Virus record (IMG/VR): IMGVR_UViG_2706794699_000012 | Length of the DNA: 48,572 nucleotides | Reading direction: 5' to 3' (one strand) | DNA from: a virus | Taxonomy: Duplodnaviria; Heunggongvirae; Uroviricota; Caudoviricetes | Shown: piece after piece, positions 1 through 48,572 of the stretch | Layout of the letters: the number at the start of each line of letters is the position of its first letter | Numbering within the stretch: position 1 is the stretch's first letter | Position numbers and translations under genes: made by a program | Notes under the pieces: generated by a model | Told to the model about the DNA's origin: nothing | Databases searched by the model: none | Seen by the model: only the letters and a program-made list of their open reading frames with translations

Positions 1-212
1 CACAACATCCGAGGACAGCATCGTCCGCTGGCCCACAGAAGTCCGGAAAGTCATGGAAGGTCGTTGTTGGGAGGAGGTACAAATTCTCTCATGCAAAAAA
101 TACGTAAAATCGATAATAGCTGGAAATAATTCAATACATGCACTCTCGAAAGTGCATCAGCCAACCGCAGAACGTTATTGCATACAACGTTTCTGCGGCA
201 TAATCCCAATGA

Positions 213-833
213 TTACTCCCTGACAGGGTTCGTAGGCCACTCAATATCAGGTGCAGTTGACGTATCAACACGGTTCAGCAATACCCGATACTTTTTCCAT
301 GCTTCCAGCAACGAGATTTCTTCCTCCGTTGCAATTTCCAGATCTGCAGCATCCTGAAGCGGCGCAATATGCTCACTGGCTACCTGCATCAGGTTGTTTT
401 TTGTTTCTTCCGCCTCCCGGATCCGGAACAGTTTTTCTGCTTCCGTATCCTTCACCCAGGCTGTGCCGTTCCACTTCTGAAACNNNNNNNNNNNNNNNNN
501 NNNNNNNNNNNNNNNNNNNNNNNNNNNNNNNNNNNNNNNNNNNNNNNNNNNNNNNNNNNNNNNNNNNNNNNNNNNNNNNNNNNNNNNNNNNNNNNNNNNN
601 NNNNNNNNNNNNNNNNNNNNNNNNNNNNNNNNNNNNNNNNNNNNNNNNNNNNNNNNNNNNNNNNNNNNNNNNNNNNNNNNNNNNNNNNNNNNNNNNNNNN
701 NNNNNNNNNNNNNNNNNNNNNNNNNNNNNNNNNNNNNNNNNNNNNNNNNNNNNNNNNNNNNNNNNNNNNNNNNNNNNNNNNNNNNNNNNNNNNNTTTTAT
801 GGTCCGTGGTTGTTCACTCATTCTGAATGCCAT
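213..833 (-). CDS. tfa: tail fibre assembly protein (Tfa); interior N-masked
   Basis: C-terminal translation (...[29 protein letters not shown]) is typical of lambda/Rac Tfa; start overlaps stf stop by 1 nt; 484-794 is N. Confidence 0.75.
484..794. other. N-masked block (311 nt) inside tfa
   Basis: Run of n characters. Confidence 1.
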
Positions 834-3793
834 TATGCAAGCCTCACAATATAGTTAAATGCGATGTTTTTGACGGTGTTTTCCGCGTTACCAGCAGCGT
901 TAACGGTGATGGTGTGTCCATGTGAACCAATCGCAACGGAGTGCGTATGAGCACCAATACCGACAGTATGCGCGTGTGCACCTGCAGATGCTGCTGTGCC
1001 GGACAGTGAATGGCTATGATTACCATCTATACTGGTATTCGCTAACCACCCCGTAGACATACCTACTGAGCCTTGTACACCCCAGGTATTTTGACCTGAG
1101 CTTGTATAACCATATTGATAAGTATCTTTAAAAACACTGGGGTTAAATCGACGGCCATCTCTATGGCTGTGATTACCAGCTGCATTCGTGCTGCCACTTA
1201 AACTATGGGTATGCGCACCAGTGTTATTCGTGGATTTAGTGCCGTAATCAAACGACGATGTGGTTTTCGTCCCCAAATCCGTACTGGATGCGCTGGCGCT
1301 GTGGGTATGCGATTTAATGCCGTCCTGTTCCTGAGACAATACGGCCCGACCACTGGCAGGTTTGCCCTTAATCGTCCAGCCACGCATATCAGGGATCACG
1401 CCTGACGGATAAGCCGCTGCAAGTTTCGGGTATGCAGATTTGTCAAAAGCCTGCCCCTGCATCAGGGCATAGCCAGACGGAACGGTATCTGATGGCCACG
1501 GGATTGGTGCGCCAGGCGGATAAAACTGCTCTGATGGCGTATAGAGTGAATAAACTGTACCGTCCGTTAACCCTTCCGGCTTATTAGCAGAATATGCTGG
1601 TGACGTATGAATCGTCACGCTGGCATTACTGGTATAATCCCATTGAATATTTACACCAGTCGCATAATTTCCGATTGCAACGTAAATATCGTAAGTATCA
1701 CCAGATGTATTAACCCAGGCAAAATTTGTAAACCCTGTCAATGTGCGCTGCCATAAAGCACCAGTAATCCCCTTCGGATTACCATTACCTGCACGTAAAA
1801 CAAGTTCAGATATACCTGCCTGTTGAGGTGACCCCACGTTAAATCCAGCGCCACCAATCAACGTAATTGAAACAACAGAACTCGCCTGTGGCATGGTTAC
1901 CGTTGCTAATTTGAACCAACCAGCACCACCGCTGAATGACATTGTTGTTGAGTTAAGCGTACCAATATCTTTCGGCGTCAGTGTTATATCCGCTGAAAGC
2001 GCCTTACCATTCACCTTACGGGCAGAAGGTACCCGACCATTCGCATTGTCATTAGCTGCTTTCACTGCTTTCGGTGTCGCAGCAAGCGTTTCAGATGTGC
2101 TGTTGGTTGCACTACTGAGCTGGACAATTCCTTTTTGTGCTGTCGTAGCGTCCTGTGCGGTGTATTTCCCGTTAGCCAGGTCATACGCGGCCTTAACGGC
2201 TTTTGGCGTTGCCGCCTGTGACTCGGAAGTGCTGTTAGTCGCACTGCTGAGCTGAACTATCCCTTTCTGTGCTGTCGTTGCATCCTGTGCGGTGTATTTC
2301 CCGTTAGCCAGGTCATACGCGGCCTTAACGGCTTTTGGCGTTGCCGCCTGTGACTCGGAAGTGCTGTTGGTCGCACTGCTGAGCTGTACTATCCCCTTTT
2401 TCGTCGTGCTCGCATCCTCAAGCGCCACGGCGGATGCAATATCCTCTGCCCGTTTTGCTGCTGTCTCGGCGCGCGTTGCCGCGGATTCCGCCGTACTTTT
2501 GCTCTGTGCTGCCGCTGCCGCACTGCCAGCAGCCTCTGTCGCCTTCGTGGATGCCGTCGTGGCGCTGCCCCTCGCTGCTGACGCCTGTCTGGTCGCCTCA
2601 TCTTTTGAAGCAGACGCAGATGATGCCGATGACGCCGCCGAACTGGCGGACGATGCGGCAGCCGTTTTTGAGGATTCTGCGCTGGTTTCCGACGCTTTCG
2701 CGTTCGTTTCGGATGTCTTCGCTGCGGAAGCAGACCTCGCTGCTGCGCTGGCCTGTTCAGTGGCTTCGCCAGCCTTCGTTGTGGCTGTTGAAGCGGATGA
2801 TGCGGCGCTTTCTGCCGATTTTCCGGCGGCGGTGGCACTGACTGCTGCCTCCTCTGCCTTAATGGACGCCTCACGGGCCGATGATGCAGCTGCTGTCTCA
2901 GAGTCTGCCGCAGCTGAGGCGCTCTGTTCCGCTGCCGTTTCAGAAGACTTAGCATTCGTCTCGGACGTTTTTGCCGCCTTCACGGAATTTCCTGCCGCCG
3001 TTGCCGAGGAGGCTGCACTGCTGGCGCTTGTGGAGGCGTTCGTTTCTGATGATTTTGCCGCCTCTTTGGAGGCCGCCGCATCTCTGGCTGAAGTGGCGGC
3101 TTCTGACGCTTTCGTTGTCGCAGTGGATGCAGAAGTGGCTGCTGATTTTTGTGACGCTGCAGCATTCGTTTCTGACGTTTTCGCCGCACCGGCACTGGTG
3201 GCCGCCGCGCTTTTTGAGGACTCTGCAGCGGCAGCACTTTTTGATGCTTCAGTGGCCTTTGTTGATGCCGTTCCTGCGCTGGAAGACGCCTCCTGAGCCG
3301 AAGTCGCGGCCTGTCCGGCTGACGTGCTGGCTGCACGCGCTGAGCCTGCAGCATCAGTCGCATGGGTTGCCGCCTCACGGGCAGATGTGCCGGCATCACT
3401 GGCTGACTTCTTCGCGGCTGCCGTGTTCTGTGCCACCGCGGACGCGTTACGCGCCACCTCTTCCACCATCAGTTCAAAACGGCGCAGAGCCTCCGGACGG
3501 GCATCATCCTCCGTCATGGCACCGAGAAAATCATTCAGCGTACCGGGTCGGGAATCTTCATACACAGTGATGGTCCCGGCATGTGACGGCGGGAATCCTT
3601 CCACCAACAGAATAACGCTGTACTGACCGTACTCAACGTCCATGCTGTAACGCCCGGCTTCATCCGGATTTTCTGAGGCCAGCGTGTTCACCACCACCGT
3701 GGTGCTGTTACGTTTTGCTTTCAGCTGGATTGTGCAGTTCTGTACCGGTTTTCCTGTGCCGTCTTTCAGTACACCTGAAATCTTTACTGCCAT
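833..3793 (-). CDS. stf: side tail fibre protein (Stf)
   Basis: N-terminus [26 protein letters not shown] and C-terminus ...[31 protein letters not shown] match lambda Stf as recalled; ATG at 3793 (track GTG at 3799); long Ala/Ser-rich central region. Confidence 0.88.
2040..2420 (-). repeat. tandem 132-bp repeat (about 2.9 copies) inside stf, encoding a 44-aa fibre repeat
   Basis: The string gtgctgtt recurs at 2097, 2229 and 2361 (period 132); the protein shows [44 protein letters not shown] three times. Confidence 0.85.
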
Positions 3794-3802
3794 ATTCACC
3801 CC

Positions 3803-3831
3803 ACAAAAAAGCCCGCCTGAACCGGCGGGCT
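3803..3831 (-). terminator. rho-independent terminator downstream of lom
   Basis: Stem agcccgcc (3810-3817) / ggcgggct (3824-3831), loop tgaacc, followed on the minus strand by a U-run (plus A-run 3804-3810). Confidence 0.7.
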
Positions 3832-3857
3832 GTCATAACACTGTGTTACCTGGCTAA

Positions 3858-4457
3858 TCAGAACTTATAACCGACACCCACGATGAAACCGTCAGTGCGC
3901 CAGTCGCCACTGCCGGAGCCTTCATAAGCAATATCAATGGCCACGGATTCGGTCGGGTTAAACTGCACGCCAGCTCCCCACGCCAGAGACGTGTTGCTGT
4001 GGCGACCGTCATCACTTCCGGTCAGCACGTCGTGCGTTTTCCCCTTGTTGTCAGTTACGCGGAGATAATCCCCGGAGAAAGTCGACACACGGCTGTAAGC
4101 CACACCCGCCATCGCATACGCGCTGAACCATTCATTCACGCGCACAGACGGCCCCGCCATTACGCTGAACCAGCGGTTACGAACGGAATCTTCATGCCAG
4201 CGGGTATCGCTGTAACGGGTCAGCTGGCGATTCTTGTCTCCTGCATAGCTGAATGACGTCACCAGCCCCAGCGTATCCGTAAACTCATAACGGTATTTCA
4301 CGTTAATCCCGTTCAGATCATCACTGCCGGGAACGTTGGTCCGGGCATGAAGATACCCCGCGCTCAGCGTGGACTGATGTTCAGACGCCCATGCAGGCGC
4401 ACCGGATACGGCCAGACAAATGGCTGCGGACAAAATGGCGGCACAAACTTTACGCAT
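3858..4457 (-). CDS. lom: Lom outer-membrane protein (Ail/Lom/PagC family)
   Basis: Signal peptide MRKVCAAILSAAICLAVSGAPAWA, beta-barrel-like alternating pattern, C-terminal ...GVGYKF; sits between J and stf as in lambda. Confidence 0.9.
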   Translation of the reverse strand: MRKVCAAILSAAICLAVSGAPAWASEHQSTLSAGYLHARTNVPGSDDLNGINVKYRYEFTDTLGLVTSFSYAGDKNRQLTRYSDTRWHEDSVRNRWFSVMAGPSVRVNEWFSAYAMAGVAYSRVSTFSGDYLRVTDNKGKTHDVLTGSDDGRHSNTSLAWGAGVQFNPTESVAIDIAYEGSGSGDWRTDGFIVGVGYKF

Positions 4458-4481
4458 AATTACCTCTCGCTTTTCTGCAAT

Positions 4482-4505
4482 AAAAAAGGCGTCATTCCTG
4501 ACGCC
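4482..4505 (-). terminator. rho-independent terminator between J and lom
   Basis: Stem ggcgtca (4488-4494) / tgacgcc (4499-4505), loop ttcc, U-run on the minus strand (plus A-run 4482-4487). Confidence 0.7.
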
Positions 4506-4527
4506 ATTTATTGGGGTTATAAATATT

Positions 4528-7500
4528 TCAACGAATACTGATGCCGGAAGCCGCTTTTTTGGTCACAATCACCGTACAGTCGGTGATATTGCCTGCCCCC
4601 TGATTGCCTTTCTGGAAAATCTTAAACTCCAGAGTGACGCTACCACCACCACTAGGCATATCAATAACTGCACTGTAACTACCGGGAATGGCACCTTTAG
4701 TTTCTCTGGATGCGATTAATACGCCGTTTTTGCGAACTTCAAAACCATAACCCGTGTATCGCGTGCCTCCCGGGTTATTTCCGCTCCCCGGATCGTCATA
4801 CGCTATACCGTTAAAAATAATGGGCGGAATAATAATCTGGCGGTCAAAGTTATGATCATCGCTGATGGTGACTGTAACCGTACCGTCTGGTGTTTCCGTG
4901 TTACCCCACGTACCGACTTTTTTCGGGAAGGCTTTTGATACAGCTTTAACGAAATCCCCTCTGACCTGGGTCGCCTCCAGCATGCCCTTAATCGTACAGT
5001 TCTGGTTAATCGTGACATTGTTGAGCGTTCCTGAGTTCGCATTCACACTACCACTGATATCCGCATTTTTAGCGGTCAGCTTTCCGTCTGATGTCAGGGA
5101 AAATACCGGAGGACTGCCACCGCTGGTAATGGCGGGGGCTGTCAGGCGCTTCAGGAACACGTCGTTCATGAATATCTGGTTGCCCTGCGCCACAAACATC
5201 GGCGTTTCATTCCCGTTTGCCGGGTCAATAAACGCGATACGATTGGCGGCAACCAGAAACTGGCTCAGCTTGCCTTCCTCCGTGTCCTCCATGCTGAGGC
5301 CAATACCCGCGACATAATGTTTGCCGTCTTTGGTCTGCTCAATTTTGACGCCCCACATCGCATTCCATTTATCGTTAGCGTCCTTCCACTCTTTCGAAAA
5401 CTCATCCAGTCTGCTGGCGTTATCCTCCGTCAGATCAACTTTTTCCAGCAGCTCTTTACCGAGATGGGATTCGGTTATCTTGCCTTTGAAAAAATCCAGG
5501 TAACCTTCCGCATCATCGCTCGCCCGACCGACGGCCTCCACGAATGCCGATTTGCCAACGGTGTTCACACTGCGGATATAAAAGTAATAATCATGGCCCG
5601 GTTTGATATTGATACTGGCGGCTATCCAGTACAGCCCCGCGCCAAGGTAGCGGGCTGTGGTTTCAACCTGCCTGATATCGGTAATCCGCGTTTCCGAGAA
5701 CCAGAACTCAAACTGTACCGTCGGATCATAAACCGCAAGATGCGGCGTGGCAGTTATCTGAAAATAGCCCGGCGTCAGCTCAATCCGCGACGGTGCTACC
5801 GGTGCGGCAATCCTGAACGATACCGACGCCGGATCGCCCTGCTGTCCCCAGGCATTTACCGCCCGGACTGTCAGCGTGTACCGTCCCAGCGCCAGTTGCG
5901 TGAAGCGGTATGTGGTTTCCGTCGTCCGGGCCGTGCTGACCAGCCGCTCACTGNNNNNNNNNNNNNNNNNNNNNNNNNNNNNNNNNNNNNNNNNNNNNNN
6001 NNNNNNNNNNNNNNNNNNNNNNNNNNNNNNNNNNNNNNNNNNNNNNNNNNNNNNNNNNNNNNNNNNNNNNNNNNNNNNNNNNNNNNNNNNNNNNNNNNNN
6101 NNNNNNNNNNNNNNNNNNNNNNNNNNNNNNNNNNNNNNNNNNNNNNNNNNNNNNNNNNNNNNNNNNNNNNNNNNNNNNNNNNNNNNNNNNNNNNNNNNNN
6201 NNNNNNNNNNNNNNNNNNNNNNNNNNNNNNNNNNNNNNNNNNNNNNNNNNNNNNNNNNNNNNNNNNNNNNNNNNNNNNNNNNNNNNNNNNNNNNNNNNNN
6301 NNNNNNNNNNNNNNNNNNNNNNNNNGCCGTCAGGAACACGGCTCACTTTCACCTTCACGCCGTCGGTGACGGACTGAACCTCCACGCTGACCGGATTGCC
6401 ACTTCCGTCAACCAGGCTTATCAGCATGGTACCGGAGGATGGCAGCGTGATTTCACGGTCGAGCGTCAGCGTCCGGGTCTGGCTGTTTACCGCCAGCACG
6501 CGCCCGCCGATGCTGATACCCGCATAGTCATCATCACAGATTTCAATGACATCGCCCGGCACATGGCGAAGCCCTTCTGCGCCCACGCTGAAGTCCACGG
6601 TCTGCGTTTCCAGCAGTTCTGTTTTAATCAGCCACAGCCCGGCGCGGTGTGCCTGCCCCCGGCTGGTACAGCCAAAAGCATCCATCTTCGTGACGTTACG
6701 ACCGTAACGGGCAATGGCCTGCGTATCCTCCACAAGCTCTGTCGCCGTCTCCCAGCCGTTATCCGGGTCAATCCAGTTCACCTCAACGGCATTATGGCGG
6801 TCTTTCAGGGCGCTGAAGCTGTAGCGGAACGGCGCGCCATCATCCGGCATCACCACATTACTGCGGTTATAGGTCCACACCTTATCCGACGGTCGGTCCT
6901 GCACGAACGTCAGCGTCTGCCCGTTCCATACCGGCATACAGCGCATCGCCGAGCAGAAATCACTGAGCACATCCCACGCCTTGCGCTGTGTGGTCAGGTA
7001 CGCATTACAGGTGATGCGCGGCTCCGTGCCGCCAAAGCCGTCCGGCACTGACTGGTCGCAGTACTGGCCGATGACATACAGCGCCCATTTGTCCACATCC
7101 GCCGCACCAAGACGTTTCCCCATGCCGTAGCGCGGGTGGGTCAGCATATCCCACAGACACCAGGCCATGTTGTTGCTGTATGCTGGTTTTAACGTTCCGT
7201 CCCAGATACCGCTGTATTGTCGCGTCTGCGGGTTATAGTTCGACGGCACCTGCAGAATGCGCCCGCGAAGATGATAATTACGACTCACCTGCTGGCTGCC
7301 GAACTGCTCCGAGTCCACCTGTACGCCGACCAGTGCAGTGTTCGGGTAGCACTGTTTCACATCGATGATTTCGGTGTATGACGACCAGAGCGTTTTGTTC
7401 TGCAGCTGGTCTGTGGTGCTGTCCGGTGTCATCCTGCGCATCCGGATACTGAACGGGCGCGGAGGCAGGTTATCCACCACCACCGAGACCAGATACTGCG

Positions 7501-7981
7501 AGGTGGTTTTGCCCTTAATGGTGATGTCTTTTTCCGTCACCCAGCCACCGTTACGCTGTATCTGAACCAGCAGGCGGACTTCCGACGGATTCCTGTCTCC
7601 CTTTGAGGTGGTTTCCACCAGTGCCTGTACACCGAAGGTAAAGCGCAGACGGTCGATGTTTGCCGACGTGATGGTCCGGGTGATCGGCGTGTCATATTTC
7701 ACTTCCGTACCCAGCACCGTCTCGGAGCCGGAGGATTCAAACCCCTCCGGCGGTGACTGCTCCTGCTCACCTGCCCGGAACACCACCGTGACGCCGGAGA
7801 TGTTGGTATTCCCCTCATTGTCCAGCACCGGCGTACTGTTCAGCAGCACGCTTTTTAATCCATCCACCGGACCTTCAACCGGCCCTTCACTGATGGCATC
7901 GATCACACTCAGCAGCTGCGTGGACTTCAGGTTGTCCTTCGCTTCGCGCGGGGTATGCCCCTTACTGCTGCCTTTACCCAT
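4528..7981 (-). CDS. J: host specificity protein J (central tail fibre); interior N-masked, frame changes across the gap
   Basis: N-terminal ORF (5948..7981) begins [24 protein letters not shown] and resembles lambda J throughout; C-terminal ORF (4528..6339) continues in a different frame on the other side of the N block 5954-6325. Confidence 0.85.
5954..6325. other. N-masked block (372 nt) inside J
   Basis: Run of n characters. Confidence 1.
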
Positions 7982-8041
7982 TCCTCACGCTCCATAAACG
8001 ACAAAACCGCCCGCAGGCGGTTTCTCATAAAACATTTTGCA

Positions 8042-8713
8042 TCAGCGACCAATCACCACAACCTGACCACCATCCCCTTCGTCTGCCGTGCTGATCTCCT
8101 GAGAAACCACACGTGACCCCACGCGCATTTCCCCGTACAGAACAGGCAGAACATTACCCTGGGCAACCATGTTATCCAGTGACGAGAAATACGTGTTCTG
8201 TTTGCCGTTATCTGTACTGGCTGCCGTGGGCGTCCTGGCTTTCGGTGCCAGCATCTGCGCCACACCACCCAGGATCATACTGGCCCCTGCTGCATACATA
8301 CCCGATACAGCCGCGGCCCCCAGCCAGCCCACAGGGTTCCACCATGCCACCGCAATCAGCGCCGCACCCAGCACCGCCTGAAACACACCGCCACTTTTGG
8401 CACCCGCCAGACGCGGAACGATGTGGATCACGGCACCATTTGCCAGCGGTTCATTAAGACGGGCAGATAATTCATTTTCGCCTGCATCACGCCCGGCAAT
8501 GCGCACCTGATACCAGCCGTCGCTCAGTTTCTGACGAAATGCCGGGAGCTGTGTGGCCAGTGCCCGGATGGCTTCGNNNNNNNNNNNNNNNNNNNNNNNN
8601 NNNNNNNNNNNNNNNNNNNNNNNNNNNNNNNNNNNNNNNNNNNNNNNNNNNNNNNNNNNNNNNNNNNNNNNNNNNNNNNNNNNNNNNNNNNNNNNNNNNN
8701 NNNNNNNNNNNNN
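8042..8713 (-). CDS. I: tail assembly protein I; 5' part lies in N block, start coordinate estimated
   Basis: Visible C-terminal part ...GVFQAVLGAALIAVAWWNPVGW...VLPVLYGEMRVGSRVV is lambda-I-like; upstream boundary inside 8577-8970 N run, estimated from lambda I length. Confidence 0.65.
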   Translation of the reverse strand, partial: XXXXXXXXXXXXXXXXXXXXXXXXXXXXXXXXXXXXXXXXXXXXXXEAIRALATQLPAFRQKLSDGWYQVRIAGRDAGENELSARLNEPLANGAVIHIVPRLAGAKSGGVFQAVLGAALIAVAWWNPVGWLGAAAVSGMYAAGASMILGGVAQMLAPKARTPTAASTDNGKQNTYFSSLDNMVAQGNVLPVLYGEMRVGSRVVSQEISTADEGDGGQVVVIGR

Positions 8714-8970
8714 NNNNNNNNNNNNNNNNNNNNNNNNNNNNNNNNNNNNNNNNNNNNNNNNNNNNNNNNNNNNNNNNNNNNNNNNNNNNNNNNNNNNNNN
8801 NNNNNNNNNNNNNNNNNNNNNNNNNNNNNNNNNNNNNNNNNNNNNNNNNNNNNNNNNNNNNNNNNNNNNNNNNNNNNNNNNNNNNNNNNNNNNNNNNNNN
8901 NNNNNNNNNNNNNNNNNNNNNNNNNNNNNNNNNNNNNNNNNNNNNNNNNNNNNNNNNNNNNNNNNNNNNN
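8577..8970. other. N-masked block (394 nt) covering the K/I junction
   Basis: Run of n characters. Confidence 1.
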
Positions 8971-9355
8971 AAGCGTCCCGGAACAGCGTGTAACAGTCCG
9001 TCACCCCGTGCTCAAAGCGCCGCCCGGTGAGATGCGGCACACAGCGGAACTTGTGAATCGCCCCGCGGCAGACCAGCCACCACGACAAATCACTCTGCAC
9101 CTGCAGCCGCCGGTCGGCCTCACTCAGCCAGGGCAGACCACCGGGGTGGCTGTGGACCAGCGCCACAATCTCACCCTGCATCTCTGCCTGCAGCCAGTCC
9201 TCCGGAGCCATCCGGAAATACTCCTCCGGCTCACCGGAAATATTCACGCAGGGAAAATATCTTTCCCCCTCCGGTGTTCTCACCACGAAGCCGCACGACT
9301 CCGCTGGCGCACATCGCCGGGCGTGCGCCAGAATCGCTGATTCTGTCTGTGTCAT
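8756..9355 (-). CDS. K: tail assembly protein K (JAB/MPN + NlpC/P60 type); 3' part lies in N block, end coordinate estimated
   Basis: N-terminus MTQTESAILAHARRCAPAESCGFVV...HSHPGG (JAB-like H-S-H motif) is lambda-K-like; stop hidden in N run, end estimated from lambda K length. Confidence 0.65.
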
Positions 9356-9360
9356 GGGAT

Positions 9361-10059
9361 TTACTGCGAAAGTTTGTTAATGGAAAGGAAGCCGCCAAAG
9401 TTGCCGACGTTATTGCGGAACTTACAACCGCTCAGGCATTTGCTGCATTTATCCTTCGTGATATCGGACGTTGGCTGGTCATATTCATCCGCGACAGCCG
9501 GACCGTGATAACCGCACTCATCACCGCGATAGGTCCAGGTGCAGGTATTAGCAAGCATGATGCGCCCCGGAAAAACAGCGCCGTCCGTTTCCGTCGGCGT
9601 GGACAGTACAAAGGAGGCACTGACCGCGCTCAGTTCGCTGCACTGCTCAATACGCCAGCGGCTGATCACCTCCTGCTCCGGATCGGCGTCACTGTTTCCG
9701 TTGACGAAGTTCACCGCATCCAGAAAACGGGCGTAAACCTTACGCCTGACCACCGTTCCGCCGACCAGACTCTGCAGGTCTTCCGCCATCCCGGTGACCA
9801 TGCCGTGCAGATTAGAGACTTTCAGCGTTGGCCTTGCACTGGCACCTTTGCCGTTCATCTCAAATCCACTCCCCTGAATGGGATAGGCCTGATACTGCCG
9901 ACTCTGCCAGGTGACAGACTCTCCTTTCTCGTTCTGCTCATTGCAGAAAAAGTAGCGATCCCCGCCTACCTCGGTCAGGTCGATTTCCCAGAGCACCACG
10001 CTGGCCGACTGCTCCGCACGAATGCATTCATTCAGCGTTTCCTGTTGTATGTCCTGCAT
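9361..10059 (-). CDS. L: minor tail protein L
   Basis: 232 aa, same length as lambda L; position between K and M; C-terminal Cys cluster (CSKCLSGC). Confidence 0.85.
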   Translation of the reverse strand: MQDIQQETLNECIRAEQSASVVLWEIDLTEVGGDRYFFCNEQNEKGESVTWQSRQYQAYPIQGSGFEMNGKGASARPTLKVSNLHGMVTGMAEDLQSLVGGTVVRRKVYARFLDAVNFVNGNSDADPEQEVISRWRIEQCSELSAVSASFVLSTPTETDGAVFPGRIMLANTCTWTYRGDECGYHGPAVADEYDQPTSDITKDKCSKCLSGCKFRNNVGNFGGFLSINKLSQ

Positions 10060-10397
10060 CAGATCACCACTTCGTCAAACTGACACGAAAAATCGGTATA
10101 GGTGATATGTTCTGTCGCTGACCACGTTCGACACACCACTCTGATTTTTCTGTTAATACCCGGCGGGCGCCAAAAAAAAGATTTATAGCCTTCATGCCGG
10201 GCTAAAAATTTTTCAAATGAATCACGTTCATTCGCCTCAACTTTGAAATCACAGGTGAAAACGCGCAGAGAATGATTAAGTCCATTTGGACTTCGTTGCT
10301 CATAACCATCACCAAATCTTACAGTTTTTATCGATGGTTTATTTTCTGTTTTCATTCCATCCTCTGGTAACCAGTGAAATTCTTCCGTATTAGCCAC
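10059..10397 (-). CDS. M: minor tail protein M
   Basis: 112 aa, position between L and tape measure, overlapping start/stop with neighbours. Confidence 0.85.
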
Positions 10398-13300
10398 TTA
10401 ACATTCCCCCATCACGTCGCATATTTAACAGATTGCCCTGCACCCGCTGATCAACCATCCCCATAAGTGCTTTTATTGCCTGAGGGCCAATCTCTCCATT
10501 CTGGCCGTCATTTTGAATAGTGATTTGGTATACAGGGGCATAGGTAATATCTCCGCCTCCATTACCACTTTTACTATTAATAGCTCTGACACCAAGAGAA
10601 CCATCGGAAGTTCGTGTTAATGGCATAATGGCTTCCGGTCCAGCCTCACCAAAAACACCAGCCCCTTTTGCAAAAGCAAAAAATTGCGGGGAATCATAAA
10701 TACCGTTCGAATACGTGCTCAATGACGGAGACTCATAAACACCGCCCTTTGCATTCGGAATAAATTTACTAATAGCACTCCCGATAGTTCCTAAAATCCC
10801 CCCAGAAGAACTGTTACTAATGCTGTCGAAAATCCCAGTAATTGAAGCCTTTAATGCTATTCGACTAAGATCCGAAATCACGGAAGTAGCGAAAGAACGA
10901 AAATTTGCCTTGCCTGTCGTGACAAAATCACCCAGCGCATCGGTCATCCCATCAAACATCTGAGTCGTGGTTGATTTTATCTGCTCACTGATATCCTTAG
11001 TGTCATCCAGCCAGTTATTGAATCCCTGGGAGGCACCACTAACCCAGTCTCCTGCCTGAATATCGAGCTGCTCGTTTTTCTGTCTGACAATTTCTTTTTC
11101 CCGTTCCAGAGCATCATTCAGAGCCTGCATTTTCTCTTGAAAAACATGATCTGACATTCCACGGGATTTATCTGCATAGTCACGTTCAAGTTGCAGACGC
11201 TGATTGTTATATCCATGTTCAATCCGCAGTAATTCCTGCTGGCGTTGCTGATTTTTATCGCCAACCCCATAACCAGCAATCTGAATATCATACCCCTGCT
11301 GACGATTATCAATCGAAGCCTGCAATGAATCACGCCATGCTGTTATTTCGGCGGATTCCTTGATTAGCCTGTTATTTTTTTCAATCGCAACATTTTTCTC
11401 CATCAACGTGGTTATTTCTTCCCGGTGTAAGAGAAGCGATTTCTGATCCTGGGTTAATTTCGATGATGGTCGTGACTCTAGGTCGGCAATCCGCTGACGC
11501 CACTTAACCAGTTCCTGTTCAGAGGAACTTAATTTAACGGTCAACTCAGCTTGTGAACTTAGTAACGCATTCTGTTGATTCAGATGATCAATCATTCGTT
11601 GGGCTGCATCATCAGAATAACCTTTCGCCTTTGGTTGCTTTGGATCTTTATAACGCTCATTTATTTGAGCGATAAGATTATTATATTCTTCCTTTGAATA
11701 CTGATTCTTTAGCTTTTCCAGTTTTGCAAGTTCACTAGCTCTCTGCTGCTCCCGGGTCTGATATTGTTTTGAAAAGGCATCTGCTCTCTGTCTGAGTTCA
11801 ATTCCTTCCTGTTGTCGCTTGTTGTAATCGTTTATTGATGAATTTAGTACGTCCTGAGCAATTTTTTCTGCTTGAAGTACGCCCAATTGCTGCTTTAATC
11901 GTGCCAGCCTTTTATTTTGAGCTCCGCCATCTCCAATGCCACCTAACCCGAAAACTCCGGGTCGGGTATTTTTTTCTATTTCATCAATTTGACGGAGAAC
12001 ATCTGAGATTTTTTGATCAAGGGAGGCCTCACGGCCAATATCCAGCATGGAATCCCATGCCCATTTTGCGGAGTCTGCGACAGCTTTCCATGCAGTCTCA
12101 AGATAACCAAGATTTTCTTTAATCTGGTTGGTGCGCTGGATCATTGAGGATGAGTATTCTTCTGTCGCAATGCGGGCGGCCTCCTGCTGGTTCCCTTCAT
12201 CCTGTAGCGCCTTAATCTGGTTATAAGTCGCAAGTGTCAGAAAATGGTACTGATCATTAAGTTTTGATATGGCACTGACAGGATCCTTTGCAATTTCATT
12301 GAAGTCATTAACCAGTTGTTCGGTTGATATTCCTGTTACTTCGCTCGTTTTTACTATCGCTGTCGTCACTTGCTCCAGCGAACTGCTCGCTACCTTTCCC
12401 GAACGCACAAGCTGATTTAATACTGCCGCCGCAGCACCAGTTGTCGAATCAGCCGCATTCCCGGCACGTTGAGCTATATCGCCCAATTGCCCGCTGGTTG
12501 TCCCCAACTGATTTCCGGTAAGAATAAGAGATTTATTAAATTCGTCCTGCTCCTGAGAGCCTTTATAGTAAGCCAGTCCTAAGACCCCAACGGCTGCTGC
12601 GGCCAGGGTAAAAGGATTAATTAATCCCAGCACATAAGAACCTACACCTTTGATCGCCGGGCCAATCCCACCGAACATATCTTTTAGCTGGCCGCCCTGC
12701 TGCATTAACACCATAAATGGCGACTGACCAGTGGACAACCCAACAACAATATCCGTCATTTGTACAGGCAACATGCGCATAGCAAAAGCCGTTTGTTTTG
12801 CCGACATTCCGGTTTTGCTTAATTGTGATTGAGTAACCTCAAGCTCACTCCGCATAGCACGAAGTTTTCCAGAAAGCTCCTCATACATTTCAGGAGAAAG
12901 CATCCCCTTAGCTTTTGCTTCATTGAGCTGTTTCTGTTGTTCTACCAGACGATTAAAAGCAGTTCCGACAGGATCAAGTTGAGCAATCAGACGTTGCAAA
13001 GCAACAACCTGTTCATCATGCGCTTTTGCTGCTTCTCGCTCTGCCTGAGCCTCTCCGGTAAGCTCTCGCCGTGTTTCCTGTATTTTTCGGCTATAATTCT
13101 CAAACTGAGAACCATTTATTTTCCCGGATGCAAACGCAGCATTAAGTTCATCATGCTGTTGTTCAAGATTTCTTAGCGCCGCAGCCAGAGGGTCGATCTT
13201 GTCCAGCATTCTTTGAAAGGCCTGAGCCTGCGCTTCCTGCTGGGCGGCAGCAAGTTTTCCGGCCTTCTCGGCTTCTCTCTGCGCTTGCGCAACCCCGCTC

Positions 13301-13623
13301 AATTCCTCTGTGGTTTCATTAAGTTTACGGACAAGAAATTCATATTCTTCTTTATCAATAAGCCCTTTATCGAAAAATTTCTTTAATTCAGAATAGCGTC
13401 GACCGACAGTATCAATTGCGGCACCAACTGGATCAATAGCTGCTTTTAATTTTGCGAGCGCGTTCTTCTCATCTTCTGTTGCCTTAGTCACTTTCCCTGC
13501 GCTATTTGCAGCAGTTTCCCCAGCCTGCGTCATTTTGACTAATGAGGAGGTCAGATTGTCAGCATTATTTTTCGCTCCAGTGCTATCAATAATTATTGCG
13601 AGACGCGAGGTTTGCTCTGCCAT
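10390..13623 (-). CDS. tail tape measure protein
   Basis: 1077 aa, coiled-coil-rich N-terminal half, Gly/hydrophobic segment in the middle, located between G/GT and M. Confidence 0.88.
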
Positions 13624-13646
13624 TTATTAAAACTCCTGACAACAAA

Positions 13647-13668
13647 AAACCCACCGCGAAGTGGGTTT
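13647..13668 (-). terminator. hairpin with U-run between GT and tape-measure genes (attenuator-like)
   Basis: Stem aaacccac (13647-13654) / gtgggttt (13661-13668), loop cgcgaa, U-run on the minus strand; lies 24 nt upstream of the tape-measure start. Confidence 0.4.
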
Positions 13669-13788
13669 CAGGCGACATAATAGTAGATATAGCGATTACG
13701 AGGCCACGCAATGCTTTTCTCCAGGAGCATCATCGATTTAATTAAAGACACCATCACATCTCTGTAACAGAGTGTACGTAATTAACAA

Positions 13789-14558
13789 CTACACACACTG
13801 CTCCTGAAAATACTGGTCATCCAGTGCAAAGATCACTGCTTCAAATTCATCGCGCTCAATCAATACCGGATGAGTGGCTAAATATTCATTTATCTCTGTC
13901 AGAGATAAAGGCAAAGGCACCCCAGCCATTCCAGCATAACGTCGGGCACGGGATATTACCGAATAGGCGTACAACAACTCCTTAAGCACCGGGTCTATTT
14001 CTGGTTCCGGTATCGGTGGCAACCTGAGTTTTTCTCGCTTCCATCTTGCCTTTTCCCCCCTTTCTCCCCCGAACTCCGATAACCACCGCTGGGCAGCTAT
14101 GGCTTTTTTATCGTATCCTGCTTCTGCTGCTCTTTACCCTGGGCGATGCTGGCTGCTTCTGCAAGGATCTGCCAGTACAACTCTGGATTCTGCTTAAGCA
14201 GCGCGATCCCTCGTTCTGCCGTATATTCCAGTGCAACCTCAACACCATTAACCAGTTCACCAACCCCTTTCCAGTCTTTCAGCAGATAACGAGCGGCATT
14301 ATCAATGAGTAAATCATCAACAGAATCCACCTCGGAAACCTTTGAAATATCAAACTCCTTCGTTCCGACGTGCAAACTGGCATCCATTTTCTCAATGTGG
14401 CGACGGATTAATGCATTACGGGAGCGATACTGATCGTTATCGCTGCTTGCCACCAACAGTTTTAACCCGTCTACAGGTTTTAAGTCCTTCATTGGCGTAA
14501 ACCAGCGTTCTCCACCAATGATAATTTTCTGATTAAGAATAAACATCCATAACCTCAT
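13789..14558 (-). CDS. tail assembly chaperone fusion (lambda GT analogue) made by programmed -1 frameshift
   Basis: The -1 frame stays open from the slippery site through the 13789..14022 ORF; my hand translation after the shift reads KKAIAAQRWLSEFGGERGEKARWKREKLRLPPIPEPEID... Confidence 0.7.
14097..14558 (-). CDS. tail assembly chaperone (lambda G analogue)
   Basis: 153-aa acidic protein immediately upstream of tape measure; ends ...DTIKKP with the slippery heptamer at its 3' end. Confidence 0.75.
   Translation of the reverse strand: MRLWMFILNQKIIIGGERWFTPMKDLKPVDGLKLLVASSDNDQYRSRNALIRRHIEKMDASLHVGTKEFDISKVSEVDSVDDLLIDNAARYLLKDWKGVGELVNGVEVALEYTAERGIALLKQNPELYWQILAEAASIAQGKEQQKQDTIKKP
14103..14109 (-). 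promoter_or_regulatory. -1 ribosomal frameshift slippery heptamer A-AAA-AAG
   Basis: Minus-strand mRNA reads AUA AAA AAG CCA UAG; plus-strand bases 14104-14109 are tttttt and 14103 is c. Confidence 0.75.
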
Positions 14559-14606
14559 TCAATGCGTCCCCCTGTAGGGCAGTACCACAGGAGGAATAAC
14601 GGAAAA

Positions 14607-15569
14607 TCAACTAATCGCCTCAGCACTGGCTTTTGCGATCACGGCAGCCGGGGAATTTTTTTTTCTGGTTATCGTAGGTGCTTCATCTGCTGCGGTAATG
14701 CTCAATTGAACCTGGATAATGTCGCTATTACCCCCATCAGGCCATTCACCTGACACCTGAACCTTCGGGAAACTGAAAGTGTATGCCCCCTCTCCATTCG
14801 AAAGCGTGAAGCTGAACGGAACTGTTTCTCCAGTCAGTGTTTTACTCCAGATTTCCCACGCGGCTTTAGACCATGAAAGCGTCACCGTACCGGACGGTGT
14901 AAAAGTAGTCGGAATATTTGCTCCTGCATAAGGCGAGCCAGTCCCGATACAACGCTGTGTCTGGAGTTTGTTATCGAACTGAATATCAAAACTGTCGATA
15001 CAAAAACCGTTACCTCCGGCAACACCATTCAGGCTTACTGCTGAAACCTCCTTAAACGAATAACGTAGCTTTCCTGCACTATCCACAGGTTCGCCTTTGA
15101 TAAAATTCGTATCATCGGCCTTTGATTCCCAGTCCAGTCCGGCAAAGGTTACGGTCGCTGTAATATCGCCGTCGTTAGGGATCTGCATTTTCCATGAGCC
15201 AACCTGCGCTCCTCTGACGACAGAGGCAATTCCGACATCGGACGCATAGGTCGCCAGAGAAAATGTTATTCGCTCATTCCCCATTGTCAGAGAATCGCCT
15301 GACCATTCCGCGCCGAAACAGGATGCAAGAAAATCATCATGTTGACCCCAGCGAAATTTGGTACCAACATCACCGCCGACATCCACAGTGCCAGGCGTCG
15401 CCCCCTGAGCCATCCGGGAGCCACCAATCTCATTATTTTCGCCTTTATTCTGGGTGGGTTTTACTCCCCAGCTTGTGCGTTTTAATAAACTCCAGTCACC
15501 ACTTGCTGGCGTAGTGCCTGCAACCGTCTCCCGGATAAATGCCGAGATAACCTTTGCACCTGAACTCAC
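14607..15569 (-). CDS. major tail (tube) protein
   Basis: 320 aa, directly upstream of the chaperone pair; GTG start preceded by AGGAGG. Confidence 0.7.
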   Translation of the reverse strand: MSSGAKVISAFIRETVAGTTPASGDWSLLKRTSWGVKPTQNKGENNEIGGSRMAQGATPGTVDVGGDVGTKFRWGQHDDFLASCFGAEWSGDSLTMGNERITFSLATYASDVGIASVVRGAQVGSWKMQIPNDGDITATVTFAGLDWESKADDTNFIKGEPVDSAGKLRYSFKEVSAVSLNGVAGGNGFCIDSFDIQFDNKLQTQRCIGTGSPYAGANIPTTFTPSGTVTLSWSKAAWEIWSKTLTGETVPFSFTLSNGEGAYTFSFPKVQVSGEWPDGGNSDIIQVQLSITAADEAPTITRKKNSPAAVIAKASAEAIS

Positions 15570-15595
15570 AGGAGCCTCCTATGTCATTAATTGCG

Positions 15596-15988
15596 CTAGA
15601 GCGCGCGATATGGAATTTGAAGATTAAGCTGGAACCAGCCATTCTTTTCGCCAACGGCTATTGAGGAAACAGCCTGGTAACTGAGACGATCGTCATCCTG
15701 AAACTCAAACAGTTCCCGCAATTTATCGGCTGTCTCAGTAATGAGTTTTGAACCAGAACCTGCGGGGACAAATAACTGAATAATGATTATCCCCGTGCGA
15801 TAAACAACCGGCCCCGCGCCAATTTCATTAACTCCAGCCTGCCCGGGAATATTACTTAACCGCGCCCAGATTAACTTACCGGAAGGATCGAACGTTGGCC
15901 CGTTCGGATACAATACGTCTTTTCCATCAATAATCGTCTGTGCCGTCATTCTGGAAATAACCGTATTTCTGATTTCAGTAAACTTCAT
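15596..15988 (-). CDS. tail terminator / tail completion protein (by position)
   Basis: 130-aa ORF between head-tail joining genes and major tail protein. Confidence 0.45.
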   Translation of the reverse strand: MKFTEIRNTVISRMTAQTIIDGKDVLYPNGPTFDPSGKLIWARLSNIPGQAGVNEIGAGPVVYRTGIIIIQLFVPAGSGSKLITETADKLRELFEFQDDDRLSYQAVSSIAVGEKNGWFQLNLQIPYRAL

Positions 15989-16365
15989 TTGTAAGCCTGT
16001 AAAACACCATGAAAAGCGTTGGCATACACGCCAGTTGGCGCTTGTTGTGAATGACCGTTTTCAAGAGCCTCTGCATAAGGAAGGTTATTCTGGATATAAA
16101 TAACCCCGTAATTTGCAGCTTTCGAAATAACCCCGATCCCACGCTGAACAGCAATCGTACCGTTCGGATCCACGTTATCAGATATACCAAAATCGGGATG
16201 CTGTAACGACACCAGGTTGTTATTTCTGAAACGTCCGGTATCAACCGGAGCAGCAATATCAATAGCAGTAAGAATCTGCATAGCGATGTAGCGAATCTTC
16301 AGCCCTACATCTTCCTCAATCATCCCGGCAAATATTGACGGTTCTATATCCCATGCCTTTGCCAT
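15985..16365 (-). CDS. head-tail joining protein (by position)
   Basis: 126-aa ORF, overlapping start/stop with neighbours in the connector block. Confidence 0.45.
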   Translation of the reverse strand: MAKAWDIEPSIFAGMIEEDVGLKIRYIAMQILTAIDIAAPVDTGRFRNNNLVSLQHPDFGISDNVDPNGTIAVQRGIGVISKAANYGVIYIQNNLPYAEALENGHSQQAPTGVYANAFHGVLQAYK

Positions 16366-16749
16366 TTACGCTCTCCTTAACTGGATAGAGTAAACTGATG
16401 CGGAAGGATCTACACTTGCTGTAATTACCTCGTATCGTTGTAACTGCCTTGATACAGGATCATAAATCTCAATAATATGGTCGACAGCTGGTTTATCCGT
16501 AACCTCGCATACCAGAGCGGTTAATTTAAGGTCACCATGCAAAATATTAATCCCATCAATTCTGCCCAGCTTATAACGTGTCAACACGCCTCGCCCGGTA
16601 TAGATTGCGGTTGATTCGCCGCCAGTTTCCGTCACAGGATCCCAGTGCCGGTGCGTAACGTAAGAACCAGAAAAATCACTCACGGCGTCCGCTAAATCCT
16701 CATCAAAAGCAGCGGCAACCTCTGACTGAATCTCTTCACGAAGCCCCAT
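16366..16749 (-). CDS. head-tail joining protein (by position)
   Basis: 127-aa ORF in the connector block. Confidence 0.45.
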   Translation of the reverse strand: MGLREEIQSEVAAAFDEDLADAVSDFSGSYVTHRHWDPVTETGGESTAIYTGRGVLTRYKLGRIDGINILHGDLKLTALVCEVTDKPAVDHIIEIYDPVSRQLQRYEVITASVDPSASVYSIQLRRA

Positions 16750-17144
16750 TATCCCCCCCTCACAACCCTGACTTGTGAGCGACTAAGTCCGTACGGTTTC
16801 AGCAGTGCTATCGCAAGCTGTAAATCGGGTTCAAGCAATGCAGTGCTGTTTGCTGGCAACTCAGAAAATGATTTCGATACACTGACCCCGTCAGCCGACA
16901 CGGCTTTACTGATAACAACGCCAGAATCATTTTTCTGCTGAAACAACTTACCGAATGAGGCAATTCTGGCTGCATATGCTCCCGCAAGTTTTACCTCTTC
17001 CGGAATACGGGATGGGTTAATTTTCAGGTTGAAGCCATTAAGCCAGGCATTAGCCATTAAAACAGCTTTATTTTTAGCGTTCTCACTCGTCCAGGCGTTC
17101 CCAAACGCATTATCAACGTCATCACAGGTCACGTAAGTGATCAT
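16749..17144 (-). CDS. head-tail connector / adaptor protein (by position)
   Basis: 131-aa ORF; upstream AGGAG; first gene after capsid region. Confidence 0.45.
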   Translation of the reverse strand: MITYVTCDDVDNAFGNAWTSENAKNKAVLMANAWLNGFNLKINPSRIPEEVKLAGAYAARIASFGKLFQQKNDSGVVISKAVSADGVSVSKSFSELPANSTALLEPDLQLAIALLKPYGLSRSQVRVVRGG

Positions 17145-17147
17145 GTG

Positions 17148-17324
17148 TTACTCCTGAGTTTTCCAGCCCATAGCCTTCCAGTTGTCAACTTCATCAGGAT
17201 GAACATTAGCGATAGTTGGTGCGCCGGGAAACATCTGATAATCGGTCACCATAACCACTAACTCAATTTGCGTTTTTTGTGCGGCTTCACGCTGTGCTCT
17301 TTGCTCTTTAGTTAATCCGGCCAT
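17148..17324 (-). CDS. small hypothetical protein (58 aa) between capsid and connector genes
   Basis: Hand-translated MAGLTKEQRAQREAAQKTQIELVVMVTDYQMFPGAPTIANVHPDEVDNWKAMGWKTQE; not in ORF track (under 60 aa); fills the 220-nt gap. Confidence 0.35.
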   Translation of the reverse strand: MAGLTKEQRAQREAAQKTQIELVVMVTDYQMFPGAPTIANVHPDEVDNWKAMGWKTQE

Positions 17325-17366
17325 ATGCCCCCCATTAAAAATGGGGCCGAAGCCCCGTTTGAATGT

Positions 17367-18506
17367 TTAACCAAGAATCAGACAACCATGTGCCGGCTTC
17401 ACTGATGAAACACCCCATGCCAGTCCAACTTCATAGCGCACCTGGCGATACTGACGATACAGTGCAATCTGGAACGTAATCCCTGAAATCGGGTCCGTAA
17501 CATTCATTACATCATCAGCATTATCGCCACCTTCCGGCATTGCCGGAGTACGGGATGCCAGCAGAAACGCGTTGCGATCAAACGCCATATTTGCAGTAAA
17601 GGCCCCAACAACTGTGATGGCAGTATCATCGGCCAGATCCTGACGCAGTCCGGGCGCTGCAAGAGTAATCAGATTGCTGGTCGCTGCTGCCACAACATAC
17701 TGATTCGGATCACCAGCGAACGTAACAATCTGACCTGCAGAAATACTCCCCGAACCAGTATCAATGGAAATAAGAACATCGCCTTCTTTTTTCTCTCCAT
17801 TCACGAGATAACCAGTTGCAGCAACCTTTGGCGCTCGTTTCACACCTGCCGAACTGTGAATATTGAATCCCTCCAGACGCCCCAACACGCCCTCACGCAG
17901 TAGCTGTTCAGTGCCGGATTCATTCACTTTAAACAATACAGACTGTTTTCCGCGCAAATTAGCAATGGCAGTGGAGCCAAGCACCATCTGCAGATCGGTT
18001 GTCGGTGCGCCGTTATCCTCCAGAACCTGACGAGCCAGAGCAGCATCAGAAAGATCATCTTTAACACCAAACGGCGTTGTCCCTGCGGTTCCCACGGCGC
18101 GGGAAGCACCGAAATACAACGCACCAAGATCAGCCTCAACCTCGTTTGCAAGGGCGCGAAAAGCCTGCTTGAACTGATCAGCCAGAATGGTGTTGTAAGT
18201 CCCTGAAGGGCCAAGAGCCAGTTGTTCTTCACCATTCCATTTAACCGGTGCCATTTTGGATTTAGTAATTTTTACATCAACAGTGCCAATATTTTGATCA
18301 CCGGTATTCGGAGCTGACGGCCCCGGTACGATATCTTCGGTTTTCGCCTCAGGCGCAACTGGCGCGGTTACCGTCTGATCTTTTGCTGCGGCGTCAGCTT
18401 TTGCGTTTTTTGCTACCGCAGGGATAAAACCTACCTGCTCACGGGATACAACATCCAGGGCGGTATAAATAGTCGGGATCAACCCGGTCAGGGTATTTCC
18501 AGCCAT
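17367..18506 (-). CDS. major capsid protein
   Basis: Internal ATG at 18506 (MAGNTLTGL...) preceded by AAGGAA; about 380 aa; follows scaffold gene. Confidence 0.75.
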   Translation of the reverse strand: MAGNTLTGLIPTIYTALDVVSREQVGFIPAVAKNAKADAAAKDQTVTAPVAPEAKTEDIVPGPSAPNTGDQNIGTVDVKITKSKMAPVKWNGEEQLALGPSGTYNTILADQFKQAFRALANEVEADLGALYFGASRAVGTAGTTPFGVKDDLSDAALARQVLEDNGAPTTDLQMVLGSTAIANLRGKQSVLFKVNESGTEQLLREGVLGRLEGFNIHSSAGVKRAPKVAATGYLVNGEKKEGDVLISIDTGSGSISAGQIVTFAGDPNQYVVAAATSNLITLAAPGLRQDLADDTAITVVGAFTANMAFDRNAFLLASRTPAMPEGGDNADDVMNVTDPISGITFQIALYRQYRQVRYEVGLAWGVSSVKPAHGCLILG

Positions 18507-18604
18507 AATTAAATATTCCTTAAAAATTTGCGTAATTGTGAATAGATGGAGTAATGAGCTATCCAGCCCTGACACCAGCTCCCATCCGGAAGCTGACAAA
18601 TGTG

Positions 18605-19369
18605 TTAATCAACGATTGTGATACCGTCTTTCAATGCGTTTTGCTTACCTGCAACATCCAGTGCATCAAAAGCAGAGCGTTTCATCGTTTTCTGACCAAT
18701 ATCATGCTGTGTCGGACGGGAGCCGCCGCCATTGTTGCCACTGGCTTTCAGGATGTAGTCTTTCTGAGGGTAATTTTCGACAAGGAACTCCAGCGCCTCA
18801 TCAAACTGCGCCAGTTCGCCAGGCTTCGCGCGGGAATAAATTTTGTTGCCGGAAGCGTCATAAGCAACGATCCTCCCTTCTTCCACTTTGAATGCCTGCC
18901 CGAAGCGGGCTTGTAATAAATCTGCCGGGATCGCAATTTTATCGGCAATATATTTTGAACCCGCAAAACTACCGCCAATCATAGAATCGTAAAGCTGCTT
19001 CTCCAGCATCTGAGAGCGTTGCTTTTCTTCATCTAATTGCTGCTGAAAATTTTTCGTAATTTCTGCCTTAACCTGGTCAACCTGTCCCGCATCGAGCAGC
19101 TTTTTCTGGTCGATTTTTGACAGCATTTCCAGTGCCTCGATCGCCTTCTTCGGGTCTTCGATAGCGGCAAACTTAGCCAGTTTTTCCTCTGCAGCTTCTT
19201 TAGCCAGGCGATGATTTTTTGCCTCGCCATTAAGCTCTGTAATTTTTTTTGTCGCCAGCGGTGCATCGAAGCCAATTTCTTTACCATCGTCGTGCACATA
19301 AACTGGCAGGCCAGCAGTATCAATTTCTGCGTATTGTTTTCCGTTAATCTCGACCGTTTTCAGTTTCAT
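18605..19369 (-). CDS. scaffolding protein
   Basis: Start at MKLKTVEINGKQYAEID (ATG 19367-19369); charged, helical, between head morphogenesis and capsid genes. Confidence 0.6.
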   Translation of the reverse strand: MKLKTVEINGKQYAEIDTAGLPVYVHDDGKEIGFDAPLATKKITELNGEAKNHRLAKEAAEEKLAKFAAIEDPKKAIEALEMLSKIDQKKLLDAGQVDQVKAEITKNFQQQLDEEKQRSQMLEKQLYDSMIGGSFAGSKYIADKIAIPADLLQARFGQAFKVEEGRIVAYDASGNKIYSRAKPGELAQFDEALEFLVENYPQKDYILKASGNNGGGSRPTQHDIGQKTMKRSAFDALDVAGKQNALKDGITIVD

Positions 19370-19473
19370 ATTAGTACCTGGTTTAAGTCTTCCGACAGTT
19401 ACGCTGCTCACCATCCGGATCGCAGCAATAAAAAAGGCCACCCGAAGGTAGCCTGTTGTAATAAATGATTTAT

Positions 19474-20589
19474 TTAAATCCCTGCTTTTCTGAATACCTG
19501 TGCATCACGCTCACGGAGCTGCTTCAGCGTCAGCCATTCGCCTTTATCGGTGTAAAATTCATCTGGCGACATACCACCATCCCGAATCAGCTTTGCTCGG
19601 CTTTCCCCCACAATCTGTTTTTGTCTGGTGTAAGGCTGACGCAAAAACCATTCCCTGTAGGTTGTATCTCCGGCCACCACGCCATCCATGCTGGCCCGCT
19701 CAGCCGGGGAAATATCGCGAACATCAATACCCAGTTCCTTCGCTGATTTCAGAATGAACGTTTCCGTTGAGCGGCAGCAGAAATGAATTTTTCCCGGCCC
19801 CTGCAAATAAGGCACGCTGTGACCTACAGGTTTATTATTCAGCGTATATTTGAGGCGATCCCTGATTCGACATTGTGGCGTAGTACGATTATCAAGCGTT
19901 GATAACCATTGCTTACCCTTAATCAAATCATTATTCGCGCTGGCAAAACTCTCACGGGCAGTAGCAGCAAGATGTCCAACCGCTGTTTTTGCAATGCTGG
20001 CCGCATTAGCCCGGCTCATCTGCAATGCACCATCCTGAAATCCCTTACTGACATGTCCCCGAATTTTTCTTGCGATCTGCTCATTGGTATCCCCCAGCAA
20101 AAAACCCTGACGCACTGTATTTGTTATGCGTCTGAGCCGATCCGCCTCAAGATCTGAGGCCCACTCACTGAGCAGTCGTCCCTGGAATGGTCGCGCCATT
20201 GCAGCGGCATAAAGTGCATCAGGAGAGATACCAACCAGAGGGTGAACATCAGCAACAAAATCAGGTAGCATAGAATCAAACAGACTTAACTGATAACCAG
20301 CCTCATAAATTGCCAGCTCGTTCAGCTCTCCGGAGAGACTGGTAAACATGCTGTTAATAGCAGTGCGGTTAACCTCTCTGACGCTCGCCAGAAGTGACTC
20401 CAGGCGCTTAACGGTAAAACTACCTGGATCGAGGCTGTCCAGTGCTATCAGCAGGCGAGCAGTAAGTTCCGCATCGCTGTCATTCAGTATTTTCACCATT
20501 CTGGCAGCCACGCCAGTGCTATAGCGGGATATCCAGACTGCATGAGCAATTGATTCATCACGCAGCCGTTCATTCACGGTTTGCATCAT
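19474..20589 (-). CDS. phage head morphogenesis protein (Mu F / SPP1 gp7-like minor head protein)
   Basis: 371 aa directly downstream of portal, overlapping it by 20 nt. Confidence 0.7.
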   Translation of the reverse strand: MMQTVNERLRDESIAHAVWISRYSTGVAARMVKILNDSDAELTARLLIALDSLDPGSFTVKRLESLLASVREVNRTAINSMFTSLSGELNELAIYEAGYQLSLFDSMLPDFVADVHPLVGISPDALYAAAMARPFQGRLLSEWASDLEADRLRRITNTVRQGFLLGDTNEQIARKIRGHVSKGFQDGALQMSRANAASIAKTAVGHLAATARESFASANNDLIKGKQWLSTLDNRTTPQCRIRDRLKYTLNNKPVGHSVPYLQGPGKIHFCCRSTETFILKSAKELGIDVRDISPAERASMDGVVAGDTTYREWFLRQPYTRQKQIVGESRAKLIRDGGMSPDEFYTDKGEWLTLKQLRERDAQVFRKAGI

Positions 20590-21976
20590 TGATTTCCATC
20601 AGCATTACACTCTGATTTTTTAATTCATCGATCACTTCCTCTGGACGGGAATCCTGATCGATAAATTTCAACGCCTGCAACACCCGAACCGCATCAATCT
20701 GACGTATATCACCGCCCTGACGCAATGACTGAACAGCCAGCGCGGAGGATGAGTCAAACACCTGGGCAGATACATCCAGTTCAGTGCGCACATCCACATT
20801 GCCACCGCAACTCTCTCCGATCCATTCCGCCATTATCTGGAGAATATTATCGAGGGCATCTTCGAGGGAGTTCGCCATTGTATAAAGCGGCGAGTTTTCC
20901 TGCATTCGCTCTTCATTAGTCTGATCAACAGATTTGGTGGATGTATTTTCAGCACGCAGAAGTTTAGCGCCGGCATGACGCATCTGATTTTCCAGCTTCT
21001 CAAGTGATGTTTCGCCAGATTCTATCGCTGCGCCACTATGTTCAACATATTCGAGGCCATTTTTTGTTCTGTCCTCAAAAATCGTAGCGGTGGATGCACC
21101 AACCGTCAGTTCTTCATTCCTGTCCAGCCCGTAGGCCACCAGCAATGGAACGCGGGCAACATGAAGAATATTGTCCTGCTCGCTCTGGCTTTGCCAGTGC
21201 TTGATATTCAGCAAGCCAAGATTAAGCAATGGCGGTGTACCACGCATAAATCCTGTTTTCTTCGTGTACAGTGTTACCAGAGGAATATCATCACGGCTGG
21301 TATTCCATGACTCATGAAGCGTCCAGACAGATTCGCCATTAGTGCCTTCGCTACGTCGATAAATTTCAACTCGACGGGGCATAATATGGCGGATCTGCTC
21401 CACCTTCTTCTGCCCGAAATCATCACCATCAATAATGATGACCTCTTTTATACGCAAATCAGTGAGAACAACTTTCCCTTTTTCAACTTTCGATTTCCAT
21501 CCAATAACCTGGCGTGGATTCAGCATCGTAACGTACGGACGACCACCGGTCGCGTTTTCATCGGCTTTTGTCCGAATCTCTTTCATATCCGTTCGTGGAT
21601 AGTCCACCAGCGCATGTGCCACACCATACTGAAATGCGAGGCTGAAAAATTGCTGCGCCCACACATCCAGTCGGCTCCCCTCCATGTCGATATTTTCTGC
21701 ATATTCCCTGATTTTTGCCGGCGTTTCCTCACTCAATACTGTCGGCTCTGCAAATATGCGCCCAATATTTTGCTTGATGCTTTCTTCATACACAGGAAGT
21801 AGCGTAGCCACAGACAGGCGTTTTTTATAAGCGTCTTCATCTTCGTTAGGCCATTTTGGGAGATAATTTTCCCCCTGCCTGCGCATTTCAAGCGTACCGC
21901 CCATCAGTGCGTCGTTAATATCCCACGCCTCCAGCATATCGTTATAGTCGAGGTTGGGTGTTGATATATCAGCCAT
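20570..21976 (-). CDS. portal protein
   Basis: 468 aa, immediately downstream of terminase large subunit. Confidence 0.8.
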   Translation of the reverse strand: MADISTPNLDYNDMLEAWDINDALMGGTLEMRRQGENYLPKWPNEDEDAYKKRLSVATLLPVYEESIKQNIGRIFAEPTVLSEETPAKIREYAENIDMEGSRLDVWAQQFFSLAFQYGVAHALVDYPRTDMKEIRTKADENATGGRPYVTMLNPRQVIGWKSKVEKGKVVLTDLRIKEVIIIDGDDFGQKKVEQIRHIMPRRVEIYRRSEGTNGESVWTLHESWNTSRDDIPLVTLYTKKTGFMRGTPPLLNLGLLNIKHWQSQSEQDNILHVARVPLLVAYGLDRNEELTVGASTATIFEDRTKNGLEYVEHSGAAIESGETSLEKLENQMRHAGAKLLRAENTSTKSVDQTNEERMQENSPLYTMANSLEDALDNILQIMAEWIGESCGGNVDVRTELDVSAQVFDSSSALAVQSLRQGGDIRQIDAVRVLQALKFIDQDSRPEEVIDELKNQSVMLMEINDANRE

Positions 21977-21978
21977 AA

Positions 21979-23289
21979 TTAAATCCGAAGTGATGTGACT
22001 CTTCCGGTCGGTTTGACAATAGGGAATTGCTTAACGATGAAATAACCTCCGGCATCATTCGGGTGATCATTGCCAGATTTTTTATCAGGCTCCCCCTTCT
22101 CATCCCAGACCTGTTGCTCCAGAGATTCGGCATATAACGGGCAACGCTTCACATTAACTTTATAGCGACGCTCACCATTGGCATTGCAGAACATTGCATT
22201 CATTGAGTTAACGCGATCTTTTACTGGCGGGTTCGAGCTGTTCACCACAACGTTAAAACCAGCCTGCTTAAGCTGGGCTATATCCGTCGTACTTGCGTTA
22301 CTTGATTTTCTGGAATCCCCGGAAGCATCTGGATAAATATAAATTTCCCTCACTTTCCGGTAATCATTCCCATCATACAGCCAGAAGCGTTCTTTAATGA
22401 TGCGGATCATATCCGGCGTATCGTAGGCATTGATGATTTCAGTTACCGCACATGGAAGCCCCAAACGCAGCACATGGACGATTCCCGCCATCTTTCCAAC
22501 GTTAAAATCCATCCCAATATAAATCGGCTCCCCTGGCTGCTCCACTTCTTCGCAATTATTCAGTTTCCGGTCAAACTGATGGTAAACAGTACCACTTGTC
22601 AGGTTAGTAAACTGTCCTCGAAGATAGGCTTTAATCAGCTCTGGAGGGTATGATTCAAGAAGCGAAGGAATGTAATCTGCTGGCAGGTTCTTTTCATTAT
22701 CGAAAGTAGATGCCTGCACCAGACCATACAGTGAGGCCAGCTCTGTTTTTTCACGCACGGCTTTAACAAACTGCTCGTAGACAAATTTGAATCCTTCCGG
22801 CGTGGTTGTAACGTCAATACCGTTGCGAAGTCCATCAATCTTATAACGCATACGTGCAATTATCTTGCGCCACGCCGTTCTGGCTTTTTCCTTCGGCAAA
22901 ATGTCCAGTTCATCCACCAACGCATTACCAATTTTGAAACCGACGATCGTTTGTGGCTTCTCCATCGATCTGCAGATAGTGGTTCCCCGATACTGGCGTC
23001 CGTAATAAAAGTGAACCTCTTTATTTCCCTCATTAATTTTTACGTTCAATCCCCAGTCAGCAGCAACTTCTTCCACTGTAGGGTAAAAAATATCGCGAAT
23101 TTGGGGATACGTTGGCGCAAAATATCCCTGATTTATACCTGGATGCTCCCAAATCCCCTTGCATATGCCGCCACACCCAACCCATGTTTTGCCCGAGCCA
23201 AAACCAGCAATATAGGCTTTAAATTTATGGGGCATTGAAAGAAATCGCGCCTGAGGCACATTAAGCGTCGGAGAGATCATCTTCATCAC
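21979..23289 (-). CDS. terminase large subunit
   Basis: Walker A-like GFGSGKT near N-terminus; 436 aa; between small terminase and portal. Confidence 0.85.
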   Translation of the reverse strand: MMKMISPTLNVPQARFLSMPHKFKAYIAGFGSGKTWVGCGGICKGIWEHPGINQGYFAPTYPQIRDIFYPTVEEVAADWGLNVKINEGNKEVHFYYGRQYRGTTICRSMEKPQTIVGFKIGNALVDELDILPKEKARTAWRKIIARMRYKIDGLRNGIDVTTTPEGFKFVYEQFVKAVREKTELASLYGLVQASTFDNEKNLPADYIPSLLESYPPELIKAYLRGQFTNLTSGTVYHQFDRKLNNCEEVEQPGEPIYIGMDFNVGKMAGIVHVLRLGLPCAVTEIINAYDTPDMIRIIKERFWLYDGNDYRKVREIYIYPDASGDSRKSSNASTTDIAQLKQAGFNVVVNSSNPPVKDRVNSMNAMFCNANGERRYKVNVKRCPLYAESLEQQVWDEKGEPDKKSGNDHPNDAGGYFIVKQFPIVKPTGRVTSLRI

Positions 23290-24355
23290 TCCTTACTCTG
23301 GCATCAACCACATTAATATTGATCGCCACAGGCTGGGGATGTTCATTATCTTCCACCGTTTCGATCTCTTTGCGCAGCTTCTGGTTTTCCATTCTGCGCC
23401 GTTCAATTTCCAGTTCCCGTAGCCGCTTATCTGCACATAAAGCCCCGCCAGCAGAAAACAAACGCAACAATTCACGCCGGGCGGCAGCCTTATCCTCCAG
23501 CAGGATCTCAACGCCGAATTTTCCGAATTTTGCCCCTGCATATAATTGCCGCGCATCCCCATCAAGCAGAGTGGTATCAGCCATATAAAGCTGTCCCGTT
23601 CCCTCACCGCAGCACTTCGGGCAGTCCGGATTGGGTATGGCGTTATCAACAAAGCCGAGGCCTCCATATTCCGGTTCGGGTTTGCCATCTCTGGAAGCCT
23701 GCGCCGCTGCCTTGTCGAATTCTGCTATATCGCGCCACTGGTAGAGATGATTCTCGCCCCAGCAATAACGGCAGTTAACACGGCGAAATTGTGCAAGCTG
23801 ATTGGGGTCGGCCAGGACAATAGCCATCAACTGACTCACTAGTAAATCCAGGTCTGCGGTATAGCGTTTCTGGTACTGATTGCGGAAGTAGCTGATAGCG
23901 CGAAAAACCCTGGCATTTCTAAGCATACGACTGGCGTTGCTGTTAGCTGTCGCACCTTGCCCCTCATAACCGGCTAGTCGGTACGCCTCTGTCGGCTTTT
24001 TACCCTGAGCAACAAGCATCGCAAACTTAGCCTGCTGGTCAGAAATGCCGAATTCATCGGGACAGAACGAAAATTCCTCCGCGTCGCCCTCATTCAGGCC
24101 CGCATCGAATACTGGCTTTTTTTCCTGAGATTTTTCGTTCCGCTTTTGTGCAGTCTGCGCAGATTTTTTCTGCGCACTTTTTTGCGCAGTTTTGCACATT
24201 TCTGTCTGCGCATTTTTCGGAGTTTTTTTGATGTAACGACGGGCTGTTGCGTAATTCAGTCCCCTTGCTTCACACCATGCCACCGGAGATATACCGGAGC
24301 GGGTGTATTCAGCAATATACTCCTGCTGCAACGCCCCCCAGTCCGGTCTGCTCAT
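23261..24355 (-). CDS. terminase small subunit (DNA-recognition), with low-complexity AQK-rich linker
   Basis: N-terminal HTH-like segment (ISPVAWCEARGLNYATARRYI), then KTAQKSAQKKSAQTAQK, C-terminal coiled coil; overlaps terminase large start. Confidence 0.6.
   Translation of the reverse strand: MSRPDWGALQQEYIAEYTRSGISPVAWCEARGLNYATARRYIKKTPKNAQTEMCKTAQKSAQKKSAQTAQKRNEKSQEKKPVFDAGLNEGDAEEFSFCPDEFGISDQQAKFAMLVAQGKKPTEAYRLAGYEGQGATANSNASRMLRNARVFRAISYFRNQYQKRYTADLDLLVSQLMAIVLADPNQLAQFRRVNCRYCWGENHLYQWRDIAEFDKAAAQASRDGKPEPEYGGLGFVDNAIPNPDCPKCCGEGTGQLYMADTTLLDGDARQLYAGAKFGKFGVEILLEDKAAARRELLRLFSAGGALCADKRLRELEIERRRMENQKLRKEIETVEDNEHPQPVAININVVDARVRSDEDDLSDA
24146..24215. repeat. four palindromic TGCGCA hexamers separated by T-tracts inside the terS 5' region (candidate pac site)
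   Basis: ctgcgca at 24155, ctgcgca at 24170, tgcgcag at 24183, ctgcgca at 24206, each followed by a run of T. Confidence 0.5.
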
Positions 24356-24358
24356 CAG

Positions 24359-24610
24359 TTAGTCCTGATTTTTATCCACCCTGAGTAGTTCGCGCAGAGC
24401 AAAGGCATCCCCTTTTCTGGCAAGCTTAAACAATGCCGCTCGTAACTCGGCTTCACCTTTCGCTCTGCCCTTACGGATGGCCGCATAAAAATCTGTCATT
24501 GCTTCCCGATTTTCTTTCAGTCGGTTCAGATCAACATCCAGAACGTCAGCGATTTGTTGTGCAGTCATCCGGCACGCTGCCAGAGACTCGACTTTCGAAT
24601 ACGGAATCAT
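24359..24610 (-). CDS. small hypothetical protein upstream of terS
   Basis: 83-aa ORF, stop overlaps terS start; start overlaps upstream gene so the true start may be internal. Confidence 0.4.
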   Translation of the reverse strand: MIPYSKVESLAACRMTAQQIADVLDVDLNRLKENREAMTDFYAAIRKGRAKGEAELRAALFKLARKGDAFALRELLRVDKNQD

Positions 24611-25478
24611 TTGTCACCCCCATTGATATGCAGGGTGTCTTCTTCCTGTATTTTTCGTGAAGGATTTTTACTGCAGCGTTGTTCCAGGTGACCTGATGGT
24701 GAATGCGTTTATGACTGGCACCCATAAGTGAGATTTTTACGCACGACGGCGCATACATGACGGAGTAAAAACTTTTAACGTAGGTTCCGGAATCCAGATA
24801 CAGCTCGGTCATTCCGCCGCTGTTTTTCTGCGTCTGTTTCTGCCCTAACTGGACAGCACCGATCGTCATAAACAATTCACCACAGCGACCGAGATTCGTG
24901 TACGTATTCACATCCTCGTTAATGCGCCCCATGAATGAGAACGGTCGATCAACCGAACAGATAAAGCTGTTCATTGCCTTGCGTTTCACCCACGAAGCAT
25001 GGCCGCCATTGTCACCAAGAAAATCCCCGCCCTGCGACATAGCGATGGAAAGAGCAGGTATTGATTCGTAGTACGCAAGCATTTCAGAAAGGATCTCATC
25101 CAGTTTCCTTATCGGGAAATAGGCCTGGTCATAGTTGCGATCCACCCGAAACTGGAACTCGTGATAATCATCATCGAGCTGAATGAAGTATTTACACCCG
25201 ACCAGTTTTGCCTGGTCGAAACAGGCATTACGGGCGTAAAAAATTGAGCGGCGGTCACTAAAATTATCGGCTTCGTCAAAACGACTAGCAATATCGGCTT
25301 TGGAAAATACCAGCACCTGTTCACCAAATTCAGCCATGTACTGATGCCGTGTCTTATCTTCATCATCAACAACGATAAAAATTTTCCCGGTATAGCCAGC
25401 ACGACGCAACGTCCGGTAAGTCAGAACTTTGTCCGGTCGCCCGTGAGTCAGAATAAAGGCGCAAAAATCATCACGCAT
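24546..25478 (-). CDS. hypothetical protein with GT-A-like acidic motifs (VVDDED, LDDDY)
   Basis: ATG at 25478 preceded by GGAGGAGGAA and overlapping the ParB-like stop; motifs ILTHGRPD...IFIVVDDEDK...QLDDDY resemble a nucleotide-sugar transferase fold. Confidence 0.5.
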   Translation of the reverse strand: MRDDFCAFILTHGRPDKVLTYRTLRRAGYTGKIFIVVDDEDKTRHQYMAEFGEQVLVFSKADIASRFDEADNFSDRRSIFYARNACFDQAKLVGCKYFIQLDDDYHEFQFRVDRNYDQAYFPIRKLDEILSEMLAYYESIPALSIAMSQGGDFLGDNGGHASWVKRKAMNSFICSVDRPFSFMGRINEDVNTYTNLGRCGELFMTIGAVQLGQKQTQKNSGGMTELYLDSGTYVKSFYSVMYAPSCVKISLMGASHKRIHHQVTWNNAAVKILHEKYRKKTPCISMGVTNDSVFESRVSGSVPDDCTTNR

Positions 25479-26259
25479 ATTCCTCCTCCCCGCCATGCAT
25501 GATCTCCACCATGCGCTGCGTCATTCGGACAAATCCATTTTCAATAGCCTGCTGATAATCAATGATCACCAGCGCCGACTCCTCGAAAAGGCACTGAATT
25601 TCAGCGGGGGCATGAGCGTAATAGTCCGCAATTCTGCTGAAATTAAACACCGTGTGACGTTCTGCTGCACACAGGAGGAATTTCTCAATATCAGGATCAA
25701 GGGACGCCGAACGTATCCGGCTGATCAGCTCCTGAGTTTTCGTATCGTCGTACAGTTCACTGATATCCGGTTTACCGCCTGACGGCTCATAAACAGGCGT
25801 ATCAATTTTCGTCGTATACGGCTCCTCCTCATTTCCTGTACCGGGCAAAACATCCGTCAACAGTTCATCAATTTCTGCCGGGATGAAGCCTGTCAGGGAG
25901 ACATCAAAATCAGCATTGATTAGGTCCGACAGCTCCATCCGCAACAGATCTTCATCCCAGCCAGCATTCATCGGCAGGCGATTATCTGCCAGGCGGTACG
26001 CCTTTTTCTGCTCATCCGTCAGGCCAGACAGAACAATGACCGGAACAGAATCCATTTTGAGCATTTCAGCCGCCATAACACGACCGTGACCCGCAATAAT
26101 TTCGCCCTTTTCGTCAATCAGCACCGGATTAGTCCAGCCGAATTGCTTAATACTTTCTACCAGTTGTGCCACCTGCTCAGTACTGTGCGTCCTGGCGTTG
26201 TGCGCATACGGTGACAATTCTTGTAATGGGCGATAGACTATCTTTAATTTCTCGCTCAT
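25471..26259 (-). CDS. ParB-like nuclease domain protein
   Basis: N-terminal ParB/Srx-like motif ...PVLIDEKGEIIAGHGRVMAA...; 262 aa. Confidence 0.75.
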   Translation of the reverse strand: MSEKLKIVYRPLQELSPYAHNARTHSTEQVAQLVESIKQFGWTNPVLIDEKGEIIAGHGRVMAAEMLKMDSVPVIVLSGLTDEQKKAYRLADNRLPMNAGWDEDLLRMELSDLINADFDVSLTGFIPAEIDELLTDVLPGTGNEEEPYTTKIDTPVYEPSGGKPDISELYDDTKTQELISRIRSASLDPDIEKFLLCAAERHTVFNFSRIADYYAHAPAEIQCLFEESALVIIDYQQAIENGFVRMTQRMVEIMHGGEEEYA

Positions 26260-26396
26260 ACAGCCTTGCTTTATGAATAAAACGCACCCCAGCAGCCAGT
26301 GCTACTGGGGGCGGAGGTGTTGCTGGTAAAGTTAGGTATTGGATCAATGAGTGAGTCAACATAATATTAAACTCACAATTATAAATCAGCCATATA

Positions 26397-27854
26397 TTAG
26401 GAGCGCCAAAAAAAACCTGAAAACAATATAATAACAGGATAAATTTCAAGGCGACCAAGAATCATAGCTATGCACATTAAATATTTTGCAATGTCATTAA
26501 GCACTCCGAATGACGATGCAGTAGCCCCAAAACCTAATCCCATATTATTAATACATGCAGCCACTGTTGCAAATGATGTAAGAAAATCATATCCCATACC
26601 ATTTAACACCAGTATAAAAAACACCGTGAAGAGAGTATAAAGAAAAAAGAAACTCCATACAGACCTCATTACACGATCTGTAACTATCTTCCCTCCTACA
26701 TTTACACTCAACAACGCTCTGGGATGAGAAAGCTGATTTATCTCGTGTTTGCTTTGTTTGAAAAGTATAAGAAATCGAAGTGACTTAATTCCACCACAGG
26801 TTGAACCTATACATCCCCCAAAGAAACTTGACAACAGCAAAAACACTATCGTGTGCGTGGGCCAGTTTGCATAATCCTGCGTAGCTAAACCATTATCAGT
26901 GAGCATGGAGCTGGCAAGAAAAAACGAATGAATAAAACTTCCATGCAAGTCATACATACCTATATGCCAGACCTGGAAAGAGGTAACAATGATCACCCCT
27001 AAGGCTATTAACAGAAAGAAACGAAGTTCAATATCTCTGATTAAAGGTTTTATCGTTTTTCTGCTAATAACAATATACCAAAGAGTGAAGTTGAAAGCCG
27101 ATAGCAGGGAAAAAGAACCAGCCACCAGCTCAACCAAATAGTTATTAAAATATCCGATACTCTCGCTATGAGTTGAGAAACCACCAAGCGAAACTGTGGA
27201 AATCCCGTGACAAATAGCATCAAACAAAGGCATTCCTGCAAGTCTATAACAGACAATACAAGCAATACCTAATAAAGAATAAGTTATCCACAGTGTCCGT
27301 GACGTATCGGCCAGGCGGGGAGTGAGTTTGTCATCCTTAAATGGCCCCGGCATTTCTGACTGATAAAGCTTTGCACCACCAATACCCAATAATGGCAATA
27401 CTGCAACCGCCAGAACAATAACTCCTAAACCACCTATAAAATTTAACTGTGACCGATAGTACAAATATGCCCGAGGTAATGAACTAACATCATCAATTAC
27501 AGTTGCTCCTGTTGTTGTTATTCCAGAAACCCCTTCAAACAGAGCATCAATGAACGTTAAATTAAGTTCTGAGTCAATCCATAAAGGGAATGCACTAATA
27601 ACAGAAAACAAAATCCAAAACATTACAATTATAATAAACCCATCACGGGTACGTAATTGAATGCCAGATTTCTTAGTTGTATACCACGCTCCGCCACCAA
27701 TGCAAAAAAATATAACGAAAGTTATAAAGAAAACGAACAGGCTTTTTTCTTTATAAAACAATGCTACAACCATTGGTGGCAACATTGAAAGACTATAGAG
27801 CCAAACCAGGAACCCACACATATGAGTAACAACTCTTACATGAGATGTATTCAT
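26397..27854 (-). CDS. trkG: Trk potassium uptake protein TrkG (prophage moron)
   Basis: Multi-pass membrane protein; start MNTSHVRVVTHMCGFLVWLYSL gives 485 aa, matching Rac TrkG as recalled; visibly AT-rich relative to flanking genes. Confidence 0.9.
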   Translation of the reverse strand: MNTSHVRVVTHMCGFLVWLYSLSMLPPMVVALFYKEKSLFVFFITFVIFFCIGGGAWYTTKKSGIQLRTRDGFIIIVMFWILFSVISAFPLWIDSELNLTFIDALFEGVSGITTTGATVIDDVSSLPRAYLYYRSQLNFIGGLGVIVLAVAVLPLLGIGGAKLYQSEMPGPFKDDKLTPRLADTSRTLWITYSLLGIACIVCYRLAGMPLFDAICHGISTVSLGGFSTHSESIGYFNNYLVELVAGSFSLLSAFNFTLWYIVISRKTIKPLIRDIELRFFLLIALGVIIVTSFQVWHIGMYDLHGSFIHSFFLASSMLTDNGLATQDYANWPTHTIVFLLLSSFFGGCIGSTCGGIKSLRFLILFKQSKHEINQLSHPRALLSVNVGGKIVTDRVMRSVWSFFFLYTLFTVFFILVLNGMGYDFLTSFATVAACINNMGLGFGATASSFGVLNDIAKYLMCIAMILGRLEIYPVIILFSGFFWRS

Positions 27855-27991
27855 ATCTAAATATTCTTTCAATTATAACCACCTTGCTGCAATATTATGA
27901 TTATACTGTATAAAATTTAACTCCTCTTAGATCTTACTTCACTGTTCCTTATGAAACAATCATCAAAATGAATCATATTGTAGTTAAGATT

Positions 27992-28456
27992 TTACTTTAA
28001 ACACTGCTCGGTTATGTATTGCTGAGCACCTTCAAGTTGGGCCTGCATCATTACCAGTCGTTCCCGGAGGGTGAAATAATCCCGTTCAGCGGTGTCTGCC
28101 AGTCGGGGGGAGGCTGCATTATCCACGCCGGAGGCGGTGGTGGCTTCACGCACTGACTGACAGACTGCTTTGATGTGCAACCGACGACGACCAGCGGCAA
28201 CATCATCACGCAGAGCATCATTTTCAGCTTTCGCATCAGCTAACTCCTTCGTGTATTTTGCATCGAGCGCAGCAACATCACGCTGACGCATCTGCATGTC
28301 AGTAATTGCCGCGTTCGCCAGCTTCAGTTCTCTGGCATTTTTGTCGCGCTGGGCTTTGTAGGTAATGGCGTTATCACGGTAATGATTAACAGCCCATGAC
28401 AGGCAGACGATGATGCAGATAACCAGAGCGGAGATAATCGCGGTTACTCTGTTCAT
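27992..28456 (-). CDS. rzpR: spanin inner-membrane subunit Rz
   Basis: N-terminal TM helix then coiled coil; start MNRVTAII; follows endolysin. Confidence 0.8.
28051..28236 (-). CDS. rzoR: spanin outer-membrane lipoprotein Rz1, embedded in Rz in another frame
   Basis: 61 aa, lipobox VVGC, proline-rich ([15 protein letters not shown]), nested within Rz. Confidence 0.75.
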
Positions 28457-28950
28457 TGCTGACCCCACAAACAGATTTCACGCTCAATCTCACGACGAGT
28501 CATGAGACCTTTCCATTGCTTACCGCCAGCATATGTCCAGCGACGTAGCTGATCACATGCGCCTTTGATATCGCCCTGGTTTATTTTGCGAAGAAGCGTC
28601 GATGTTCTGAAATTGCCAGCACCCACGTTGTAAACGAATGAGTAAAGAGCGCCGCGCGTTGTTTCCGGTATATCGACTTTGATGTACGGGTTAATTTGTC
28701 TGGCGACAGTGGCAAGGTCTTTATTCAAGAGTGTTTTGCATTCTGCTTTGGTATACGTTTTACCGAGCATGATGTCTTTTCCTGTATGCCCGTGACATAC
28801 AGTCCATACACCAACAATATCTTTGTATGGTATGTAGCTGACACCTTCCAGACCATCGTTACCACTTGGGCCAGTGATTAACACTGATGCTATAGCAATT
28901 GCTCCGCCACCAATAGCAGCAGCAACGACTTTTCGTAATGATGGAGGCAT
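28453..28950 (-). CDS. SAR endolysin (phage 21 R-type lysozyme)
   Basis: N-terminal Gly/Ala-rich signal-arrest-release helix ([18 protein letters not shown]) then lysozyme-like domain; 165 aa. Confidence 0.85.
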
Positions 28951-29165
28951 TATTCACCTCTCGCAGCCTTGCGCTTATCTTCTTTAATCTTGAAATAAAG
29001 GTTTGTCAGGTACGTCAGCAGGCCAAATACCAGACTACCCAGCACACCGATTGCAGCCCACTGTGACGGAGTTACTCTATCGAGCAACTGTAAAAACCAG
29101 TAGCCAGCACTGCCTGCGGAGGTGCCGTAGGCAATGCCTGTTGAAATTTTGTCCATGGATTTCAT
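28950..29165 (-). CDS. pinholin (phage 21 S-type) with dual-start motif
   Basis: [24 protein letters not shown]...; two Met codons three codons apart (ATG at 29165 and 29156) as in the S21 71/68 pair; preceded by GGAGGTGA. Confidence 0.85.
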
Positions 29166-29266
29166 AGCCTCACCTCCGCACGGAACGGATGGCATAGTTA
29201 TTATGTGTAGGCTTTCAGACACATCAATCAGAGCCTTAATTGATATATATGCTGGAGACGATGCAA

Positions 29267-29291
29267 TATAAAAAGCTCGCCGTAGCGAGCT
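29267..29291 (-). terminator. rho-independent terminator downstream of the lipoprotein morons
   Basis: Stem agctcgc (29274-29280) / gcgagct (29285-29291), loop cgta; minus-strand RNA is followed by UUUUAUAUU. Confidence 0.6.
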
Positions 29292-29416
29292 AATAAAATG
29301 TATTTCTCTGATATTATGTTTATTTGTATTAGCTCAGACTTGACATCACAGGTTTCGTATATAGAACATCATCAAATCTGTCAGTTTGCTATGAATGAGA
29401 TATAGTAATTGAAGAG

Positions 29417-29812
29417 CTAACCTCGCATGTCAAAGCCAGATTTCTGAAAATCTCTGTAGACTTCCGGATTGTTGAAGGCCGGAAATTTGGCTTTATGAGC
29501 TGCGGACTTTATCGCTTCGCAATAGGCTTTATCACCGTTACTGGTAGATATTTTTAACGCCGTGCCATCCTGAGAGAATTCCATATGCAACCTGCATTTT
29601 TTCCCTTTCCAGTTATGCGGCTCATCAAGTTTGGCATTAATTGCAGCTCTGATTCCCCGCGCTTGCGCCCCCCATTCATCCTGATCATCCCAGCGTCCTG
29701 AACTGCAACTACCTGTAGCAGTAGTTTTGTGGCAATCTGAAGGGTGTAAAGGTGTGCATCCCGCAACAAAACCGACCCAAAAAGTCAACATAACGATTTT
29801 CTTTAATCCCAC
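29417..29812 (-). CDS. lipoprotein with TolA domain-III-like C-terminus (paralogue 2)
   Basis: GTG start preceded by GAGGAG; signal peptide + lipobox VAGC; C-terminal ...KKCRLHMEFSQDGTALKISTSNGDKAYCEAIKSAAHKAKFPAFNNPEVYRDFQKSGFDMRG parallels paralogue 1, including the Cys pair. Confidence 0.7.
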   Translation of the reverse strand: MGLKKIVMLTFWVGFVAGCTPLHPSDCHKTTATGSCSSGRWDDQDEWGAQARGIRAAINAKLDEPHNWKGKKCRLHMEFSQDGTALKISTSNGDKAYCEAIKSAAHKAKFPAFNNPEVYRDFQKSGFDMRG

Positions 29813-29962
29813 TTCTTGCTCCTCAATCCATTAAAATCTCAGCAATAGTAGTTGTTACGTCCGCCACTGGCTCAGAGCTGACTATCCGCTAAATTTAGCT
29901 CAGTGCCGTAGCTGTGTCAGAACAAACCTAAGCCGAAACCGTTTATTACAAAACAATAAATA

Positions 29963-30391
29963 TCAGGGTTTAAAATCCAGCACCCCATTTTGAAATACTT
30001 TATATACTTCCGGCGAAGGGGGGGCAGGTATATCAGCATTCTTTATCGCATTCATCGCTTCACGACATAAATCGAGGTCTCCACTTTCTCTTTTAACCTC
30101 CAGTAGAAGGCCATTCGGGGCCATATGCATTCTCAGTGTACACTCTTTTCCTGAATACTTACTCGCATCCCCGAACTGTTTTTCGATGGCGCTCTTGATT
30201 TGATGGGCATACAGACGGATATCCTCACTAACATCAGAAGTACGTTCAGATGAACTCACATACTGTGTCTCTATTGCTTTATCGGAGTAATATGATGTAC
30301 GGTCATGATAATTTGTCGATACAGCATCAGTGCACCCGATAATAATCCCACTAATAATCAACGTAAGAATTGATGCGCTACGAAAACCCAT
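29963..30391 (-). CDS. lipoprotein with TolA domain-III-like C-terminus (paralogue 1)
   Basis: Signal peptide + lipobox IIGC; C-terminal YAHQIKSAIEKQFGDASKYSGKECTLRMHMAPNGLLLEVKRESGDLDLCREAMNAIKNADIPAPPSPEVYKVFQNGVLDFKP closely resembles the E. coli TolA C-terminus (...TCTLRIKLAPDGMLLDIKPEGGDPALCQAA...KNAPLDFKP, from memory); SD GAGG upstream. Confidence 0.75.
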   Translation of the reverse strand: MGFRSASILTLIISGIIIGCTDAVSTNYHDRTSYYSDKAIETQYVSSSERTSDVSEDIRLYAHQIKSAIEKQFGDASKYSGKECTLRMHMAPNGLLLEVKRESGDLDLCREAMNAIKNADIPAPPSPEVYKVFQNGVLDFKP

Positions 30392-30988
30392 TTTTCCTCA
30401 CATATGTCATATAGTAAAGGATTATATATACCGTTGTTTTGGACGCTCAAACAGCGAATCAGATCAAATAAAACGCACATTTGTTAACATTTACACAAAG
30501 TCTGCGTGGGATATTCTGAAAGAATATCCATAATGTGGAGAGAATCTATTGAAGTGCATGGTGCCGGGTGCCTCCCGGTGAACAAAATGTTCGTGATACC
30601 TGTCGGCGACAGAAAAGGTTAATGGTATCACCCCACCGCACAGGGGGATTCACCATGCAGGAGTTTTCTTAGCAAACTCACTGCGCGCCCGGCAACTCCC
30701 AACCACATAAAATGCGGAGTTTGTGGCATTTATGCATATAACTCGCAGGAATTATCTTAAAAAACTGATGTCGATCCGGATTAAAAAGAAGCAGGTCATC
30801 ATCAGATGACTGGAAAAAAGGAAAACAAAAAATACTCATCATACAGTTTTGATTGCAGGGATGAGCCTGCTATGCACAATATGCAGAATATAAGCAAGAT
30901 AAAAATATGCAGGCATATTATTTCGGATCTTGTTATTAACACAACCTTTTTAATAATCATTTGGCATACAATAAACCAGCCCAAAAAG

Positions 30989-31008
30989 AACCGCCTAAAC
31001 AGGCGGTT
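30989..31008 (-). terminator. hairpin + U-run in the post-Q leader
   Basis: Stem aaccgcc (30989-30995) / ggcggtt (31002-31008); minus-strand RNA is followed by CUUUUUGGG. Confidence 0.4.
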
Positions 31009-31325
31009 GGTCAATACAAAGGATGCTTCGTCTTTATTATAGTAATCTGAGGCGTCGGGTGTCTTGTATCAGACAACATATTGTCCCGCTAAACAGCGAA
31101 TTACAAACCACCCTGCAATGATCTCTCATCTCATTTTATATGAGTTGACGACATCAGGATAACGCATCATCAGCCCCTGCCAAGAAATATCAAAACTCCC
31201 GCCAGCAATGTGTTATCACAATATTGTAAAAAAAACACAGCACCGAAACTATAACTGGTCTCTGTTATAATTTGGAGCAGAAAGACCAGTTGCCCAACTA
31301 GCAGCATTCTCCCCTGCTTTCCTGA

Positions 31326-31358
31326 CGTAAAAAAACCGCATTAAGCGGTTTTTTTACG
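31326..31358. terminator. bidirectional A-tract/T-tract hairpin about 80 nt downstream of Q (tR-prime-like)
   Basis: cgtaaaaaaaccgc (31326-31339) - attaa - gcggtttttttacg (31345-31358); perfect 14-bp palindrome arms with T7 on both strands. Confidence 0.5.
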
Positions 31359-31435
31359 ATGTCCATGTCTGCAATCCGCCTCGCGATACAGCTTTGCGAA
31401 GCATAGCAAAATTGAAGCAGTTTATACGTAAGAAA

Positions 31436-31978
31436 TCAAGCCATTTTCTCAGCAAATGATTCACGCATGGGAATATATAGGGCATACTCAGCAACAGCTA
31501 ACCAATTAGCAATCCGTTTTTCGCATGTGCTAAAACACCACTCTGGGTGTGCATCATTTAGCAATTCAGCCATTTTGCGCTTAGTCATCCCCCGCCCTTC
31601 ATAGCGTTGCCGGAGAATGCAAATCAATCCTGGATGCTCTGCCAGCACCTCACTTATGACTCGATCAATACATAACGCCTCTGCATCAGTACAATGCGCC
31701 AGCCAGCTCTTTTGCTTGCCGTTGATCATCTCTCGCAAAAACGCTTCCAGCTCAGCTTTCTCTATTCCCGCTTTTTTCATTCTGCGCAGGGCTTCATTAA
31801 TGGCTGTTTTCGTCAGTTTTTTGGATGCCAACAACTGATTGAACATATTCCCTGACCTGCCACCGCCAATATACGACCAGCGCCCCCACATACGTAGTTT
31901 TCCCTGAATCCAGACACTTTCCAGCGTGGTGAGGCGAAGGTGTTCTCCGCTTTTTCCTGTATTCGTTGGGTAAATCAT
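31436..31978 (-). CDS. late-gene antiterminator Q-like protein
   Basis: Assigned mainly by position: last gene after DUF1364, immediately upstream of tR-prime-like hairpin and lysis cassette; 180 aa. Confidence 0.55.
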   Translation of the reverse strand: MIYPTNTGKSGEHLRLTTLESVWIQGKLRMWGRWSYIGGGRSGNMFNQLLASKKLTKTAINEALRRMKKAGIEKAELEAFLREMINGKQKSWLAHCTDAEALCIDRVISEVLAEHPGLICILRQRYEGRGMTKRKMAELLNDAHPEWCFSTCEKRIANWLAVAEYALYIPMRESFAEKMA

Positions 31979-32265
31979 AAATGACCTTTCTTTCTCCAGA
32001 TTTCTTGTGTGCGAAAAACCCCTTCAGCATGCATCAGGCGCAATTCTTCTTTGGTGTAATCGCTGGTTTTTACCCGCCCGTCGATTAGATCGTGGCATGA
32101 GCTACAGGCTATCGCCGCCTGCATATCATGTGGTTTTGTCGCTGTTCCGCACGTCCCCGCCAGCCTGTAATGCGCCAGCACAGAGGTTTCGGGATTGTGA
32201 TTGCAGTAGCCAGGGATTCTGATCTGGCACATCTGGCCTTTAGCCGCTTTACGTAAATTCACCAT
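31975..32265 (-). CDS. nin-region protein, DUF1364-like (YbcO-like, Cys/His-rich)
   Basis: 96 aa with CxxC...CSSCHD pattern; position upstream of Q as in DLP12-type nin regions. Confidence 0.55.
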   Translation of the reverse strand: MVNLRKAAKGQMCQIRIPGYCNHNPETSVLAHYRLAGTCGTATKPHDMQAAIACSSCHDLIDGRVKTSDYTKEELRLMHAEGVFRTQEIWRKKGHL

Positions 32266-32864
32266 TACGCAAACTCCAGTAGTTGTGCGGCCACATTTTC
32301 AACTTCCTCCTGAGAGGAGAATTTACGGAACAGAATCCAGTTCCACAGCACATTCAGTACAGATTTATAAACCTGCTGAAACTCGACTTCGTCCATATTC
32401 GCAAAAGCGATGGATTTTGCCCGACGCCCACGGCTACCGTCCGGATAAATATGCTCGGTGTAAAATCCGGCCTGAATGGTTACCCACTCGCGGAAAGCCT
32501 CAAACGACTTTAGCAACGCCGTATCCCGGGTTCTACGAGTCGCAACGGTGTTAAGGTATTGCTCTGCGGCATCACTCAGGGCTGGCGTGTGTTCCCGACC
32601 AACTGATTCGCACAGGTAATCAACGAAACCAGACAGCAGTTCTCGTTCGCGAGGCGTGATCGCCCCACCGACCGGAGTCCAGTAATCGAATCCCAGTTGC
32701 AGGAGTTTGAAAAAACGCTTGTGGAATGCGTAGTTACGCACACGCTTAAAGTCTGCGTGTATCCACTCACCTATTTTGATTTGATGCAGAAAATCGCAAC
32801 TCTCCGGCGTCGCCGGGAGAAGTAAACCAGAAGAGGTTTGTTTGACCAGTTGTATATGCGCCAT
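32265..32864 (-). CDS. nin-region protein, DUF1367-like (YbcN-like)
   Basis: 199-aa ORF, start/stop overlap with next gene; position as in DLP12-type nin regions. Confidence 0.5.
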   Translation of the reverse strand: MAHIQLVKQTSSGLLLPATPESCDFLHQIKIGEWIHADFKRVRNYAFHKRFFKLLQLGFDYWTPVGGAITPRERELLSGFVDYLCESVGREHTPALSDAAEQYLNTVATRRTRDTALLKSFEAFREWVTIQAGFYTEHIYPDGSRGRRAKSIAFANMDEVEFQQVYKSVLNVLWNWILFRKFSSQEEVENVAAQLLEFA

Positions 32865-33145
32865 TTCTCAATCTCTCGATGGCGCAGCGCAGCAGATGCC
32901 AGTTGTTCAGGCTGACGAATAAAGTATAAATAAACTGGCTATGGTGTAAAGCCCCACATAGCATGAACAAACACTACATATCAAATAGCTGGTACAAGGA
33001 TAGAAATACGACACTTATTATTAAAAACGATTAGATAAATTACATTTTAATGTTATGCAAAAGTTCTTTTTTATCATAACATTTCAATAAAAGCATTACA
33101 GATGCAATCATCCCGTCATCATCAATTATTTAAGGTGGTTAAACA

Positions 33146-33232
33146 TGGAAAATAACAAGTTCGCACATCTCGCTCCTTTTTTATCCGTAATCCTTTTCGC
33201 TTGTTGTTTTATATGGGCATTATTTTTATAAA
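33146..33232 (+). CDS. candidate small hydrophobic peptide (28 aa)
   Basis: ATG at 33146 preceded by AGGTGG at 6-nt spacing; MENNKFAHLAPFLSVILFACCFIWALFL; lies in a very AT-rich spacer. Confidence 0.3.
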
Positions 33233-33677
33233 GTAGCCACATGATAAGTTGCTGGAATCATATTTCCCACTCAAGTCATTAACATTTGATAAGATATATC
33301 TAAAAGGACGCCTTTACATTATTTATGCGTATATAATTTATTTATATACACAGTAAAGGTATCCTGGGAAAATATTTATCGTTAAAAAATACATCATAAA
33401 TAATTAAGCTGAAATTTCAGAACACAACTAATACACACAATAAGGTTCAGTAACAGTAATCTATGTGGACTACATCGAGATTTTTTGATTAAACTTTAAT
33501 AACTTATTCCTAACACACAGAATGCATAAACTAAAAGTAAAACAAATAGTTATACGAAAAACAACCATATTTATTCTATCTTCTCCTCTAATCAACATAT
33601 CAATTATGTGTTTCATAACAGCTTGACATAACCCTCCAAAAGATGCATTTTTAATGCATGTTTTGGAGGAGGTGGTT

Positions 33678-34016
33678 ATGACACACAAGAGAATTCCTAA
33701 AGATTGGGTAATCAAACGCTCAACTCCGTTCTTCACAAAAGAGAACGTACCTTCAGCGTTATTAACACATCATAATACAGCAGCAGGTGTTTTTGGGCAG
33801 TTGTGCGTAATGGAAGGCACTGTAACATATTATGGTTTTACTGATGAGAATGCTACTGAACCGGAGATAAAAGTAGTCATTAATGCTGGCGCTTTTGCAA
33901 CAAGCCCACCACAATACTGGCACCGTGTTGAACTAAGCGATGATGCTCAGTTTAATATTAACTTTTGGGTCGCTCCAGACTTTTCGGGCGAAAAAGTCTA
34001 TAGCACCAAAAAATAG
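33678..34016 (+). CDS. YeaR-like protein (DUF1971 family), plus-strand cargo gene
   Basis: ATG at 33678 preceded by GGAGGAGGTGG; ...KRSTPFFTKE...QLCVMEGTVTYYGFTDE...FNINFWVAPDF resembles E. coli YeaR as recalled; opposite strand to all neighbours. Confidence 0.7.
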   Translation: MTHKRIPKDWVIKRSTPFFTKENVPSALLTHHNTAAGVFGQLCVMEGTVTYYGFTDENATEPEIKVVINAGAFATSPPQYWHRVELSDDAQFNINFWVAPDFSGEKVYSTKK

Positions 34017-34045
34017 ATGATCATATTAAAAATGCTTTAACAGTC

Positions 34046-34082
34046 AGACCCGGCAGGGCTATCCCCGACGGGTCTCATTTTT
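34046..34082 (+). terminator. rho-independent terminator after the YeaR-like gene
   Basis: Stem agacccg (34046-34052) / cgggtct (34069-34075) followed by cattttt. Confidence 0.6.
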
Positions 34083-34636
34083 GTAAATATATTGGTTCTA
34101 CATTGACAGGAGACTTCAACCATAAGAAGTAATCTGAATACTTGAGCAATAAATTTACTTAAGATTAATGAGCGCACCTTGCCGGACAAAGATAAACCAA
34201 GGTAACACCTTTTTTCTAGCCAGTATGTAATCAATCAGAAAGCCGCTCCATAAGAACAACAGCAAGACAATAAATTGCCATTACAGCCGCAATAGCCAGC
34301 GCACATTTGAGAACCAGCACGACAACCCCCTGTATTAGACGCACACCAGTCCTGATAAATATGAGGCTGTCTCGTCAGTGATTCAATACAACTATTGGGT
34401 ATAGTTTCTGTGATTTTATTCTGTAGAAATGGAACACAACAACCAGTCACCACCAGCACTTCCTTAAATGCTCTAAGTCAGAAACAAGCCAACATTTTAG
34501 TCCGCTTTGAGCGATCTGCAGACATTGCTAGCAGCCTTCTGTGTGAATTCTCAGGGAGCAGGTCGGCATAGCATCACGTTGAGGCTCTTACCCTACTTGT
34601 TCACACCAACCCTAACTCCACAGACTGATTCATAAA

Positions 34637-35638
34637 TTAGTAATCTGCGTGTTTCGCACTTTTCAGAAATGCTTTCATATTTTCATTAGGTCGCTCAATT
34701 TCGAAGTTACTTCCATATAACTCTTGTAATTTTGGCCATAACTTACTTAATAACCCTCTCCTGCGATAAAATGGATGTATCCAAACGGTAGATAGGTACG
34801 GAGAATTTGCATTTGAATTGTTTATTGTGACCAGCCCAACTAAACATTGTCGATAACCACTATTATCCATTGATTGTATTTCTTCGACGAATGGATACGC
34901 GATTACATCAGTCCAACCATGATCGGTTGTATCCCATTGCATTCCGTCATGACATTCCTTCGACTGATAGCGGCGTAAAGCTACACACGCGAGCTTTTGC
35001 CAATCTGGAGAATTAATTGTGATCTCTTCATCGTATGACGCGCCTATTGGAGCGGGTATTGGTCTGATTAATCCAGCATGGCATTCATCATAGAACTTCA
35101 TGTTTCCCTCAGAAACGTTGTGTACGTTGGGTTGCTCCATGTGTGCGCCATTCAAAAATAGCTCTGATAGTAGTGTATCTACACTGTAATCTTTATTGAT
35201 TATTGTCGGCTTAGAGTTTTTCTTATTAAGGCCGCGAGTAACGATTTTTTGATCAATGTTAACAACATGGAATAATCCGTCGGGGAGGCTAGCGAACCAC
35301 GATGGGGCATCGGACCAGAATAGCATGCCTTTTGTACTTCTTAAGAGTTTAATTAAGTTAATACAAGCTTCTTCACTAGTCTTGCCGTTGATGCGAAGTA
35401 TGTTAGGACTAAAGTAATATTCATCCATATCAGGGAATGCAGCTTCGCAAAACTCCTGTACATAATTTAGCACCTGGATTCTACAGAGATCATCATAGCT
35501 GGTAATAACTAAGGGGGTATCTTCATTACTATTATGATTATCAATAATGCAATCTATAGCGAGACTTACTGCTTTGCGTATCACTTCAGTTGAATCTAAC
35601 GACTCTAAAAATTTTGTCTTTCGTGTGCGAATATCCAT
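34637..35638 (-). CDS. uncharacterised protein B of an AT-rich two-gene accessory operon (possible GNAT-like C-terminus)
   Basis: 333-aa ORF, 15-nt spacing after gene A; AT-rich; C-terminal ...CLVGLVTI...STVWIHPFYRRRGLLSKLWPKLQELYG loosely resembles an acetyltransferase pyrophosphate-binding loop. Confidence 0.7.
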   Translation of the reverse strand: MDIRTRKTKFLESLDSTEVIRKAVSLAIDCIIDNHNSNEDTPLVITSYDDLCRIQVLNYVQEFCEAAFPDMDEYYFSPNILRINGKTSEEACINLIKLLRSTKGMLFWSDAPSWFASLPDGLFHVVNIDQKIVTRGLNKKNSKPTIINKDYSVDTLLSELFLNGAHMEQPNVHNVSEGNMKFYDECHAGLIRPIPAPIGASYDEEITINSPDWQKLACVALRRYQSKECHDGMQWDTTDHGWTDVIAYPFVEEIQSMDNSGYRQCLVGLVTINNSNANSPYLSTVWIHPFYRRRGLLSKLWPKLQELYGSNFEIERPNENMKAFLKSAKHADY

Positions 35639-35653
35639 GTATGACCTGCGCTA

Positions 35654-36676
35654 TTAAAATTCATGAATGAACGGTTTGTCATCTGGTTGCAAAATGGTGG
35701 TTTTATTCGTTGCTACATTTAAACTGTTGTAGAGCATAATTGCCAGGTTCGATGCATTTTCAATCAGCGTTTCAAGATCCTGGTCTGTAATCACTACGAG
35801 GTTCCCTTCTTTATCCTTTCCACCACGATGCACTAAGTGATTTCGATTGAGGGTTGCCAATTCAATAGCTTCTATCGGACAGTCTTTTTGTACTTTTATA
35901 TCGAATGTAGCTTCATAGCGGTCGATTACCTTTTTAGTGCTATGCCAGCTTGCACTGATCAAGTGTTCCTTGATTGACCTGATTAGCTCTCCCCTAATTT
36001 TCTCGATGGGTTCACCCTTGAAAGGCAACGCAGCAATATCTTTGCTTACTTTAAATTCAGTCTTACCTTTTTCTATACAATTGGCTATGTAGACATCATC
36101 TTTCTCTATAGAATTAATGAATAGCTCAACATAAAGCGTTTCCAAAGCTGTAATAACATTCGTGTAGAGCAAACTAAGCAAGTGGTTTTTTTGCTGTTGT
36201 TCAGTTTTATCTTTTGCAAGTTTTTTTATTTTATCGATATTATCAATGAATTTTAAATACGGATTACCGGAAGACGTTACAGCGTCGTAGATATCATCAT
36301 CGTACCAATCATCTATATTATTTGAGTTTCCAGACCAGTCAAAACATTGTGTTTGTAATTCATCTACTAATTCCTCAATATACTCAGATTTAACATATTG
36401 ACCGAAGATGGATTGTAGTTCTTCGCTCGCATCATACGGCCCGCCATATATGTAAGCATAGCCACCTTCTCTACTTTCATACGGACAAGCATTTGCCGGA
36501 TCTTCAAAGTTTTCAAAGAACCAGTTTTTCATTACTTCGAGTTGATCTTTTTTGCTTATGTATTTTAAAGATTTTAGTGGAACTTTCTTTCCATTAACCT
36601 CGAAAACAATTTTCACGATGTAACGCTCCCTTGTATCAATTGCGCAACTATTATACCACAGCGAAATACAGGGCAT
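35654..36676 (-). CDS. uncharacterised protein A of the AT-rich two-gene accessory operon (R-x4-H, HEPN-like motif)
   Basis: ATG at 36676 preceded by AAGGAGG; alternative GTG at 36616 (AGGGAG upstream); track ORF extends to 36745; C-terminal LNRNHLVHRGG motif at residues 301-306 of the track ORF. Confidence 0.7.
   Translation of the reverse strand: MPCISLWYNSCAIDTRERYIVKIVFEVNGKKVPLKSLKYISKKDQLEVMKNWFFENFEDPANACPYESREGGYAYIYGGPYDASEELQSIFGQYVKSEYIEELVDELQTQCFDWSGNSNNIDDWYDDDIYDAVTSSGNPYLKFIDNIDKIKKLAKDKTEQQQKNHLLSLLYTNVITALETLYVELFINSIEKDDVYIANCIEKGKTEFKVSKDIAALPFKGEPIEKIRGELIRSIKEHLISASWHSTKKVIDRYEATFDIKVQKDCPIEAIELATLNRNHLVHRGGKDKEGNLVVITDQDLETLIENASNLAIMLYNSLNVATNKTTILQPDDKPFIHEF
36650..36658 (-). 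promoter_or_regulatory. extended -10 element TGgTATAAT upstream of the alternative GTG start of gene A
   Basis: Plus-strand attata at 36650-36655 and cca at 36656-58 give minus-strand TGgTATAAT; no good -35. Confidence 0.35.
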
Positions 36677-36814
36677 AACCTGCCTCCTTAAACTAACATA
36701 CCATGAGCCAGCAATGTCCGCTATTGGCACAAAGCGGACAACCACGCTAGCTCTCCCCTGTGCCAGAAAAATGTCAATTTACATATGAACTAATGCTCTT
36801 TGATCTAGTAACGT

Positions 36815-37231
36815 CTATAAATACCGAAGATTTCCTTGATAAAATGCCAGTACACGTTTCATAACTTCACTCTTCCGGCACTCGCGACAGATTATGTTCT
36901 GACGCCTGTCATAGCGGCGTATTTCTCCGTCTGGTAATGACCAGATAAGGTCAGGATCAACCACAACCGTTTTTTTCACCTTTGCCCTGGATAGTTTTTT
37001 GCGGGCGTTTTTCCAATCCTTACGAGCCTGTTCAGACGGGAATAACCCATAGCCAGAGTTGTATACATCGCCACTGGCAACCAACTCTCTGGCAAGAATG
37101 CTCATCAGATATCTTGTCGCACCTGTCTTGGCCTCCAGTTGCCTTAACGTCTCGCGCCCACTCTGGCGTACCAACTCAACAACCTGCTCCTTAATTTTTT
37201 CACGCTCTTCCTGTGTAAAAACTTTTGCCAT
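36815..37231 (-). CDS. hypothetical protein
   Basis: Start MAKVFTQEEREK... preceded by GGAGG; basic C-terminus with Cys pair (CRECRK). Confidence 0.5.
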   Translation of the reverse strand: MAKVFTQEEREKIKEQVVELVRQSGRETLRQLEAKTGATRYLMSILARELVASGDVYNSGYGLFPSEQARKDWKNARKKLSRAKVKKTVVVDPDLIWSLPDGEIRRYDRRQNIICRECRKSEVMKRVLAFYQGNLRYL

Positions 37232-37246
37232 AAGCGCCTCCGGCAA

Positions 37247-38008
37247 TCACTTTTCCGACACAATACGACTGGAGGAATCGACAATCTGTCGGACAATATC
37301 CCGGTGCTTGTTCAGCTCCCGCAGCGCGGCGCAGACTCGCTCCCACTTCTGGACATGATTTTTCGCCCGACGCAGTTCGCGGTTTGCCATATGCAGCGAT
37401 GGTAAAACTAGGTCATCCGCTTGCGTTTCAGTAAACGATGGCAGCGACTGCACAATGTCCGCCACAGTTTCTGTTTTAATATCTTCCTGTGTTGCCGCTT
37501 CCTGTACTGGTAACGCAACACCGGCTGGCTGAGGAAAGGCTTTACCATCAGTTTCCGCTACCGATGCAGCTTTCGGCTCTGCTGGTAAATTATCGCCCGG
37601 CATGCAGTAACGAAATTTACTGTTCTGGTTTACGCGAATCAGGCGTCCTTTGCTGATTGCCATTGCCAGCGTTGAAGCAACTTTGCGGGATGTTGTACCG
37701 AACAGCGTAGCCAGTTCATCCGCCGTTTGTGGTCCGCGTTGTTCAATCGTCGCGGTTAAATCGCACTCTGAGATTTTCACTACAGTTGCCGTGGTGGTTT
37801 CTTCCGGCAGTTCTGCCTGCATTGGCTGTTCCTGCTGAACGTTGTTATCAGCCACACGCCAGGTGTACGCGCTTTTATCAACGAAACCAGCTTTTTTCAG
37901 TTCCCATAGTTCGTTCAGCACTTCTTCACGACTGATATCAAGTCGCGCAGCAAGTTCTATGGATGTGGCTTTTCCCATTGCTTTCAGTGCGTCAAAAACA
38001 GTCTCCAT
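37247..38008 (-). CDS. DUF1627-like protein (YdaW-like, winged-helix N-terminus)
   Basis: Start [13 protein letters not shown] preceded by GGGAGGAAA; occupies the position downstream of the DnaC-like gene. Confidence 0.55.
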
Positions 38009-38030
38009 AAAAATTTCCTCCCGGTAAAAA

Positions 38031-38777
38031 TTACTTCTCAATTCCTGGCTGGACGACATTCGGACGCCAGCTCTCCCAGTTAAAATTCACCCATCGCCCG
38101 CCGTTCATGGTCATGCGATCCATAATCCGCTCGCCGAGCAATGTTTTCATGGCCTCATAGTTCAGGTTTGTCAGCATCCCCACGCTGCGCATCGACGCTG
38201 TCCGGCGATCAACAATCTGGTGCAGCACCACCTGCTCGTTTTTCGTCTCGCGCTGAATGCCAATTTCATCAAGAACCAGCAGATCCACTTCGCATAGTTC
38301 CCGCAAAAATTTTTCGCCTGACTGCCCATCGTCATAGCTGGCGTGCAGGGCACTCATAACATCAGCCACGGTAACCACAATCACTGTCTGACCGTCTTTC
38401 AGCAGGCGATTCCCGATAGCTGCCGCTAAGTGGTTCTTCCCGGTACCAGGTTTTCCGCTGAACGCAAAATTTGTACACCCGGTCATCAGTTCATCAGCGA
38501 TGGATTTCGCCTGACTCAACGCGTATCGCTGCGCTTCGTTCTGCACCTGGTAATTCGAAAACGAGCATTTGCGGTGCAATGGCTGGATGCCAGAGCGATT
38601 CAGAATTTTTTCCACCCGCAACTGACGATTCTGACGGTTGATCTCCTCACAACGTTTCTGGCCTTCGGAAAGTTGCCACTCGCGCCACTCCGCTACCGTC
38701 TTGAATGGCGCGGTTACATGTGACGGGGCCAGTCTGCGGATACGTTCAAGAACGTCGCCTGTCGCAATATTTTTCAT
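38031..38777 (-). CDS. ydaV: DnaC-like replicative helicase loader (IstB-like ATPase)
   Basis: Walker [10 protein letters not shown] and Walker [10 protein letters not shown]; 248 aa. Confidence 0.85.
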
Positions 38778-38783
38778 GGTCAG

Positions 38784-39641
38784 TTACCCCCTGAAGCCTG
38801 GCGGGATCGCACTATCCGGTAACGAGACGGTGTTAACCTGTCGGAGTAACGTCTCAGGTCGAACACCTTTCGGCGCGAACAAGCCCTGGTATTCATTGGC
38901 GATGCTGTGTCGAATCACCTGCTCAGGTGAAAAACCCTGCTGGCGGAATTTTTCCAGCTCCCGTATCGCCCCGTTAGCGCCCTGCTCCGTTCGAATCGGT
39001 TTTCGCAATGCCTGGCGAAATTCAACCCACTCACGCCAAAGCGAGACAGAAATCCAGTTCGGCAAAGCAATATCCAGAGGGTCAAACTTTTTGACACCTC
39101 GATTCCCCCGGGGGGGATTTAGGGGGGGATCTGTTTTTAGATCTTTATCTGTATCTTTATTAGTTGCCTTTGTGTTGACATCATGTTCAAACACCACTTC
39201 AACATCTGTTTGAACACCTGTTAAATTTCTCTCTTGTTTTGTTTGAACATCTGCTTCCTTTCTGCTTCTTCTGGCCTGAACAGATGCTTTTCCTGCGGCT
39301 GATTTTTTGGTTAATTTTTCCCTGACTGATGCCAGATCTTCCTCAATCCGAAGATGCACCCATTCCTCGCCGTTATCGCAAAAAAACTCCTGCAAGGATG
39401 GTTCAACATCAGCCCATCGCTCGTTAGTCAGACGGGCAATTTTTGCCAGCCTGTTTTTAGGTATTGGCTTTCCTGTTTGCCAGTAATTGAACATCAGCAA
39501 CAAATACGCACCATGCTCCTCTGCTGACAAATGCATGGTGTCAGCCAGGTAATCAGCTATGTACAGTTGCATGTATGGTAATGCGGCCATAATTGCCCCG
39601 TATGATGCTGCCCGGTGGCTTAGAATAAGCACAAACAGCAT
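38784..39641 (-). CDS. ydaU: replication-associated protein YdaU-like (DUF1376)
   Basis: 285 aa between ydaT-like and DnaC-like genes. Confidence 0.65.
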   Translation of the reverse strand: MLFVLILSHRAASYGAIMAALPYMQLYIADYLADTMHLSAEEHGAYLLLMFNYWQTGKPIPKNRLAKIARLTNERWADVEPSLQEFFCDNGEEWVHLRIEEDLASVREKLTKKSAAGKASVQARRSRKEADVQTKQERNLTGVQTDVEVVFEHDVNTKATNKDTDKDLKTDPPLNPPRGNRGVKKFDPLDIALPNWISVSLWREWVEFRQALRKPIRTEQGANGAIRELEKFRQQGFSPEQVIRHSIANEYQGLFAPKGVRPETLLRQVNTVSLPDSAIPPGFRG

Positions 39642-39653
39642 GGAAACTTTTGC

Positions 39654-40076
39654 TTAATGAACAATGACAGAATCGTCGGAAGACCCGCCGCCGCTGAAAT
39701 GCGCTTTCCGGTAAACGGCTTGGACTGCATCATCATGCGCATCAATTGCCGTACTTAACGCTTCCTGCGCCGCCAGTAATGCACGGCGTTCCAGGGTATC
39801 GAAGATGCAGAGTCGGTGACGCAGCTCGCGCGGAAGGATTGCCAGAATTGCTGGGATCAGCTTCTGAATTTTTTCTCTTTGCGTTTTCGTTTCACCTTTC
39901 AACCAACGGTGATAGATATTCTGCTGATTATTCCAGTCCTTGCCTGGTACCAGGGGCAATTCGCCGCCCCCCTGGCGCAGATATTCTTCAGTAATGGCAT
40001 TGGCTACCCATGCCTGCCCTTTTTCGGCTGCCAGGGCTAACAACACTGACTCGATGTGCTCATGCTTGATTTTCAT
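39654..40076 (-). CDS. ydaT: YdaT-like protein (partner of cro-like YdaS)
   Basis: 140 aa, 4-nt overlap with ydaS stop. Confidence 0.7.
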   Translation of the reverse strand: MKIKHEHIESVLLALAAEKGQAWVANAITEEYLRQGGGELPLVPGKDWNNQQNIYHRWLKGETKTQREKIQKLIPAILAILPRELRHRLCIFDTLERRALLAAQEALSTAIDAHDDAVQAVYRKAHFSGGGSSDDSVIVH

Positions 40077-40327
40077 GAATCAACTCCCATCAGCTTTTTC
40101 GTAGTAGTTTTATTTCTGCCAATAGTTAAAATTACATCAGCAGAAAATAATCCGTTTGATGCATGAGCGATTTTTTCAGCGTAATTTGTTTCGCCGGTAT
40201 ATTCTGTGCGAGGCAATTTTCCGTTATCCATCCATTTGTAGATTGCTCTTTGGCTGACACCACAAACGTCGGCCACAACAGAAACGCGAACAGTTTTGAT
40301 TACATCTTCAAGTGTTTTCTGGTTCAT
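40073..40327 (-). CDS. ydaS: Cro-like HTH protein YdaS
   Basis: Start MNQKTLEDVIK (ATG at 40327) preceded by GAGGGTG; HTH ...VCGVSQRAIYKWMDNGKLP; divergent from repressor gene. Confidence 0.7.
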   Translation of the reverse strand: MNQKTLEDVIKTVRVSVVADVCGVSQRAIYKWMDNGKLPRTEYTGETNYAEKIAHASNGLFSADVILTIGRNKTTTKKLMGVDS

Positions 40328-40406
40328 ATCACCCTCACAATGTGAACTTTGAGTACATGCTATAACAGAACTGACAGTACATTCAAGAGTGAATATCATT
40401 GAACTT
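40328..40406. promoter_or_regulatory. divergent immunity-region promoters/operators between cro-like ydaS and repressor
   Basis: AGTACAT at 40352-40358 and 40376-40382; palindrome tcacaatgtga at 40335-40345; candidate -35 TTGAAT / -10 TATAGC toward ydaS; candidate CTGACA / TATCAT toward the repressor. Confidence 0.5.
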
Positions 40407-40826
40407 ATGGTTCATGAAGATAAAGCGCGTAAAGAGTTCGCCAGTAGGCTTGCGCTAGCCTGTGAAAACGCTGGTTATGAACAACATGGAAGGCAGGCAG
40501 AAATTGCCCGTCGAATGAAATTAACACCAAAAGCGGTTAGCAAATGGTTTAATGGCGAAACAATTCCTCGCCGAGAGAAATTAAGGGAATTAGCAACACT
40601 CATTGGAACAACACCAACCTATCTTTTGGGAGAGGATACAGAAGAAAGTGGACAGGTACGTTTCTATCAGGAGTTAAATCCAAGACAAAAAATCATCATT
40701 GACCTTCTGGACGAGCTCCCTGACAGTGAGACAGATGAACTTTTAAAAACTCTTGAGGAGAAAAAACAGAAGTACAATGCAATTTACGAAGAGCTAGCAC
40801 GAAAGAAAAAACAAAAAGCCTCTTAA
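40389..40826 (+). CDS. racR: prophage repressor, cI/RacR-like (XRE-type HTH)
   Basis: HTH QAEIARRMKLTPKAVSKWFNGETIP; divergent from cro-like gene; GTG at 40389 or ATG at 40407 without SD (possibly leaderless). Confidence 0.65.
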   Translation: MNIIELMVHEDKARKEFASRLALACENAGYEQHGRQAEIARRMKLTPKAVSKWFNGETIPRREKLRELATLIGTTPTYLLGEDTEESGQVRFYQELNPRQKIIIDLLDELPDSETDELLKTLEEKKQKYNAIYEELARKKKQKAS

Positions 40827-41116
40827 ACCAGCATAAATCCGGTAGCGTCCCCCTCCGGGTTTGTGCTTCACTTTATCCCATCTCATTTTTTTACACACAA
40901 AATGTACTTATAGTACTTTACATCAATGAACACAAAGTACATTATATACCTACCAACCCACCCCGCCCCACAGAACGCAGGGCAATACTTCGAGTTACCA
41001 GGCAGTGGTCAGGGGTTAAGTAGCCAGCCCGAGGCGTATGAACATGACGGCAGGGTTCAGATTTTGCAGTGCAGCAGGTTTCAGTTCCGCCACCCGGCGT
41101 TAAGGGGAGAGATAAG

Positions 41117-41251
41117 ATGGTGCATTACGAAGTAGTTCAGTATTTGATGGATTGTTGCGGTATCACTTACAACCAGGCTGTGCAGGCTTTACGCAGCAAC
41201 GACTGGGATCTCTGGCAGGCAGAAGTCGCTATACACAGCAACAAGATGTGA
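41117..41251 (+). CDS. ydaF: small protein YdaF-like
   Basis: MVHYEVVQYLMDCCGITYNQAVQALRSNDWDLWQAEVAIHSNKM; ATG preceded by GGGGAGAG. Confidence 0.5.
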   Translation: MVHYEVVQYLMDCCGITYNQAVQALRSNDWDLWQAEVAIHSNKM

Positions 41252-41261
41252 GATTCGCAAA

Positions 41262-41417
41262 ATGCAAAAAATCGACCTCGGCAACAACGAATCCCTGGTG
41301 TGCGGCGTGTTCCCCAACCAGGATGGAACGTTCACTGCCATGACGTATACCAAAAGCAAAACATTTAAAACCGAAACTGGTGCGCGCCGATGGTTGGAGA
41401 AGCACACAGTAAGCTAA
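41262..41417 (+). CDS. ydaG: small protein YdaG-like
   Basis: Hand-translated 51-aa ORF MQKIDLGNNESLVCGVFPNQDGTFTAMTYTKSK...; not in track (under 60 aa). Confidence 0.5.
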   Translation: MQKIDLGNNESLVCGVFPNQDGTFTAMTYTKSKTFKTETGARRWLEKHTVS

Positions 41418-41902
41418 CGATTAAAACGTCTACTCCTGCTGTTCCAGAATAACTTCATAAAATGGGAGTATTTTTCGGTGACGAGATAATAAGAACAGTT
41501 TGCGCTATCACTCTGATGTTGAATGATGCCCTTCCGTTCTAATTTTTTCATAACCGGGTTACGGCAAGGAGAAGTGATAATAAGATTTCCTGTTTTAAGG
41601 AAATCTTTAAATACAGCGATTTCTTTCTCAGATAAACGAAGCAATACTCGTTGCTCTGGTAGTAATGAATAATGCTTTTGAATATGTGCTCGCAATCTTG
41701 AGAAGGAAATGGCGACCACGAAAGAAAAGGCAAAAACGATAATCTGAAAGAGCCAAGGTATTTCAGTATAAGCATTGAATGCGACAGTAAACTCTTTCGG
41801 TATCAGCCAGAGAGTGAGACCAAAAATGATAATCGTATACATAAGTATTTCGAGTGGCTCGTTAGCAAAAAGTTTCAACAATGGAGTAAATACATCCAAC
41901 AT
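41414..41902 (-). CDS. sieB: superinfection exclusion protein B
   Basis: Start MLDVFTPLLKLFANEPLE... gives 162 aa matching Rac SieB as recalled; membrane helices. Confidence 0.85.
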   Translation of the reverse strand: MLDVFTPLLKLFANEPLEILMYTIIIFGLTLWLIPKEFTVAFNAYTEIPWLFQIIVFAFSFVVAISFSRLRAHIQKHYSLLPEQRVLLRLSEKEIAVFKDFLKTGNLIITSPCRNPVMKKLERKGIIQHQSDSANCSYYLVTEKYSHFMKLFWNSRSRRFNR

Positions 41903-42343
41903 ATCAATAACTCTCAACTGTAAGGGTATTGAAATGTTAACACAAGCTCTCGCTGTAGGGGTATAGCCGAGACCACCGAAGCCCGGAGGTGGTGAAATAA
42001 AACCGGGCACAACACGAAGGCGCATTTCCGATATCCATAAAGAGTCGGTCTTGTCTGTTAAATTTAAATGGTGGGAGTGCGCCTCCGGTTGTAAATAACG
42101 ACATTGCTGTGTGTAGTCCTGGCGGCATCAGTTTTTTTCTTGAAGTTCGGCTGATGTCCGCCCTTTTTAAAGTGAATTTTGTGATGCGGTGAATGCGGCT
42201 AAGCGCACGTGGCACAGTTAAAAGTCATGTTAGTCCTTATTGGTTTGGGTGGGAAAGCCGACTGTAATTGTTAACTGGTTGCAGTCACCTGGAGGCACCA
42301 GGCACCGCATCAACAAAGTTCATTTGTAAAAATGGAGATAATT

Positions 42344-42565
42344 ATGATTGCACATCACTTCGGAACTGATGAAATACCACGTCAGTGTGTGACTCCTGGC
42401 GATTATGTTCTTCATGAAGGCCGGACATATATTGCCTCGGCAAACAATATTAAAAAGCGAAAACTATATATTCGTAACCTGACCACAAAAACATGCATTA
42501 CTGACCGCATGATTAAAGTCTTCCTCGGTCGTGATGGTTTACCTGTAAAGGCGGAGTCATGGTGA
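42344..42565 (+). CDS. kilR: cell-division (FtsZ) inhibitor KilR
   Basis: [35 protein letters not shown]..., 73 aa, ATG preceded by GGAG. Confidence 0.85.
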
Positions 42566-42735
42566 TGACTAAGAAAATAAAATGTGCTTACCACCTTTGC
42601 AAAAAAGACGTTGAAGAAAGCAAAGCTATTGAAAGAATGCTTCACTTCATGCACGGGATTTTATCAAAAGACGAACCGAGAAAATATTGCAGTGAAGCTT
42701 GTGCCGAAAAAGACCAGATGGCACATGAACTTTAA
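42565..42735 (+). CDS. ydaE: small Cys-rich protein YdaE-like
   Basis: Hand-translated 56-aa [59 protein letters not shown]; ATG overlaps kilR stop. Confidence 0.6.
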   Translation: MTKKIKCAYHLCKKDVEESKAIERMLHFMHGILSKDEPRKYCSEACAEKDQMAHEL

Positions 42736-42809
42736 TTAATTGACTATTCGAAACTGAATTTATGCCAGAAATGGCAGGTATTCGCTCAACCTTAATTAAG
42801 GAGAAAAAC

Positions 42810-43085
42810 ATGATTACCAATTATGAAGCCACTGTTGTAACTACCGATGACATTGTTCACGAGGTGAATCTGGAAGGAAAGCGCATTGGCTACGTAATTA
42901 AAACAGAAAATAAAGAAACCCCATTCACTGTGGTTGATATCGATGGTCCATCAGGCAACGTAAAAACACTTGATGAAGGTGTCAAAAAAATGTGCCTGGT
43001 GCATATCGGAAAGAATCTGCCCGCAGAAAAAAAAGCCGAATTTCTGGCAACTCTAATTGCAATGAAATTAAAAGGTGAAATCTGA
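42810..43085 (+). CDS. racC: RacC protein
   Basis: MITNYEATVVTTDDIVHEVNLEGKRIGYV..., 91 aa, preceded by AAGGAG. Confidence 0.8.
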   Translation: MITNYEATVVTTDDIVHEVNLEGKRIGYVIKTENKETPFTVVDIDGPSGNVKTLDEGVKKMCLVHIGKNLPAEKKAEFLATLIAMKLKGEI

Positions 43086-43186
43086 AAGAAATAGCCTGCG
43101 TATGGCGCAGGCTATGAACAGTGTGTATCCGGCAAGATCATTCACTGAACAAAACGAATTTTAATCTGAGTTGAGGTTAAAAAACA

Positions 43187-45787
43187 ATGAGCACAAAACC
43201 ACTCTTCCTGTTACGGAAAGCGAAAAAATCATCCGGTGAACCTGACGTCGTCCTGTGGGCAAGCAACGATTTTGAATCGACCTGTGCCACTCTGGACTAC
43301 CTGATCGTTAAGTCAGGTAAAAAACTGAGCAGCTATTTTAAAGCTGTTGCCACGAATTTTCCTGTCGTTAATGACCTGCCCGCTGAAGGTGAGATCGATT
43401 TTACCTGGAGTGAACGCTATCAACTCAGCAAAGACTCCATGACATGGGAACTAAAACCGGGAGCAGCACCAGACAACGCTCACTATCAAGGCAATACCAA
43501 CGTCAACGGCGAAGACATGACTGAGATTGAGGAGAATATGCTACTCCCAATTTCTGGCCAGGAACTGCCCATTCGTTGGCTTGCTCAACACGGCAGCGAA
43601 AAACCGGTAACGCACGTTTCACGCGACGGACTCCAGGCATTACACATTGCTCGGGCTGAAGAACTACCGGCTGTTACTGCCCTGGCTGTTTCCCACAAAA
43701 CCAGCCTGCTCGACCCGCTGGAAATTCGCGAACTCCACAAACTGGTTCGTGACACTGACAAAGTTTTCCCTAATCCTGGTAATTCAAACCTGGGACTGAT
43801 AACTGCTTTTTTCGAAGCATACCTGAACGCTGACTACACCGATCGAGGACTGCTGACAAAAGAGTGGATGAAGGGTAATCGTGTTTCACACATCACTCGC
43901 ACGGCTTCCGGTGCTAATGCTGGCGGCGGAAACCTCACCGATCGCGGCGAAGGTTTCGTACACGATCTGACGTCACTGGCGCGGGACGTAGCCACTGGCG
44001 TACTGGCCCGTTCAATGGATCTGGACATCTATAACCTTCATCCGGCACACGCTAAACGCATTGAGGAAATTATCGCTGAAAATAAACCGCCCTTTTCTGT
44101 TTTCCGCGACAAATTCATCACCATGCCTGGCGGGCTGGATTATTCCCGCGCCATCGTGGTTGCGTCCGTAAAAGAAGCACCAATTGGGATCGAGGTCATC
44201 CCCGCGCACGTCACTGAATATCTGAACAAAGTACTGACTGAAACCGATCATGCCAACCCTGATCCGGAAATCGTGGATATTGCCTGCGGTCGCTCCTCTG
44301 CCCCGATGCCGCAGCGAGTAACAGAAGAAGGAAAACAGGATGATGAAGAAAAACCGCAACCATCTGGAACAACGGCAGTTGAACAGGGAGAGGCTGAAAC
44401 AATGGAACCGGACGCAACTGAACATCATCAGGACACGCAGCCGCTGGATGCTCAGTCACAGGTAAATTCTGTTGATGCGAAATATCAGGAACTGCGGGCA
44501 GAACTCCATGAAGCCCGGAAAAACATTCCATCAAAAAATCCTGTCGATGCCGATAAATTGCTTGCTGCATCACGTGGTGAATTTGTTGACGGAATTAGCG
44601 ACCCGAACGATCCGAAATGGGTAAAGGGGATCCAGACTCGCGATTGTGTGTACCAGAACCAGCCAGAAACGGAAAAAACCAGCCCGGATATGAATCAACC
44701 TGAGCCAGTAGTGCAACAGGAACCGGAAATAGCCTGCAATGCCTGCGGCCAGACTGGCGGGGATAACTGCCCTGACTGTGGTGCGGTGATGGGCGACGCA
44801 ACATACCAGGAAACATTCGATGAAGAGAGTCAGGTTGAAGCTAAGGAAAATGATCCGGAGGAAATGGAAGGCGCTGAACATCCGCACAATGAGAATGCTG
44901 GCAGCGATCCGCATCGCGATTGCAGTGATGAAACTGGCGAAGTCGCAGATCCCGTAATCGTAGAAGACATAGAGCCAGGTATTTATTACGGAATTTCGAA
45001 TGAGAATTACCACGCGGGTCCCGGTGTCAGTAAGTCTCAGCTCGATGACATTGCTGATACTCCGGCACTGTATTTGTGGCGTAAAAATGCCCCCGTGGAC
45101 ACCACAAAGACAAAAACGCTCGATTTAGGAACCGCTTTCCACTGCCGGGTACTTGAGCCGGAAGAATTCAGTAACCGCTTTATCGTAGCACCTGAATTTA
45201 ACCGCCGGACAAACTCCGGAAAAGAAGAAGAGAAAGCGTTTCTGAGGGAATGCGCAAGCACAGGAAAAACGGTTATCACTGCCGAAGAAGGCCGGAAAAT
45301 TGAACTCATGTATCAGAGCGTTATGGCTTTGCCGCTGGGGCAATGGCTTGTTGAAAGCGCCGGACACGCTGAATCATCAATTTACTGGGAAGATCCTGAA
45401 ACAGCAATTTTGTGTCGGTGCCGTCCGGACAAAATTATCCCTGAATTTCACTGGATCATGGACGTGAAAACTACGGCGGATATTCAACGATTCAAAACCG
45501 CTTATTACGACTACCGCTATCACGTTCAGGATGCATTCTACAGTGACGGTTATGAAGCACAGTTTGGAGTGCAGCCAACTTTCGTTTTTCTGGTTGCCAG
45601 CACAACTATTGAATGCGGACGTTATCCGGTTGAAATTTTCATGATGGGCGAAGAAGCAAAACTGGCAGGTCAGCTGGAATATCACCGCAATCTGCGAACC
45701 CTGGCTGACTGCCTCAATACCGATGAATGGCCAGCTATTAAGACGTTATCACTGCCCCGCTGGGCTAAGGAATATGCAAATGACTAA
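43187..45787 (+). CDS. recE: exodeoxyribonuclease VIII (RecE)
   Basis: 866 aa; start [46 protein letters not shown] and nuclease C-terminal domain match Rac RecE as recalled. Confidence 0.95.
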
Positions 45788-46589
45788 GCAACCACCAATC
45801 GCAAAAGCCGATCTGCAAAAAACTCAGGGAAACCGTGCACCAGCAGCAATTAAAAATAACGACGTGATTAGTTTTATTAACCAGCCATCAATGAAAGAGC
45901 AACTGGCAGCAGCTCTTCCACGCCATATGACGGCTGAACGTATGATCCGTATCGCCACCACAGAAATTCGTAAAGTTCCGGCGTTAGGAAACTGTGACAC
46001 TATGAGTTTTGTCAGTGCAATCGTACAGTGTTCACAGCTCGGACTTGAGCCCGGTAGCGCCCTCGGTCATGCATATTTACTGCCTTTTGGTAATAAAAAC
46101 GAAAAGAGCGGTAAAAAAAACGTTCAGCTAATCATTGGCTATCGCGGCATGATTGATCTGGCTCGCCGTTCAGGTCAAATCGCCAGCCTGTCAGCCCGTG
46201 TTGTCCGTGAAGGTGACGAGTTTAATTTCGAATTTGGCCTTGATGAAAAGTTAATACACCGCCCAGGAGAAAACGAAGATGCCCCTGTTACCCACGTCTA
46301 TGCTGTCGCAAGACTGAAAGACGGAGGTACTCAGTTTGAAGTTATGACGCGCAAACAGATTGAGCTGGTGCGCAGCCAGAGTAAAGCTGGTAATAACGGG
46401 CCGTGGGTAACTCACTGGGAAGAAATGGCAAAGAAAACGGCTATTCGTCGCCTGTTCAAATATCTGCCCGTATCAATTGAGATCCAGCGTGCAGTATCAA
46501 TGGATGAAAAGGAACCACTGACAATCGATCCTGCAGATTCCTCTGTATTAACCGGGGAATACAGTGTAATCGATAATTCAGAGGAATAA
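45780..46589 (+). CDS. recT: recombinase RecT (single-strand annealing protein)
   Basis: Start [26 protein letters not shown]... gives 269 aa; overlaps recE stop (translational coupling). Confidence 0.95.
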
Positions 46590-46632
46590 TTCAGCCTGGC
46601 GGTGTAATGCACCGCCAACTTGAAATATTTTT

Positions 46633-46794
46633 ATGAGAAAAATTATGAGATATGACAATGTTAAACCATGTCCATTTTGTGGTTGTCCATCAGTAACGGT
46701 GAAAGCCATTTCAGGATATTACCGAGCGAAGTGTAACGGATGCGAATCCCGAACCGGTTATGGTGGAAGTGAAAAAGAAGCACTCGAACGATGA
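46633..46794 (+). CDS. ralR: restriction alleviation protein RalR/Lar-like
   Basis: Hand-translated MRKIMRYDNVKPCPFCGCPSVTVKAISGYYRAKCNGCESRTGYGGSEKEALER with CxxC...CxxC zinc-ribbon pattern; position between recT and ydaC. Confidence 0.65.
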   Translation: MRKIMRYDNVKPCPFCGCPSVTVKAISGYYRAKCNGCESRTGYGGSEKEALER

Positions 46795-46819
46795 AATAAA
46801 CGAACCACTGGAAATAATA

Positions 46820-47020
46820 ATGGAGGTGTTCATGTATAAAATTACCGCCACTATTGAAAAGGAAGGTGGCACTCCTACTAACTGGACAAGATATTCAAAA
46901 TCTAAACTAACGAAATCAGAATGCGAAAAAATGCTCTCAGGTAAAAAAGAAGCAGGCGTTTCCAGAGAGCAGAAAGTAAAACTGATAAATTTTAATTGCG
47001 AGAAACTTCAGTCCTCGTGA
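46820..47020 (+). CDS. ydaC: small protein YdaC-like
   Basis: MEVFMYKITATIEKEGGTPTNW...; GGAGGTG upstream; alternative start at 46832. Confidence 0.5.
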   Translation: MEVFMYKITATIEKEGGTPTNWTRYSKSKLTKSECEKMLSGKKEAGVSREQKVKLINFNCEKLQSS

Positions 47021-47119
47021 ATTGCATTGTATTCAAATTAAAACTTCATAGCTGATTATTAATAATCAACATCGGGCGTCAATTTAAGTCTAACATTGGC
47101 GCCTGCCAGAGGTGATGCG

Positions 47120-47335
47120 ATGGCACAAGTAATCTTTAATGAAGAGTGGATGGTTGAATACGGCCTGATGCTTCGCACTGGTCTGGGGGCCAGACAAATT
47201 GAAGCATACCGCCAGAACTGTTGGGTGGAAGGCTTCCACTTCAAACGAGTATCTCCTTTAGGGAAGCCAGACAGTAAGCGAGGGATTATCTGGTATAACT
47301 ATCCAAAGATAAATCAGTTTATCAAAGACTCATGA
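47120..47335 (+). CDS. xis: excisionase (Xis)
   Basis: [41 protein letters not shown]..., directly upstream of and co-oriented with integrase; SD GGTGA. Confidence 0.75.
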
Positions 47336-47336
47336 T

Positions 47337-48572
47337 ATGTCTAAATTACCAACAGGTGTCGAGATTCGAGGTAAATACATTCGCATCTGGTTCATGTTTC
47401 GAGGAAAACGATGTCGGGAAACATTGAAAGGCTGGGAGGTTACTAACAGTAACATTAAAAAAGCCGGGAATTTAAGAGCGTTGATAGTTCATGAAATCAA
47501 TTCCGGTGAGTTTGAGTATTTAAGACGTTTTCCCCAGTCCAGCACTGGGGCAAAAATGGTGACAACGAGGGTCATAAAAACGTTCGGGGAGCTTTGTGAT
47601 ATCTGGACAAAAATTAAAGAAACAGAGTTAACAACAAACACAATGAAGAAAACGAAATCACAATTAAAAACACTCAGGATAATAATTTGTGAGAGTACTC
47701 CGATATCGCATATTCGTTATAGCGATATCTTAAACTACCGGAATGAACTGCTGCATGGAGAAACGCTTTACCTGGATAATCCAAGATCCAACAAAAAAGG
47801 AAGAACCGTGCGCACAGTTGATAACTATATCGCCCTGCTCTGTTCGTTGTTACGTTTTGCGTATCAGTCGGGATTTATATCAACCAAACCATTTGAAGGA
47901 GTAAAGAAATTACAGAGAAACAGAATAAAGCCTGACCCGTTATCTAAAACAGAATTCAATGCATTAATGGAAAGTGAAAAAGGACAGAGCCAGAACTTGT
48001 GGAAATTTGCCGTATACTCCGGGCTTCGTCACGGGGAACTGGCTGCTCTGGCGTGGGAGGATGTGGATTTCGAGAAGGGAGTTGTGAATGTCAGAAGAAA
48101 CCTGACGATACTGGATATGTTCGGTCCCCCAAAAACAAATGCGGGGATCCGGACGGTAACACTACTGCAGCCTGCTCTTGAAGCACTGAAGGAGCAATAC
48201 AAACTGACCGGGCATCATCGCAAAAGCGAAATCACTTTTTATCATCGGGAGTACGGCAGAACCGAAAAGCAAAAACTGCATTTTGTTTTCATGCCCAGAG
48301 TGTGTAACGGAAAACAGAAACCTTATTACTCGGTAAGCAGTTTGGGTGCGAGATGGAATGCAGCAGTAAAACGTGCTGGTATTCGCCGCCGTAATCCGTA
48401 CCATACGCGGCATACTTTTGCCTGCTGGCTGTTGACGGCAGGAGCGAACCCGGCGTTTATAGCCAGCCAGATGGGGCATGAAACTGCGCAGATGGTGTAT
48501 GAAATTTACGGTATGTGGATTGATGACATGAACGACGAACAGGTAGCCATGTTGAATGCGCGGTTATCGTAG
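47337..48572 (+). CDS. intR: tyrosine site-specific integrase
   Basis: 411 aa; MSKLPTGVEIRGKYIRIWFMFRGKRCRETLKGWEV... and C-terminal catalytic region (…HTRHTFACWLL…GHETAQMVYEIYGMW) match Rac IntR as recalled; gene ends at the window edge. Confidence 0.95.
   Translation: MSKLPTGVEIRGKYIRIWFMFRGKRCRETLKGWEVTNSNIKKAGNLRALIVHEINSGEFEYLRRFPQSSTGAKMVTTRVIKTFGELCDIWTKIKETELTTNTMKKTKSQLKTLRIIICESTPISHIRYSDILNYRNELLHGETLYLDNPRSNKKGRTVRTVDNYIALLCSLLRFAYQSGFISTKPFEGVKKLQRNRIKPDPLSKTEFNALMESEKGQSQNLWKFAVYSGLRHGELAALAWEDVDFEKGVVNVRRNLTILDMFGPPKTNAGIRTVTLLQPALEALKEQYKLTGHHRKSEITFYHREYGRTEKQKLHFVFMPRVCNGKQKPYYSVSSLGARWNAAVKRAGIRRRNPYHTRHTFACWLLTAGANPAFIASQMGHETAQMVYEIYGMWIDDMNDEQVAMLNARLS

Follow-up and report, generated by a model that had tools for sequence, protein, structure and literature searches.

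An unannotated, likely programmed -1 frameshift in the tail assembly chaperone pair of a Rac-type lambdoid prophage

Downstream of a putative tail assembly chaperone gene, on the minus strand of the 48,572-nucleotide stretch of viral DNA analyzed here (the window), lies a small open reading frame at 13789..14022 that has no obvious initiation signal. Is this a gene in its own right, or is it the distal end of the chaperone, reached by ribosomes that slip back by one base shortly before the chaperone stop codon, as happens at the G and T genes of phage lambda? The sequence-only reading of the window had favored the second possibility. Our own analysis points the same way: on the sequence evidence, we consider it about 90% probable that a programmed ribosomal -1 frameshift joins the two frames, referred to below as G and T, into a fusion protein. 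What remains is shared between the rival explanations weighed below and a shift that does occur, but too seldom to be of consequence.

The chaperone pair and its slippery heptamer

The minus-strand gene order is capsid (17367-18599), head-tail connector genes, tail tube, G, T and tape measure. The immediate upstream neighbor of the pair is the tail tube (major tail) gene at 14607..15569 (PF18906, E 9e-32), and the downstream neighbor is the tape measure gene at 10390..13623 (PF06791, PF09718), such that the pair occupies the position between tail tube and tape measure that is looked for in a G/GT pair. Further downstream, the long minus-strand distal-tail open reading frames are broken by runs of N at 484-794, 5954-6325 and 8577-8970, which are masked or unassembled. 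The G-like open reading frame, known as ydaY, spans 14097..14546 on the minus strand, encodes 149 amino acids (16.9 kDa) and ends in a TAG at 14099-14097. The longest version of this frame begins at ATG 14558 (14097..14558), but the true start is almost certainly ATG 14546 and ATG 14558 is unlikely, because the N-terminus is conserved from ATG 14546, a GAGG Shine-Dalgarno (SD) sequence is located 6 nt upstream of it (14556-14553), and GenBank records of phages use it. The T-like segment, in the -1 frame, covers 13789..14103 on the same strand and consists of 104 codons plus a stop at 13791-13789, with a predicted product that runs AIAAQRWLSEFGG...DDQYFQEQCV. Taken together, the conceptual GT coding region (13789..14546, minus strand, with a -1 shift at 14103) would encode a fusion of 252 amino acids and 28.7 kDa, and its predicted junction peptide, ...QQKQDTIKKAIAAQRWLSE, would place the shift on the second of two lysine codons.

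G by itself matches PHROG 313, "tail assembly chaperone", with an E value of 4e-46 over profile positions 13-149 of 258, and the conceptual fusion matches the same profile at 8e-51 over positions 20-246, continuously across the junction. The fusion also aligns to phrog_8233 across the junction, T alone matches phrog_1189, and T scores 21 bits against PF23812 (Phage_TAC_18), which is under the cut-off of 27. No match to the G part was found in local Pfam or NCBIfam, and all database homologues of G (proteins P0001-P0120) carry a precomputed match to PF27119.1. A search by sequence for solved structures of the chaperone returned no match. By predicted structure (a model of moderate confidence, pLDDT 74.9, one of five), there is a match to the HK97-type tail assembly chaperone PDB 2ob9, a protein linked to a "conserved spiral structure" by Pell et al. 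2013, as cited in PMC5313236, but it is below usual significance and at 8% identity. The locus is the tail-assembly-chaperone pair of a Rac-type lambdoid siphovirus prophage, and the earlier assignment of a G/GT-type chaperone pair is backed by its position, the PHROG 313 family, the relative frame, the conservation of the slip site and the coding signal.

The end of G reads, in the 0 frame of the minus strand, CAG GAT ACG followed by ATA (14111-14109), AAA (14108-14106), AAG (14105-14103), CCA (14102-14100) and TAG (14099-14097). Both direct reading and scripted translation therefore confirm the proposed slippery heptamer A AAA AAG at 14103..14109 (14109..14103 as read) and its phase, X XXY YYZ, within the G/T overlap. 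The heptamer had been described as lying a few codons before the stop; it is indeed close to the end of G, but just one codon (CCA) intervenes, compared with five in lambda. The script shows an open -1 frame that begins at 14133, just past a TAA at 14136-14134, and continues as far as its stop at 13791-13789, and the 13789..14022 open reading frame is in this same -1 frame with no stop between it and the heptamer, as the hand translation behind the earlier claim had indicated. The G frame and the -1 frame are both open only in the interval 14100..14133 on the minus strand, 34 nt with about 11 in-phase positions, and a productive shift is possible only there. After a slip at the heptamer, the next codon is GCC (14103-14101).

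How often would such a site arise by chance? The sequence AAAAAAG is itself common, with 25 occurrences on both strands of the window, against an expected 14.8 +/- 4.1. Within long open reading frames, A AAA AAG is in phase at 3 of 13,006 codon positions, and the three heptamers that shift best in E. coli (A AAA AAG, G GGA AAG and C CCA AAG) are together in phase 4 times. With the N runs excluded from these in-phase counts, the probability that one of the top three heptamers would land by chance in the 11-codon overlap is approximately 0.003, and that of any strict X XXY YYZ doing so is approximately 0.05. Only two in-phase strict heptamers in long open reading frames are followed by a -1 extension of more than about 35 codons, and A AAA AAG at 14109..14103, with its 104 codons, is one of them. 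The other long extension is at 16752-16758, where two genes overlap in the ordinary way. There, the open reading frame 16749..17144 has an in-phase G GGG GGA at its extreme end (16749-16758, minus strand), and the gene that follows (16366..16749) uses the -1 frame. Since the ATG of this downstream gene overlaps the stop, ordinary translational coupling is enough to account for the arrangement.

The junction in about 220 related loci

Homologous loci were gathered by a tblastn search of phage records with the fusion, by scans of IMG/VR with the G part and with Pseudomonas-type and Acinetobacter-type fusions, and by a scan of one genome per species with five enterobacterial sequences. This yielded 10 loci from phage records, 80 from IMG/VR, 17 from species-level genomes, 23 of the Pseudomonas type and 80 of the Acinetobacter type; one further Pseudomonas-type locus gave a weak match only and was left unscored. 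The collection of about 220 loci spans Escherichia, Shigella, Citrobacter, Klebsiella, Raoultella, Siccibacter, Dryocola, Serratia, Pectobacterium, Pantoea, Tatumella, Erwinia, Pseudomonas and Acinetobacter. The homologue of T occupies the -1 frame with respect to G in every locus examined, and in all of them the junction falls in a single alignment column, a lysine AAG codon preceded by A. This lysine is one of 12 invariant columns in an alignment reaching down to 26% identity. Both the frame relation and the slip site have therefore been conserved despite divergence.

At the nucleotide level, A AAA AAG is kept in 80/80 Escherichia-type IMG/VR loci (77-100% identity), with flanking synonymous positions varying around it. 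Other genera have G GGA AAG, the heptamer of lambda, at the same place, and the third base of the preceding valine codon covaries with the switch (GTA AAA AAG versus GTG GGA AAG). Nearest-neighbor relations imply at least two independent switches of heptamer, one in Raoultella, a member of the Klebsiella clade at 79% identity to the Klebsiella phage type, and one in Siccibacter, which falls within the Serratia/Pantoea clade. The G stop is found 0, 1, 7, 20, 26, 29 or 35 codons past the site, with the site itself fixed, indicating that the stop is not the conserved element. Not all relatives have a perfect heptamer. Loci resembling that of Pseudomonas phiPSA1 (L112-L135) carry the non-canonical G GAA AAG in 23/23 scored cases at 61-100% identity; Erwinia phage Gungnir39 has C GCA AAG followed at once by TAA; and in a Pectobacterium prophage the site reads G GGG AAG, a single synonymous difference from the G GGA AAG of a Serratia copy to which it is 97% identical. 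These imperfect heptamers indicate that a perfect tandem-slip site is not strictly required.

Several copies have changed close to the junction. Within the linker of T, the purine tract GGGGGAGAAAGGGGGGAAAAGG (14049-14070, minus strand) shows substitutions and single-base insertions and deletions among near-identical IMG/VR copies, and in one of these copies (L048) the indels cut the -1 frame to 37 codons. In E. coli, a 240-amino acid protein (P0001, five member sequences) is a constitutive in-frame G-T fusion that results from a 35-nt deletion between 10-bp direct repeats, GCAGAAGCAG, located just 5' of the heptamer (14153-14162 and 14118-14127, minus strand). Such an allele would give GT without free G and is probably tail-defective.

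How T is translated and rival explanations

If T is reached only by frameshifting, its coding signal should be visible as soon as the heptamer has been passed. Among 14 diverse relatives, aligned over the 80 nt past the heptamer, the mean pairwise differences at the first, second and third positions of the -1 frame are 0.26, 0.24 and 0.55, respectively, and this periodicity is already visible in the first 24 nt. No ATG, GTG or TTG occurs in the -1 frame until 14-58 codons past the site, depending on the relative. The first such codon in the window is a TTG 27 codons past the site (14022), so that a 34-nt overlap in the -1 frame is combined with a T that has no initiation signal of its own, as expected of a G/GT pair. 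A coding signal that starts exactly at the heptamer without an initiation codon argues for a programmed frameshift, and is not predicted if T is an independent gene.

The alternative in which T is nonetheless an independent gene translated from an internal start, with the heptamer incidental, has some backing in current annotation, as PGAP and two phage submissions call a separate T "hypothetical protein" of 186, 201 or 234 nt, with PGAP starting at TTG 14022 (the 13789..14022 frame) and the GenBank submissions at TTG or GTG, and the 77-amino acid open reading frame from the TTG does exist. However, these three annotations disagree on the start, and TTG 14022 has no SD. Furthermore, the 27 codons between the heptamer and the TTG are conserved as -1-frame protein (W155, L156, E158, F159 and G161, among others, are invariant in A2) and show third-position periodicity, whereas the first possible start in Raoultella and in one Pantoea is 58 codons past the site, and Acinetobacter has no -1-frame start codon within 60 codons. 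We therefore regard an internal start as very improbable, and the claim that the downstream frame is not an independent gene stands, given the -1-frame coding signal 3' of the heptamer and the lack of a start codon.

The joining of G and T could conceivably take place in the transcript, if RNA polymerase stuttered on the run of A and added one, leaving some mRNAs that encode G-T in a single frame. There are six consecutive A at the site (14109-14104) and poly-A tracts can support transcriptional slippage (PMC3711429, PMC5009743), but according to the same reviews efficient slippage needs longer runs, of more than seven A. In relatives whose site reads G GGA AAG, G GAA AAG or C GCA AAG, the run is down to three or four A, yet the -1 architecture is unchanged. 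The conserved element is a heptamer in codon phase that ends in AAG, not a homopolymer, leaving polymerase stutter with even less to recommend it than an internal start. Finally, G and T might be a single gene broken by mutation or by a homopolymer sequencing error, as in the pseudogenes of a decaying prophage, or T might be non-functional and the heptamer there by chance. The locus is indeed found in prophages; in K-12 the Rac copy is clearly a remnant, in which ydaY has lost its 5' end and the tape measure gene is cut short, and the T frame is truncated in a few IMG/VR copies. Nevertheless, about 220 loci, isolated phages among them, share this -1 relation and this site across at least 12 genera and an identity range of 26-100%, the -1-frame coding periodicity is retained, and the low chance probability of the heptamer given above also stands against it. 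The comparative data effectively refute this last reading, which we rate the least probable of all.

Mechanism, known systems and the meaning for ydaY

With a programmed ribosomal frameshift as the preferred reading, we infer the slip itself, its efficiency and the binding partners of its products from the anatomy, phase, open frame, conservation and coding signal observed above. Most ribosomes would translate from ATG 14546 to the TAG at 14097 and release the 149-amino acid chaperone. In a small fraction, the tRNA-Lys molecules on AAA in the P site and AAG in the A site would re-pair one base back, on AAA AAA. The only tRNA-Lys of E. coli (mnm5s2UUU) pairs weakly with AAG. The slipped ribosomes would then read GCC AUA GCU and onward in the -1 frame to 13789, producing the 252-amino acid G-T fusion that ends in the T domain. 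By analogy with lambda, the G parts of both proteins would coat the tape measure protein, and the rare T domain would recruit the tube protein.

The slip would rest essentially on the heptamer, with no strong RNA stimulator. The downstream stimulatory structure that had been suggested as a check was not found by folding, by a consensus of relatives or in Rfam: the 53 or 103 nt 3' of the heptamer fold no better than shuffled sequence (z = +0.39 and +0.31), the RNAalifold consensus of 14 diverse relatives reaches -2 kcal/mol with no compensatory pairs, and no frameshift element in Rfam was matched. Upstream, an SD-like AGGA (14116..14119, minus strand) is located 6 nt from the heptamer. It is a possible but weak stimulator, since it is present in about 10 of 16 diverse relatives and is confounded with the Gln-Asp/Glu codons of which it forms part. 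The site therefore appears to act alone, like that of lambda. A AAA AAG and G GGA AAG both rank among the top three heptamers for shifting in E. coli (PMC5009743, PMC4066793), and the three best heptamers of the form V_VVA_AAG yield about 0.3% when no stimulator is present and up to about 3.7% where the 3' context is favorable (PMC4066793), with tail-chaperone sites assayed in E. coli at 6-7% (PMC3711429). By comparison with these values, the yield at the present site should be low, roughly 0.3-5%, and it may be well under 1% because there is no downstream stimulatory structure.

The programmed -1 frameshift at lambda G/G-T was described by Levin, Hendrix & Casjens 1993 and by Xu, Hendrix & Duda 2004, 2013, 2014, in work summarized in PMC5009743, from which we also take that G and GT are made in a ratio of about 30:1, that the G part binds the tape measure protein and the T part the tube protein, and that neither is present in the virion. 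In the lambda genome (NC_001416), G has 140 amino acids, G GGA AAG lies five codons before its stop, the overlap is 61 nt and GT has 279 amino acids. The likeness to the present locus is extensive. Both pairs are situated between the major tail and tape measure genes, both have a short upstream frame (149 amino acids here versus 140) overlapped in the -1 frame by a downstream frame without its own start, both have, close to the G stop, a heptamer that ends in A AAG, neither requires an RNA structure, and the fusions are of similar size (252 amino acids predicted here versus 279); in addition, several close relatives of this locus carry the exact G GGA AAG of lambda. There are also differences. 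The heptamer here is A AAA AAG and is separated from the stop by one codon instead of five, the T part has 104 amino acids compared with 144, and T is separated from the tape measure gene by a 165-nt gap with a terminator-like hairpin, whereas T of lambda overlaps H. Moreover, the frameshift is experimentally proven in lambda and predicted here. A family profile of 8 sequences compared with lambda GT by hhalign gave a probability of 0.08, no detectable similarity, and the locus is therefore an architectural analogue of lambda G/T and not a member of the same sequence family.

A true, if distant, homologue is found in Acinetobacter phage vB_AbaS_TRS1 (NC_031098, TRS1_18/TRS1_19), at approximately 26-39% identity and with a tblastn E value of 4e-6 for its T part. 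Its -1 architecture is the same, with the junction at the same column on the lysine AAG, but it uses G GGA AAG and its G stop is 26 codons downstream. In GenBank this pair is annotated as a joined -1 coding sequence, the length of which fits a slip at G GGA AAG, indicating that the frameshift has already been recognized within the wider family. The heptamer itself is identical to that of E. coli dnaX, the gamma/tau gene, which operates with the same shift-prone tRNA-Lys in the same host (PMC3711429, PMC5009743). At dnaX, an SD-like element on the 5' side and a hairpin on the 3' side accompany the heptamer, and the shift efficiency is about 50% (PMC3711429). At the present site, in contrast, no hairpin is detectable or conserved and there is just the doubtful AGGA 6 nt upstream; the dnaX combination of a downstream stem-loop with an SD-like element about 10 nt upstream was not found at this locus.

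The gap between the T stop and the tape-measure start (13624-13788) has features of its own. It folds better than shuffled sequence (z = -2.3), and just 5' of the tape-measure SD it contains the terminator-like hairpin at 13646-13669 on the minus strand, GAAACCCAC TTCG ... GTGGGTTTT, followed by TTGTTG. In Klebsiella, Pseudomonas and Acinetobacter relatives, extra small genes occupy this gap, and for this reason it may serve for the insertion of morons or as a point where expression is controlled.

The DNA shares 100% identity with Salmonella phage SPF_0923. Among 5,426 complete E. coli genomes, about 1,075 carry the module. K-12 is one of them, with its Rac remnant, in which a 5'-truncated ydaY is followed by the heptamer, T and the truncated tape measure gene ynaA. 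RefSeq names the G part "protein YdaY" and leaves the T part as "hypothetical protein" or uncalled. PGAP/RefSeq often gives ydaY as 360 nt (119 amino acids), even in intact prophages (compare 14097-14546 in the window, and 1745-2104 in locus L003), with the conserved start, ATG 14546 in the window, located 90 nt upstream; this call appears to be the spread of the 5'-truncated K-12 Rac form. A frameshift annotation is absent from every record of the close family (Escherichia, Klebsiella and Citrobacter), and RefSeq never has it. No account of frameshifting at ydaY or Rac was found in the literature searched. The locus is an unannotated member of the lambda G/GT class, real and ordinary, of a kind that is well understood in phages and not surprising to a specialist.

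Reading ydaY and the adjoining "hypothetical protein" as one recoded gene would correct the annotation of a very common E. coli prophage module: as a single frameshifted chaperone gene, the pair gives ydaY a function and removes a spurious open reading frame. It would also supply a further family on which predictors of frameshifting, PRFect (PMC10885494) for example, could be trained and tested. In the covarying exchange of A AAA AAG and G GGA AAG, selection on a slippery heptamer is cleanly visible by comparison; the known mechanism is left unchanged. Across the whole family, the only invariant of the slip site is the A-site tetramer A_AAG with its lysine, and the half in the P site varies, being A AA, G GG, G GA, C GC or G GG(G). 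Because Pseudomonas keeps G GAA AAG, and because the 0-frame stop of some relatives comes directly after AAG, one could speculate that slippage of the A-site tRNA-Lys alone is enough, and that evolution adjusts G:GT in different hosts, as if by a dial, through the codon in the P site and the spacing between site and stop. This is a reading that we would sooner doubt than adopt. If true, the chaperone family would offer a natural series of alleles in which to study the tuning of frameshift efficiency.

Follow-up and report, generated by a model that had tools for sequence, protein, structure and literature searches.

The pac site sets which DNA a phage packages, where lateral or generalised transduction starts, and which satellites and plasmids the phage can mobilise, and for most enterobacterial temperate phages it is unknown. 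The one well-studied pac built as a hexamer array is that of phage P1. It is 161 bp long, lies within pacA and contains seven hexamers that carry a Dam site (PMC10028697). PacA acts in the recognition of pac and in the cleavage at the hexamers. P1 requires these hexamers to package efficiently, and their synonymous recoding lowers the phage titre approximately 9-fold (PMC10028697). The layout of P1 pac, taken from the annotated P1 record and counted from the start codon of pacA, is given in Table 1 together with the features of the locus analysed here.

In SPP1 and SF6, pac overlaps with the beginning of terS and has direct repeats and A/T runs interspersed with GC steps, and in SPP1 pac DNA the runs between the GC steps are 5–7 A/T long (PMC4737164). 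The DNA-binding domain of the SF6/SPP1 small subunit G1P binds pac DNA without sequence specificity (PMC4737164), which means that repeats in a pac region are not always the recognised feature. For the LF82 prophage Gally, the coverage of virion DNA peaks within terS (PMC9928086). Gally was considered as a proxy with a mapped packaging start and rejected, because its TerS belongs to another family. The pac of P22 is a single 22-bp asymmetric site. Phage lambda is a cos phage, which is nicked precisely at cosN; its cosB has several short R-sites (16-bp R elements with IHF) at the small-terminase gene, which are bound by the N-terminal HTH of gpNu1 and position the large subunit.

The stretch of DNA analysed here (48,572 nt, hereafter the window) is a Rac-like lambdoid E. 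coli prophage with recE, racC, kilR, sieB, ydaT, trkG and a ynaK-like ParB_N gene. The queried stretch 23261–24610, containing terS and the adjacent upstream ORF, is 100% identical to E. coli strain EC2, accession NZ_CP058571. The original prediction had placed a candidate pac site inside the small-terminase gene, and the identity of this ORF was borne out by its matches to PF03592 (Terminase_2, the SPP1/SF6 G1P family; 34.5 bits at a cut-off of 26.1, aa 122–321) and to PHROG 51 "terminase small subunit" (E 7e-75). A gene for an 83-aa HTH protein lies directly upstream of terS. Beyond terL come genes for a DUF4055 protein in the portal position and a P22-type coat protein, and the late genes are all on the minus strand. 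The relatives of TerL are found in Jersey-like, K1G-like and HK578-like siphoviruses, which are reported to package by the headful mechanism. Headful packaging usually goes together with morphogenetic genes such as those present here, namely a TerL of the Terminase_6 type, a coat of the P22 type and DUF4055 at the portal position, which points indirectly to this mode in the prophage.

Table 1. Features of the terS locus (window coordinates) and of P1 pac (nt or codons of pacA, counted from its start codon).
Feature	Position	Strand	Basis or remark
terS, small terminase subunit, 364 aa	23261..24355	-	Pfam Terminase_2, PHROG 51
terL, large terminase subunit, 436 aa, Terminase_6N/6C domains	21979..23289	-	Presumed nuclease/motor for TerS to recruit
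N-terminal PacA-like HTH module of TerS, aa 1-44 (...GLNYATARRYIKK)	24224..24355	-	Conserved module, AlphaFold2, hhalign to P1 PacA
Codon R39 (CGT)	24239..24241	-	Co-varies perfectly with hexamer type
AQK-rich low-complexity linker, aa 45-94	24074..24223	-	Array embedded in its first half; pLDDT <50
Second predicted DNA-binding domain of TerS, aa 99-160	23876..24061	-	pLDDT 73-88; weak match to a small terminase
Hexamer array, six slots	24146..24212	.	Positions and clustering; slot occupancy in alleles
Perfect slots, TGCGCA	24156-24161, 24171-24176, 24183-24188, 24207-24212		TGCGCA
One-mismatch slots	24147-24152 (TGTGCA), 24193-24198 (TGCACA)		TGCGCA without mismatch in most allelic relatives
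Eight T-tracts (in the coding strand A-tracts, chiefly from Lys AAA codons)	24117..24229	+	Alternate with the G+C hexamers, ~12 bp period
P1 pacA, HTH-coding part	end at ~codon 42
P1 pacA, four TGATCA hexamers	nt 193-235		Frames 1, 2, 2, 2
P1 IHF site	pacA nt 256-268
P1 mapped pac cuts	pacA nt 276-285
P1, three further TGATC(A/G) hexamers	pacA nt 323-353

Direct reading of 24146–24215, ttgtgcagtCTGCGCAGattttttCTGCGCActtttTTGCGCAGttttgcacatttctgtCTGCGCAtttttcgg, confirmed the four copies of CTGCGCA or TGCGCAG within 60 bp, each with a T-run, from which the original prediction had started. The perfect copies share the palindromic core TGCGCA, extended to CTGCGCA in three cases and to TGCGCAG in two, and a run of 4–6 T begins 0–3 nt after each of them. 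Together with the two one-mismatch copies, they lie within 66 bp of terS (nt 144–209), at about codons 47–70. Over the whole window, 21 TGCGCA were counted against a chance expectation of 20.8, while four copies in 60 bp is the top value reached by any non-trivial hexamer in the 48.5-kb window. None of 300 dinucleotide-preserving shuffles gave four copies in 60 bp (208 gave one, 90 two and 2 three). When one-mismatch copies were counted, the array had six sites in 70 bp, where the window averages 0.36. The E. coli alleles have 4–6 copies in slots at terS nt 144, 158, 168, 180, 195 and 204. A scan of the window that counted one-mismatch copies found no second hexamer arm, so that this allele has a single array.

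The A/T tracts of the array had been described as phased. Their regular spacing was confirmed: with a period of 12 bp, equal to 4 codons, the T-tracts reach a phase coherence of 0.83 (99.9th percentile among window tiles), which drops to 0.21 when the 10.5-bp helical repeat is used instead. Helical phasing of the A-tracts was therefore rejected, and a 12-bp, codon-linked period does not indicate intrinsic planar bending.

The structure of TerS was modelled with AlphaFold2 on a shallow alignment, which gave a mean pLDDT of 48.7 and confidence only in two HTH regions. The first of these has helices at aa 6–20, 24–31 and 35–38 (pLDDT 70–84 for aa 1–44), and the second overlaps the start of the Terminase_2 match. 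The G1P-like HTH, from approximately aa 99, is thus not the first domain of this protein but is preceded by a PacA-like module and a linker of about 50 aa. The low model confidence of the linker fits disorder. A Foldseek search of the TerS model against the PDB gave nothing with E < 0.1, and the search for homologous proteins returned only relatives of >80% identity, which added little. Searches of Pfam, NCBIfam and PDB sequences with the N-terminal module found no named family, the only match, to the IS66 TnpA HTH, being weak and below the cut-off. Meanwhile, the module profile aligned with aa 3–41 of P1 PacA at an hhalign probability of 92.7% (E 4.3e-7), with the common elements W...F...G......LN..TARRY. 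By this profile alignment, the N-terminal module is shown to be homologous to the N-terminus of P1 PacA.

Comparison with related terS regions, one of the checks proposed with the original prediction, revealed that the array recurs beside the N-terminal HTH module across TerS cores. The module comprises approximately 45 aa with the consensus MAKPDWxxLQ..F....A.TGISPKDWCEAQGLNYxTA[R/K]RYIK, and in every case the array begins only a few codons from its end (three codons after the HTH in the window). The module is joined to differing TerS cores, each of which has an array. These are the Rac-like Terminase_2 core, a second type found in Klebsiella phage ST846-OXA48phi9.2 and E. coli phage PHB10, and further types in Yersinia vB_YenM phages, Providencia PSTCR3, Klebsiella RothC, Pasteurella Pmp11 and Aeromonas phiARM81mr. 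The spacing of the hexamers is irregular, at 7–16 bp, and Pmp11 has eight TGCGAA copies in a row in the same orientation. In the Klebsiella-type relatives, a second cluster of three TGCGCA follows approximately 165 bp downstream (terS nt 360–403, P = 0.0024). The module is gone from the terS of phage Rac-SA53, for which the annotation gives a fusion by deletion; the array there is degraded, with one site in the tested stretch, which is within the coding expectation.

The association was also examined in the reverse direction. For this, 120 stretches with three TGCGCA at gaps of 3–10 were collected from viral contigs, and in 68 of them the array is immediately flanked by codons that match the strict pattern W-C-x3-G-L-N-Y-x2-A-R-R-Y. 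Six of the apparent negatives were read: two were unrelated, and four were TerS genes with variant HTH modules, namely three variants of the module (ARRH), in one case joined to a Stx-phage-type core, and one other TerS-like HTH. The results obtained in both directions support a physical and evolutionary tie between the array and the N-terminal HTH of TerS.

Since the array is embedded in a gene, we compared the number of hexamers with that expected from the protein. The amino acids of codons 39–100 were kept fixed and synonymous codons were redrawn from the prophage's own codon usage. In the 12 lineages with the module, 3–9 TGCG[C/A]A sites on either strand were observed where 0.2–1.75 were expected (P <= 0.003 in all 12, mostly < 2e-4). 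Moreover, the word is read in all three frames. The sites of the R type (TGCGCA, see below) in 78 distinct sequences were distributed as 208 in frame 2 (xxT-GCG-CAx, read as x-A-Q), 53 in frame 1 (xTG-CGC-Axx, read as M/V/L-R-x) and 8 in frame 0 (TGC-GCA, read as C-A), and sites of the K type (TGCGAA/TTCGCA) were found in both orientations. The window slot at 24193 reads M-C-K and corresponds to a frame-1 copy, M-R-K, in most alleles. In the relatives from Superficieibacter, Serratia and Buttiauxella (52–55% protein identity), the arrays cannot be aligned with that of the window, and the same hexamer occurs in three frames. TGCGAA encodes N-C-E-T in Pasteurella phage Pmp11 and A-N in Yersinia and Klebsiella phages, where its reverse complement encodes N-S-Q.

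The alleles differ in the array region by in-frame indels of +9, -12 and -27 nt. Since in-frame slippage is not able to shift a word from one frame to another, the selected object is the DNA word, with the peptide as its passenger. The variation of the linker peptide, which is free among relatives, the pLDDT below 50 and the tolerance of indels of 9–27 nt are consistent with such a passenger role. The dual role claimed for the repeat, as linker code and DNA element at once, is also supported by a low-confidence linker in the same DNA whose peptide varies among relatives. Taken as a comparative result, the resampling and frame data show that the hexamers are under selection at the DNA level independently of the encoded peptide.

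The arrays fall into two classes, which were compared with the residues of the module. In all 78 distinct sequences, residue 39 agreed with the type of the hexamer: 55 sequences with R39 and one with H39 had TGCGCA arrays, and the 22 sequences with K39 had TGCGAA/TTCGCA arrays, often in the form of the 12-bp palindrome TGCGAATTCGCA. No other module position correlated perfectly with the hexamer in these 78 sequences. Both classes are present in Klebsiella phages, which indicates that the reader of the word is encoded by the phage and not by the host. The arrays of one class differ entirely in number, spacing and frame, and the word within them is homogeneous, which argues for continuing class-specific selection.

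It should be noted that codon 39 is only ~20 bp away from the array, and with such a linkage the agreement between R/K and C/A could reflect the co-transfer of one recombination unit instead of a recognition code. In a tree of aa 1–35, the R and K types are interspersed with approximately 10 changes, which, given only 35 residues and the confounding by recombination and by the 20-bp linkage, do not count as ~10 independent events. The interspersion may reflect exchanges of a unit made of helix and array rather than independent mutations. P1 PacA has an R-type helix (TARRY) together with the hexamer TGATCA; hence, residue 39 is not the sole determinant of specificity.

Set beside P1, the locus has the same kind of hexamer repeats towards the 5' end of the small-terminase gene, shortly after the HTH-coding DNA and in more than one frame, and a small subunit with a homologous N-terminal HTH. 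The differences concern the hexamer (TGCGCA in the window, TGATCA/G in P1), which, like TGCGAA, is devoid of GATC and thus of control by Dam methylation, and the arrangement, since the window has one array of 4–6 copies, whereas the P1 array is bipartite, 4+3, with its IHF site and the cleavage position in between. Near the window array no IHF consensus was found, the sole match to WATCAANNNNTTR in the window being at 19921. Unlike PacA, the window TerS has a core of the Terminase_2 (G1P) type, and its TerL is of the Terminase_6 type. The two arms of P1 are resembled by the second TGCGCA cluster of the Klebsiella-type relatives. The array and its putative reader module are arranged in the same way as in P1 pac, and on the comparisons made here the element is best regarded as a variant form of the P1-type hexamer-array pac, present in a widespread family of small terminases of temperate phages.

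The remaining systems resemble the locus in fewer respects. SPP1/SF6 G1P has the same TerS core family, but its domain reads shape and does not depend on the box repeats for binding, whereas the window TerS has an extra N-terminal HTH before the G1P-like domain, and the exact hexamers track this extra domain. Lambda cosB likewise consists of multiple short sites at or in the small-terminase gene for an N-terminal HTH; the HTH of gpNu1, however, is not known to be related in sequence to the module, nor are the R-sites embedded within coding DNA as the hexamers are. In the P22/Sf6-type phages (gene 3 / gene 1) and in Gally, packaging also starts inside terS, but TerS is of another family and there is no hexamer array; the Gally TerS has 140 aa and lacks the module. 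No experimentally mapped pac site was found in the literature on Rac-like and related phages, nor was virion-end mapping or TerS binding found there for phages with TGCGCA or TGCGAA arrays. The vB_EcoS-xxx phage records were set aside as evidence on ends, as they are in-silico prophages with uninformative termini. The vB_EcoP_phi346 record, which has its terminus inside terS, was set aside too, since the associated paper contains no end mapping.

Three other origins of the array were weighed against recognition by TerS for packaging. The array might be a mere by-product of a slippage-prone low-complexity linker, with repeated (S/T)AQK codons and no function at the DNA level. The AQK-rich composition, the low model confidence of the segment, the in-frame indels of 9, 12 and 27 nt between alleles and an A-tract period equal to four codons would all agree with this. 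However, the protein does not predict the hexamers in the codon resampling, about a quarter of the sites lie in other frames, which in-frame slippage could not bring about, or in the other orientation, and unrelated peptides (AQ, MRK, CA, AN, NSQ, NCET) share one DNA word. We consider this origin very improbable, and the comparisons essentially exclude a purely coding or slippage one. Alternatively, a TerS ring could select a wrappable or bendable segment of A-tracts and GC steps by its shape, as proposed for SPP1/SF6, with the hexamer being incidental. The core of TerS is in the Terminase_2/G1P family, the SF6 domain is non-specific, and the A/T runs and GC steps of SPP1 pac (PMC4737164) have the same texture as the window array. 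Shape reading, though, predicts neither the exact TGCGCA (or TGCGAA) kept across lineages with differing spacers nor two discrete hexamer classes tracking a helix residue, and the A-tracts are phased at 12 bp and not at 10.5 bp. It is, in our view, improbable.

Somewhat less improbable, but still unlikely, is a regulatory operator through which the TerS HTH or another phage protein, e.g., the upstream 83-aa HTH protein, would control terS or the late genes, with packaging starting elsewhere. Selection on the DNA and linkage to an HTH would fit any function that involves binding of the array by the module, not packaging alone. On the other hand, the module sits on TerS, the known job of which is pac recognition, and its homologue PacA works at similar hexamers. 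In a variant of the operator explanation, the array would act as a hairpin in the mRNA of terS or as an antisense terminator. Adjacent copies can indeed form an 8-bp hairpin (TGCGCAGA-5nt-TCTGCGCA; RNA fold z-score -2.3), and with the T-run behind it this hairpin has a terminator-like score on the plus strand. This potential is weak and not conserved, as seen from the eight same-orientation TGCGAA of Pmp11 and the spacing of 7–27 bp, and the variant is considered unlikely too. In addition, no sigma-70-like promoter was predicted in 23800–24800, and the neighbouring genes are all on the minus strand, which speaks against this explanation. The PacA homology makes an operator or RNA reading less economical than a pac site.

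We therefore favour the explanation that the array probably serves as the recognition element of pac in a Rac-like prophage that packages by the headful mechanism, and that TerS would recognise it in a P1-like manner. The candidate pac site put forward in the original prediction is strongly supported in this respect by comparative inference, namely from selection at the DNA level, the tie to the TerS HTH and the PacA homology; its part concerning tract phasing is not, as far as phasing would imply bending. Speaking against the explanation are the irregular spacing of the hexamers, the A-tracts being out of helical phase, the lack of the GATC, IHF consensus and second arm of P1, and the non-specific binding of pac DNA by the G1P domain. 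In the proposed mechanism, TerS would carry its extra PacA-like N-terminal HTH on a flexible tether of ~50 residues and, judging from its family, would oligomerise via the Terminase_2-type core. Several tethered HTHs of one oligomer could then bind the 4–6 TGCGCA in the very DNA that codes for the linker, and irregular spacing of the hexamers would be tolerable for domains held in this way. Many weak contacts would sum up (avidity) to a specific marking of phage DNA, while the second, G1P-like domain, which is non-specific in SF6, could wrap the neighbouring DNA. TerL would be recruited and presumably cut nearby, with packaging likely to proceed toward terL and the head genes, i.e., to lower window coordinates.

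As the domain-coding DNA and its sites are in the same ~200 bp, they are inherited together, as a putative specificity cassette. It is conceivable, though we hold this more tentatively than the pac assignment, that module and array form a portable pac-specificity cassette of ~200 bp that has been moved among unrelated TerS cores by recombination, and that a change of R39 to K39 retargets it from TGCGCA to TGCGAA. The cores named in connection with such a cassette are the Rac-like, Klebsiella, Yersinia, Pasteurella, Aeromonas and Stx-phage types and P1 itself. If true, the R39/K39 switch would be a simple protein–DNA recognition code for packaging specificity, one residue for one base.

The analysis provides a sequence-level prediction of pac for a TerS family of E. 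coli, Klebsiella, Yersinia, Providencia, Pasteurella and Aeromonas phages and links this family to P1. The family is present in approximately 900 of 5,426 complete E. coli genomes. If confirmed, the predicted site could aid the design of transducing particles and phagemids, as already done with P1 pac, and could help to predict hot spots of transduction beside these prophages. If the cassette reading is right, the P1 pac paradigm would extend to a large family of temperate phages including the Shiga-toxin phages. In the latter, e.g., 933W, a more distant module (…NYNTARTRIK) precedes four (C/T)GATCAT repeats at 12-bp intervals, with GATC in them as in the P1 hexamers, and also two frame-0 copies of TGCGCA. 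A different N-domain is found in the relatives from Erwinia and Izhakiella, where four GGGGCA/TGCCCC words come after it; both this motif and the GATCAT motif of the Stx type were picked after seeing the sequences, which makes their P-values optimistic.

A second cluster of TGCGCA hexamers was found in the terS gene of the Klebsiella-type relatives (the L096/L232-type loci). Its three copies (terS nt 360-403) follow the first array ~165 bp further downstream and lie in DNA encoding the TerS core domain, where they code for IAQ, IAQ, and VRT. The comparison of this cluster with codon resampling gave P = 0.0024. The presence of two TGCGCA clusters in one terS gene resembles the bipartite layout of HEX4 and HEX3 in P1.

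A distant version of the PacA-like N-terminal module (…NYNTARTRIK) is present in the TerS of the Stx phage vB_EcoP_phi346 (L343, 1020-1170), and the 933W-type phages have the same module and repeats. Behind the module, the terS gene of these phages contains four (C/T)GATCAT repeats with a spacing of 12 bp as well as two TGCGCA copies, which are read as Cys-Ala. The (C/T)GATCAT repeats contain Dam sites, as do the TGATCA hexamers of P1. The stretch carrying both kinds of repeat may show where the pac region of these phages lies.

Both the module and the array are altered in the terS of the phage Rac-SA53 (L102, 1351-2379), whose annotation reads "gpOterS; fusion of two genes by deletion". The end-point of the deletion lies within the array. 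The gene lacks the PacA-like module, and its hexamers are degenerate (TTCGCA, TGCGCT, and TGCCCA). Taken together, the missing module and the degenerate array suggest that pac recognition may have been lost in this prophage. In one allele, that of the E. coli prophage L050 from IMG/VR, terS codon 39 encodes His and not Arg (ATAHRYIK), yet five copies of TGCGCA are retained. Either His39 is a tolerated variant or this prophage was recently inactivated.

Outside terS, two triple arrays of TGCGCA were seen in the unrelated high-GC viral contig L346 (4593-4626 and 5463-5496), each located just upstream of a small ORF; the two ORFs are paralogues (MRIYNEPMSNIKP… and MRIHIEPMSNTSP…). In this intergenic context, the hexamers are probably regulatory.

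The other features of the terS region and its surroundings are listed in the table.

Window positions of features within terS and in the neighboring genes
Feature	Position	Strand	Remarks
Slippery heptamer A_AAA_AAG, dnaX-type	24116-24124		terS codons 77-79, GAA AAA AAG; correct frame
Hairpin TGCGCAGA-TTTTT-TCTGCGCA, then CTTTTTT	24156-24176	+	Intrinsic-terminator-like score
83-aa ORF	24359-24610	-	Directly upstream of terS, gap 4 nt
TET-associated glycosyltransferase (TAGT) family protein	24546-25496	-	Pfam TAGT, E 4e-34
Full-length ParB_N/ynaK-like protein	25471-26259	-	Adjoins TAGT-family gene
trkG, potassium transporter	26397-27872	-	Typical Rac prophage cargo gene

The 83-aa ORF looks like a small HTH protein; its match to PHROG 309 ("terminase small subunit") has E 8e-23 and covers profile positions 145-218 of 319. 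In the Serratia relative (L005), a homologue occupies the equivalent place upstream of terS, and the Klebsiella and Yersinia types have none there. The product could be a second packaging-specificity factor or a regulatory factor.

The TAGT-family protein, named "GREB1-related" in RefSeq, and the ParB_N/ynaK-like protein are encoded between trkG and the terminase genes and could form a DNA-modification module. In contrast to the full-length gene of the window, ynaK of the strain EC2 is a truncated pseudogene. The trkG gene is flanked by the lysis genes on one side and by the ParB_N/glycosyltransferase/terminase block on the other; if a headful series began in terS and headed towards terL, trkG would be left behind rather than approached.

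Within the array, the terminator-like hairpin lies on the strand antisense to terS. The slippery heptamer lies where the array region ends. It is kept in most E. coli alleles and may be a mere product of Lys-rich coding; no sign of frameshifting was seen. A hypothetical -1 shift at this heptamer would lead to a stop ~9 codons on and to an HTH-plus-linker protein of ~88 aa.

Follow-up and report, generated by a model that had tools for sequence, protein, structure and literature searches.

A TAGT-family glycosyltransferase and its overlapping ParB-type partner in E. coli Rac-type prophages: a candidate two-component DNA glycosylation system

Introduction

In the current view, a phage that glycosylates its DNA has to produce hydroxymethyl- or hydroxy-pyrimidines beforehand, and these are then decorated. 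To our knowledge, the acceptor for every characterised DNA-directed member of the TAGT (TET-associated glycosyltransferase) family must be either a base that bears a hydroxyl or a sugar already in place, and we know of no member that glycosylates an ordinary base directly. The founding TAGT paper is that of Iyer et al. in Nucleic Acids Res in 2013; in our literature search, the full phrase appeared only in papers on T-even phages. Those TAGT-family enzymes that have been characterised modify bases of DNA, one instance being the second hmC glucosylation in T6-like phages (PMC13390438), and phage GT-A enzymes have been described with 5hmC as substrate and with a resemblance to the base-J glucosyltransferase (bioRxiv 10.1101/2023.12.21.572611).

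The closest described systems are phage clusters that combine TET/JBP (5mYOX) and TAGT/GT-A genes (Burke et al. 2021, PMC8256090; Pyle et al., bioRxiv 10.1101/2023.12.21.572611). They share with the E. coli gene pair analysed here the Pfam TAGT family, the GT-A fold and the R...DDD...ED motifs; they are likewise phage-encoded, act post-replicatively (which for the E. coli pair is our proposal) and often lie near ParB-like and terminase genes. In these clusters, however, 5hmC or 5hmU is made first, either by a C5-methyltransferase together with a dioxygenase or by a dioxygenase alone, and the glycosyltransferase then uses the hydroxyl. In contrast, the E. coli pair is accompanied by neither a dioxygenase nor a hydroxymethylase, and neither is conserved with it; the apparently obligatory partner of the transferase is a ParB-type protein with a C-terminal domain (CTD) of its own.

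The T2/T6 beta-glucosyl-HMC alpha-glucosyltransferase, a TAGT-family member according to PMC13390438, has the same Pfam family and PHROG as the E. coli transferase and adds sugar to phage DNA after replication, whereas its acceptor is glucosyl-hmC derived from pre-replicatively incorporated hmC and no ParB-CTD partner is known for it. It was too distant to be picked up by tblastn at 1e-10, and the label of PHROG 842, whose source is the T2/T6 enzyme, should not be transferred to the E. coli transferase. GREB1, an animal TAGT-domain protein, and the trypanosome base-J glucosyltransferase (JGT) are distant members of the same GT-A clade; unlike the E. coli transferase, neither has a ParB-CTD partner, and GREB1 O-GlcNAcylates a protein (PMC7968844) while JGT glucosylates 5hmU made by JBP.

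For the partner, the precedent is provided by the ParB-dependent thymine dioxygenases, compared here through their published description (O'Toole et al., PNAS 2026, PMC13229309). Like YnaK, the partner studied here, these ParBs consist of a nucleotide-binding domain (NBD), a short helical segment, a disordered linker and a CTD, and have no DNA-binding domain; their genes adjoin that of a DNA-modifying enzyme, and N and H are reported in place of the canonical catalytic Gln and Glu. In contrast to YnaK, which is adjoined by a glycosyltransferase gene, their client is a 2OG/Fe(II) dioxygenase, and their linker is described as non-conserved whereas that of YnaK carries an invariant motif. ParB176 activates 5mYOX176 only on dsDNA, and mutations of its NTP-binding residues did not abolish activation (PMC13229309), so that the clamp idea is uncertain even for this precedent.

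Results

Layout of the locus and the gene junction

We analysed IMG/VR record IMGVR_UViG_2706794699_000012, a DNA stretch of 48,572 nucleotides referred to below as the window. The element that hosts the pair is an E. coli Rac-type prophage, and the pair sits just 5' of the DNA-packaging genes, with the following layout.

25471..26259, minus strand: full-length ynaK, 262 aa, ParB/Srx-type partner (putative adaptor) of the glycosyltransferase (ORF, Pfam, PHROG, PGAP, Foldseek)
24546..25478, minus strand: TAGT-family GT-A glycosyltransferase, 310 aa (Pfam, PHROG, AF2, Foldseek)
25471..25489, minus strand: gene junction, SD-like GGAGGAGGAA at 25480-25489 and ATGCGTGA at 25471-25478 (sequence reading)
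24359..24568, minus strand: 69-aa ORF between the transferase gene and terS (PGAP CDS; PHROG 309 'terminase small subunit', 8.3e-23)
21979..24355, minus strand: packaging genes terS (23261-24355) and terL (21979-23289), directly 3' (Pfam Terminase_2, Terminase_6N, Terminase_6C)
26287..26310, minus strand: terminator-like hairpin, a 10-bp stem followed by a T-run, between a trkG moron and ynaK

An earlier note, made from the letters of the DNA alone, had described a ParB-like stop codon overlapping the next ATG with an SD upstream, which is borne out on the minus strand: ATGCGTGA holds both the transferase ATG (25478) and the TGA stop of ynaK, an overlap of 8 nt. The start at ATG 25478, and not at the upstream ATG 25496, is the one on which PGAP and 29 homologues concur. 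The geometry of the overlap suggests that ynaK and the transferase gene may be translationally coupled. Since we found no convincing promoter between the hairpin and ynaK, expression of the pair probably needs antiterminated late transcription.

On the other side of the pair, the 69-aa ORF overlaps the 3' end of the transferase gene by 23 nt and has an 85-aa counterpart in enterobacterial relatives only; it probably belongs to the packaging module, not to the ynaK-TAGT pair. Similarly, terS and terL are context of the pair and not conserved partners. The trkG moron occupies the same lysis-to-packaging slot as the pair.

The 310-aa protein is a TAGT-family GT-A transferase

The transferase matches Pfam PF20691 (TAGT) with 118.9 bits against a cut-off of 27.5 bits (3.7e-34), the match running over aa 8-222 and profile positions 4-205 of 205, and it matches PHROG 842 at 7.5e-104. 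In the AF2 model, pLDDT exceeds 90 over aa 1-150, while the C-terminal half is poorly modelled with low confidence. Foldseek retrieved GT-A folds from the PDB, namely SpsA 1qg8 (3.6e-5), WrtF, K4CP, glycogenin and SunS, and phage TAGT proteins from BFVD (4.5e-20); the glycogenin matches reflect the generic GT-A fold only. A PDB sequence search with the transferase profile gave no match at E up to 1. The nucleotide-sugar transferase fold that the earlier note had suspected is supported by both family and predicted structure, and the structure prediction it had put forward as a check yields a GT-A fold and not an unrelated one. Its remark that the function is not evident from sequence is understated, because the TAGT family is recognised at once. 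PGAP names the protein 'GREB1-related protein', a name that says nothing on its substrate.

In an alignment of 30 homologues (alignment A1), R14, DDD102-104, NED187-189 and HH260-261 are invariant. THGRPD (aa 11-16), VVDDED (36-41) and LDDDY (101-105), whose spacing had been noticed before, are all present and coincide with invariant columns. The acidic triplet is encoded here:

25167..25175, minus strand: codons for D102-D103-D104, predicted DxD-type metal and nucleotide-sugar binding motif (invariant in alignment A1)

Phage GT-A DNA glycosyltransferases have been described with an R...DDD...ED motif set (bioRxiv 10.1101/2023.12.21.572611), and D102-D104 are the counterpart of its 'DDD'. The full R...DDD...ED[Y/F] pattern is found with a slight deviation at its last position, where Val follows E188-D189 and the invariant Y193 lies three residues further on. 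Neither protein of the pair matches Pfam families beyond TAGT and ParB_N, and PADLOC gives no defence-system match for the transferase.

YnaK carries a ParB-type NTPase module

The ParB fold suspected for the partner is supported by Pfam and Foldseek alike. YnaK matches Pfam ParB_N (PF02195) at 8.7e-7 (29.3 bits, cut-off 26.3 bits) and PHROG 620 at 1.7e-90; Foldseek finds ParB, Noc and KorB folds (1.6e-6 to 1e-5) as well as PadC and Srx, and a HMMER profile of YnaK finds Noc and ParB structures in the PDB at 2e-5. The AF2 model comprises an NBD (aa 1-95, pLDDT 80-90 over 10-95), helices at 103-134, a segment with pLDDT <50 (aa 136-170) and a helical CTD (171-255) of low confidence. PGAP lists the gene as 'ynaK: ParB/Srx family N-terminal domain-containing protein', and our literature search found nothing on the function of ynaK.

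25855..26259, minus strand: ynaK aa 1-135, ParB NTPase-type N-domain and short helical segment (alignment A2, HMMER against Noc/ParB, AF2)

Invariant residues of this domain in alignment A2 include N21, S36, G41-W-T-N-P45, A56-G-x-G-R60 and Y88-R-x-A-D-N93. Aligned with Noc, YnaK has N21 and H58 in place of the canonical Gln and Glu, while R23, G41, R60 and N93 equal the Noc residues and S36 stands opposite Thr; by our own mapping, R23, S36, G41, R60 and N93 would be the ParB NTP-binding positions. YnaK resembles ParABS ParB, Noc and KorB in its N-terminal fold and in most NTP-contacting residues. It differs from them in that the canonical GERR box reads GHGR (H58, G59) and that the HTH parS-binding domain is missing: no HTH or other DNA-binding domain was detected by Pfam or in the AF2 model. 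A partition function was considered and rejected, as YnaK has no HTH and no ParA is found in the PGAP annotation, which covers most of the window (3000-47900). YnaK is not a partition protein, and the phage-record label 'chromosome (plasmid) partitioning protein' is misleading.

ParB-domain phage DNA methyltransferases, which modify DNA, often lie near packaging genes. YnaK aa 3-141 align with positions 31-171 (of 633) of PHROG 498 'DNA methyltransferase' at 6.1e-51, and aa 10-144 with positions 13-151 (of 436) of PADLOC MTase_II at 1.5e-38, indicative of a closely related N-terminal module. In those enzymes one polypeptide carries both the ParB module and the catalytic domain, which transfers a methyl group, whereas in YnaK the module is fused to the CTD and the predicted sugar transferase is a separate, overlapping gene. 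We found no Pfam match for a methyltransferase domain in YnaK, and the PHROG 498 and MTase_II matches end before such a domain. The 'nuclease' label that had been attached to the partner is unsupported: the N-domain of YnaK retains most residues assigned to NTP binding in ParB, and phage DNA methyltransferases carry this very module as a fusion. Taken as statements on function, 'partitioning protein', 'beta-glucosyl-HMC-alpha-glucosyltransferase', 'GREB1-related' and 'ParB-like nuclease' are all misleading.

A linker motif and a CTD define the partner

Two further elements follow the N-domain.

25783..25818, minus strand: ynaK aa 148-159 (YTTKIDTPVYEP), conserved linear motif in the predicted disordered linker (aa 136-170)
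25495..25767, minus strand: ynaK aa 165-255, uncharacterised CTD (CTD HMM; invariant residues)

Among 73 partners from bacteria, archaea and viruses, the linker motif follows the consensus Y-[TS]-x-K-[IV]-x-x-P-x-Y-x-P, with Y148 conserved in 98% and P155 and Y157 in 100%; Thr149 is not conserved, being Ser or Ala in some partners. The CTD, which matches no Pfam or NCBIfam model, has L195, R201, A211, Y214, E226 and D234 as invariant residues. Stand-alone proteins of ~130 aa that consist of this domain are abundant as well, again followed by a TAGT gene, and the best 120 CTD matches are all stand-alone proteins. In this TAGT subfamily the CTD is the universal element of the partner. No convincing natural fusion of partner and transferase was found; longer E. 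coli 'homologues' were rejected as fusions, as they carry tail-fibre, Lom or terminase domains and resemble products of deletion or misassembly, similar to the ynaK-ydaY fusion of K-12.

The pair is conserved as a two-gene module

The diversity of the pair was surveyed by a species-dereplicated genome scan, a scan of viral_contigs with A1 having yielded nearly only near-identical E. coli prophages and being uninformative in this respect. With the CTD HMM, a CTD-bearing gene was found directly upstream of TAGT in 64 of 66 species-level loci from many bacterial phyla and archaeal MAGs. The two genes overlap at 61 of these 64 junctions, by 11 nt in 31, by 8 nt in 17 and by 4 nt in 5, and such an overlap across many phyla means that the arrangement is not chance. 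The functional link that the earlier note had proposed is supported by this adjacency and overlap. Among 59 diverse loci, only TAGT and the CTD partner are universal and no third gene is conserved; the pair is a mobile two-gene module.

The TAGT proteins keep 40-60% identity across phyla and into archaeal viruses. Clustering at 90% identity gives at least 8000 clusters for the transferase and at least 5400 for the CTD. The subfamily is found in viruses of Proteobacteria, Bacteroidota, Firmicutes, CPR bacteria and haloarchaea, and the pair is also present in phage isolates, including 190-kb Vibrio phages and halovirus HHTV-2. Purifying selection on the pair is strong, with pN of 0.13-0.40 against a saturated pS of 0.73-0.85; the sole measurable dN/dS, for ynaK, is 0.11.

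The context is DNA-centred and lacks an acceptor pathway

The genomic context of the pair is always DNA-centred, with a terminase downstream or with replication and methyltransferase genes around it. The terL cluster is the third most frequent neighbour (26 of 59 loci), and the neighbouring terminases belong to at least four unrelated types (Terminase_2+6N, Terminase_3, GpA, Terminase_4+TerL_ATPase). In some other phages the pair lies several kb from any terminase. The stand-alone-CTD version is set among replication genes, with SSB, ERF, helicase, primase and a Dam-type or N6/N4 methyltransferase around it and no terminase nearby.

We then asked what could supply a sugar acceptor. In this prophage we found no TET/JBP dioxygenase, thymidylate-synthase-type hydroxymethylase or C5-methyltransferase. 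A hidden dioxygenase among the two unannotated mid-sized genes at 34637-35638 and 35654-36745 was considered and rejected, as they gave only sub-threshold GNAT and HEPN/RES-NTD1 matches and no TET_JBP, and neither has an NCBIfam or PADLOC match. The 14 neighbourhoods for which Pfam annotation had been precomputed showed neither a hydroxylase nor a hydroxymethylase, although very divergent dioxygenases could escape Pfam, and no recurrent dioxygenase or hydroxymethyl-pyrimidine synthesis family appeared among the 59 diverse loci. C5-methyltransferases occur in 8 of the 59.

Discussion

We propose, with a probability of about 45%, that the pair is a late-expressed, self-contained two-component system for post-replicative DNA glycosylation, with YnaK directing the transferase to dsDNA or activating it there. 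The observed basis of this reading is family and fold, intact catalytic motifs, purifying selection, near-universal adjacency and overlap, and the lack of a conserved third gene. From it we infer that the two proteins interact physically, that DNA is the substrate, that expression is late and that the pair is protective. The 310-aa protein would be the catalytic subunit, a metal-dependent GT-A enzyme taking its sugar from a host nucleotide-sugar. YnaK would be its obligatory partner, whose CTD and linker motif may bind and possibly complete the transferase and whose ParB-type NTPase N-domain may tether or activate the complex on dsDNA, as ParB176 does with the phage thymine dioxygenase; the same ParB module presumably acts likewise in the phage DNA methyltransferases that carry it. 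With its genes expressed together with the late operon, the system could modify phage DNA before or during packaging, and the likely benefit would be that incoming phage DNA is shielded from host nucleases.

Since no hydroxymethyl-pyrimidine pathway is present, the sugar would have to be attached straight to a base, either canonical or methylated by the host, or to some other position of the DNA. That the YnaK CTD and TAGT together perform such hydroxylase-independent glycosylation of dsDNA, with the CTD giving acceptor recognition or part of the active site, we regard as a possible but doubtful extension of the proposal. The invariant Tyr, Arg, Glu and Asp residues of the CTD count against a DNA substrate.

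The same missing acceptor pathway favours a protein substrate, an explanation we consider unlikely. Here the transferase would O-glycosylate its partner, for example at Tyr148 or Tyr157 in a glycogenin-like manner, or another protein; once modified, the ParB-like protein would exert its effect on DNA or packaging. GREB1, a TAGT-domain relative, does modify a protein in this way (PMC7968844); the YnaK-type partner is the only universally co-conserved protein and hence the only candidate protein acceptor in every lineage; and the linker tyrosines are 98-100% invariant within a predicted disordered segment. However, the neighbouring Thr149 is variable, the invariant aromatic and proline residues of the linker are equally typical of a docking motif, and the glycogenin matches, being matches to the generic fold, lend no support to self-glycosylation. 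The ParB module common to DNA methyltransferases and the DNA-centred contexts likewise indicate DNA rather than protein. A further alternative is a packaging accessory, in which the ParB-like protein recognises or nicks DNA at or near pac/cos for the terminase and the transferase is secondary or structural. Nuclease activity has been reported for some ParB/Srx proteins, the pair lies immediately 5' of terS/terL in E. coli and many other phages, and terL is a common neighbour. Yet the pair accompanies at least four unrelated terminase systems and elsewhere lies away from the terminase or amid replication genes, identity of 40-60% across phyla would be surprising in a packaging factor that is sequence-specific, and the intact catalytic motifs of the transferase would be left unexplained. 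We hold a packaging accessory to be improbable; of the two options offered by the earlier note, DNA modification better fits family and context, whereas a dedicated role in pac recognition or packaging is unlikely in view of the variety of terminases and the replication setting of the stand-alone-CTD version.

A role in the lysogen, where the prophage transferase would modify foreign DNA, a host component or an envelope precursor and so block superinfection, is highly improbable in our estimate. Prophage glycosyltransferases acting against invading phages are an idea raised by Pyle et al. (bioRxiv 10.1101/2023.12.21.572611), and the trkG moron shares the slot of the pair. Against this, the pair lies inside the late transcription unit, 3' of the terminator-like hairpin, and lacks a convincing promoter of its own; phage isolates outside a prophage setting carry it too; PADLOC gives no defence-system match for the transferase; and TAGT and ParB_N are the only Pfam matches of the two proteins. 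Hardly credible at all is a decayed, functionless remnant of a ParB-dioxygenase-glycosyltransferase cluster that has lost its dioxygenase. ParB, 5mYOX, glycosyltransferase and terminase genes do often co-occur in phage contigs, and many E. coli copies of the pair are deletion fusions or fragments, but the form conserved across phyla has two genes and not three, the catalytic residues are invariant under strong purifying selection, and the subfamily numbers thousands of clusters; the conservation data contradict this explanation.

The real puzzle is that a large, conserved TAGT subfamily has no hydroxylase to create its sugar acceptor and is instead paired with an undescribed ~110-aa domain, usually fused to a ParB NTPase module; the earlier note had overlooked both the missing hydroxylase and this C-terminal domain. 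If DNA is glycosylated as we propose, this would reveal new chemistry and, in temperate phages, a new way to counter restriction, and ParB-like activation of DNA-modifying enzymes would extend from dioxygenases to glycosyltransferases. Should the glycosylation be hydroxylase-independent, it would constitute a previously undescribed class of DNA modification in thousands of bacterial and archaeal phages and in ordinary E. coli prophages; if the partner protein is glycosylated, a new regulatory mechanism would emerge.

The module resides in Rac-type prophages, and 780 of 5426 complete E. coli genomes cover at least 80% of a 4.9-kb stretch around it, which puts the question within reach of standard E. 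coli genetics and nucleoside mass spectrometry. K-12 Rac itself, as the earlier note had recognised, keeps a remnant only: an 87-aa N-terminal ynaK fragment joined to ydaY by a deletion, with the transferase, terminase and head genes missing.

The ynaK-transferase locus

The window is a Rac-type lambdoid prophage of E. coli, and several E. coli chromosomes are 100% identical to it over a 4.9-kb stretch around the pair formed by ynaK and the transferase gene. An annotated E. coli copy runs from intR, xisR, recET, kilR, sieB and a Q-like antiterminator through the essD/rrrD/rzpD lysis genes and trkG to the head and tail genes. The features around the pair are as follows:

26287-26310, minus strand: strong terminator-like hairpin after trkG
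25471-26259, minus strand: full-length ynaK, a 262-aa ORF
25480-25489, minus strand: GGAGGAGGAA, at the ynaK/transferase junction
Gene junction, minus strand: ATGCGTGA, common to both genes; the ynaK TGA stop overlaps the transferase start by 8 nt
25478 (ATG) to 24546 (stop), minus strand: transferase gene, 310 aa
Downstream of the transferase gene, minus strand: 69-aa ORF, terS and terL

The sequence bears out what the earlier note had claimed for this arrangement: the stop of the ParB-like gene overlaps the ATG of the next gene, the 310-aa product contains the quoted motifs (THGRPD, VVDDED and LDDDY), and packaging genes lie downstream. The two genes are probably translationally coupled. An alternative transferase ATG at 25496 is unused by PGAP and unsupported by 29 homologues, which start with MRDDFC. 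The remark that K-12 Rac retains only remnants at this position also holds; what it keeps is an 87-aa piece from the N-terminus of ynaK, which a deletion has joined to the tail-region gene ydaY. Intact ynaK and the transferase gene are both missing from E. coli K-12.

No convincing promoter was found ahead of ynaK. Together with the hairpin after trkG, this suggests that the pair is probably carried on an antiterminated late transcript with the packaging genes. The trkG potassium-transporter moron and its hairpin (26287-27872, minus strand) lie between the lysis genes and ynaK, so that the late operon is interrupted just before ynaK.

At 310 aa, the E. coli transferase carries ~20 C-terminal residues that nearly all homologues (about 285-290 aa) lack (window 24546-24610, minus strand). 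This extension is unconserved and reaches 23 nt into the following ORF, which suggests a recent stop-codon shift. In strain EC2 (L001 23003-23260, NZ_CP058571), the PGAP entry for ynaK is an incomplete pseudogene despite near-identity to the window (9046 versus 9051 bits), and many E. coli database 'homologues' of both genes are fused to tail-fibre, Lom or terminase fragments, which shows that the module is often decayed in cryptic Rac copies.

The 310-aa protein belongs to the TAGT family

Sequence, fold and motifs all place the transferase clearly within the TET-associated glycosyltransferase (TAGT) family. It scored 118.9 bits against Pfam PF20691 (cut-off 27.5 bits) and matched PHROG 842 at 7.5e-104; PGAP names it 'GREB1-related protein'. 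The AlphaFold2 model was confident for residues 1-150 and poor for the remainder; like that of YnaK, it was built on a shallow alignment (30 sequences at at least 55% identity), and the models are unreliable for the C-terminal half of the transferase and for the C-terminal domain (CTD, ~aa 165-255) of YnaK. The transferase model matched the GT-A glycosyltransferases SpsA, WrtF, chondroitin polymerase, glycogenin, SunS and COLGALT1 in the PDB, and phage TAGT-domain proteins in BFVD (E 4.5e-20). These matches confirm the nucleotide-sugar transferase fold proposed from the sequence. An alignment of 30 homologues (59-82% identity) yielded R14, D38, D41, D68-E-x-D-N72, D102-D-D-Y105, Q149, N187-E-D189 and H260-H261 as invariant, and these include the R...DDD...ED set of phage GT-A DNA glycosyltransferases (Pyle et al., bioRxiv 10.1101/2023.12.21.572611). 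The transferase departs from the family, however, in the very context that gave the family its name, the association with TET.

YnaK combines a ParB-like module with a C-terminal domain

YnaK is a member of the ParB/Srx superfamily and is not a partition ParB. Its match to Pfam ParB_N lies barely above threshold, a profile search of the PDB retrieved Noc and ParB, and its model matches the CTPase folds of ParB, Noc, KorB and PadC. In the alignment to Noc, N21 and H58 hold the canonical Gln and Glu positions and GERR becomes GHGR; the same Gln/Glu substitutions have been reported in dioxygenase-associated phage ParBs. R23, G41, R60 and N93 are the same as in Noc and S36 stands opposite Thr, and by our own mapping these would be the ParB NTP-binding positions. 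We found no support for the earlier label of 'nuclease'. The ParB module of YnaK is the same as that found in fusion with phage DNA methyltransferases (PHROG 498, 6e-51; PADLOC MTase_II, 1.5e-38). Behind the N-domain, AlphaFold2 placed a short helical segment (aa 103-134), a predicted disordered linker (136-170) and the helical CTD. Neither Pfam nor NCBIfam has a model that covers the C-terminal 120 residues.

Conservation and mobility of the two-gene module

Each protein has homologues in thousands of 90%-identity clusters, and in successively more distant transferases a ParB-like gene always lies directly upstream with an overlapping junction. A scan with one genome per species collected 80 loci at 40-60% transferase identity, from Proteobacteria, Bacteroidota, Firmicutes, Chlorobi, Desulfobacterota, Verrucomicrobia, Acidobacteria, Actinobacteria, CPR bacteria and archaeal MAGs. 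Genes were called by a crude longest-ORF method, and partners were sought with two HMMs, one per YnaK half, in those 66 loci where at least 900 nt of upstream sequence was available. The adjacent upstream ORF matched the C-terminal-half HMM in 64 of these 66, and the N-domain HMM in only 51, ParB-like motifs still being visible by eye in the partners that the latter missed. The partner-TAGT junction overlapped in 61 of 64 cases (11 nt in 31, 8 nt in 17, 4 nt in 5). The pair also occurs in halovirus HHTV-2 (genes 21/22), in Lactobacillus phage phi jlb1 (genes 024/025, directly ahead of terS/terL), and in L. delbrueckii and Nocardia phages. The surrounding backbones vary: Terminase_2 with Terminase_3, Terminase_2 with Terminase_6N, lambda GpA-type, Terminase_4 with TerL_ATPase, or no nearby terminase.

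Both genes are under strong purifying selection. Compared with the Pantoea, Superficieibacter, Serratia, Thiotrichales and Frischella copies, pN was 0.13-0.40 with synonymous sites saturated (pS 0.73-0.85), and the sole measurable dN/dS was 0.11 (ynaK versus the Serratia locus).

In one metagenomic phage (L009 17837-20316; L010 8659-11138) the ParB-TAGT pair precedes a Terminase_4/TerL_ATPase module, and four consecutive GT2-family glycosyltransferase genes lie downstream of the capsid gene amid unannotated ORFs. This run may serve virion or further glycan modification.

The CTD is the real partner of the transferase

Some partners are only 112-146 aa long and consist of the CTD and the preceding linker motif (aa 148-159, Y-[TS]-x-K-[IV]-x-x-P-x-Y-x-P), without a ParB domain; in 190-kb Vibrio phages, the gene ahead of the transferase encodes a 139-aa protein with a CTD-profile match of 1.3e-45. 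A search with the CTD profile alone returned 5448 proteins, and the best 120 of these were all stand-alone, about 125-190 aa (most <150) and without a Pfam domain. Where stand-alone CTD genes lie on long contigs, a TAGT gene immediately follows, and the surroundings hold SSB, ERF, helicase, primase, and Dam-type and SNF2-N6/N4 methyltransferase genes, not terminase.

In 73 partners drawn from bacteria, archaea and viruses, the linker residue Y148 was conserved in 98% and linker residues P155 and Y157 in 100%, as were L195, R201, A211, Y214, E226 and D234 of the CTD. That polar residues are among the invariant ones suggests a role in binding a ligand or in catalysis rather than simple dimerisation.

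In the 190-kb Vibrio phages (pv27, L174 5887-6888), the order is a stand-alone CTD protein, a TAGT with a ~37-aa N-terminal extension and a large helicase, which places the module in a replication-gene block, not beside packaging genes.

Search for a third component

Clustering of all called genes in 59 diverse loci, each 9 kb or longer, left the transferase and its partner as the only universal families. A terL family came next (26 loci), and several terS families, SSB, and DnaB- and DnaC-like genes were among the others. A C5-cytosine methyltransferase lay near the pair in 8 of the 59 loci and an SNF2 helicase fused to an N6/N4 methyltransferase in 7. When 150 representative mid-sized flanking genes were scanned in bulk against Pfam, no recurrent dioxygenase or thymidylate-synthase-like family emerged, and TET_JBP was found in none of 14 neighbourhoods with precomputed Pfam annotation, a search that would miss genes >10 kb away or very divergent dioxygenases.

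In Bacteroidales-type phages and others (L146 2491-4194; L142 858-3059; L178 4442-6607), these DNA methyltransferase genes are repeatedly found upstream of the pair. They are not universal, but their presence makes methylated DNA a possible substrate for some TAGTs.

The window's only unannotated mid-sized genes gave weak GNAT and HEPN/RES-NTD1 matches:

34637-35638 and 35654-36745, minus strand: hypothetical genes of 333 and 363 aa, next to each other and flanked by the replication genes and the nin-like region

Their Pfam matches are sub-threshold (GNAT, 9e-4; HEPN/RES N-terminal domain, 2e-4), with no NCBIfam or PADLOC match, and the two may make up an accessory or defence-type moron.

Proposed function and alternatives

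We tentatively read the pair, with a rough probability of 0.45, as a two-component post-replicative DNA glycosyltransferase. DNA is the proposed target because characterised TAGT-family enzymes modify DNA bases (PMC13390438; bioRxiv 10.1101/2023.12.21.572611), the ParB module of YnaK is shared with phage DNA methyltransferases, and a phage ParB-like protein of YnaK's domain layout activates a neighbouring DNA-modifying enzyme specifically on dsDNA (PMC13229309). Moreover, whatever accepts the sugar has to occur across all hosts, E. coli and haloarchaea alike, which narrows the choice to DNA and the co-conserved partner itself. Such dioxygenase-activating ParBs resemble YnaK in architecture, but their client enzyme differs. 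Docking onto the transferase, and possibly completing it, would fall to the CTD and linker motif; the ParB module, where present, could tether or activate it on duplex DNA; and late expression would allow DNA to be modified before packaging and so protected in the next host. Complex formation, expression timing and substrate are what we infer for the pair. A difficulty for DNA glycosylation is that, without a hydroxymethyl base, the sugar would have to be placed on an ordinary base or elsewhere on the DNA; we know of no precedent for either in the TAGT family.

Glycosylation of the partner, or of another protein, has a precedent in GREB1 (PMC7968844) and would suit the invariant tyrosines in the disordered segment of YnaK; we regard it as unlikely. 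The varied terminase types, and the contexts without terminase, make a packaging accessory improbable. A lysogen defence function is less likely still, given that the pair sits in the late operon and occurs in phage isolates outside a prophage setting. That the pair is a decayed remnant is contradicted by its conservation and deserves hardly any weight.

Pyle et al. (bioRxiv 10.1101/2023.12.21.572611) found ~65% of phage GT contigs without a 5mYOX (TET/JBP-type dioxygenase) or ThyS neighbour, noted ParB-like and terminase genes nearby, and left these GTs unassigned. Our search found no paper on the CTD, its obligatory pairing with TAGT or its function; Iyer et al. 2013, outside that search, may mention a ParB-TAGT linkage. 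The family formed by TAGT and its partner is very large.

Upstream of the lysis cassette, the window also carries two ORFs with a TolA C-terminal domain (29417-29812, minus strand, 1.3e-14; 29963-30391, minus strand, 2.4e-23), one of which is annotated as a tolA fragment in strain EC2. They might interfere with Tol-dependent entry of colicins or filamentous phages.

What the first reader, a model, noticed from the sequence alone, without database searches (positions are those of the whole stretch)
29417..30391. Two tandem lipoproteins whose C-termini mimic TolA domain III, inserted between Q and the lysis cassette
Both ORFs have a signal peptide with a lipobox (IIGC, VAGC) and a C-terminal ~90-aa domain that aligns by eye to the C-terminal domain III of TolA, including the conserved Cys pair and, in paralogue 1, the terminal ...VLDFKP. 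TolA domain III is the periplasmic docking site used by Ff filamentous phages and group A colicins. A prophage-encoded, membrane-anchored copy could act as a decoy or interfere with Tol-Pal-dependent entry (superinfection exclusion or colicin tolerance), or modulate envelope integrity. The genes are bracketed by their own SD sites, a plausible sigma70 promoter (TTGAGC, then a TATATA-rich -10 around 30421-30450) and a downstream terminator, the classic moron layout.
Basis: partly seen in the sequence, partly recalled or inferred. Interest (0 to 1): 0.78.

Follow-up and report, generated by a model that had tools for sequence, protein, structure and literature searches.

The report
Prophage lipoproteins copying TolA's docking domain
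A Rac-type E. coli prophage carries two small outer-membrane lipoprotein genes whose folded part copies the TolA domain that colicins and filamentous phages dock onto; they are common, under strong selection and unstudied, and most likely act as decoys, though that is untested.

Summary
Two minus-strand genes lie between the Q-like antiterminator and the holin of a Rac-family prophage: P1 (29963-30391, 142 aa) and P2 (29417-29812, 131 aa). Each has a signal peptide with a lipobox, a disordered linker and a C-terminal TolA domain III. Pfam PF06519 gives E=2e-23 and 1e-14. P1 is 60% identical to E. coli TolA 336-421 and ends in the same LDFKP; P2 is 31%. A predicted promoter and a strong terminator hairpin bracket the pair.

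They are not recent duplicates, because P1 is closer to TolA than to P2. P1 alleles occur only in the Q-to-holin region of E. coli prophages. P2 belongs to a strongly conserved family (dN/dS 0.04-0.12) found singly on Enterobacterales chromosomes, on pO157, and just downstream of the relaxase gene on IncK/IncI-gamma plasmids. The intact cassette is in 773 of 5,426 complete E. coli genomes and is deleted in K-12.

Databases already name the domain, but PGAP calls P1 a tolA pseudogene, PHROGs says 'unknown function', and I found no paper on it. The best-supported mechanism is an outer-membrane TolA-III decoy that gives tolerance to Tol-dependent colicins and inoviruses (confidence about 0.45). 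Damping of Tol-Pal and an unknown envelope role remain open.

The parts
29963..30391 (-). P1: gene for a 142-aa lipoprotein with a C-terminal TolA domain III. Signal peptide and lipobox IIGC cover aa 1-20, a disordered linker aa 21-52, and the domain aa 53-142 (29966-30235).
   Evidence: ORF. Pfam PF06519 E=2.4e-23. PDB TolA III chains E about 5e-28. 52/86 identity to TolA 336-421 with an identical LDFKP C-terminus. AF2 pLDDT is about 90 for residues 53-142 and below 50 for 13-52. The lipobox is conserved in alleles of 65-100% identity. Domain dN/dS is 0.09-0.35.
29417..29812 (-). P2: gene for a 131-aa lipoprotein (GTG start) with a C-terminal TolA domain III. Signal peptide and lipobox VAGC cover aa 1-19, a conserved Cys-rich linker (C19-x7-C27-x8-C36) follows, and the domain is aa 45-131 (29420-29680).
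   Evidence: ORF. Pfam PF06519 E=1.3e-14. PDB TolA III chains E about 5e-9. AF2 model plus Foldseek: 3QDP at rmsd 1.1 A, TM 0.89. All 120 listed relatives have the lipobox and the linker. dN/dS is 0.04-0.12. PGAP starts it at an internal ATG (124 aa), which removes the basic KK n-region that homologues keep.
30421..30450 (-). Sigma-70-like promoter candidate TTGAGC-18-TATAAT, 30 nt upstream of the P1 start codon.
   Evidence: Consensus scan, 10 of 12 matches. Kept with one -10 change in the 91% allele; a different upstream sequence is present in the 65% allele. This is pattern-level evidence only.
30395..30399 (-). Shine-Dalgarno sequence GAGGA for P1.
   Evidence: Read from the sequence.
29819..29824 (-). 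Shine-Dalgarno sequence GAGGAG, 6 nt before the GTG start of P2.
   Evidence: Read from the sequence.
29266..29291 (-). Intrinsic terminator (7-bp GC-rich stem, loop of 4, U5) between P2 and the holin gene.
   Evidence: Scan. RNA fold -13 kcal/mol, z = -3.98, 0 of 200 shuffles fold as well. No comparable hairpin lies between P1 and P2.
30502..30688 (-). STnc100-type RNA element between Q and P1. It is flanking context and is possibly a recombination boundary of the cassette.
   Evidence: Rfam RF02076, 86.6 bits against a gathering score of 47. Copies flank P1 on both sides in related prophages.
31436..31978 (-). Q-like late antiterminator (DUF1133). It forms the upstream boundary of the insertion site.
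   Evidence: Pfam DUF1133 E=2.5e-107 and Phage_antitermQ 26.1 bits. A candidate late promoter (31065..31036) and terminator (31008..30989) lie downstream of it.
27992..29222 (-). Lysis cassette: holin (28950-29165/29222), endolysin (28453-28950), Rz (27992-28468) and embedded Rz1 lipoprotein (28051-28236). It forms the downstream boundary.
   Evidence: ORFs. The identical region in strain ECCHD184 is annotated essD, rrrD and lysis protein.

Best explanation
P1 and P2 are outer-membrane lipoproteins that each display a free copy of TolA domain III at the periplasmic face of the outer membrane.

Expression. They are probably transcribed as a two-gene unit from their own promoter in the lysogen. 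After induction they would also be transcribed as part of the Q-dependent late transcript.

Proposed mechanism. The copies lack TolA domains I and II, so they are not coupled to the TolQR motor. A ligand that binds them is held at the outer membrane instead of being pulled in. The candidate ligands are:
- the TolA-binding segments of group A colicins and related bacteriocins
- the N1 domain of pIII from Ff, If1 or IKe-type filamentous phages
- the TolB N-terminus that nuclease colicins use to reach TolA

The expected outcome is tolerance or exclusion for the lysogen or the plasmid host.

The two proteins differ. P1 is the close mimic of E. coli TolA III. P2 comes from an older, very conserved family and may have a different ligand range.

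Shown here: the genes, the lipobox, the fold, conservation of the beta3 site in P1, purifying selection, and the distribution.

Inferred: outer-membrane sorting (from the +2 residue rule), expression in the lysogen, ligand binding, and the phenotype.
For: - Fold and homology to TolA III.
- The beta3 strand is the site where g3p-N1, colicin N and the TolB N-terminus bind by strand addition, with D418 and K420 backbone bonds (PMC4339652). P1 has VLDFKP-COOH there against TolA's PLDFKP-COOH. It also keeps K396 and the DI..YA start of helix 1.
- The lipobox, with Thr, Ala, Ser or Gly but never Asp at +2, is conserved across both families. The linkers of about 25-32 residues are disordered. This would place the domain just under the outer membrane, where imported ligands emerge.
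- Both genes are under purifying selection, so they are functional rather than debris.
- A promoter-like site and a strong terminator bracket the pair.
- The mirror-image experiment is published. Periplasmic pIII-N1, which sequesters TolA, gives colicin A resistance and a 4-log drop in phage uptake (PMC10424213).
- P2 homologues sit 68 nt downstream of the relaxase gene nikB on I-complex conjugative plasmids, and on the F-type plasmid pO157. If1 uses TolA III as co-receptor, as the title of PDB entry 2X9A states. That hosts of these plasmids are the targets of pilus-specific filamentous phages is my own knowledge.
- Lone copies occur in Enterobacter, Citrobacter, Klebsiella and Serratia. These genera produce and face Tol-dependent bacteriocins (own knowledge). 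The Serratia copy lies next to a GmrSD/HEPN pair.
Against: - No binding or phenotype was tested, and no published experiment on these proteins was found.
- A decoy for the beta3 site should also bind the host's own TolB. Soluble periplasmic TolAIII makes cells leaky, so a cost or a different primary effect is possible.
- P2 has changed the colicin A contacts: K368 to E, K396 to H, and LLDIKP to ALKIST.
- P2 is almost invariant across genera. Relatives sit at syntenic chromosomal sites in Klebsiella and Raoultella. That pattern looks more like binding to a conserved host partner than an arms race.
- There is no PADLOC match.
- Expression in the lysogen rests on consensus matches only. The promoter sequence is not shared by the 65% P1 allele.
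Confidence: 0.45

Rival explanations
1. The proteins modulate the host's own Tol-Pal system. They bind the TolB N-terminus (or Pal) at the outer membrane and so compete with TolA. This loosens the link between outer membrane and peptidoglycan. When made in bulk from the late transcript just before the holin, they would help outer-membrane disruption, vesicle shedding or release of periplasmic and phage products. Colicin tolerance would be a side effect.
For: The genes sit in the Q-dependent late transcript, immediately upstream of holin, endolysin and spanin. All P1 alleles examined sit there. TolB shares the beta3 site with g3p and colicin N, and P1 keeps it. Periplasmic TolAIII overproduction causes leakage of periplasmic proteins (PMC6195910, which cites Levengood-Freyermuth 1993 and Wan & Baneyx 1998). 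The extreme conservation of P2 fits a conserved host target.
Against: The P2 family is mostly outside phages, as a lone chromosomal or plasmid gene with no lysis genes nearby. A strong terminator separates the pair from the holin, and the pair has its own promoter-like site. This is the layout of lysogen-expressed accessory genes. Spanins already perform outer-membrane disruption (established knowledge).
Confidence: 0.25
2. The proteins have an envelope role unrelated to TolA ligands. The TolA/TonB-type fold is used as a general strand-addition binding module for some other periplasmic or outer-membrane partner, for example in stress adaptation or in support of conjugation. Phages and plasmids simply carry a useful host gene.
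For: A search of protein-cluster representatives found about 130 relatives, most of them 110-160 aa lipoproteins of diverse sequence. Named members come from Erwinia, Klebsiella, Enterobacter, Rahnella and Dryocola. Chromosomal positions are stable and syntenic across Klebsiella and Raoultella. The Cys-rich linker of P2 is conserved as strongly as the domain, which hints at a second interaction surface. On I-complex plasmids the gene follows nikB.
Against: P1 is too close to E. coli TolA III for an unrelated specificity to be the simplest reading. It is 60% identical and has the same C-terminal strand. No candidate partner emerges from gene neighbourhoods, which differ in every genus.
Confidence: 0.2
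3. The genes are non-functional debris. P1 would be a captured 3' fragment of tolA, as PGAP annotates it, and P2 a decaying relative.
For: In strain ECCHD184, PGAP marks P1 as 'tolA, incomplete, missing N-terminus'.
Against: P1 is an intact ORF with a Shine-Dalgarno sequence, a signal peptide and a lipobox, and these are kept in alleles down to 65% identity. Domain dN/dS is 0.09-0.35 for P1 and 0.04-0.12 for P2. The cassette is at least 99% identical in 773 genomes. It is carried by the phage record mEp460_ev081.
Confidence: 0.03

Closest known systems
Domain III of E. coli TolA (residues about 333-421; PDB 1TOL, 1S62, 3QDP/3QDR, 2X9A)
   Same: Same Pfam family and fold, with three helices and a three-stranded sheet. 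The Cys pair is conserved. P1 is 60% identical and ends in the same LDFKP strand that binds g3p-N1, colicin N and TolB.
   Different: There is no N-terminal membrane anchor (domain I) and no long helical domain II, so there is no coupling to TolQR. A lipoprotein signal peptide and a short disordered linker take their place. The genes are not in the tol-pal operon. P2 is only 31% identical and has altered colicin A contacts.
Laboratory constructs that export soluble TolAIII to the periplasm (Levengood-Freyermuth 1993; Wan & Baneyx 1998, as cited in PMC6195910)
   Same: A free TolA III domain in the periplasm, uncoupled from the motor. It perturbs Tol-dependent functions and makes cells leaky. 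Colicin tolerance in such strains is from my own knowledge of the 1993 paper, which I could not read.
   Different: Those constructs are artificial, soluble and overproduced. P1 and P2 are natural, lipid-anchored, presumably at the outer membrane, and under selection.
pIII-mediated exclusion by Ff filamentous phages (pIII or its N1 domain occupies TolA)
   Same: It targets the same TolA III/ligand interface and yields colicin A resistance and a 4-log drop in phage uptake (PMC10424213).
   Different: It is the mirror image. There the ligand is over-supplied to block the receptor. Here a copy of the receptor would be supplied to soak up the ligand.
Exclusion lipoproteins of phages and plasmids: Cor (phi80/N15/HK022), Llp (T5), TraT (F), Bor (lambda)
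   Same: They are small outer-membrane lipoproteins encoded by mobile elements. They are expressed in the carrier cell and protect it from incoming phages, DNA or serum (own knowledge; Llp-FhuA is in the bioRxiv abstract listed).
   Different: Cor and Llp bind and plug the outer-membrane receptor FhuA. P1 and P2 are copies of a periplasmic co-receptor domain. No other family was detected: Pfam returns only TolA and TonB_2 above its cut-offs (plus But2 at E=0.15, below cut-off), and PADLOC returns nothing.
Accessory genes ('morons') in the Q-to-holin interval of lambdoid prophages (stx, nanS-p, and others)
   Same: Same insertion hotspot, with expression possible both from an own promoter and from the late transcript. 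In other prophages P1 alleles sit in this interval next to genes with AraC-type HTH, PmrD and SASA/DUF1737 esterase-like domains.
   Different: The cargo is different, and no virulence role is indicated.

Membership tests
Pfam PF06519 TolA C-terminal domain | Profile match above the gathering score | tested here: met
   P1 82.6 bits and P2 54.6 bits against a cut-off of 25.
Pfam PF06519 TolA C-terminal domain | TolA III fold (helix, two strands, helix, helix, C-terminal strand) | tested here: met
   The P2 model against 3QDP gives rmsd 1.1 A and TM 0.89, and the top five hits are all E. coli TolA III. The P1 model has the same order of elements, with pLDDT about 90.
Pfam PF06519 TolA C-terminal domain | Conserved cysteine pair (TolA C363/C388) | tested here: met
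   C84/C109 in P1 and C73/C98 in P2. These are invariant in the family alignment. Disulfide formation itself cannot be tested here.
TolA proper (cell envelope integrity protein TolA; NF007065 / TIGR02794) | Full-length architecture: N-terminal inner-membrane anchor plus long domain II | tested here: not met
   The matches cover only profile positions about 265-387. NF007065 scores are 107.8 and 53.7 against a cut-off of 213. P1 does pass the TIGR02794 cut-off (75.6 against 59.45), which explains the 'TolA' names in databases. The N-terminus is a lipoprotein signal peptide.
TolA proper (cell envelope integrity protein TolA; NF007065 / TIGR02794) | Location in the tolQRA-tolB-pal operon | tested here: not met
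   The genes lie between the prophage Q and holin genes.
Bacterial lipoproteins (Lgt/LspA substrates) | Signal peptide ending in a lipobox [LVI][ASTVI][GAS]C | tested here: met
   IIGC and VAGC. The lipobox is conserved in 34 of 34 near-full-length P1 relatives and 120 of 120 P2 relatives.
Bacterial lipoproteins (Lgt/LspA substrates) | Lipid modification and outer-membrane sorting | not testable with these tools
   Only the sequence rule can be applied. The +2 residue is Thr, Ala, Ser, Gly or Val and never Asp, which predicts Lol-dependent transfer to the outer membrane.
Phage moron (autonomous accessory transcription unit) | Own promoter and terminator inside a phage operon | tested here: inconclusive
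   A promoter-like site with 10 of 12 matches and a strong terminator hairpin are present. These are pattern matches without transcript data, and the promoter is not conserved in the 65% allele.
Known anti-phage defence or exclusion families (PADLOC-DB; Cor/Llp type) | Sequence membership in a catalogued defence family | tested here: not met
   No PADLOC hit. Both proteins fall in PHROG 5772, 'unknown function'. Pfam shows only TolA and TonB_2 above cut-off.
Functional TolA III mimic (decoy) | Conservation of ligand-contact elements of TolA III | tested here: inconclusive
   P1 has beta3 identical in LDFKP, keeps K396, changes K368 to H, and has LLEVKR for LLDIKP. P2 has beta3 GFDMRG, K368 to E and K396 to H (using contacts). 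Binding was not tested.

The most novel reading that the evidence does not exclude
Stand-alone, outer-membrane-anchored TolA-III lipoproteins form a widespread, unrecognised class of innate protection in Enterobacterales. They would be co-receptor decoys that intercept Tol-dependent bacteriocins and filamentous-phage pIII at the outer membrane. They are spread by prophages (the P1+P2 cassette), by pilus-encoding plasmids (IncK/IncI-gamma, pO157) and as chromosomal genes. P1 and P2 would cover different ligand sets.
Probability: 0.4. Interest if true: 0.8.

Novelty: new variant of a known kind. Interest (0 to 1): 0.6.

Why it matters
If the decoy reading is right, about one in seven sequenced E. 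coli strains, together with pO157 and the IncK/IncI-gamma resistance plasmids, carry a built-in tolerance factor against group A colicins and filamentous phages. This matters in three ways:
- It would affect colicin-based and phage-based antibacterial strategies, and also plasmid-curing schemes that use pilus-specific phages.
- It would add a new principle, co-receptor mimicry at the outer membrane, to the list of exclusion mechanisms carried by mobile elements.
- It would give Tol-Pal researchers natural, selectable TolA III variants for mapping which surface binds which ligand.

K-12 lacks the cassette. That explains why it has been overlooked, and it makes K-12 a clean test background.

Tried and rejected
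1. Literature. Ten full-text searches on TolA with prophage, lipoprotein, decoy, moron, plasmid names, the PGAP product name and WP accessions found no paper on these genes. Subscription journals are largely outside the library.
2. yggA of IncI1 plasmids was suspected to be the plasmid homologue. It is a different gene, on the other side of oriT, and IncI1 pESBL has nothing between nikB and trbC.
3. GenBank phages. tblastn with P1 finds TolA III homologues in only one of 50,697 records, the same one that carries this cassette. Isolated-phage records therefore gave no diversity.
4. The IMG/VR scan returned 80 near-identical E. coli prophage loci. These were useful only to show that P1 and P2 always travel together there.
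5. The P2 linker (SSGRWDDQDEWG) recalled the TolB box of colicin E9 (DGSGWSSENNPWG, from memory). BLASTP finds nothing, and the second Trp lies in helix 1 of the folded domain in the model. The idea was dropped.
6. The pseudogene reading of P1 was rejected on conservation and dN/dS.
I used a profile search instead. It was flooded by partial TolA entries but gave the Klebsiella and Raoultella contexts.
8. The 1993 paper on periplasmic TolA III (PMC196117) is not held.
Full report
**1. What is there**

The window is a Rac-family lambdoid prophage of E. coli. The identical region in strain ECCHD184 runs from ompN to intR and contains trkG, essD, rrrD and recET.

Two ORFs lie on the minus strand between a Q-like gene and the lysis genes:
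- The Q-like gene is at 31436-31978 (DUF1133, with a weak Phage_antitermQ match).
- The lysis genes are the holin, endolysin, Rz and Rz1, spanning 27992-29222.
- P1 is at 29963-30391 (142 aa, ATG start).
- P2 is at 29417-29812 (131 aa, GTG start).

**2.

*Homology.*
- Both proteins match Pfam TolA C-terminal (PF06519) well above threshold: 82.6 and 54.6 bits against a cut-off of 25.
- Both match solved E. coli TolA III chains: P1 at E about 5e-28 and P2 at about 5e-9.
- In an ungapped register against TolA 336-421, P1 is identical at 52 of 86 positions, P2 at 27 of 86, and P1 with P2 at only 25 of 86.
- The TolA cysteine pair is kept in both, and P1 ends in VLDFKP.

*Structure.*
- AlphaFold models are confident for P1 residues 53-142 and P2 residues 45-131.
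- Everything between the lipobox and the domain is disordered.
- The P2 model superposes on TolA III (3QDP) at 1.1 A, and the next hits are the g3p and If1-g3p complexes of TolA III.

*Lipoprotein signals.*
- The N-termini are lipoprotein signal peptides (IIGC, VAGC).
- The lipobox is present in every near-full-length relative: 34 of 34 for P1 and 120 of 120 for P2.
- The +2 residue is never Asp, which by the standard sorting rule predicts an outer-membrane location.

*Regulatory signals.*
- Shine-Dalgarno sequences precede both starts.
- A TTGAGC-18-TATAAT site lies 30 nt upstream of P1.
- A strong hairpin plus U-tract terminator lies between P2 and the holin (-13 kcal/mol, z = -4).
- No terminator separates P1 from P2. 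The layout is a two-gene accessory unit embedded in the late operon, but this rests on pattern matches only.

**3. These are real genes from two lineages**

In ECCHD184, PGAP labels P1 an incomplete tolA pseudogene and starts P2 at an internal ATG. Both calls look wrong.
- P1 alleles of 91% and 65% identity keep the signal peptide and lipobox.
- The P1 domain has dN/dS 0.09-0.35, and the linker 0.4-0.8.
- P2 homologues keep the basic KK n-region that the internal ATG would remove.
- The mature P2 protein has dN/dS 0.04-0.12 at dS 0.5-1.1.

P1 is closer to TolA than to P2, so the pair is not a recent duplication.

**4. Distribution**

*The cassette in E. coli.*
- The 1,251-bp cassette is at least 99% identical in 773 of 5,426 complete E. 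coli genomes.
- It is present in the phage record mEp460_ev081, which has a different Q gene.
- In 80 of 80 IMG/VR prophage loci carrying P2, P1 is also present. The offset is the same in 77 of them.
- Other P1 alleles also sit downstream of Q and upstream of the holin, sometimes without P2.
- K-12's Rac has lost everything from ydaW to Rz, including this cassette.

*The P2 family elsewhere.* The word-indexed search returned 368 proteins (90%-identity cluster representatives). Members are found in these places:
- pO157, near toxB and the hok/psiAB region
- 68 nt downstream of nikB, on the same strand, in IncK2/Z and IncI-gamma/K1 plasmids; IncI1 pESBL does not have it
- as a lone chromosomal gene in Enterobacter, Citrobacter and Serratia

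*The wider class.*
- An exhaustive search of protein-cluster representatives found about 130 relatives. Most are 110-160 aa lipoproteins ending in an FKNAPLDFKP-like strand.
- Named members come from Erwinia, Klebsiella, Enterobacter, Rahnella and Dryocola.
- Klebsiella and Raoultella carry a 142-aa member at a syntenic site.
- All names are automatic. PHROGs lists the family as 'unknown function', and PADLOC has no match.

**5. Mechanism**

*Known ligand sites on TolA III.*
- The C-terminal strand beta3 takes g3p-N1, colicin N and the TolB N-terminus by strand addition (PMC4339652).
- Strand beta2 (375-LLDIKP-380), together with K368 and K396, takes colicin A (PMC3365938).

*How P1 and P2 compare at these sites.*

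| Site | TolA | P1 | P2 |
|---|---|---|---|
| beta3 | PLDFKP | VLDFKP | GFDMRG |
| K396 | K | K | H |
| K368 | K | H | E |
| beta2 box | LLDIKP | LLEVKR | ALKIST |

*Published precedents.*
- Sequestering this interface from the other side, with periplasmic pIII-N1, gives colicin A resistance and a 4-log loss of phage uptake (PMC10424213).
- Soluble periplasmic TolAIII makes cells leaky (PMC6195910).

*Preferred reading.* I favour an outer-membrane-tethered, motor-uncoupled TolA III decoy that traps incoming Tol-dependent ligands. The plasmid contexts fit this. I-complex and F-type plasmids make the pili used by If1 and Ff phages, and If1 uses TolA III (PDB 2X9A). Confidence is about 0.45.

*Main rival.* The proteins may act on the host's own TolB, and so on Tol-Pal, to loosen the outer membrane. 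The late-operon position next to the lysis genes fits this. The P2 family's mostly non-phage distribution does not. Confidence is about 0.25.

*Third reading.* The proteins may bind an unrelated conserved partner. P2's near-invariance, its conserved Cys-loop linker (C-x7-C-x8-C) and the syntenic chromosomal copies suggest this. Confidence is about 0.2.

*Debris.* This reading is effectively excluded.

**6. Comparison and novelty**

These proteins belong to the TolA C-terminal domain family but are not TolA. They lack domains I and II and the tol-pal context, and they fall below the NF007065 cut-off.

They work most like two things: engineered periplasmic TolAIII, and, in outcome, exclusion lipoproteins such as Cor and Llp. 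The principle differs from Cor and Llp, because it would be co-receptor mimicry rather than plugging of a receptor.

The domain homology is already visible in database names. The lipoprotein architecture, the two-lineage cassette, its prevalence and a function are not described in any paper I could find. The literature search does not cover most subscription journals.

**7. Verdict**

The function is plausible but untested. I rate it a new variant of a known kind, with interest 0.6.

Noticed in passing
window 30502-30688 (-); also L020/L021 4704-4877, 5599-5803, 5854-6061: An STnc100-type RNA element (Rfam RF02076, 86.6 bits) lies between Q and P1. In related prophages, copies flank the P1 gene on both sides and replace P2. 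This looks like a repeated element that marks boundaries of accessory genes in the Q-to-holin region.
   Followed up: partly
window 34637-35638 (-) and 35654-36745 (-): Two adjacent ORFs of 333 and 363 aa lie between the replication genes and the DUF1367-YbcO-Q block. They have only sub-threshold Pfam hints (GNAT; HEPN/RES N-terminal domain 1) and no PADLOC or NCBIfam match. In strain ECCHD184 this position holds unrelated cargo. They may be an uncharacterised defence or toxin pair.
   Followed up: partly
window 29756-29704 (-), P2 residues 19-36; P2-family alignment A1: The P2 linker carries an invariant C-x7-C-x8-C motif (CxPLHPSxCHKTTATGxC). It is kept in relatives down to about 30-50% identity and is under the same purifying selection as the domain, yet AlphaFold gives it no confident structure. 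Its role is unexplained.
   Followed up: partly
L004 20664-20924 and 20118-20492 (strain ECCHD184, identical to window P1/P2): In the one RefSeq record inspected, P1 is annotated as an incomplete tolA pseudogene and P2 starts at an internal ATG that removes the signal-peptide n-region. The feature names under the other identical matches suggest that the same calls are propagated to other genomes.
   Followed up: yes
L003 5004-5435, L103-L105 4004-4435 (IncK2/Z and IncI-gamma/K1 plasmids): The P2 homologue sits 68 nt downstream of the relaxase gene nikB on the same strand, so it is probably part of the oriT operon. IncI1 pESBL lacks it.
   Followed up: partly
L109-L111 (Klebsiella pneumoniae IncFII plasmid contigs): A 133-aa relative of P2 lies next to repA and is followed by a thioredoxin-like (PF13098) gene. 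This is suggestive, given the extra cysteines in the linker.
   Followed up: no
window 41414-42025 (-) and 33654-34016 (+): The SieB superinfection-exclusion homologue is intact here but is a pseudogene in ECCHD184. A 120-aa ORF resembles the N-terminal third of the TehB methyltransferase, so it is a probable fragment.
   Followed up: no
window 30989-31065 (-): A candidate late promoter (AAGACA-18-TATAAT) is followed about 30 nt later by a hairpin terminator downstream of the Q-like gene. This would fit a pR'/tR' pair, but the hairpin is not better than shuffled sequence (z = -1.6).
   Followed up: partly

Follow-up and report, generated by a model that had tools for sequence, protein, structure and literature searches.

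Probable RNA-level modules between a DUF1133 Q-like gene and the first moron of a Rac-type lambdoid prophage of Escherichia coli

The interval behind the Q-like gene and its mosaic borders

The window, by which we mean the whole 48,572-nt stretch of DNA analysed, is a Rac-type lambdoid prophage of E. coli with its late genes on the minus strand; an Rfam scan of the window places the RalA antitoxin RNA at 46838-47016, and in near-identical genomes the lysis genes adjoin trkG. Along the late strand the order is DUF1367, a YbcO-like nuclease, the DUF1133 protein, an interval of 1044 nt, two morons, holin, lysozyme and spanin (Table 1). A sequence-only reading of this DNA, whose interpretation is supported overall by the present analysis, had described the interval as an AT-rich late leader of about 1 kb that follows the end of Q at 31436. 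This description is confirmed, as the G+C content, which is 0.47-0.56 in the early genes, falls to 0.34-0.43 across most of the interval, with an island of 0.51 at 30500-30700 that corresponds to the core of an STnc100 element. Of 5426 complete E. coli genomes, about 446, taken from many hosts, carry the whole interval at 99% identity or more, and none of them has a feature annotated there. ARAGORN and an Rfam scan found no tRNA in the whole window, nor did Rfam at E <= 10 in 29800-31600, in agreement with the earlier failure to recognise one, and no ORF in the interval gave a Pfam match.

The protein encoded ahead of the interval matches Pfam PF06576 (2.5e-107) and PHROG 753, 'anti-termination protein Q-like' (2e-79), narrowly passes PF06530 Phage_antitermQ (26.1 bits against a cut-off of 26) and has a weak, marginal N-terminal match to the Q21 chains 6jnx/6p18 (E = 0.27). 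DUF1133 is furthermore listed as a Q antiterminator by HHpred in a survey of Stx phages (PMC8136144). On the strength of PF06530, PHROG 753, the weak Q21 match and this listing we accept the DUF1133 protein as a putative Q, judged by homology. A single-sequence AlphaFold model was useless (pLDDT 39.6), and the Q alleles from the recovered loci were too alike mutually to give a useful profile against the PDB.

Mosaic borders were drawn from BLAST comparisons with E. coli genomes and IMG/VR prophage contigs. The useful comparison loci were supplied by a 16-nt degenerate pattern run against viral contigs; against genome contigs the same pattern returned only chance matches in unrelated phyla. These comparisons show that the pieces of the interval have independent histories. 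The sequence at 31440-31377 is found at 90-95% identity behind DUF1133 Q genes irrespective of the cargo downstream, and 31440-31276 has relatives at 77-81% in L057, L125 and L119 (76.7% for L057/L125), with homology ending at 31276. From there, 31275-30984 is 67-79% identical to sequence lying 3′ of tRNA clusters in other prophages. The sister prophage L012 matches 31064-30769 (83%) and 30768-30391 (95%), and 30764-30548 matches STnc100 copies located upstream of esterase genes. Finally, many prophages in which the same TolA-like moron follows another type of Q share 30582-30392 at 100% identity; in L002, for example, this moron comes after a different Q, tRNAs and a DUF3927 gene.

Table 1. 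Features of the interval and its flanks, in window coordinates
Feature	Position	Strand	Remarks
Q-like antiterminator (DUF1133)	31436-31978	minus	180 aa; context, outside the interval
Candidate late promoter pR′ and Q-loading region	31377-31439	minus	conserved block; element assignment putative
Candidate -35 TTGATT	31439-31434	minus	overlaps Q stop codon
Candidate extended -10 TGcTTCAAT	TG 31419-31418, hexamer 31416-31411	minus	17-bp spacer to -35
Predicted transcript start	near A31404	minus	
-10-like TATGCT	31405-31400	minus	candidate sigma-dependent pause element
Inverted repeat GCTTCGC...GCGAGGC	within 31377-31439		conserved
tR′, symmetric intrinsic terminator	31326-31358	minus	CGT-A7-CCGC-ttaat-GCGG-T7-ACG; potentially bidirectional
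End of 'type-A' leader and recombination joint	31275-31325	minus	L057/L125 homology stops; tRNA-trailer homology starts at about 31275
tRNA-less, partly deleted copy of ~290-nt structured RNA	30984-31274	minus	trailer homology, alignment A4
Long G.U-rich hairpin	31230-31145	minus	35 bp; RNAalifold
Promoter-like AAGACA-18-TATAAT	31036-31065	minus	10/12 matches; inside trailer
Trailer terminator	31008-30989, U-run to 30983	minus	8 pairs, 5 G-C, then CTTTTTGG
AT-rich non-coding spacer	30689-30983	minus	contains STnc100 -35
STnc100 -35 TTGCCG	30695-30690	minus	18-bp spacer to -10
STnc100/PasD-family small RNA gene	30502-30688	minus	RF02076 match; predicted start G30658
STnc100 extended -10 TGcTAAGAA	30674-30666	minus	inside STnc100 match
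STnc100 3′ hairpin	30529-30509	minus	AT-rich, 9 bp, no U-run
Weak terminator candidate ACGCA...UGUGCGU + UUUAUUU	30466-30506	minus	-9.3 kcal/mol, z = -1.6
Sigma-70 promoter-like TTGAGC-18-TATAAT	30421-30450	minus	10/12 matches; for TolA-like moron
Two TolA-C-terminal lipoprotein morons	30391-29963 and 29812-29417	minus	

The candidate late promoter block and tR′

We aligned 18 non-redundant variants of the DNA that follows DUF1133 Q genes. A block of about 60 nt (31435-31377), which begins at the stop codon of the DUF1133/PHROG 753 Q-like gene, is alone in being conserved behind every DUF1133 Q allele. Just ahead of it, TTG stands exactly 17 bp before TTCAAT in 18/18 variants, even where the Q 3′ ends differ completely and the spacers vary, with TTGATT, TTGCAA, TTGCAT and TTGCTT as the versions of the -35 hexamer. 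TGCTTCAAT together with TTG is retained in every variant, AAACTGCTTCAAT and TAYGCTTCGCAAAGCTGTATCGCGAGGCG are nearly invariant with five variable bases between them, and TAYGCT at 31405-31400 is invariant. We infer that TTG-17-TGcTTCAAT represents the -35 element, spacer and extended -10 of the late promoter, and that TAYGCT represents a lambda-like pause element located where the transcript begins. A consensus promoter scan made no call on TTGATT-17-TGcTTCAAT, whose -10 has T at position 2, and the candidate TTCAAT is without the usual A at -11. As an alternative candidate, TAYGCT itself could serve as the -10, which would place the start near 31393 and leave the promoter without any -35. For Q binding, the Q21 repeat is TGAGCA (PMC6606751), and when 31377-31470 was read on both strands this repeat was absent. 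There are two copies of TGCTTC (31419-31414 and 31403-31398), which may be considered a candidate Q-binding element. The block fits the earlier proposal that the late promoter and Q-loading site lie just upstream of 31358.

The palindrome flanked by A7 and T7 that had been taken for a tR′-like terminator bears this out on closer inspection, its two arms, CGTAAAAAAACCGC (31326-31339) and GCGGTTTTTTTACG (31345-31358), being 14 nt each and 100% complementary across a 5-nt loop. The leader and tR′ RNA folds at -30.4 kcal/mol against a mean of -18.3 for shuffled sequences (z = -4.06, 0/200 as good). Furthermore, the hairpin is kept in L125 and L119 by paired insertions that turn CCGC/GCGG into CCCGC/GCGGG, and other alleles have a different hairpin and T-run at the same distance, AACCCGCC-loop-GGCGGGTTTT, such that a hairpin and T-run lie 40-50 nt past the conserved block in all alleles. 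Weak Rfam matches around tR′ (Thr_leader at 23 bits, isrK at 21.6, and AgrB, OrzO-P and SurA), all far under their cut-offs, were rejected as terminator look-alikes because they rest on the A-run, hairpin and U-run only.

If transcription starts as predicted, the RNA released at tR′ would be a leader of about 75 nt. Lambda 6S RNA is 194 nt long, and the leader of the window is shorter. By analogy with lambda 6S RNA and StxS the leader should be produced constitutively in the lysogen, StxS being the name for short pR′-tR′ transcripts that are constitutive in lysogens of related phages (PMC7547250). The arrangement as a whole follows the order of the Q cassettes of lambda, 82 and 21, that is Q, candidate promoter block, -10-like hexamer, terminator, morons and lysis genes. 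It differs from them in the DUF1133 class of its Q and the absence of the Q21 TGAGCA, in a non-canonical -10 (TTCAAT with an upstream TG), and in a second terminator 320 nt further on.

Beyond tR′ the leader homology runs out at the joint. The sequence-only reading had pointed to a ctggtct...agaccag inverted repeat here, and the repeat is present where it was placed: its 9-bp arms, AACTGGTCT (31253-31261) and AGACCAGTT (31283-31291), are perfect, with 21 nt between them. It straddles the recombination joint, however, and is absent from the relatives. We rejected it as a functional trailer hairpin because its 5′ arm (31283-31291) sits in a window-type segment that is missing from the trailer loci.

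A probable tRNA-island remnant with a structured trailer

What lies past the joint becomes intelligible from sister Rac-type prophages with the same Q and promoter block, in which tR′ is followed by a promoter and tRNAs and then by the homologue of 31274-30984. Their tRNA clusters comprise Ile/Arg/Thr/Gly in L012 and Thr/Gly in L013, L098, L125 and L044. Among 84 loci with the trailer sequence, 54 have a tRNA-Gly(UCC) that ends 160-172 nt before a fixed anchor and stands directly upstream of the trailer (54/54 of these intact-type loci). The window's copy is without a tRNA; 29 of the 84 likewise have no tRNA at all and have the joint in common with the window, and one is another recombinant. 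The segment is homologous to the sequence behind tRNA-Gly(UCC) at the end of the tRNA unit in the sister prophages. A related arrangement is known from the tRNA islands between Q and S of Stx and other lambdoid phages (e.g. ileZ-argN-argO), from which the window differs in having no tRNA genes. The earlier suggestion of degraded cargo is therefore borne out at the level of RNA, as sister prophages carry tRNA clusters of which the window keeps only the trailer. The second minus-strand hairpin and U-run that had been noticed is found at 31008-30983 and turns out to be the terminator of this trailer RNA.

Covariation was examined with RNAalifold in a trailer alignment, A4, of 23 sequences and 76 pairs, in which pairing holds in 97.0% of cells; sliding the partners lowers this to 39-53%. 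Both sides have changed in ten pairs, whereas shuffles give 4.9 +/- 1.4, with 0/500 reaching ten; because the sequences are closely related, we regard this covariation as moderate rather than strong evidence for the fold. A branched domain has GAGGYG/CRCCUC as its closing helix, where eight sequences show U-A in place of C-G, and the further elements are an A-rich linker and the terminator, CCAACCGCC-loop-GGCGGTT-U run. The fold is specific to the late-sense strand, since on the opposite one its many G.U pairs would turn into C.A mismatches. Across the 23 sequences just one ORF recurs, and after seven codons its frame is lost; on these comparative grounds the trailer segment is to be read as an RNA and not as a protein gene.

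The same kind of evidence bears on the notion that the interval hides a small protein gene, for instance the 52/70-aa ORF at 30802-31014 or the 45-aa ORF at 31170-31307. Both ORFs are present and hydrophobic, and lambdoid late regions often encode small membrane proteins. The spacer 30689-30983, however, is 83% identical to L012/L006 and 76% to L003/L007 with frame-breaking indels, and the 52/70-aa ORF was rejected, as was a 54-aa ORF, for loss of the frame in L012 (83% identical) and L007, where the homologous DNA has frame shifts or stops. The 45-aa ORF was rejected in turn, its frame being broken by indels in L008. Neither has a Pfam match, the short trailer ORF keeps its first seven codons only, and translation of the 70-aa ORF would run through the terminator hairpin, all of which makes a small protein gene very improbable.

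The intact form of the trailer matched no Rfam family at E <= 1. It is present and unannotated in about 427 further E. coli genomes, in up to five copies per genome and at 40 places on plasmids, and occurs in phages SerU-LTIIb and vB_EcoS-683R6; these are the two phage records matched by the intact type, and none was matched by the window type. The RNA resembles 3′ETS-leuZ, which likewise is the trailer of a tRNA operon and runs to the operon's terminator; likened by description, the prophage trailer, at about 290 nt, is by far the longer and has more structure. We tentatively suggest, with rather more doubt than confidence, that the RNA of about 290 nt following tRNA-Gly(UCC) is an undescribed functional structured RNA family of lambdoid prophages. 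It might give rise to a trailer-derived Hfq sRNA or sponge, or act as a processing or stability element for the phage tRNAs, and the CGGG-AGGCA-CCCG hairpin that it has in common with STnc100 hints at a shared partner.

In the window the trailer has suffered a 17-nt deletion, which removes one arm of a helix and the 5′ half of the CGGG-AGGCA-CCCG hairpin. The deletion also creates the -35-like AAGACA of the promoter-like site within the trailer, a hexamer that is missing in intact trailers. The copy may be inert here because of this internal deletion and is probably simply read through. Such damage raises the question of whether everything apart from pR′-tR′ is inert recombination debris, the trailer and STnc100 being decaying relics. 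In favour of this, tRNAs and promoter are gone from the trailer, whose second domain is 17 nt short; the joint-spanning inverted repeat (31253-31291) is not conserved; and STnc100 is without its terminator. On the other side, the long hairpin and terminator still pair in the window's trailer copy, the core, closing helix and promoter hexamers of STnc100 are intact, and the 1044 nt are kept at 99% identity or better across the roughly 446 genomes, although recent spread would give the same result. On balance we find the debris explanation somewhat unlikely.

The STnc100/PasD-family gene and a model for the late operon

The roughly 600 nt beyond the second terminator, which the sequence-only reading had described as without a credible ORF, indeed hold no conserved ORF but are not empty, as they contain an Rfam-significant RNA gene. 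Rfam scanning of the interval filled the room that had been left for a small RNA with a member of the STnc100 family, so that the scans did not come out empty of RNA genes, as a refutation of the earlier reading would have required. The match to RF02076 scores 86.6 bits against a gathering score of 47 and covers the full model (1-206), with E = 2.8e-17 in the window scan and 1e-18 in a local search; copies at other loci score 76.6-141.7 bits, two of them lower than the copy here. In its core, GCAUGGUG/CACCAUGC closes a multi-branch junction, which is reproduced in the minimum-free-energy fold (-55.1 kcal/mol, z = -3.63). STnc100 has been related to PasD1/PasD2 in a 2026 preprint (bioRxiv 10.64898/2026.05.13.724894), its relatives have been detected by RT-PCR (PMC12370729), and PasD1/PasD2 of EPEC are abundant, Northern-confirmed Hfq-bound RNAs of 172 nt (PMC8550237). 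The window's element is like these in its closing helix, in its CCCCC..GGGG and CCGGG-AGGCA-CCCGG hairpins and in its moron position between Q and S; it differs in that the 3′ module is replaced and the linker is unlike the PasD seed region. The comparison with other Pas RNAs of E2348/69 yielded 11-nt chance matches only for PasA against the window, and inspection by eye revealed neither the PasB nor the PasC probe sequence in the interval.

Two observations concern the 5′ end of the element. The positions TTG..C and T..TAA.A of its candidate promoter are kept in 10/10 aligned STnc100/PasD copies, including PasD1 and PasD2, and GCATGGTGAATCC, the first 13 nt from the mapped 5′ end of PasD1/PasD2 (coordinates from PMC8550237, Table S6), is identical to 30658-30646. 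With these conserved promoter hexamers and the match to the PasD 5′ end, the window's STnc100 has the marks of an independent gene, presumably expressed in the lysogen from its own promoter. Its 3′ end is of another kind, as the canonical terminator U-run of the family is deleted in the Rfam alignment of the window's sequence. The weak terminator candidate at 30466-30506 lies downstream, and in L012 a G-to-A change weakens its stem. Given the missing U-run, STnc100 transcripts would either run on into the TolA-like moron or be trimmed.

The possibility of running on leads to another view of the element, namely that it is a cis-acting 5′ leader of the TolA-like moron mRNA that controls stability, processing or translation. 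This view would account for the lost U-run, with the sole hairpin and U-run downstream being weak, and for the position of STnc100 copies directly upstream of cargo (TolA-like lipoprotein, SASA/NanS-type esterase) in every locus examined. These copies often form arrays of 3-4, whereas the window has a single one, and 30392-30582 joins the 3′ part of STnc100 to the moron as a unit that is 100% conserved in many genomes. Against this, most family members, and PasD1/PasD2, have strong terminators and are discrete Hfq-bound RNAs of 170 nt, and the moron has a better promoter-like site of its own 30 nt ahead of its ATG at 30391. A cis leader thus appears to us unlikely, and we prefer to regard STnc100 as a small RNA gene that retains its own candidate promoter.

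We propose the following model for the interval in the context of the transcribing polymerase, based on the Q paradigm (bioRxiv 10.1101/651190, PMC6606751). In the lysogen, sigma-70 polymerase would start constitutively at pR′ and stop at tR′, and STnc100 and the moron would use their own promoters. After induction, the DUF1133 Q would load onto polymerase paused near the -10-like TAYGCT. The Q-modified polymerase would then resist terminators, passing tR′, the trailer terminator and any moron terminators, and would cross the morons to reach S, R and Rz.

Taken together, we consider it probable that the interval is a non-coding, promoter-proximal part of the late operon, built by recombination from RNA-level modules on the late-sense strand. 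The modules would in all likelihood be four: pR′, Q-loading region, leader and tR′; the tRNA-island remnant; the STnc100/PasD copy; and the moron promoter. Most of its content is ordinary: the leader of a late operon, one more representative of an sRNA family already known, and what is left of a tRNA island. Only the structured tRNA-trailer RNA may be new, and for it other prophages offer better material, the window's copy being damaged.

The interval shows that RNA genes too, and not protein morons alone, are deleted and replaced in the Q-to-S cargo slot. A 1-kb unannotated 'gap' in about 446 complete E. coli genomes holds a member of a known Hfq-sRNA family, and the tRNA-trailer RNA, absent from Rfam and from annotation, provides a modest lead for RNA biologists. 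Finally, the map presented here is worked out for the late-operon leader of a DUF1133-class Q, with candidate promoter and pause sites, and the invariant block at 31439-31377 offers a ready template for in vitro work.

A hairpin common to the trailer RNA and STnc100

The trailer RNA, found 3' of tRNA-Gly(UCC) in sister prophages, and the prophage sRNA STnc100 carry an identical 13-nt hairpin, CGGG-AGGCA-CCCG, that is almost invariant within both families and whose sharing by chance has, by our rough estimate, an expectation of about 1e-3. This hairpin could mean that the two RNAs have a protein or RNase partner in common, or that they share ancestry. Its 5' half is missing from the trailer copy of the window. 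The trailer RNA also occurs at 40 places on large E. coli plasmids with about 70-73% identity (H260-H264, plasmids of 102-306 kb), and in the LT-IIb enterotoxin prophage (phage KU052038 SerU-LTIIb, 1364-1660).

Features of the window and of the compared E. coli loci
Feature	Location	Strand	Remark
RalA (RalR antitoxin sRNA)	window 46838-47016	minus	Rfam gathering-level match, 225 bits
IS009	window 256-454	minus	Rfam gathering-level match, 221 bits
CGGG-AGGCA-CCCG hairpin	trailer RNA alignment columns 222-240 (e.g. L098 about 6795-6815); window STnc100 30579-30559		
Two paralogous lipoprotein morons	window 29963-30391, 29417-29812	minus	Pfam PF06519; PHROG 5772, function unknown
GCTTCGC/GCGAGGC inverted repeat	window 31398-31378	minus	7 bp, 11-nt loop; within invariant promoter block
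STnc100 arrays	L004 2444-3423; L003 1526-2641; L007 2810-3925; L006 817-1030, 2936-3109, 3831-4293		

STnc100 arrays in other prophages

In other E. coli prophages STnc100 forms arrays in which three or four complete copies follow one another head to tail with a period of about 260 nt, each copy having its own terminator, a layout that is unusual for a trans-acting sRNA. Immediately 3' of these arrays lies either a SASA/NanS-type esterase gene or a TolA-like moron. Antisense to copies of STnc100 and its relative PasD, RefSeq places "hypothetical protein" CDSs or pseudogenes (L002 2642-2782; L011 1801-2199), which are probably mis-calls over the RNA gene.

The late leader and its cargo

The inverted repeat of the promoter block could be a protein site in DNA, or a leader-RNA hairpin at +7 to +27. 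Between the terminator tR' and the tRNAs, relatives have additional cargo: one (L125) carries a 348-aa ORF (1137-2183) and another (L012, 1217-1385) a good promoter, TTGCAA-17-TATTAT, ahead of tRNA-Ile, so that this slot holds variable inserts 5' of a constant trailer. The RalA match identifies the element as Rac-like. Both lipoprotein morons of the window are built from a signal/lipobox followed by a TolA C-terminal domain, and a moron product could plausibly act as a periplasmic TolA-III decoy, blocking Tol-dependent colicins or filamentous phages.

Follow-up and report, generated by a model that had tools for sequence, protein, structure and literature searches.

Two Candidate Cargo Cassettes in the AT-Rich Tract of a Rac-Like Prophage: An STM1808-Type Gene under Predicted NsrR Control and a Putative Membrane Peptide Gene

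Introduction

Which genes are carried by the very AT-rich DNA that lies beside the ninB-like gene of a lambdoid prophage, and under whose control would they be expressed? The question arises from the window analysed here, i.e., the whole stretch of 48,572 nucleotides of the IMG/VR virus record IMGVR_UViG_2706794699_000012 (Caudoviricetes), in which a first-pass annotation had singled out an AT-rich spacer carrying a phage copy of yeaR and a candidate hydrophobic peptide. We consider it probable that this tract is made of two independent plus-strand cargo cassettes, inserted in a variable slot that separates the replication genes from ninB-Q in a Rac-like lambdoid prophage, one holding an NsrR-repressed, NO-induced gene of the STM1808 type and the other a gene for a membrane peptide. 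The features on which we base this reading are collected in Table 1.

Table 1. Features of the AT-rich tract and of the adjoining DUF1971 gene (positions are those of the window; a dot stands for features without strand).
Feature	Position	Strand	Remarks
AT-rich intergenic tract	32865..33677	.	Between the ninB-like (DUF1367) and DUF1971 genes; two-cassette composite, not a single spacer
Promoter-like TTTACA-16-TATACT	32923..32950	-	Faces the DUF1367/NinB-YbcO-Q genes; 10/12 consensus matches
Conserved block CACTTATTATTAAAA..ATTTTAATGTTATGCAAA	33012..33062	+	Opens the small-ORF cassette; no clear sigma-70 match
Ribosome-binding site AAGGTGG of the 28-codon ORF	33132..33138	+	Largely conserved
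28-codon ORF MENNKFAHLAPFLSVILFACCFIWALFL	33145..33231	+	Unannotated
Left part of the DUF1971 cassette	33233..33622	.	390 bp, 27.7% G+C; restricted to DUF1971-carrying lineages
-35 hexamer TTGACA of the predicted DUF1971 promoter	33623..33628	+	Same offset in orthologs
Candidate NsrR operator AAGATGCATTTTTAATGCATGTT	33640..33662	+	11-1-11 inverted repeat, near-perfect; ends 15 nt before the ATG
Ribosome-binding site of the DUF1971 gene	33665..33675	+	GGAGGAGGTGG, strong
DUF1971 protein, STM1808-type ortholog	33678..34016	+	112 aa; Pfam PF09313
Intrinsic terminator	34046..34084	+	Interrupted G+C-rich hairpin, then CATTTTTG
Right flank of the DUF1971 cassette	34085..34220	.	Common to L001, L008 and L011

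Composition and Setting of the Tract

The spacer is indeed as AT-rich as first described, its 813 bp (32865-33677) having a G+C content of 31.0%, against 47.1% for the whole window. It is bordered on the left by the minus-strand DUF1367 gene (32265-32864; Pfam E = 6e-98; PHROG annotation "NinB/Orf"), while a minus-strand two-gene island (34637-36745), whose genes returned no match in a PADLOC search, is the right neighbour of the DUF1971 cassette. Homology with related loci breaks at ~33012 and at 33232-33234. The first 100 bp of the spacer are nearly invariant and include the promoter-like site of the minus strand, also found in L003, which from its sequence and orientation might serve as the promoter of the DUF1367/NinB-YbcO-Q genes. 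The first breakpoint is sharp in L189, which has unrelated DNA up to it and is homologous from exactly 33012 onwards. Tracts 99.9-100% identical to the one described here are present in the strains NCTC9066, NCTC10444 and NCTC9112.

To the right of the second breakpoint, the DUF1971 cassette opens with a region devoid of any ORF longer than 35 codons, in which a 57-nt indel distinguishes lineages, and homology to hok-type loci picks up again only at ~34220. The terminator and right flank (34010-34235) were considered as a possible hok remnant, an idea that we rejected for want of any BLAST similarity to hok loci. Neither direct nor inverted repeats hinting at an insertion mechanism were found at the cassette borders, and an Rfam scan of positions 32500-34800 (E up to 1) yielded only a spurious miRNA match. 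Among Rac-like prophages, the DUF1971 gene occupies this slot in some, the alternatives being hok, IteAS and other cargo.

A DUF1971 Gene of the STM1808 Orthologous Group

The plus-strand gene at 33678-34016 does have the strong Shine-Dalgarno sequence and the terminator of its own that the first-pass annotation attributed to it, and it is antisense to the whole right operon. Its product covers the full PF09313 model (positions 1-80) with an E-value of 2.3e-26 and 92 bits, for a cutoff of 23.1. Its identification as a phage copy of yeaR, on the other hand, does not hold. In E. coli, nitrate activates yeaR-yoaG by way of NarL, NsrR being a co-regulator, and a phage yeaR regulated in the same way could be argued for from the shared DUF1971 domain, from the 41% identity of the protein to E. 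coli YeaR and from the K-12 yeaR promoter, which also has an NsrR site, centred on a -10-like TAAAAT. However, the phage protein is far closer (75-82% identical) to another orthologous group, formed by single-copy chromosomal genes of Kluyvera, Citrobacter, Klebsiella and Salmonella; the gene is followed by a terminator and has no yoaG partner; and neither a NarL heptamer (TACYYMT) nor an FNR site occurs in the 280 bp upstream of it (33400-33680). We thus regard a nitrate-activated yeaR copy as very improbable.

Within the closer group, identity reaches 79% with the gene of Salmonella diarizonae and 77% with that of S. arizonae. The Salmonella ortholog (L041) comes immediately after the genes for NhaB and DsbB, a position that we take, from the LT2 gene numbering, to be that of STM1808. 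His32 and His82 are invariant in the ortholog alignment, and pN/pS values of 0.12-0.20 indicate purifying selection. On these comparisons, the phage gene is a member of the STM1808 orthologous group and not a yeaR copy. At synonymous sites it has diverged almost to saturation from each of the chromosomal orthologs sampled (pS 0.8-1.0). The protein is also 77% identical (86/111 residues) to PDB 3DL3, and this similarity, along with that to the N-terminal domain of TehB (3M70), accounts for the label "TehB family protein" in some RefSeq records. Our analysis corrects this label: the protein, 112 amino acids long, includes no methyltransferase domain and reaches 49 bits against the NCBIfam TehB model, whose cutoff is 303, with a match limited to model positions 11-106 of 289 (the N-terminal third).

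The gene was found in 457 of the 5426 complete E. coli genomes, where every copy is the prophage allele (the gene being intact in 453 genomes), as well as in phage genome records such as vB_EcoS-666R9; the E. coli chromosome is otherwise without a gene of the STM1808 group. Karlinsey and colleagues are said to have found in 2012 that the STM1808 protein of Salmonella contains zinc and is required for growth when the cells are under nitrosative stress, and that His32 and His82 are needed for it to bind zinc and to confer NO resistance. The literature searched yielded no account of a prophage gene controlled by NsrR. Two papers (PMC7527575, PMC6529577) refer to STM1808 as a gene regulated by NsrR that promotes systemic infection.

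Predicted Promoter, Candidate NsrR Operator and Terminator

Although the gene is not yeaR, the link to nitrosative stress drawn in the first-pass annotation is borne out at the sequence level, by a conserved NsrR-like site upstream of position 33678. Scored with a matrix built from 26 published NsrR sites of strain CFT073 (which themselves score 11-31 bits), the candidate operator reaches 27.3 bits, a value exceeded among the published sites only by that of ytfE, while the next best score in the window is 12.3 and the best in shuffled versions of the spacer 19.5. Orthologs in Kluyvera, Leclercia, Citrobacter, Klebsiella, Raoultella and S. arizonae/diarizonae have sites of 20-31 bits located 15-27 nt before the ATG. 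The left half-site is degraded in 9 of 29 phage copies, lowering the score to 20 bits. A repeat search showed the palindrome to be longer, with arms of 17 nt within which the ribosome-binding site falls, and GGAGGTGG is retained in all seven promoter variants of the phage copies.

Predicted promoter elements stand in a fixed register with this operator. In the window, the -35 hexamer lies 11 nt upstream of it. The enterobacterial orthologs, represented by 52 distinct upstream sequences, keep this distance, with a -35-like hexamer (TTTACA, TTGACG or TTGCCT) at -17 to -12 from the operator start, even though the DNA farther upstream cannot be aligned. This spacing puts the -10 at operator positions 7-12, i.e., at CATTTT (33646-33651), 17 nt from the -35 hexamer. 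CATTTT is a weak -10 in the window allele, and a consensus promoter scan called no plus-strand promoter for either the DUF1971 gene or the 28-codon ORF. The operator would lie over this predicted core promoter, a placement consistent with repression by binding. At the other end of the gene, the terminator hairpin (34046-34076) is followed by CATTTTT and has a folding energy of -19.4 kcal/mol (z = -1.9); a compensatory change from G-C to A-T is present in its stem in allele L008.

Taken as a whole, cassette 1 (~33235-34220) would be an STM1808-group gene captured from enterobacteria, together with its own promoter. In a lysogen, the [4Fe-4S] NsrR of the host would bind the operator and block RNA polymerase until nitric oxide nitrosylates the cluster, upon which NsrR would be released and the gene turned on, transcription ending at the hairpin 34046-34084. 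The prophage would then supply E. coli with a member of the NO-stress regulon that is missing from its chromosome, and the DUF1971 gene is most likely, by its orthology and its predicted operator, an NO-derepressed lysogenic-conversion gene.

The first-pass annotation had also proposed that the tract is silenced by H-NS. Judging by its AT content this is plausible, and such silencing may hold both cassettes quiet. A stronger version, in which the two cassettes are silent passengers of an H-NS-bound tract and the DUF1971 gene adds nothing in E. coli, would be in line with the low G+C content (28-31%) and with the IS1 and IS3 insertions and deletions seen in the cargo slot. It fits poorly with a gene that is intact in 453 genomes and under purifying selection and that retains operator and promoter; besides, control by NsrR is compatible with control by H-NS. 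Accordingly, we find it improbable that the cassettes are mere passengers, and retain two cargo cassettes, the first of which would respond to NO.

A Conserved 28-Codon ORF

The 28-amino-acid ORF of the first-pass annotation, with its well-placed AGGTGG, is confirmed at 33145-33231, behind the AAGGTGG of 33132-33138, and proves to be conserved in related prophages. All 175 copies recovered by their conserved start are intact (87 nt; 21 DNA versions), and the copies of a separate, anchor-defined set are likewise intact unless interrupted by an IS. The ribosome-binding site reads AAGGTG in most of 131 pattern-matched copies, AAAGTG or AAAGCG in 39 and AAGGTA in two. A polar N-terminus of eight residues precedes a hydrophobic segment of 20 residues that runs to the C-terminus (residues 9-28; mean Kyte-Doolittle hydropathy +2.5). 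The block that opens the cassette may contain a promoter or an UP element. The whole peptide cassette (~220 bp) sits where the cargo slot meets the nin genes and occurs in ~15% of E. coli genomes; the ORF is encountered beside NinB, beside YdfU/Q or beside a tail-fibre gene. It is absent from the Qin prophage of K-12, which has rem at the corresponding place.

Is the frame translated at all? Its conservation might instead reflect a DNA or RNA signal (terminator, antitermination site or promoter) for the ninB-Q operon of the opposite strand: the rightward transcript passes over the ORF ~280 bp before reaching ninB, the ORF has no assignable promoter, and 28 codons free of stops are no rarity in such AT-rich DNA (an estimated ~12% per start). 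Against this stand several properties expected of a coding sequence rather than of a signal. The pN/pS ratio is 0.12-0.38 relative to the window allele (21 DNA versions) and 0.10-0.28 among four representative alleles, with a significant synonymous excess (Fisher p 6e-6 to 0.04), even if the distribution of variable sites over the three codon positions (7/9/17) is not significant by itself (chi-square p ~0.08). No indel separates the 21 alleles, amino-acid replacements preserve the hydrophobic character, ATG and ribosome-binding site are retained, and in-frame conservation extends to distant lineages. Furthermore, the cassette is also found away from ninB, and RNAalifold applied to 61 distinct versions of it detected no convincing conserved structure on either strand. 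An untranslated signal is thus unlikely, and we favour a translated ORF, the product of which is probably a small membrane protein, as judged from its hydropathy profile. Cassette 2 (33012-33234) would then encode, from the lysogen strand, a single-pass membrane peptide of 28 residues that is portable between prophage contexts.

Database searches offer little guidance as to its function. Three variants of the peptide were absent from an exact look-up in 15 billion proteins, no usable match was obtained against Pfam or NCBIfam (E up to 10 for both) or against PHROG (E up to 0.1), and none of the peptide strings appeared in a full-text literature search. The first-pass annotation had compared the peptide to type I toxins, and the part of this likeness that stands is its small size and its hydrophobicity. 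A new type I toxin-antitoxin module would also suit a slot that holds hok/sok cassettes in sister prophages; the antisense RNA repressing translation could then be a small RNA of its own or the transcript of the rightward operon. In L003 and L189, an opposite-strand promoter-like site (TTTCCA-16-TATGAT or AATAAT) overlaps the ORF start, and a small hairpin in the conserved block, read by eye, shows one compensatory change between the two. Yet, this site has a spacing of 15 nt in the window allele, and antisense promoter matches are at chance level (2-4 found vs. 2-3 expected), leaving no convincing antisense RNA. Pfam, NCBIfam and Rfam gave no match to toxin families or antitoxin RNA families, no conserved RNA structure sequesters the ribosome-binding site, and the peptide is without the charged tail that is common in type I toxins. 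We therefore treat a toxin module as a minority reading, albeit a less improbable one than an untranslated frame. Modulation of a membrane target, exclusion or a toxin-like activity are our leading guesses for the small membrane protein.

A leader-peptide role, also raised in the first-pass annotation, was rejected. Such a peptide would regulate a downstream gene, here the DUF1971 gene, which in the window lies on the same strand, 446 nt further on and with no predicted terminator in between. Comparative anatomy contradicts this arrangement, since the downstream gene is not conserved: in most lineages no same-strand gene follows the ORF, a hairpin that is potentially a bidirectional terminator comes directly after the stop codon, and the downstream neighbours vary (IteAS, hok or a tail-fibre gene). 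We give this reading hardly any credence.

Implications

If the reading of two cargo cassettes is correct, about 8% of sequenced E. coli strains receive a nitrosative-stress gene from a temperate phage, a gene already wired to the NO sensor of the host; lysogenic conversion would here work through a stress regulon of the host, in a way that can be tested. It would also bear on the colonisation of the gut and of the urinary tract, where NO is a main weapon of the host. For its part, the prophage pan-genome gains in the 28-codon ORF a small and conserved gene, one that standard gene callers overlook and to which small-protein surveys based on K-12 are blind because K-12 is without it. A bolder proposal can be made, to which we give only limited credit, namely that the peptide founds a family of prophage small membrane proteins, acting as a type I toxin or as a superinfection-exclusion/defence factor, while its neighbour turns Rac-like prophages into NO-responsive fitness factors with an STM1808 function. 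As a further part of this proposal, NO-induced transcription of 33623-34084 would meet that of the rightward phage operon head-on and might in this way link the NO signal with expression of ninB and Q.

Comparison with Known Systems

The closest counterpart of the first cassette is STM1808 of Salmonella enterica. Both encode a DUF1971 protein of 112-113 aa, the phage protein being 77-79% identical to the product of the arizonae/diarizonae gene that follows nhaB-dsbB; the phage gene keeps both histidines and an NsrR palindrome just before the start codon and is likewise monocistronic. In contrast to STM1808, it belongs to an AT-rich cassette of a temperate phage and occurs in a species without a chromosomal copy, and its predicted promoter combines a perfect -35 with a weaker -10. 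With E. coli YeaR it shares the DUF1971 fold family (PDB 3BB6, E = 2e-24) and an NsrR site over the -10, but differs from it in protein sequence (41% identity), in having no yoaG partner and in its upstream region, which is without NarL sites. PDB 3DL3, a stand-alone DUF1971 protein of 119 aa named "tellurite resistance protein B", is again similar (over the 111 residues mentioned above), unlike TehB, whose methyltransferase domain the phage protein does not have.

By its organisation, the DUF1971 cassette resembles phage morons, of which bor and lom of lambda and sodC of Gifsy-2 are examples: it is self-contained, with its own predicted promoter and terminator, opposed to the phage operon, of atypical composition, located in a variable slot and apparently tied to a host regulator. 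What distinguishes it from these morons is the nature of that regulator, predicted to be the NO sensor NsrR. As for the peptide, its 28 residues with one hydrophobic segment recall Hok, Ibs and ShoB as well as the small inner-membrane proteins of E. coli, and in related prophages it adjoins hok cassettes. Unlike Hok, Ibs and ShoB, it matches no sequence family, comes with no antitoxin RNA detected in our searches and is absent from K-12.

Origin and identity of the DUF1971 gene

Of the cargo gene described in the first-pass annotation as YeaR/DUF1971-like, with a strong ribosome-binding site and its own terminator, the DUF1971 assignment and both signals stand. The ribosome-binding site GGAGGAGGTGG precedes the ATG at 33678, which is used by RefSeq and all orthologs, and a terminator hairpin with its T-run (34046–34076; folding energy −19.4 kcal/mol) follows the gene; in the allele of a related locus (L008), a G-C pair of the stem is replaced by A-T through compensatory change. 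A longer frame from 33654 was rejected as the true start, as it begins within the predicted operator and has no ribosome-binding site. The idea of a yeaR copy, however, had to be abandoned: the protein is only 41% identical to K-12 YeaR, versus 75–82% for single chromosomal genes of Kluyvera, Leclercia, Citrobacter, Klebsiella, Raoultella, Salmonella arizonae, Salmonella diarizonae and Vibrionaceae. It also shares 86 of 111 residues (77%) with PDB 3DL3, which bears the name “TehB” and is a stand-alone DUF1971 protein; an identity with TehB was rejected because the methyltransferase domain is absent, and for the same reason the label “TehB family protein” given to the 112-aa protein in newer PGAP/RefSeq records (e.g., H9, H11, H16) is misleading.

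In S. diarizonae, the orthologous gene lies directly after nhaB and dsbB, a position that we take to be that of STM1808 on the LT2 map. STM1808 is reportedly a zinc protein requiring His32 and His82, and both residues are invariant in the alignment of the DUF1971 protein with its orthologs. Papers citing Karlinsey et al. 2012 (PMC7527575, PMC6529577) describe STM1808 as belonging to the NsrR regulon and as supporting growth in systemic mouse infection. Compared with its chromosomal orthologs, the phage gene has a pN/pS of 0.12–0.20 with pS near saturation, so that its donor lies outside the sampled species. Sensitive blastn against 5426 E. coli genomes detects it in 457 of them, each time with at least 90% identity to the window allele, and E. 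coli therefore has the gene only as a phage-type allele.

A predicted NsrR operator and its promoter

A link to nitrosative stress had been proposed, with NsrR, NarL and FNR as possible regulators acting upstream of 33678. Scored with a palindromic NsrR matrix built on 26 distinct sites (Table 4 of PMC5320621), the candidate operator at 33640–33662 (AAGATGCATTTTTAATGCATGTT) reaches 27.3 bits, which exceeds all training sites but that of ytfE (AAGATGCATTTAAAATGCATCTT; 30.8 bits), the strongest NsrR site in E. coli; no other site in the 48.6-kb window exceeds 12.3 bits, and shuffling the spacer 1000 times yields at most 19.5 bits. Among 80 fetched orthologous loci, a 20–31 bit site lies 15–27 nt 5′ of the ATG in essentially all Enterobacterales, which bears out the nitrosative-stress link as a prediction, and most Vibrionaceae have no such site. 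Neither NarL heptamers nor an FNR site was found in the 280 bp upstream of the gene, and nitrate would therefore act solely through NO.

When 52 distinct ortholog upstream sequences and the window were aligned on the operator, a −35-like hexamer appeared at a fixed position, −17 to −12 from the operator start (TTTACA, TTGACG, TTGCCT in orthologs; TTGACA in the phage), which places the inferred −10 at operator positions 7–12 after a 17-nt spacer (TATTTT, TATATT, CATATT in orthologs; CATTTT in the phage). Since this register is kept while the DNA 5′ of the aligned −35 is unrelated among orthologs, we take promoter, operator and gene to have been captured by the phage as one unit. The 29 phage copies display seven promoter variants, all retaining the palindrome, including a common one with a weaker left half (20 bits). 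In the window allele, the palindrome extends to 17-nt arms over 33633–33669 (CCTCCAAAAGATGCATT / AATGCATGTTTTGGAGG), so that the right arm reaches into the ribosome-binding site; the arms match less well in other alleles. By what is established for NsrR, its holo form would occlude the −10 of the promoter, NO would nitrosylate the NsrR cluster and the gene would thereby be derepressed. The cargo gene is best described as an STM1808-type, predicted member of the NsrR regulon that moved with its operator.

A conserved small ORF in the spacer

The 28-codon ORF with a well-placed AGGTGG, also noticed earlier, is conserved among relatives. A pattern on the conserved ORF start recovered 175 copies in the fetched loci, all exactly 87 nt long, in 21 DNA versions; in a second set, defined by a conserved anchor near ninB alone, the ORF is intact in 116 of the 119 regions long enough to examine, the other three being interrupted by IS elements. 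Variable sites are distributed 7/9/17 over codon positions, and pN/pS is 0.12–0.38 against the window allele and 0.10–0.28 among four representative alleles (synonymous excess, Fisher p 6e-6 to 0.04, the comparisons not being independent). Replacements are conservative (A/V, I/V, L/F, C/F), and in the predicted product the polar head MENNK(S/F)AH is followed by a hydrophobic tail of 20 residues (mean hydropathy +2.5). It is absent from every protein collection, profile library and text searched, and K-12 has no copy of the ORF. By these comparisons, we regard the ORF as a real, conserved, unannotated small gene, the product of which is probably a small membrane protein. No promoter could be assigned to it, the conserved block 33012–33062 being the best candidate region.

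Two roles had been suggested for the peptide. That of a leader peptide is ruled out, because a hairpin with the potential to terminate in both directions directly follows the stop codon in most lineages and the downstream content varies. That of a type I toxin is possible but unsupported, as there is no family match and no conserved RNA structure, and antisense promoter matches are at chance level. Opposite the ORF, a promoter-like TTTCCA-16-TATGAT or AATAAT is found in two related loci (L003 4255–4282; L189 758–785, minus strand; window equivalent about 33120–33152), with a −35 complementary to the ATGGAAA start. A transcript antisense to the 5′ region of the ORF could start from it, though chance matches are expected in AT-rich DNA.

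Composite make-up of the tract

The spacer is indeed AT-rich, with 31.0% G+C in 32865–33677 and 27.7% in 33233–33622, versus 47.1% for the window. Of 5426 complete E. coli genomes searched by megablast, 450 cover most of the tract and another 366 match at query positions 1–368 alone (about 77% identity), this partial match breaking off where the 28-codon ORF has its stop codon. Given this end point, the start of homology at 33012 in the most divergent copy (L189), where the small-ORF cassette adjoins a tail-fibre gene, and its different context in a Qin-like prophage (L091), beside YdfU and Q, we interpret 33012–33234 as a portable cassette of about 220 bp. The stretch that follows, about 33235–34220, stands in place of a hok/sok cassette in alignments with hok-bearing prophages, two of which (L004 and L091) carry hok/sok between the very same flanks. 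In E. coli 7/2 (L007 5180–5420) and phage vB_EcoS-666R9 (L002), the DUF1971 gene has a different end (113 aa) and is immediately adjoined by a Hok/Gef gene in convergent orientation; with only 41 codons, the latter appears to have been shortened at its C-terminus by the cassette junction.

Next to the tract, a minus-strand element of about 315 nt (34216–34530) is 83–100% conserved across many prophages; in L004 and L091, hok follows it immediately in the same orientation. The element holds a GTG-started hydrophobic ORF of 29 codons (34231–34320, minus strand; MLVLKCALAIAAVMAIYCLAVVLMERLSD) preceded by GGGGG or AGGAG, and an overlapping Cys-rich frame of 74–96 codons is also open; either frame may be coding, or the element may act as RNA.

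Prophage setting

The window is a Rac-like lambdoid prophage of E. coli, its minus strand bearing the rightward operon. The tract is 100% identical in strain LD39-1, flanked there by trkG, lysis genes, sieB, kilR, racC and recE, and about 95% identical in three phage genome records (vB_EcoS-666R9, -673R7 and -613R10).

Features of the tract and its surroundings
Feature	Coordinates	Strand	Remarks
Q-like DUF1133 gene	31436–31978	−	rightward operon
YbcO	31975–32265	−	rightward operon
DUF1367	32265–32864	−	rightward operon; PHROGs call NinB/Orf
28-codon ORF	33145–33231	+	AAGGTGG six bases 5′ of ATG
DUF1971 ORF	33678–34016	+	Pfam E=2.3e-26
Two-gene island	34637–36745	−	333-aa protein (weak C-terminal GNAT match) and 363-aa protein (weak HEPN/RES N-terminal-domain match)

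Between the replication genes (DUF977) and ninB lies a slot that is a hotspot for cargo, occupied in sister prophages by IteAS, hokD with an AAA/DUF262 pair, QueH, Hok with KilA-N, or three hypothetical genes, and in the window by the two-gene island. Both island proteins are full-length members of PHROGs of unknown function and have no match in PADLOC; this pair is found in L091 as well. Since sister prophages carry known defence systems (IteAS) in this slot, the pair is a candidate for another, as yet uncharacterised one.

About 60 nt 5′ of the ninB-like gene, a promoter-like TTTACA-16-TATACT is conserved (32923–32950, minus strand), which may give the ninB-YbcO-Q genes a promoter of their own besides read-through from the early right promoter. 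Insertions of IS1, IS3 and ISSen4 and IS-mediated deletions recur in the slot (L006, L009, L003, L211/L221); in L006 (E. coli B-JRPT-4119), an IS1 copy immediately 3′ of the NsrR operator has taken out the DUF1971 gene and all DNA up to intR. Masked runs of N (484–794, 5954–6325, 8577–8970) fall within the structural-gene part of the prophage.

Comparison with known systems

Overall, every feature described earlier was found in place, and the interpretation was correct in the main, though in need of sharpening. No report of an NsrR-controlled prophage gene was found in the literature searched; the prediction of NsrR regulation is a strong one that lends itself to simple tests, with strains available from culture collections. 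Neither cassette implies a new principle: the DUF1971 cassette would be a phage moron placed under a host regulator, which is a known kind, and the predicted peptide would add to another known kind, the small membrane proteins.
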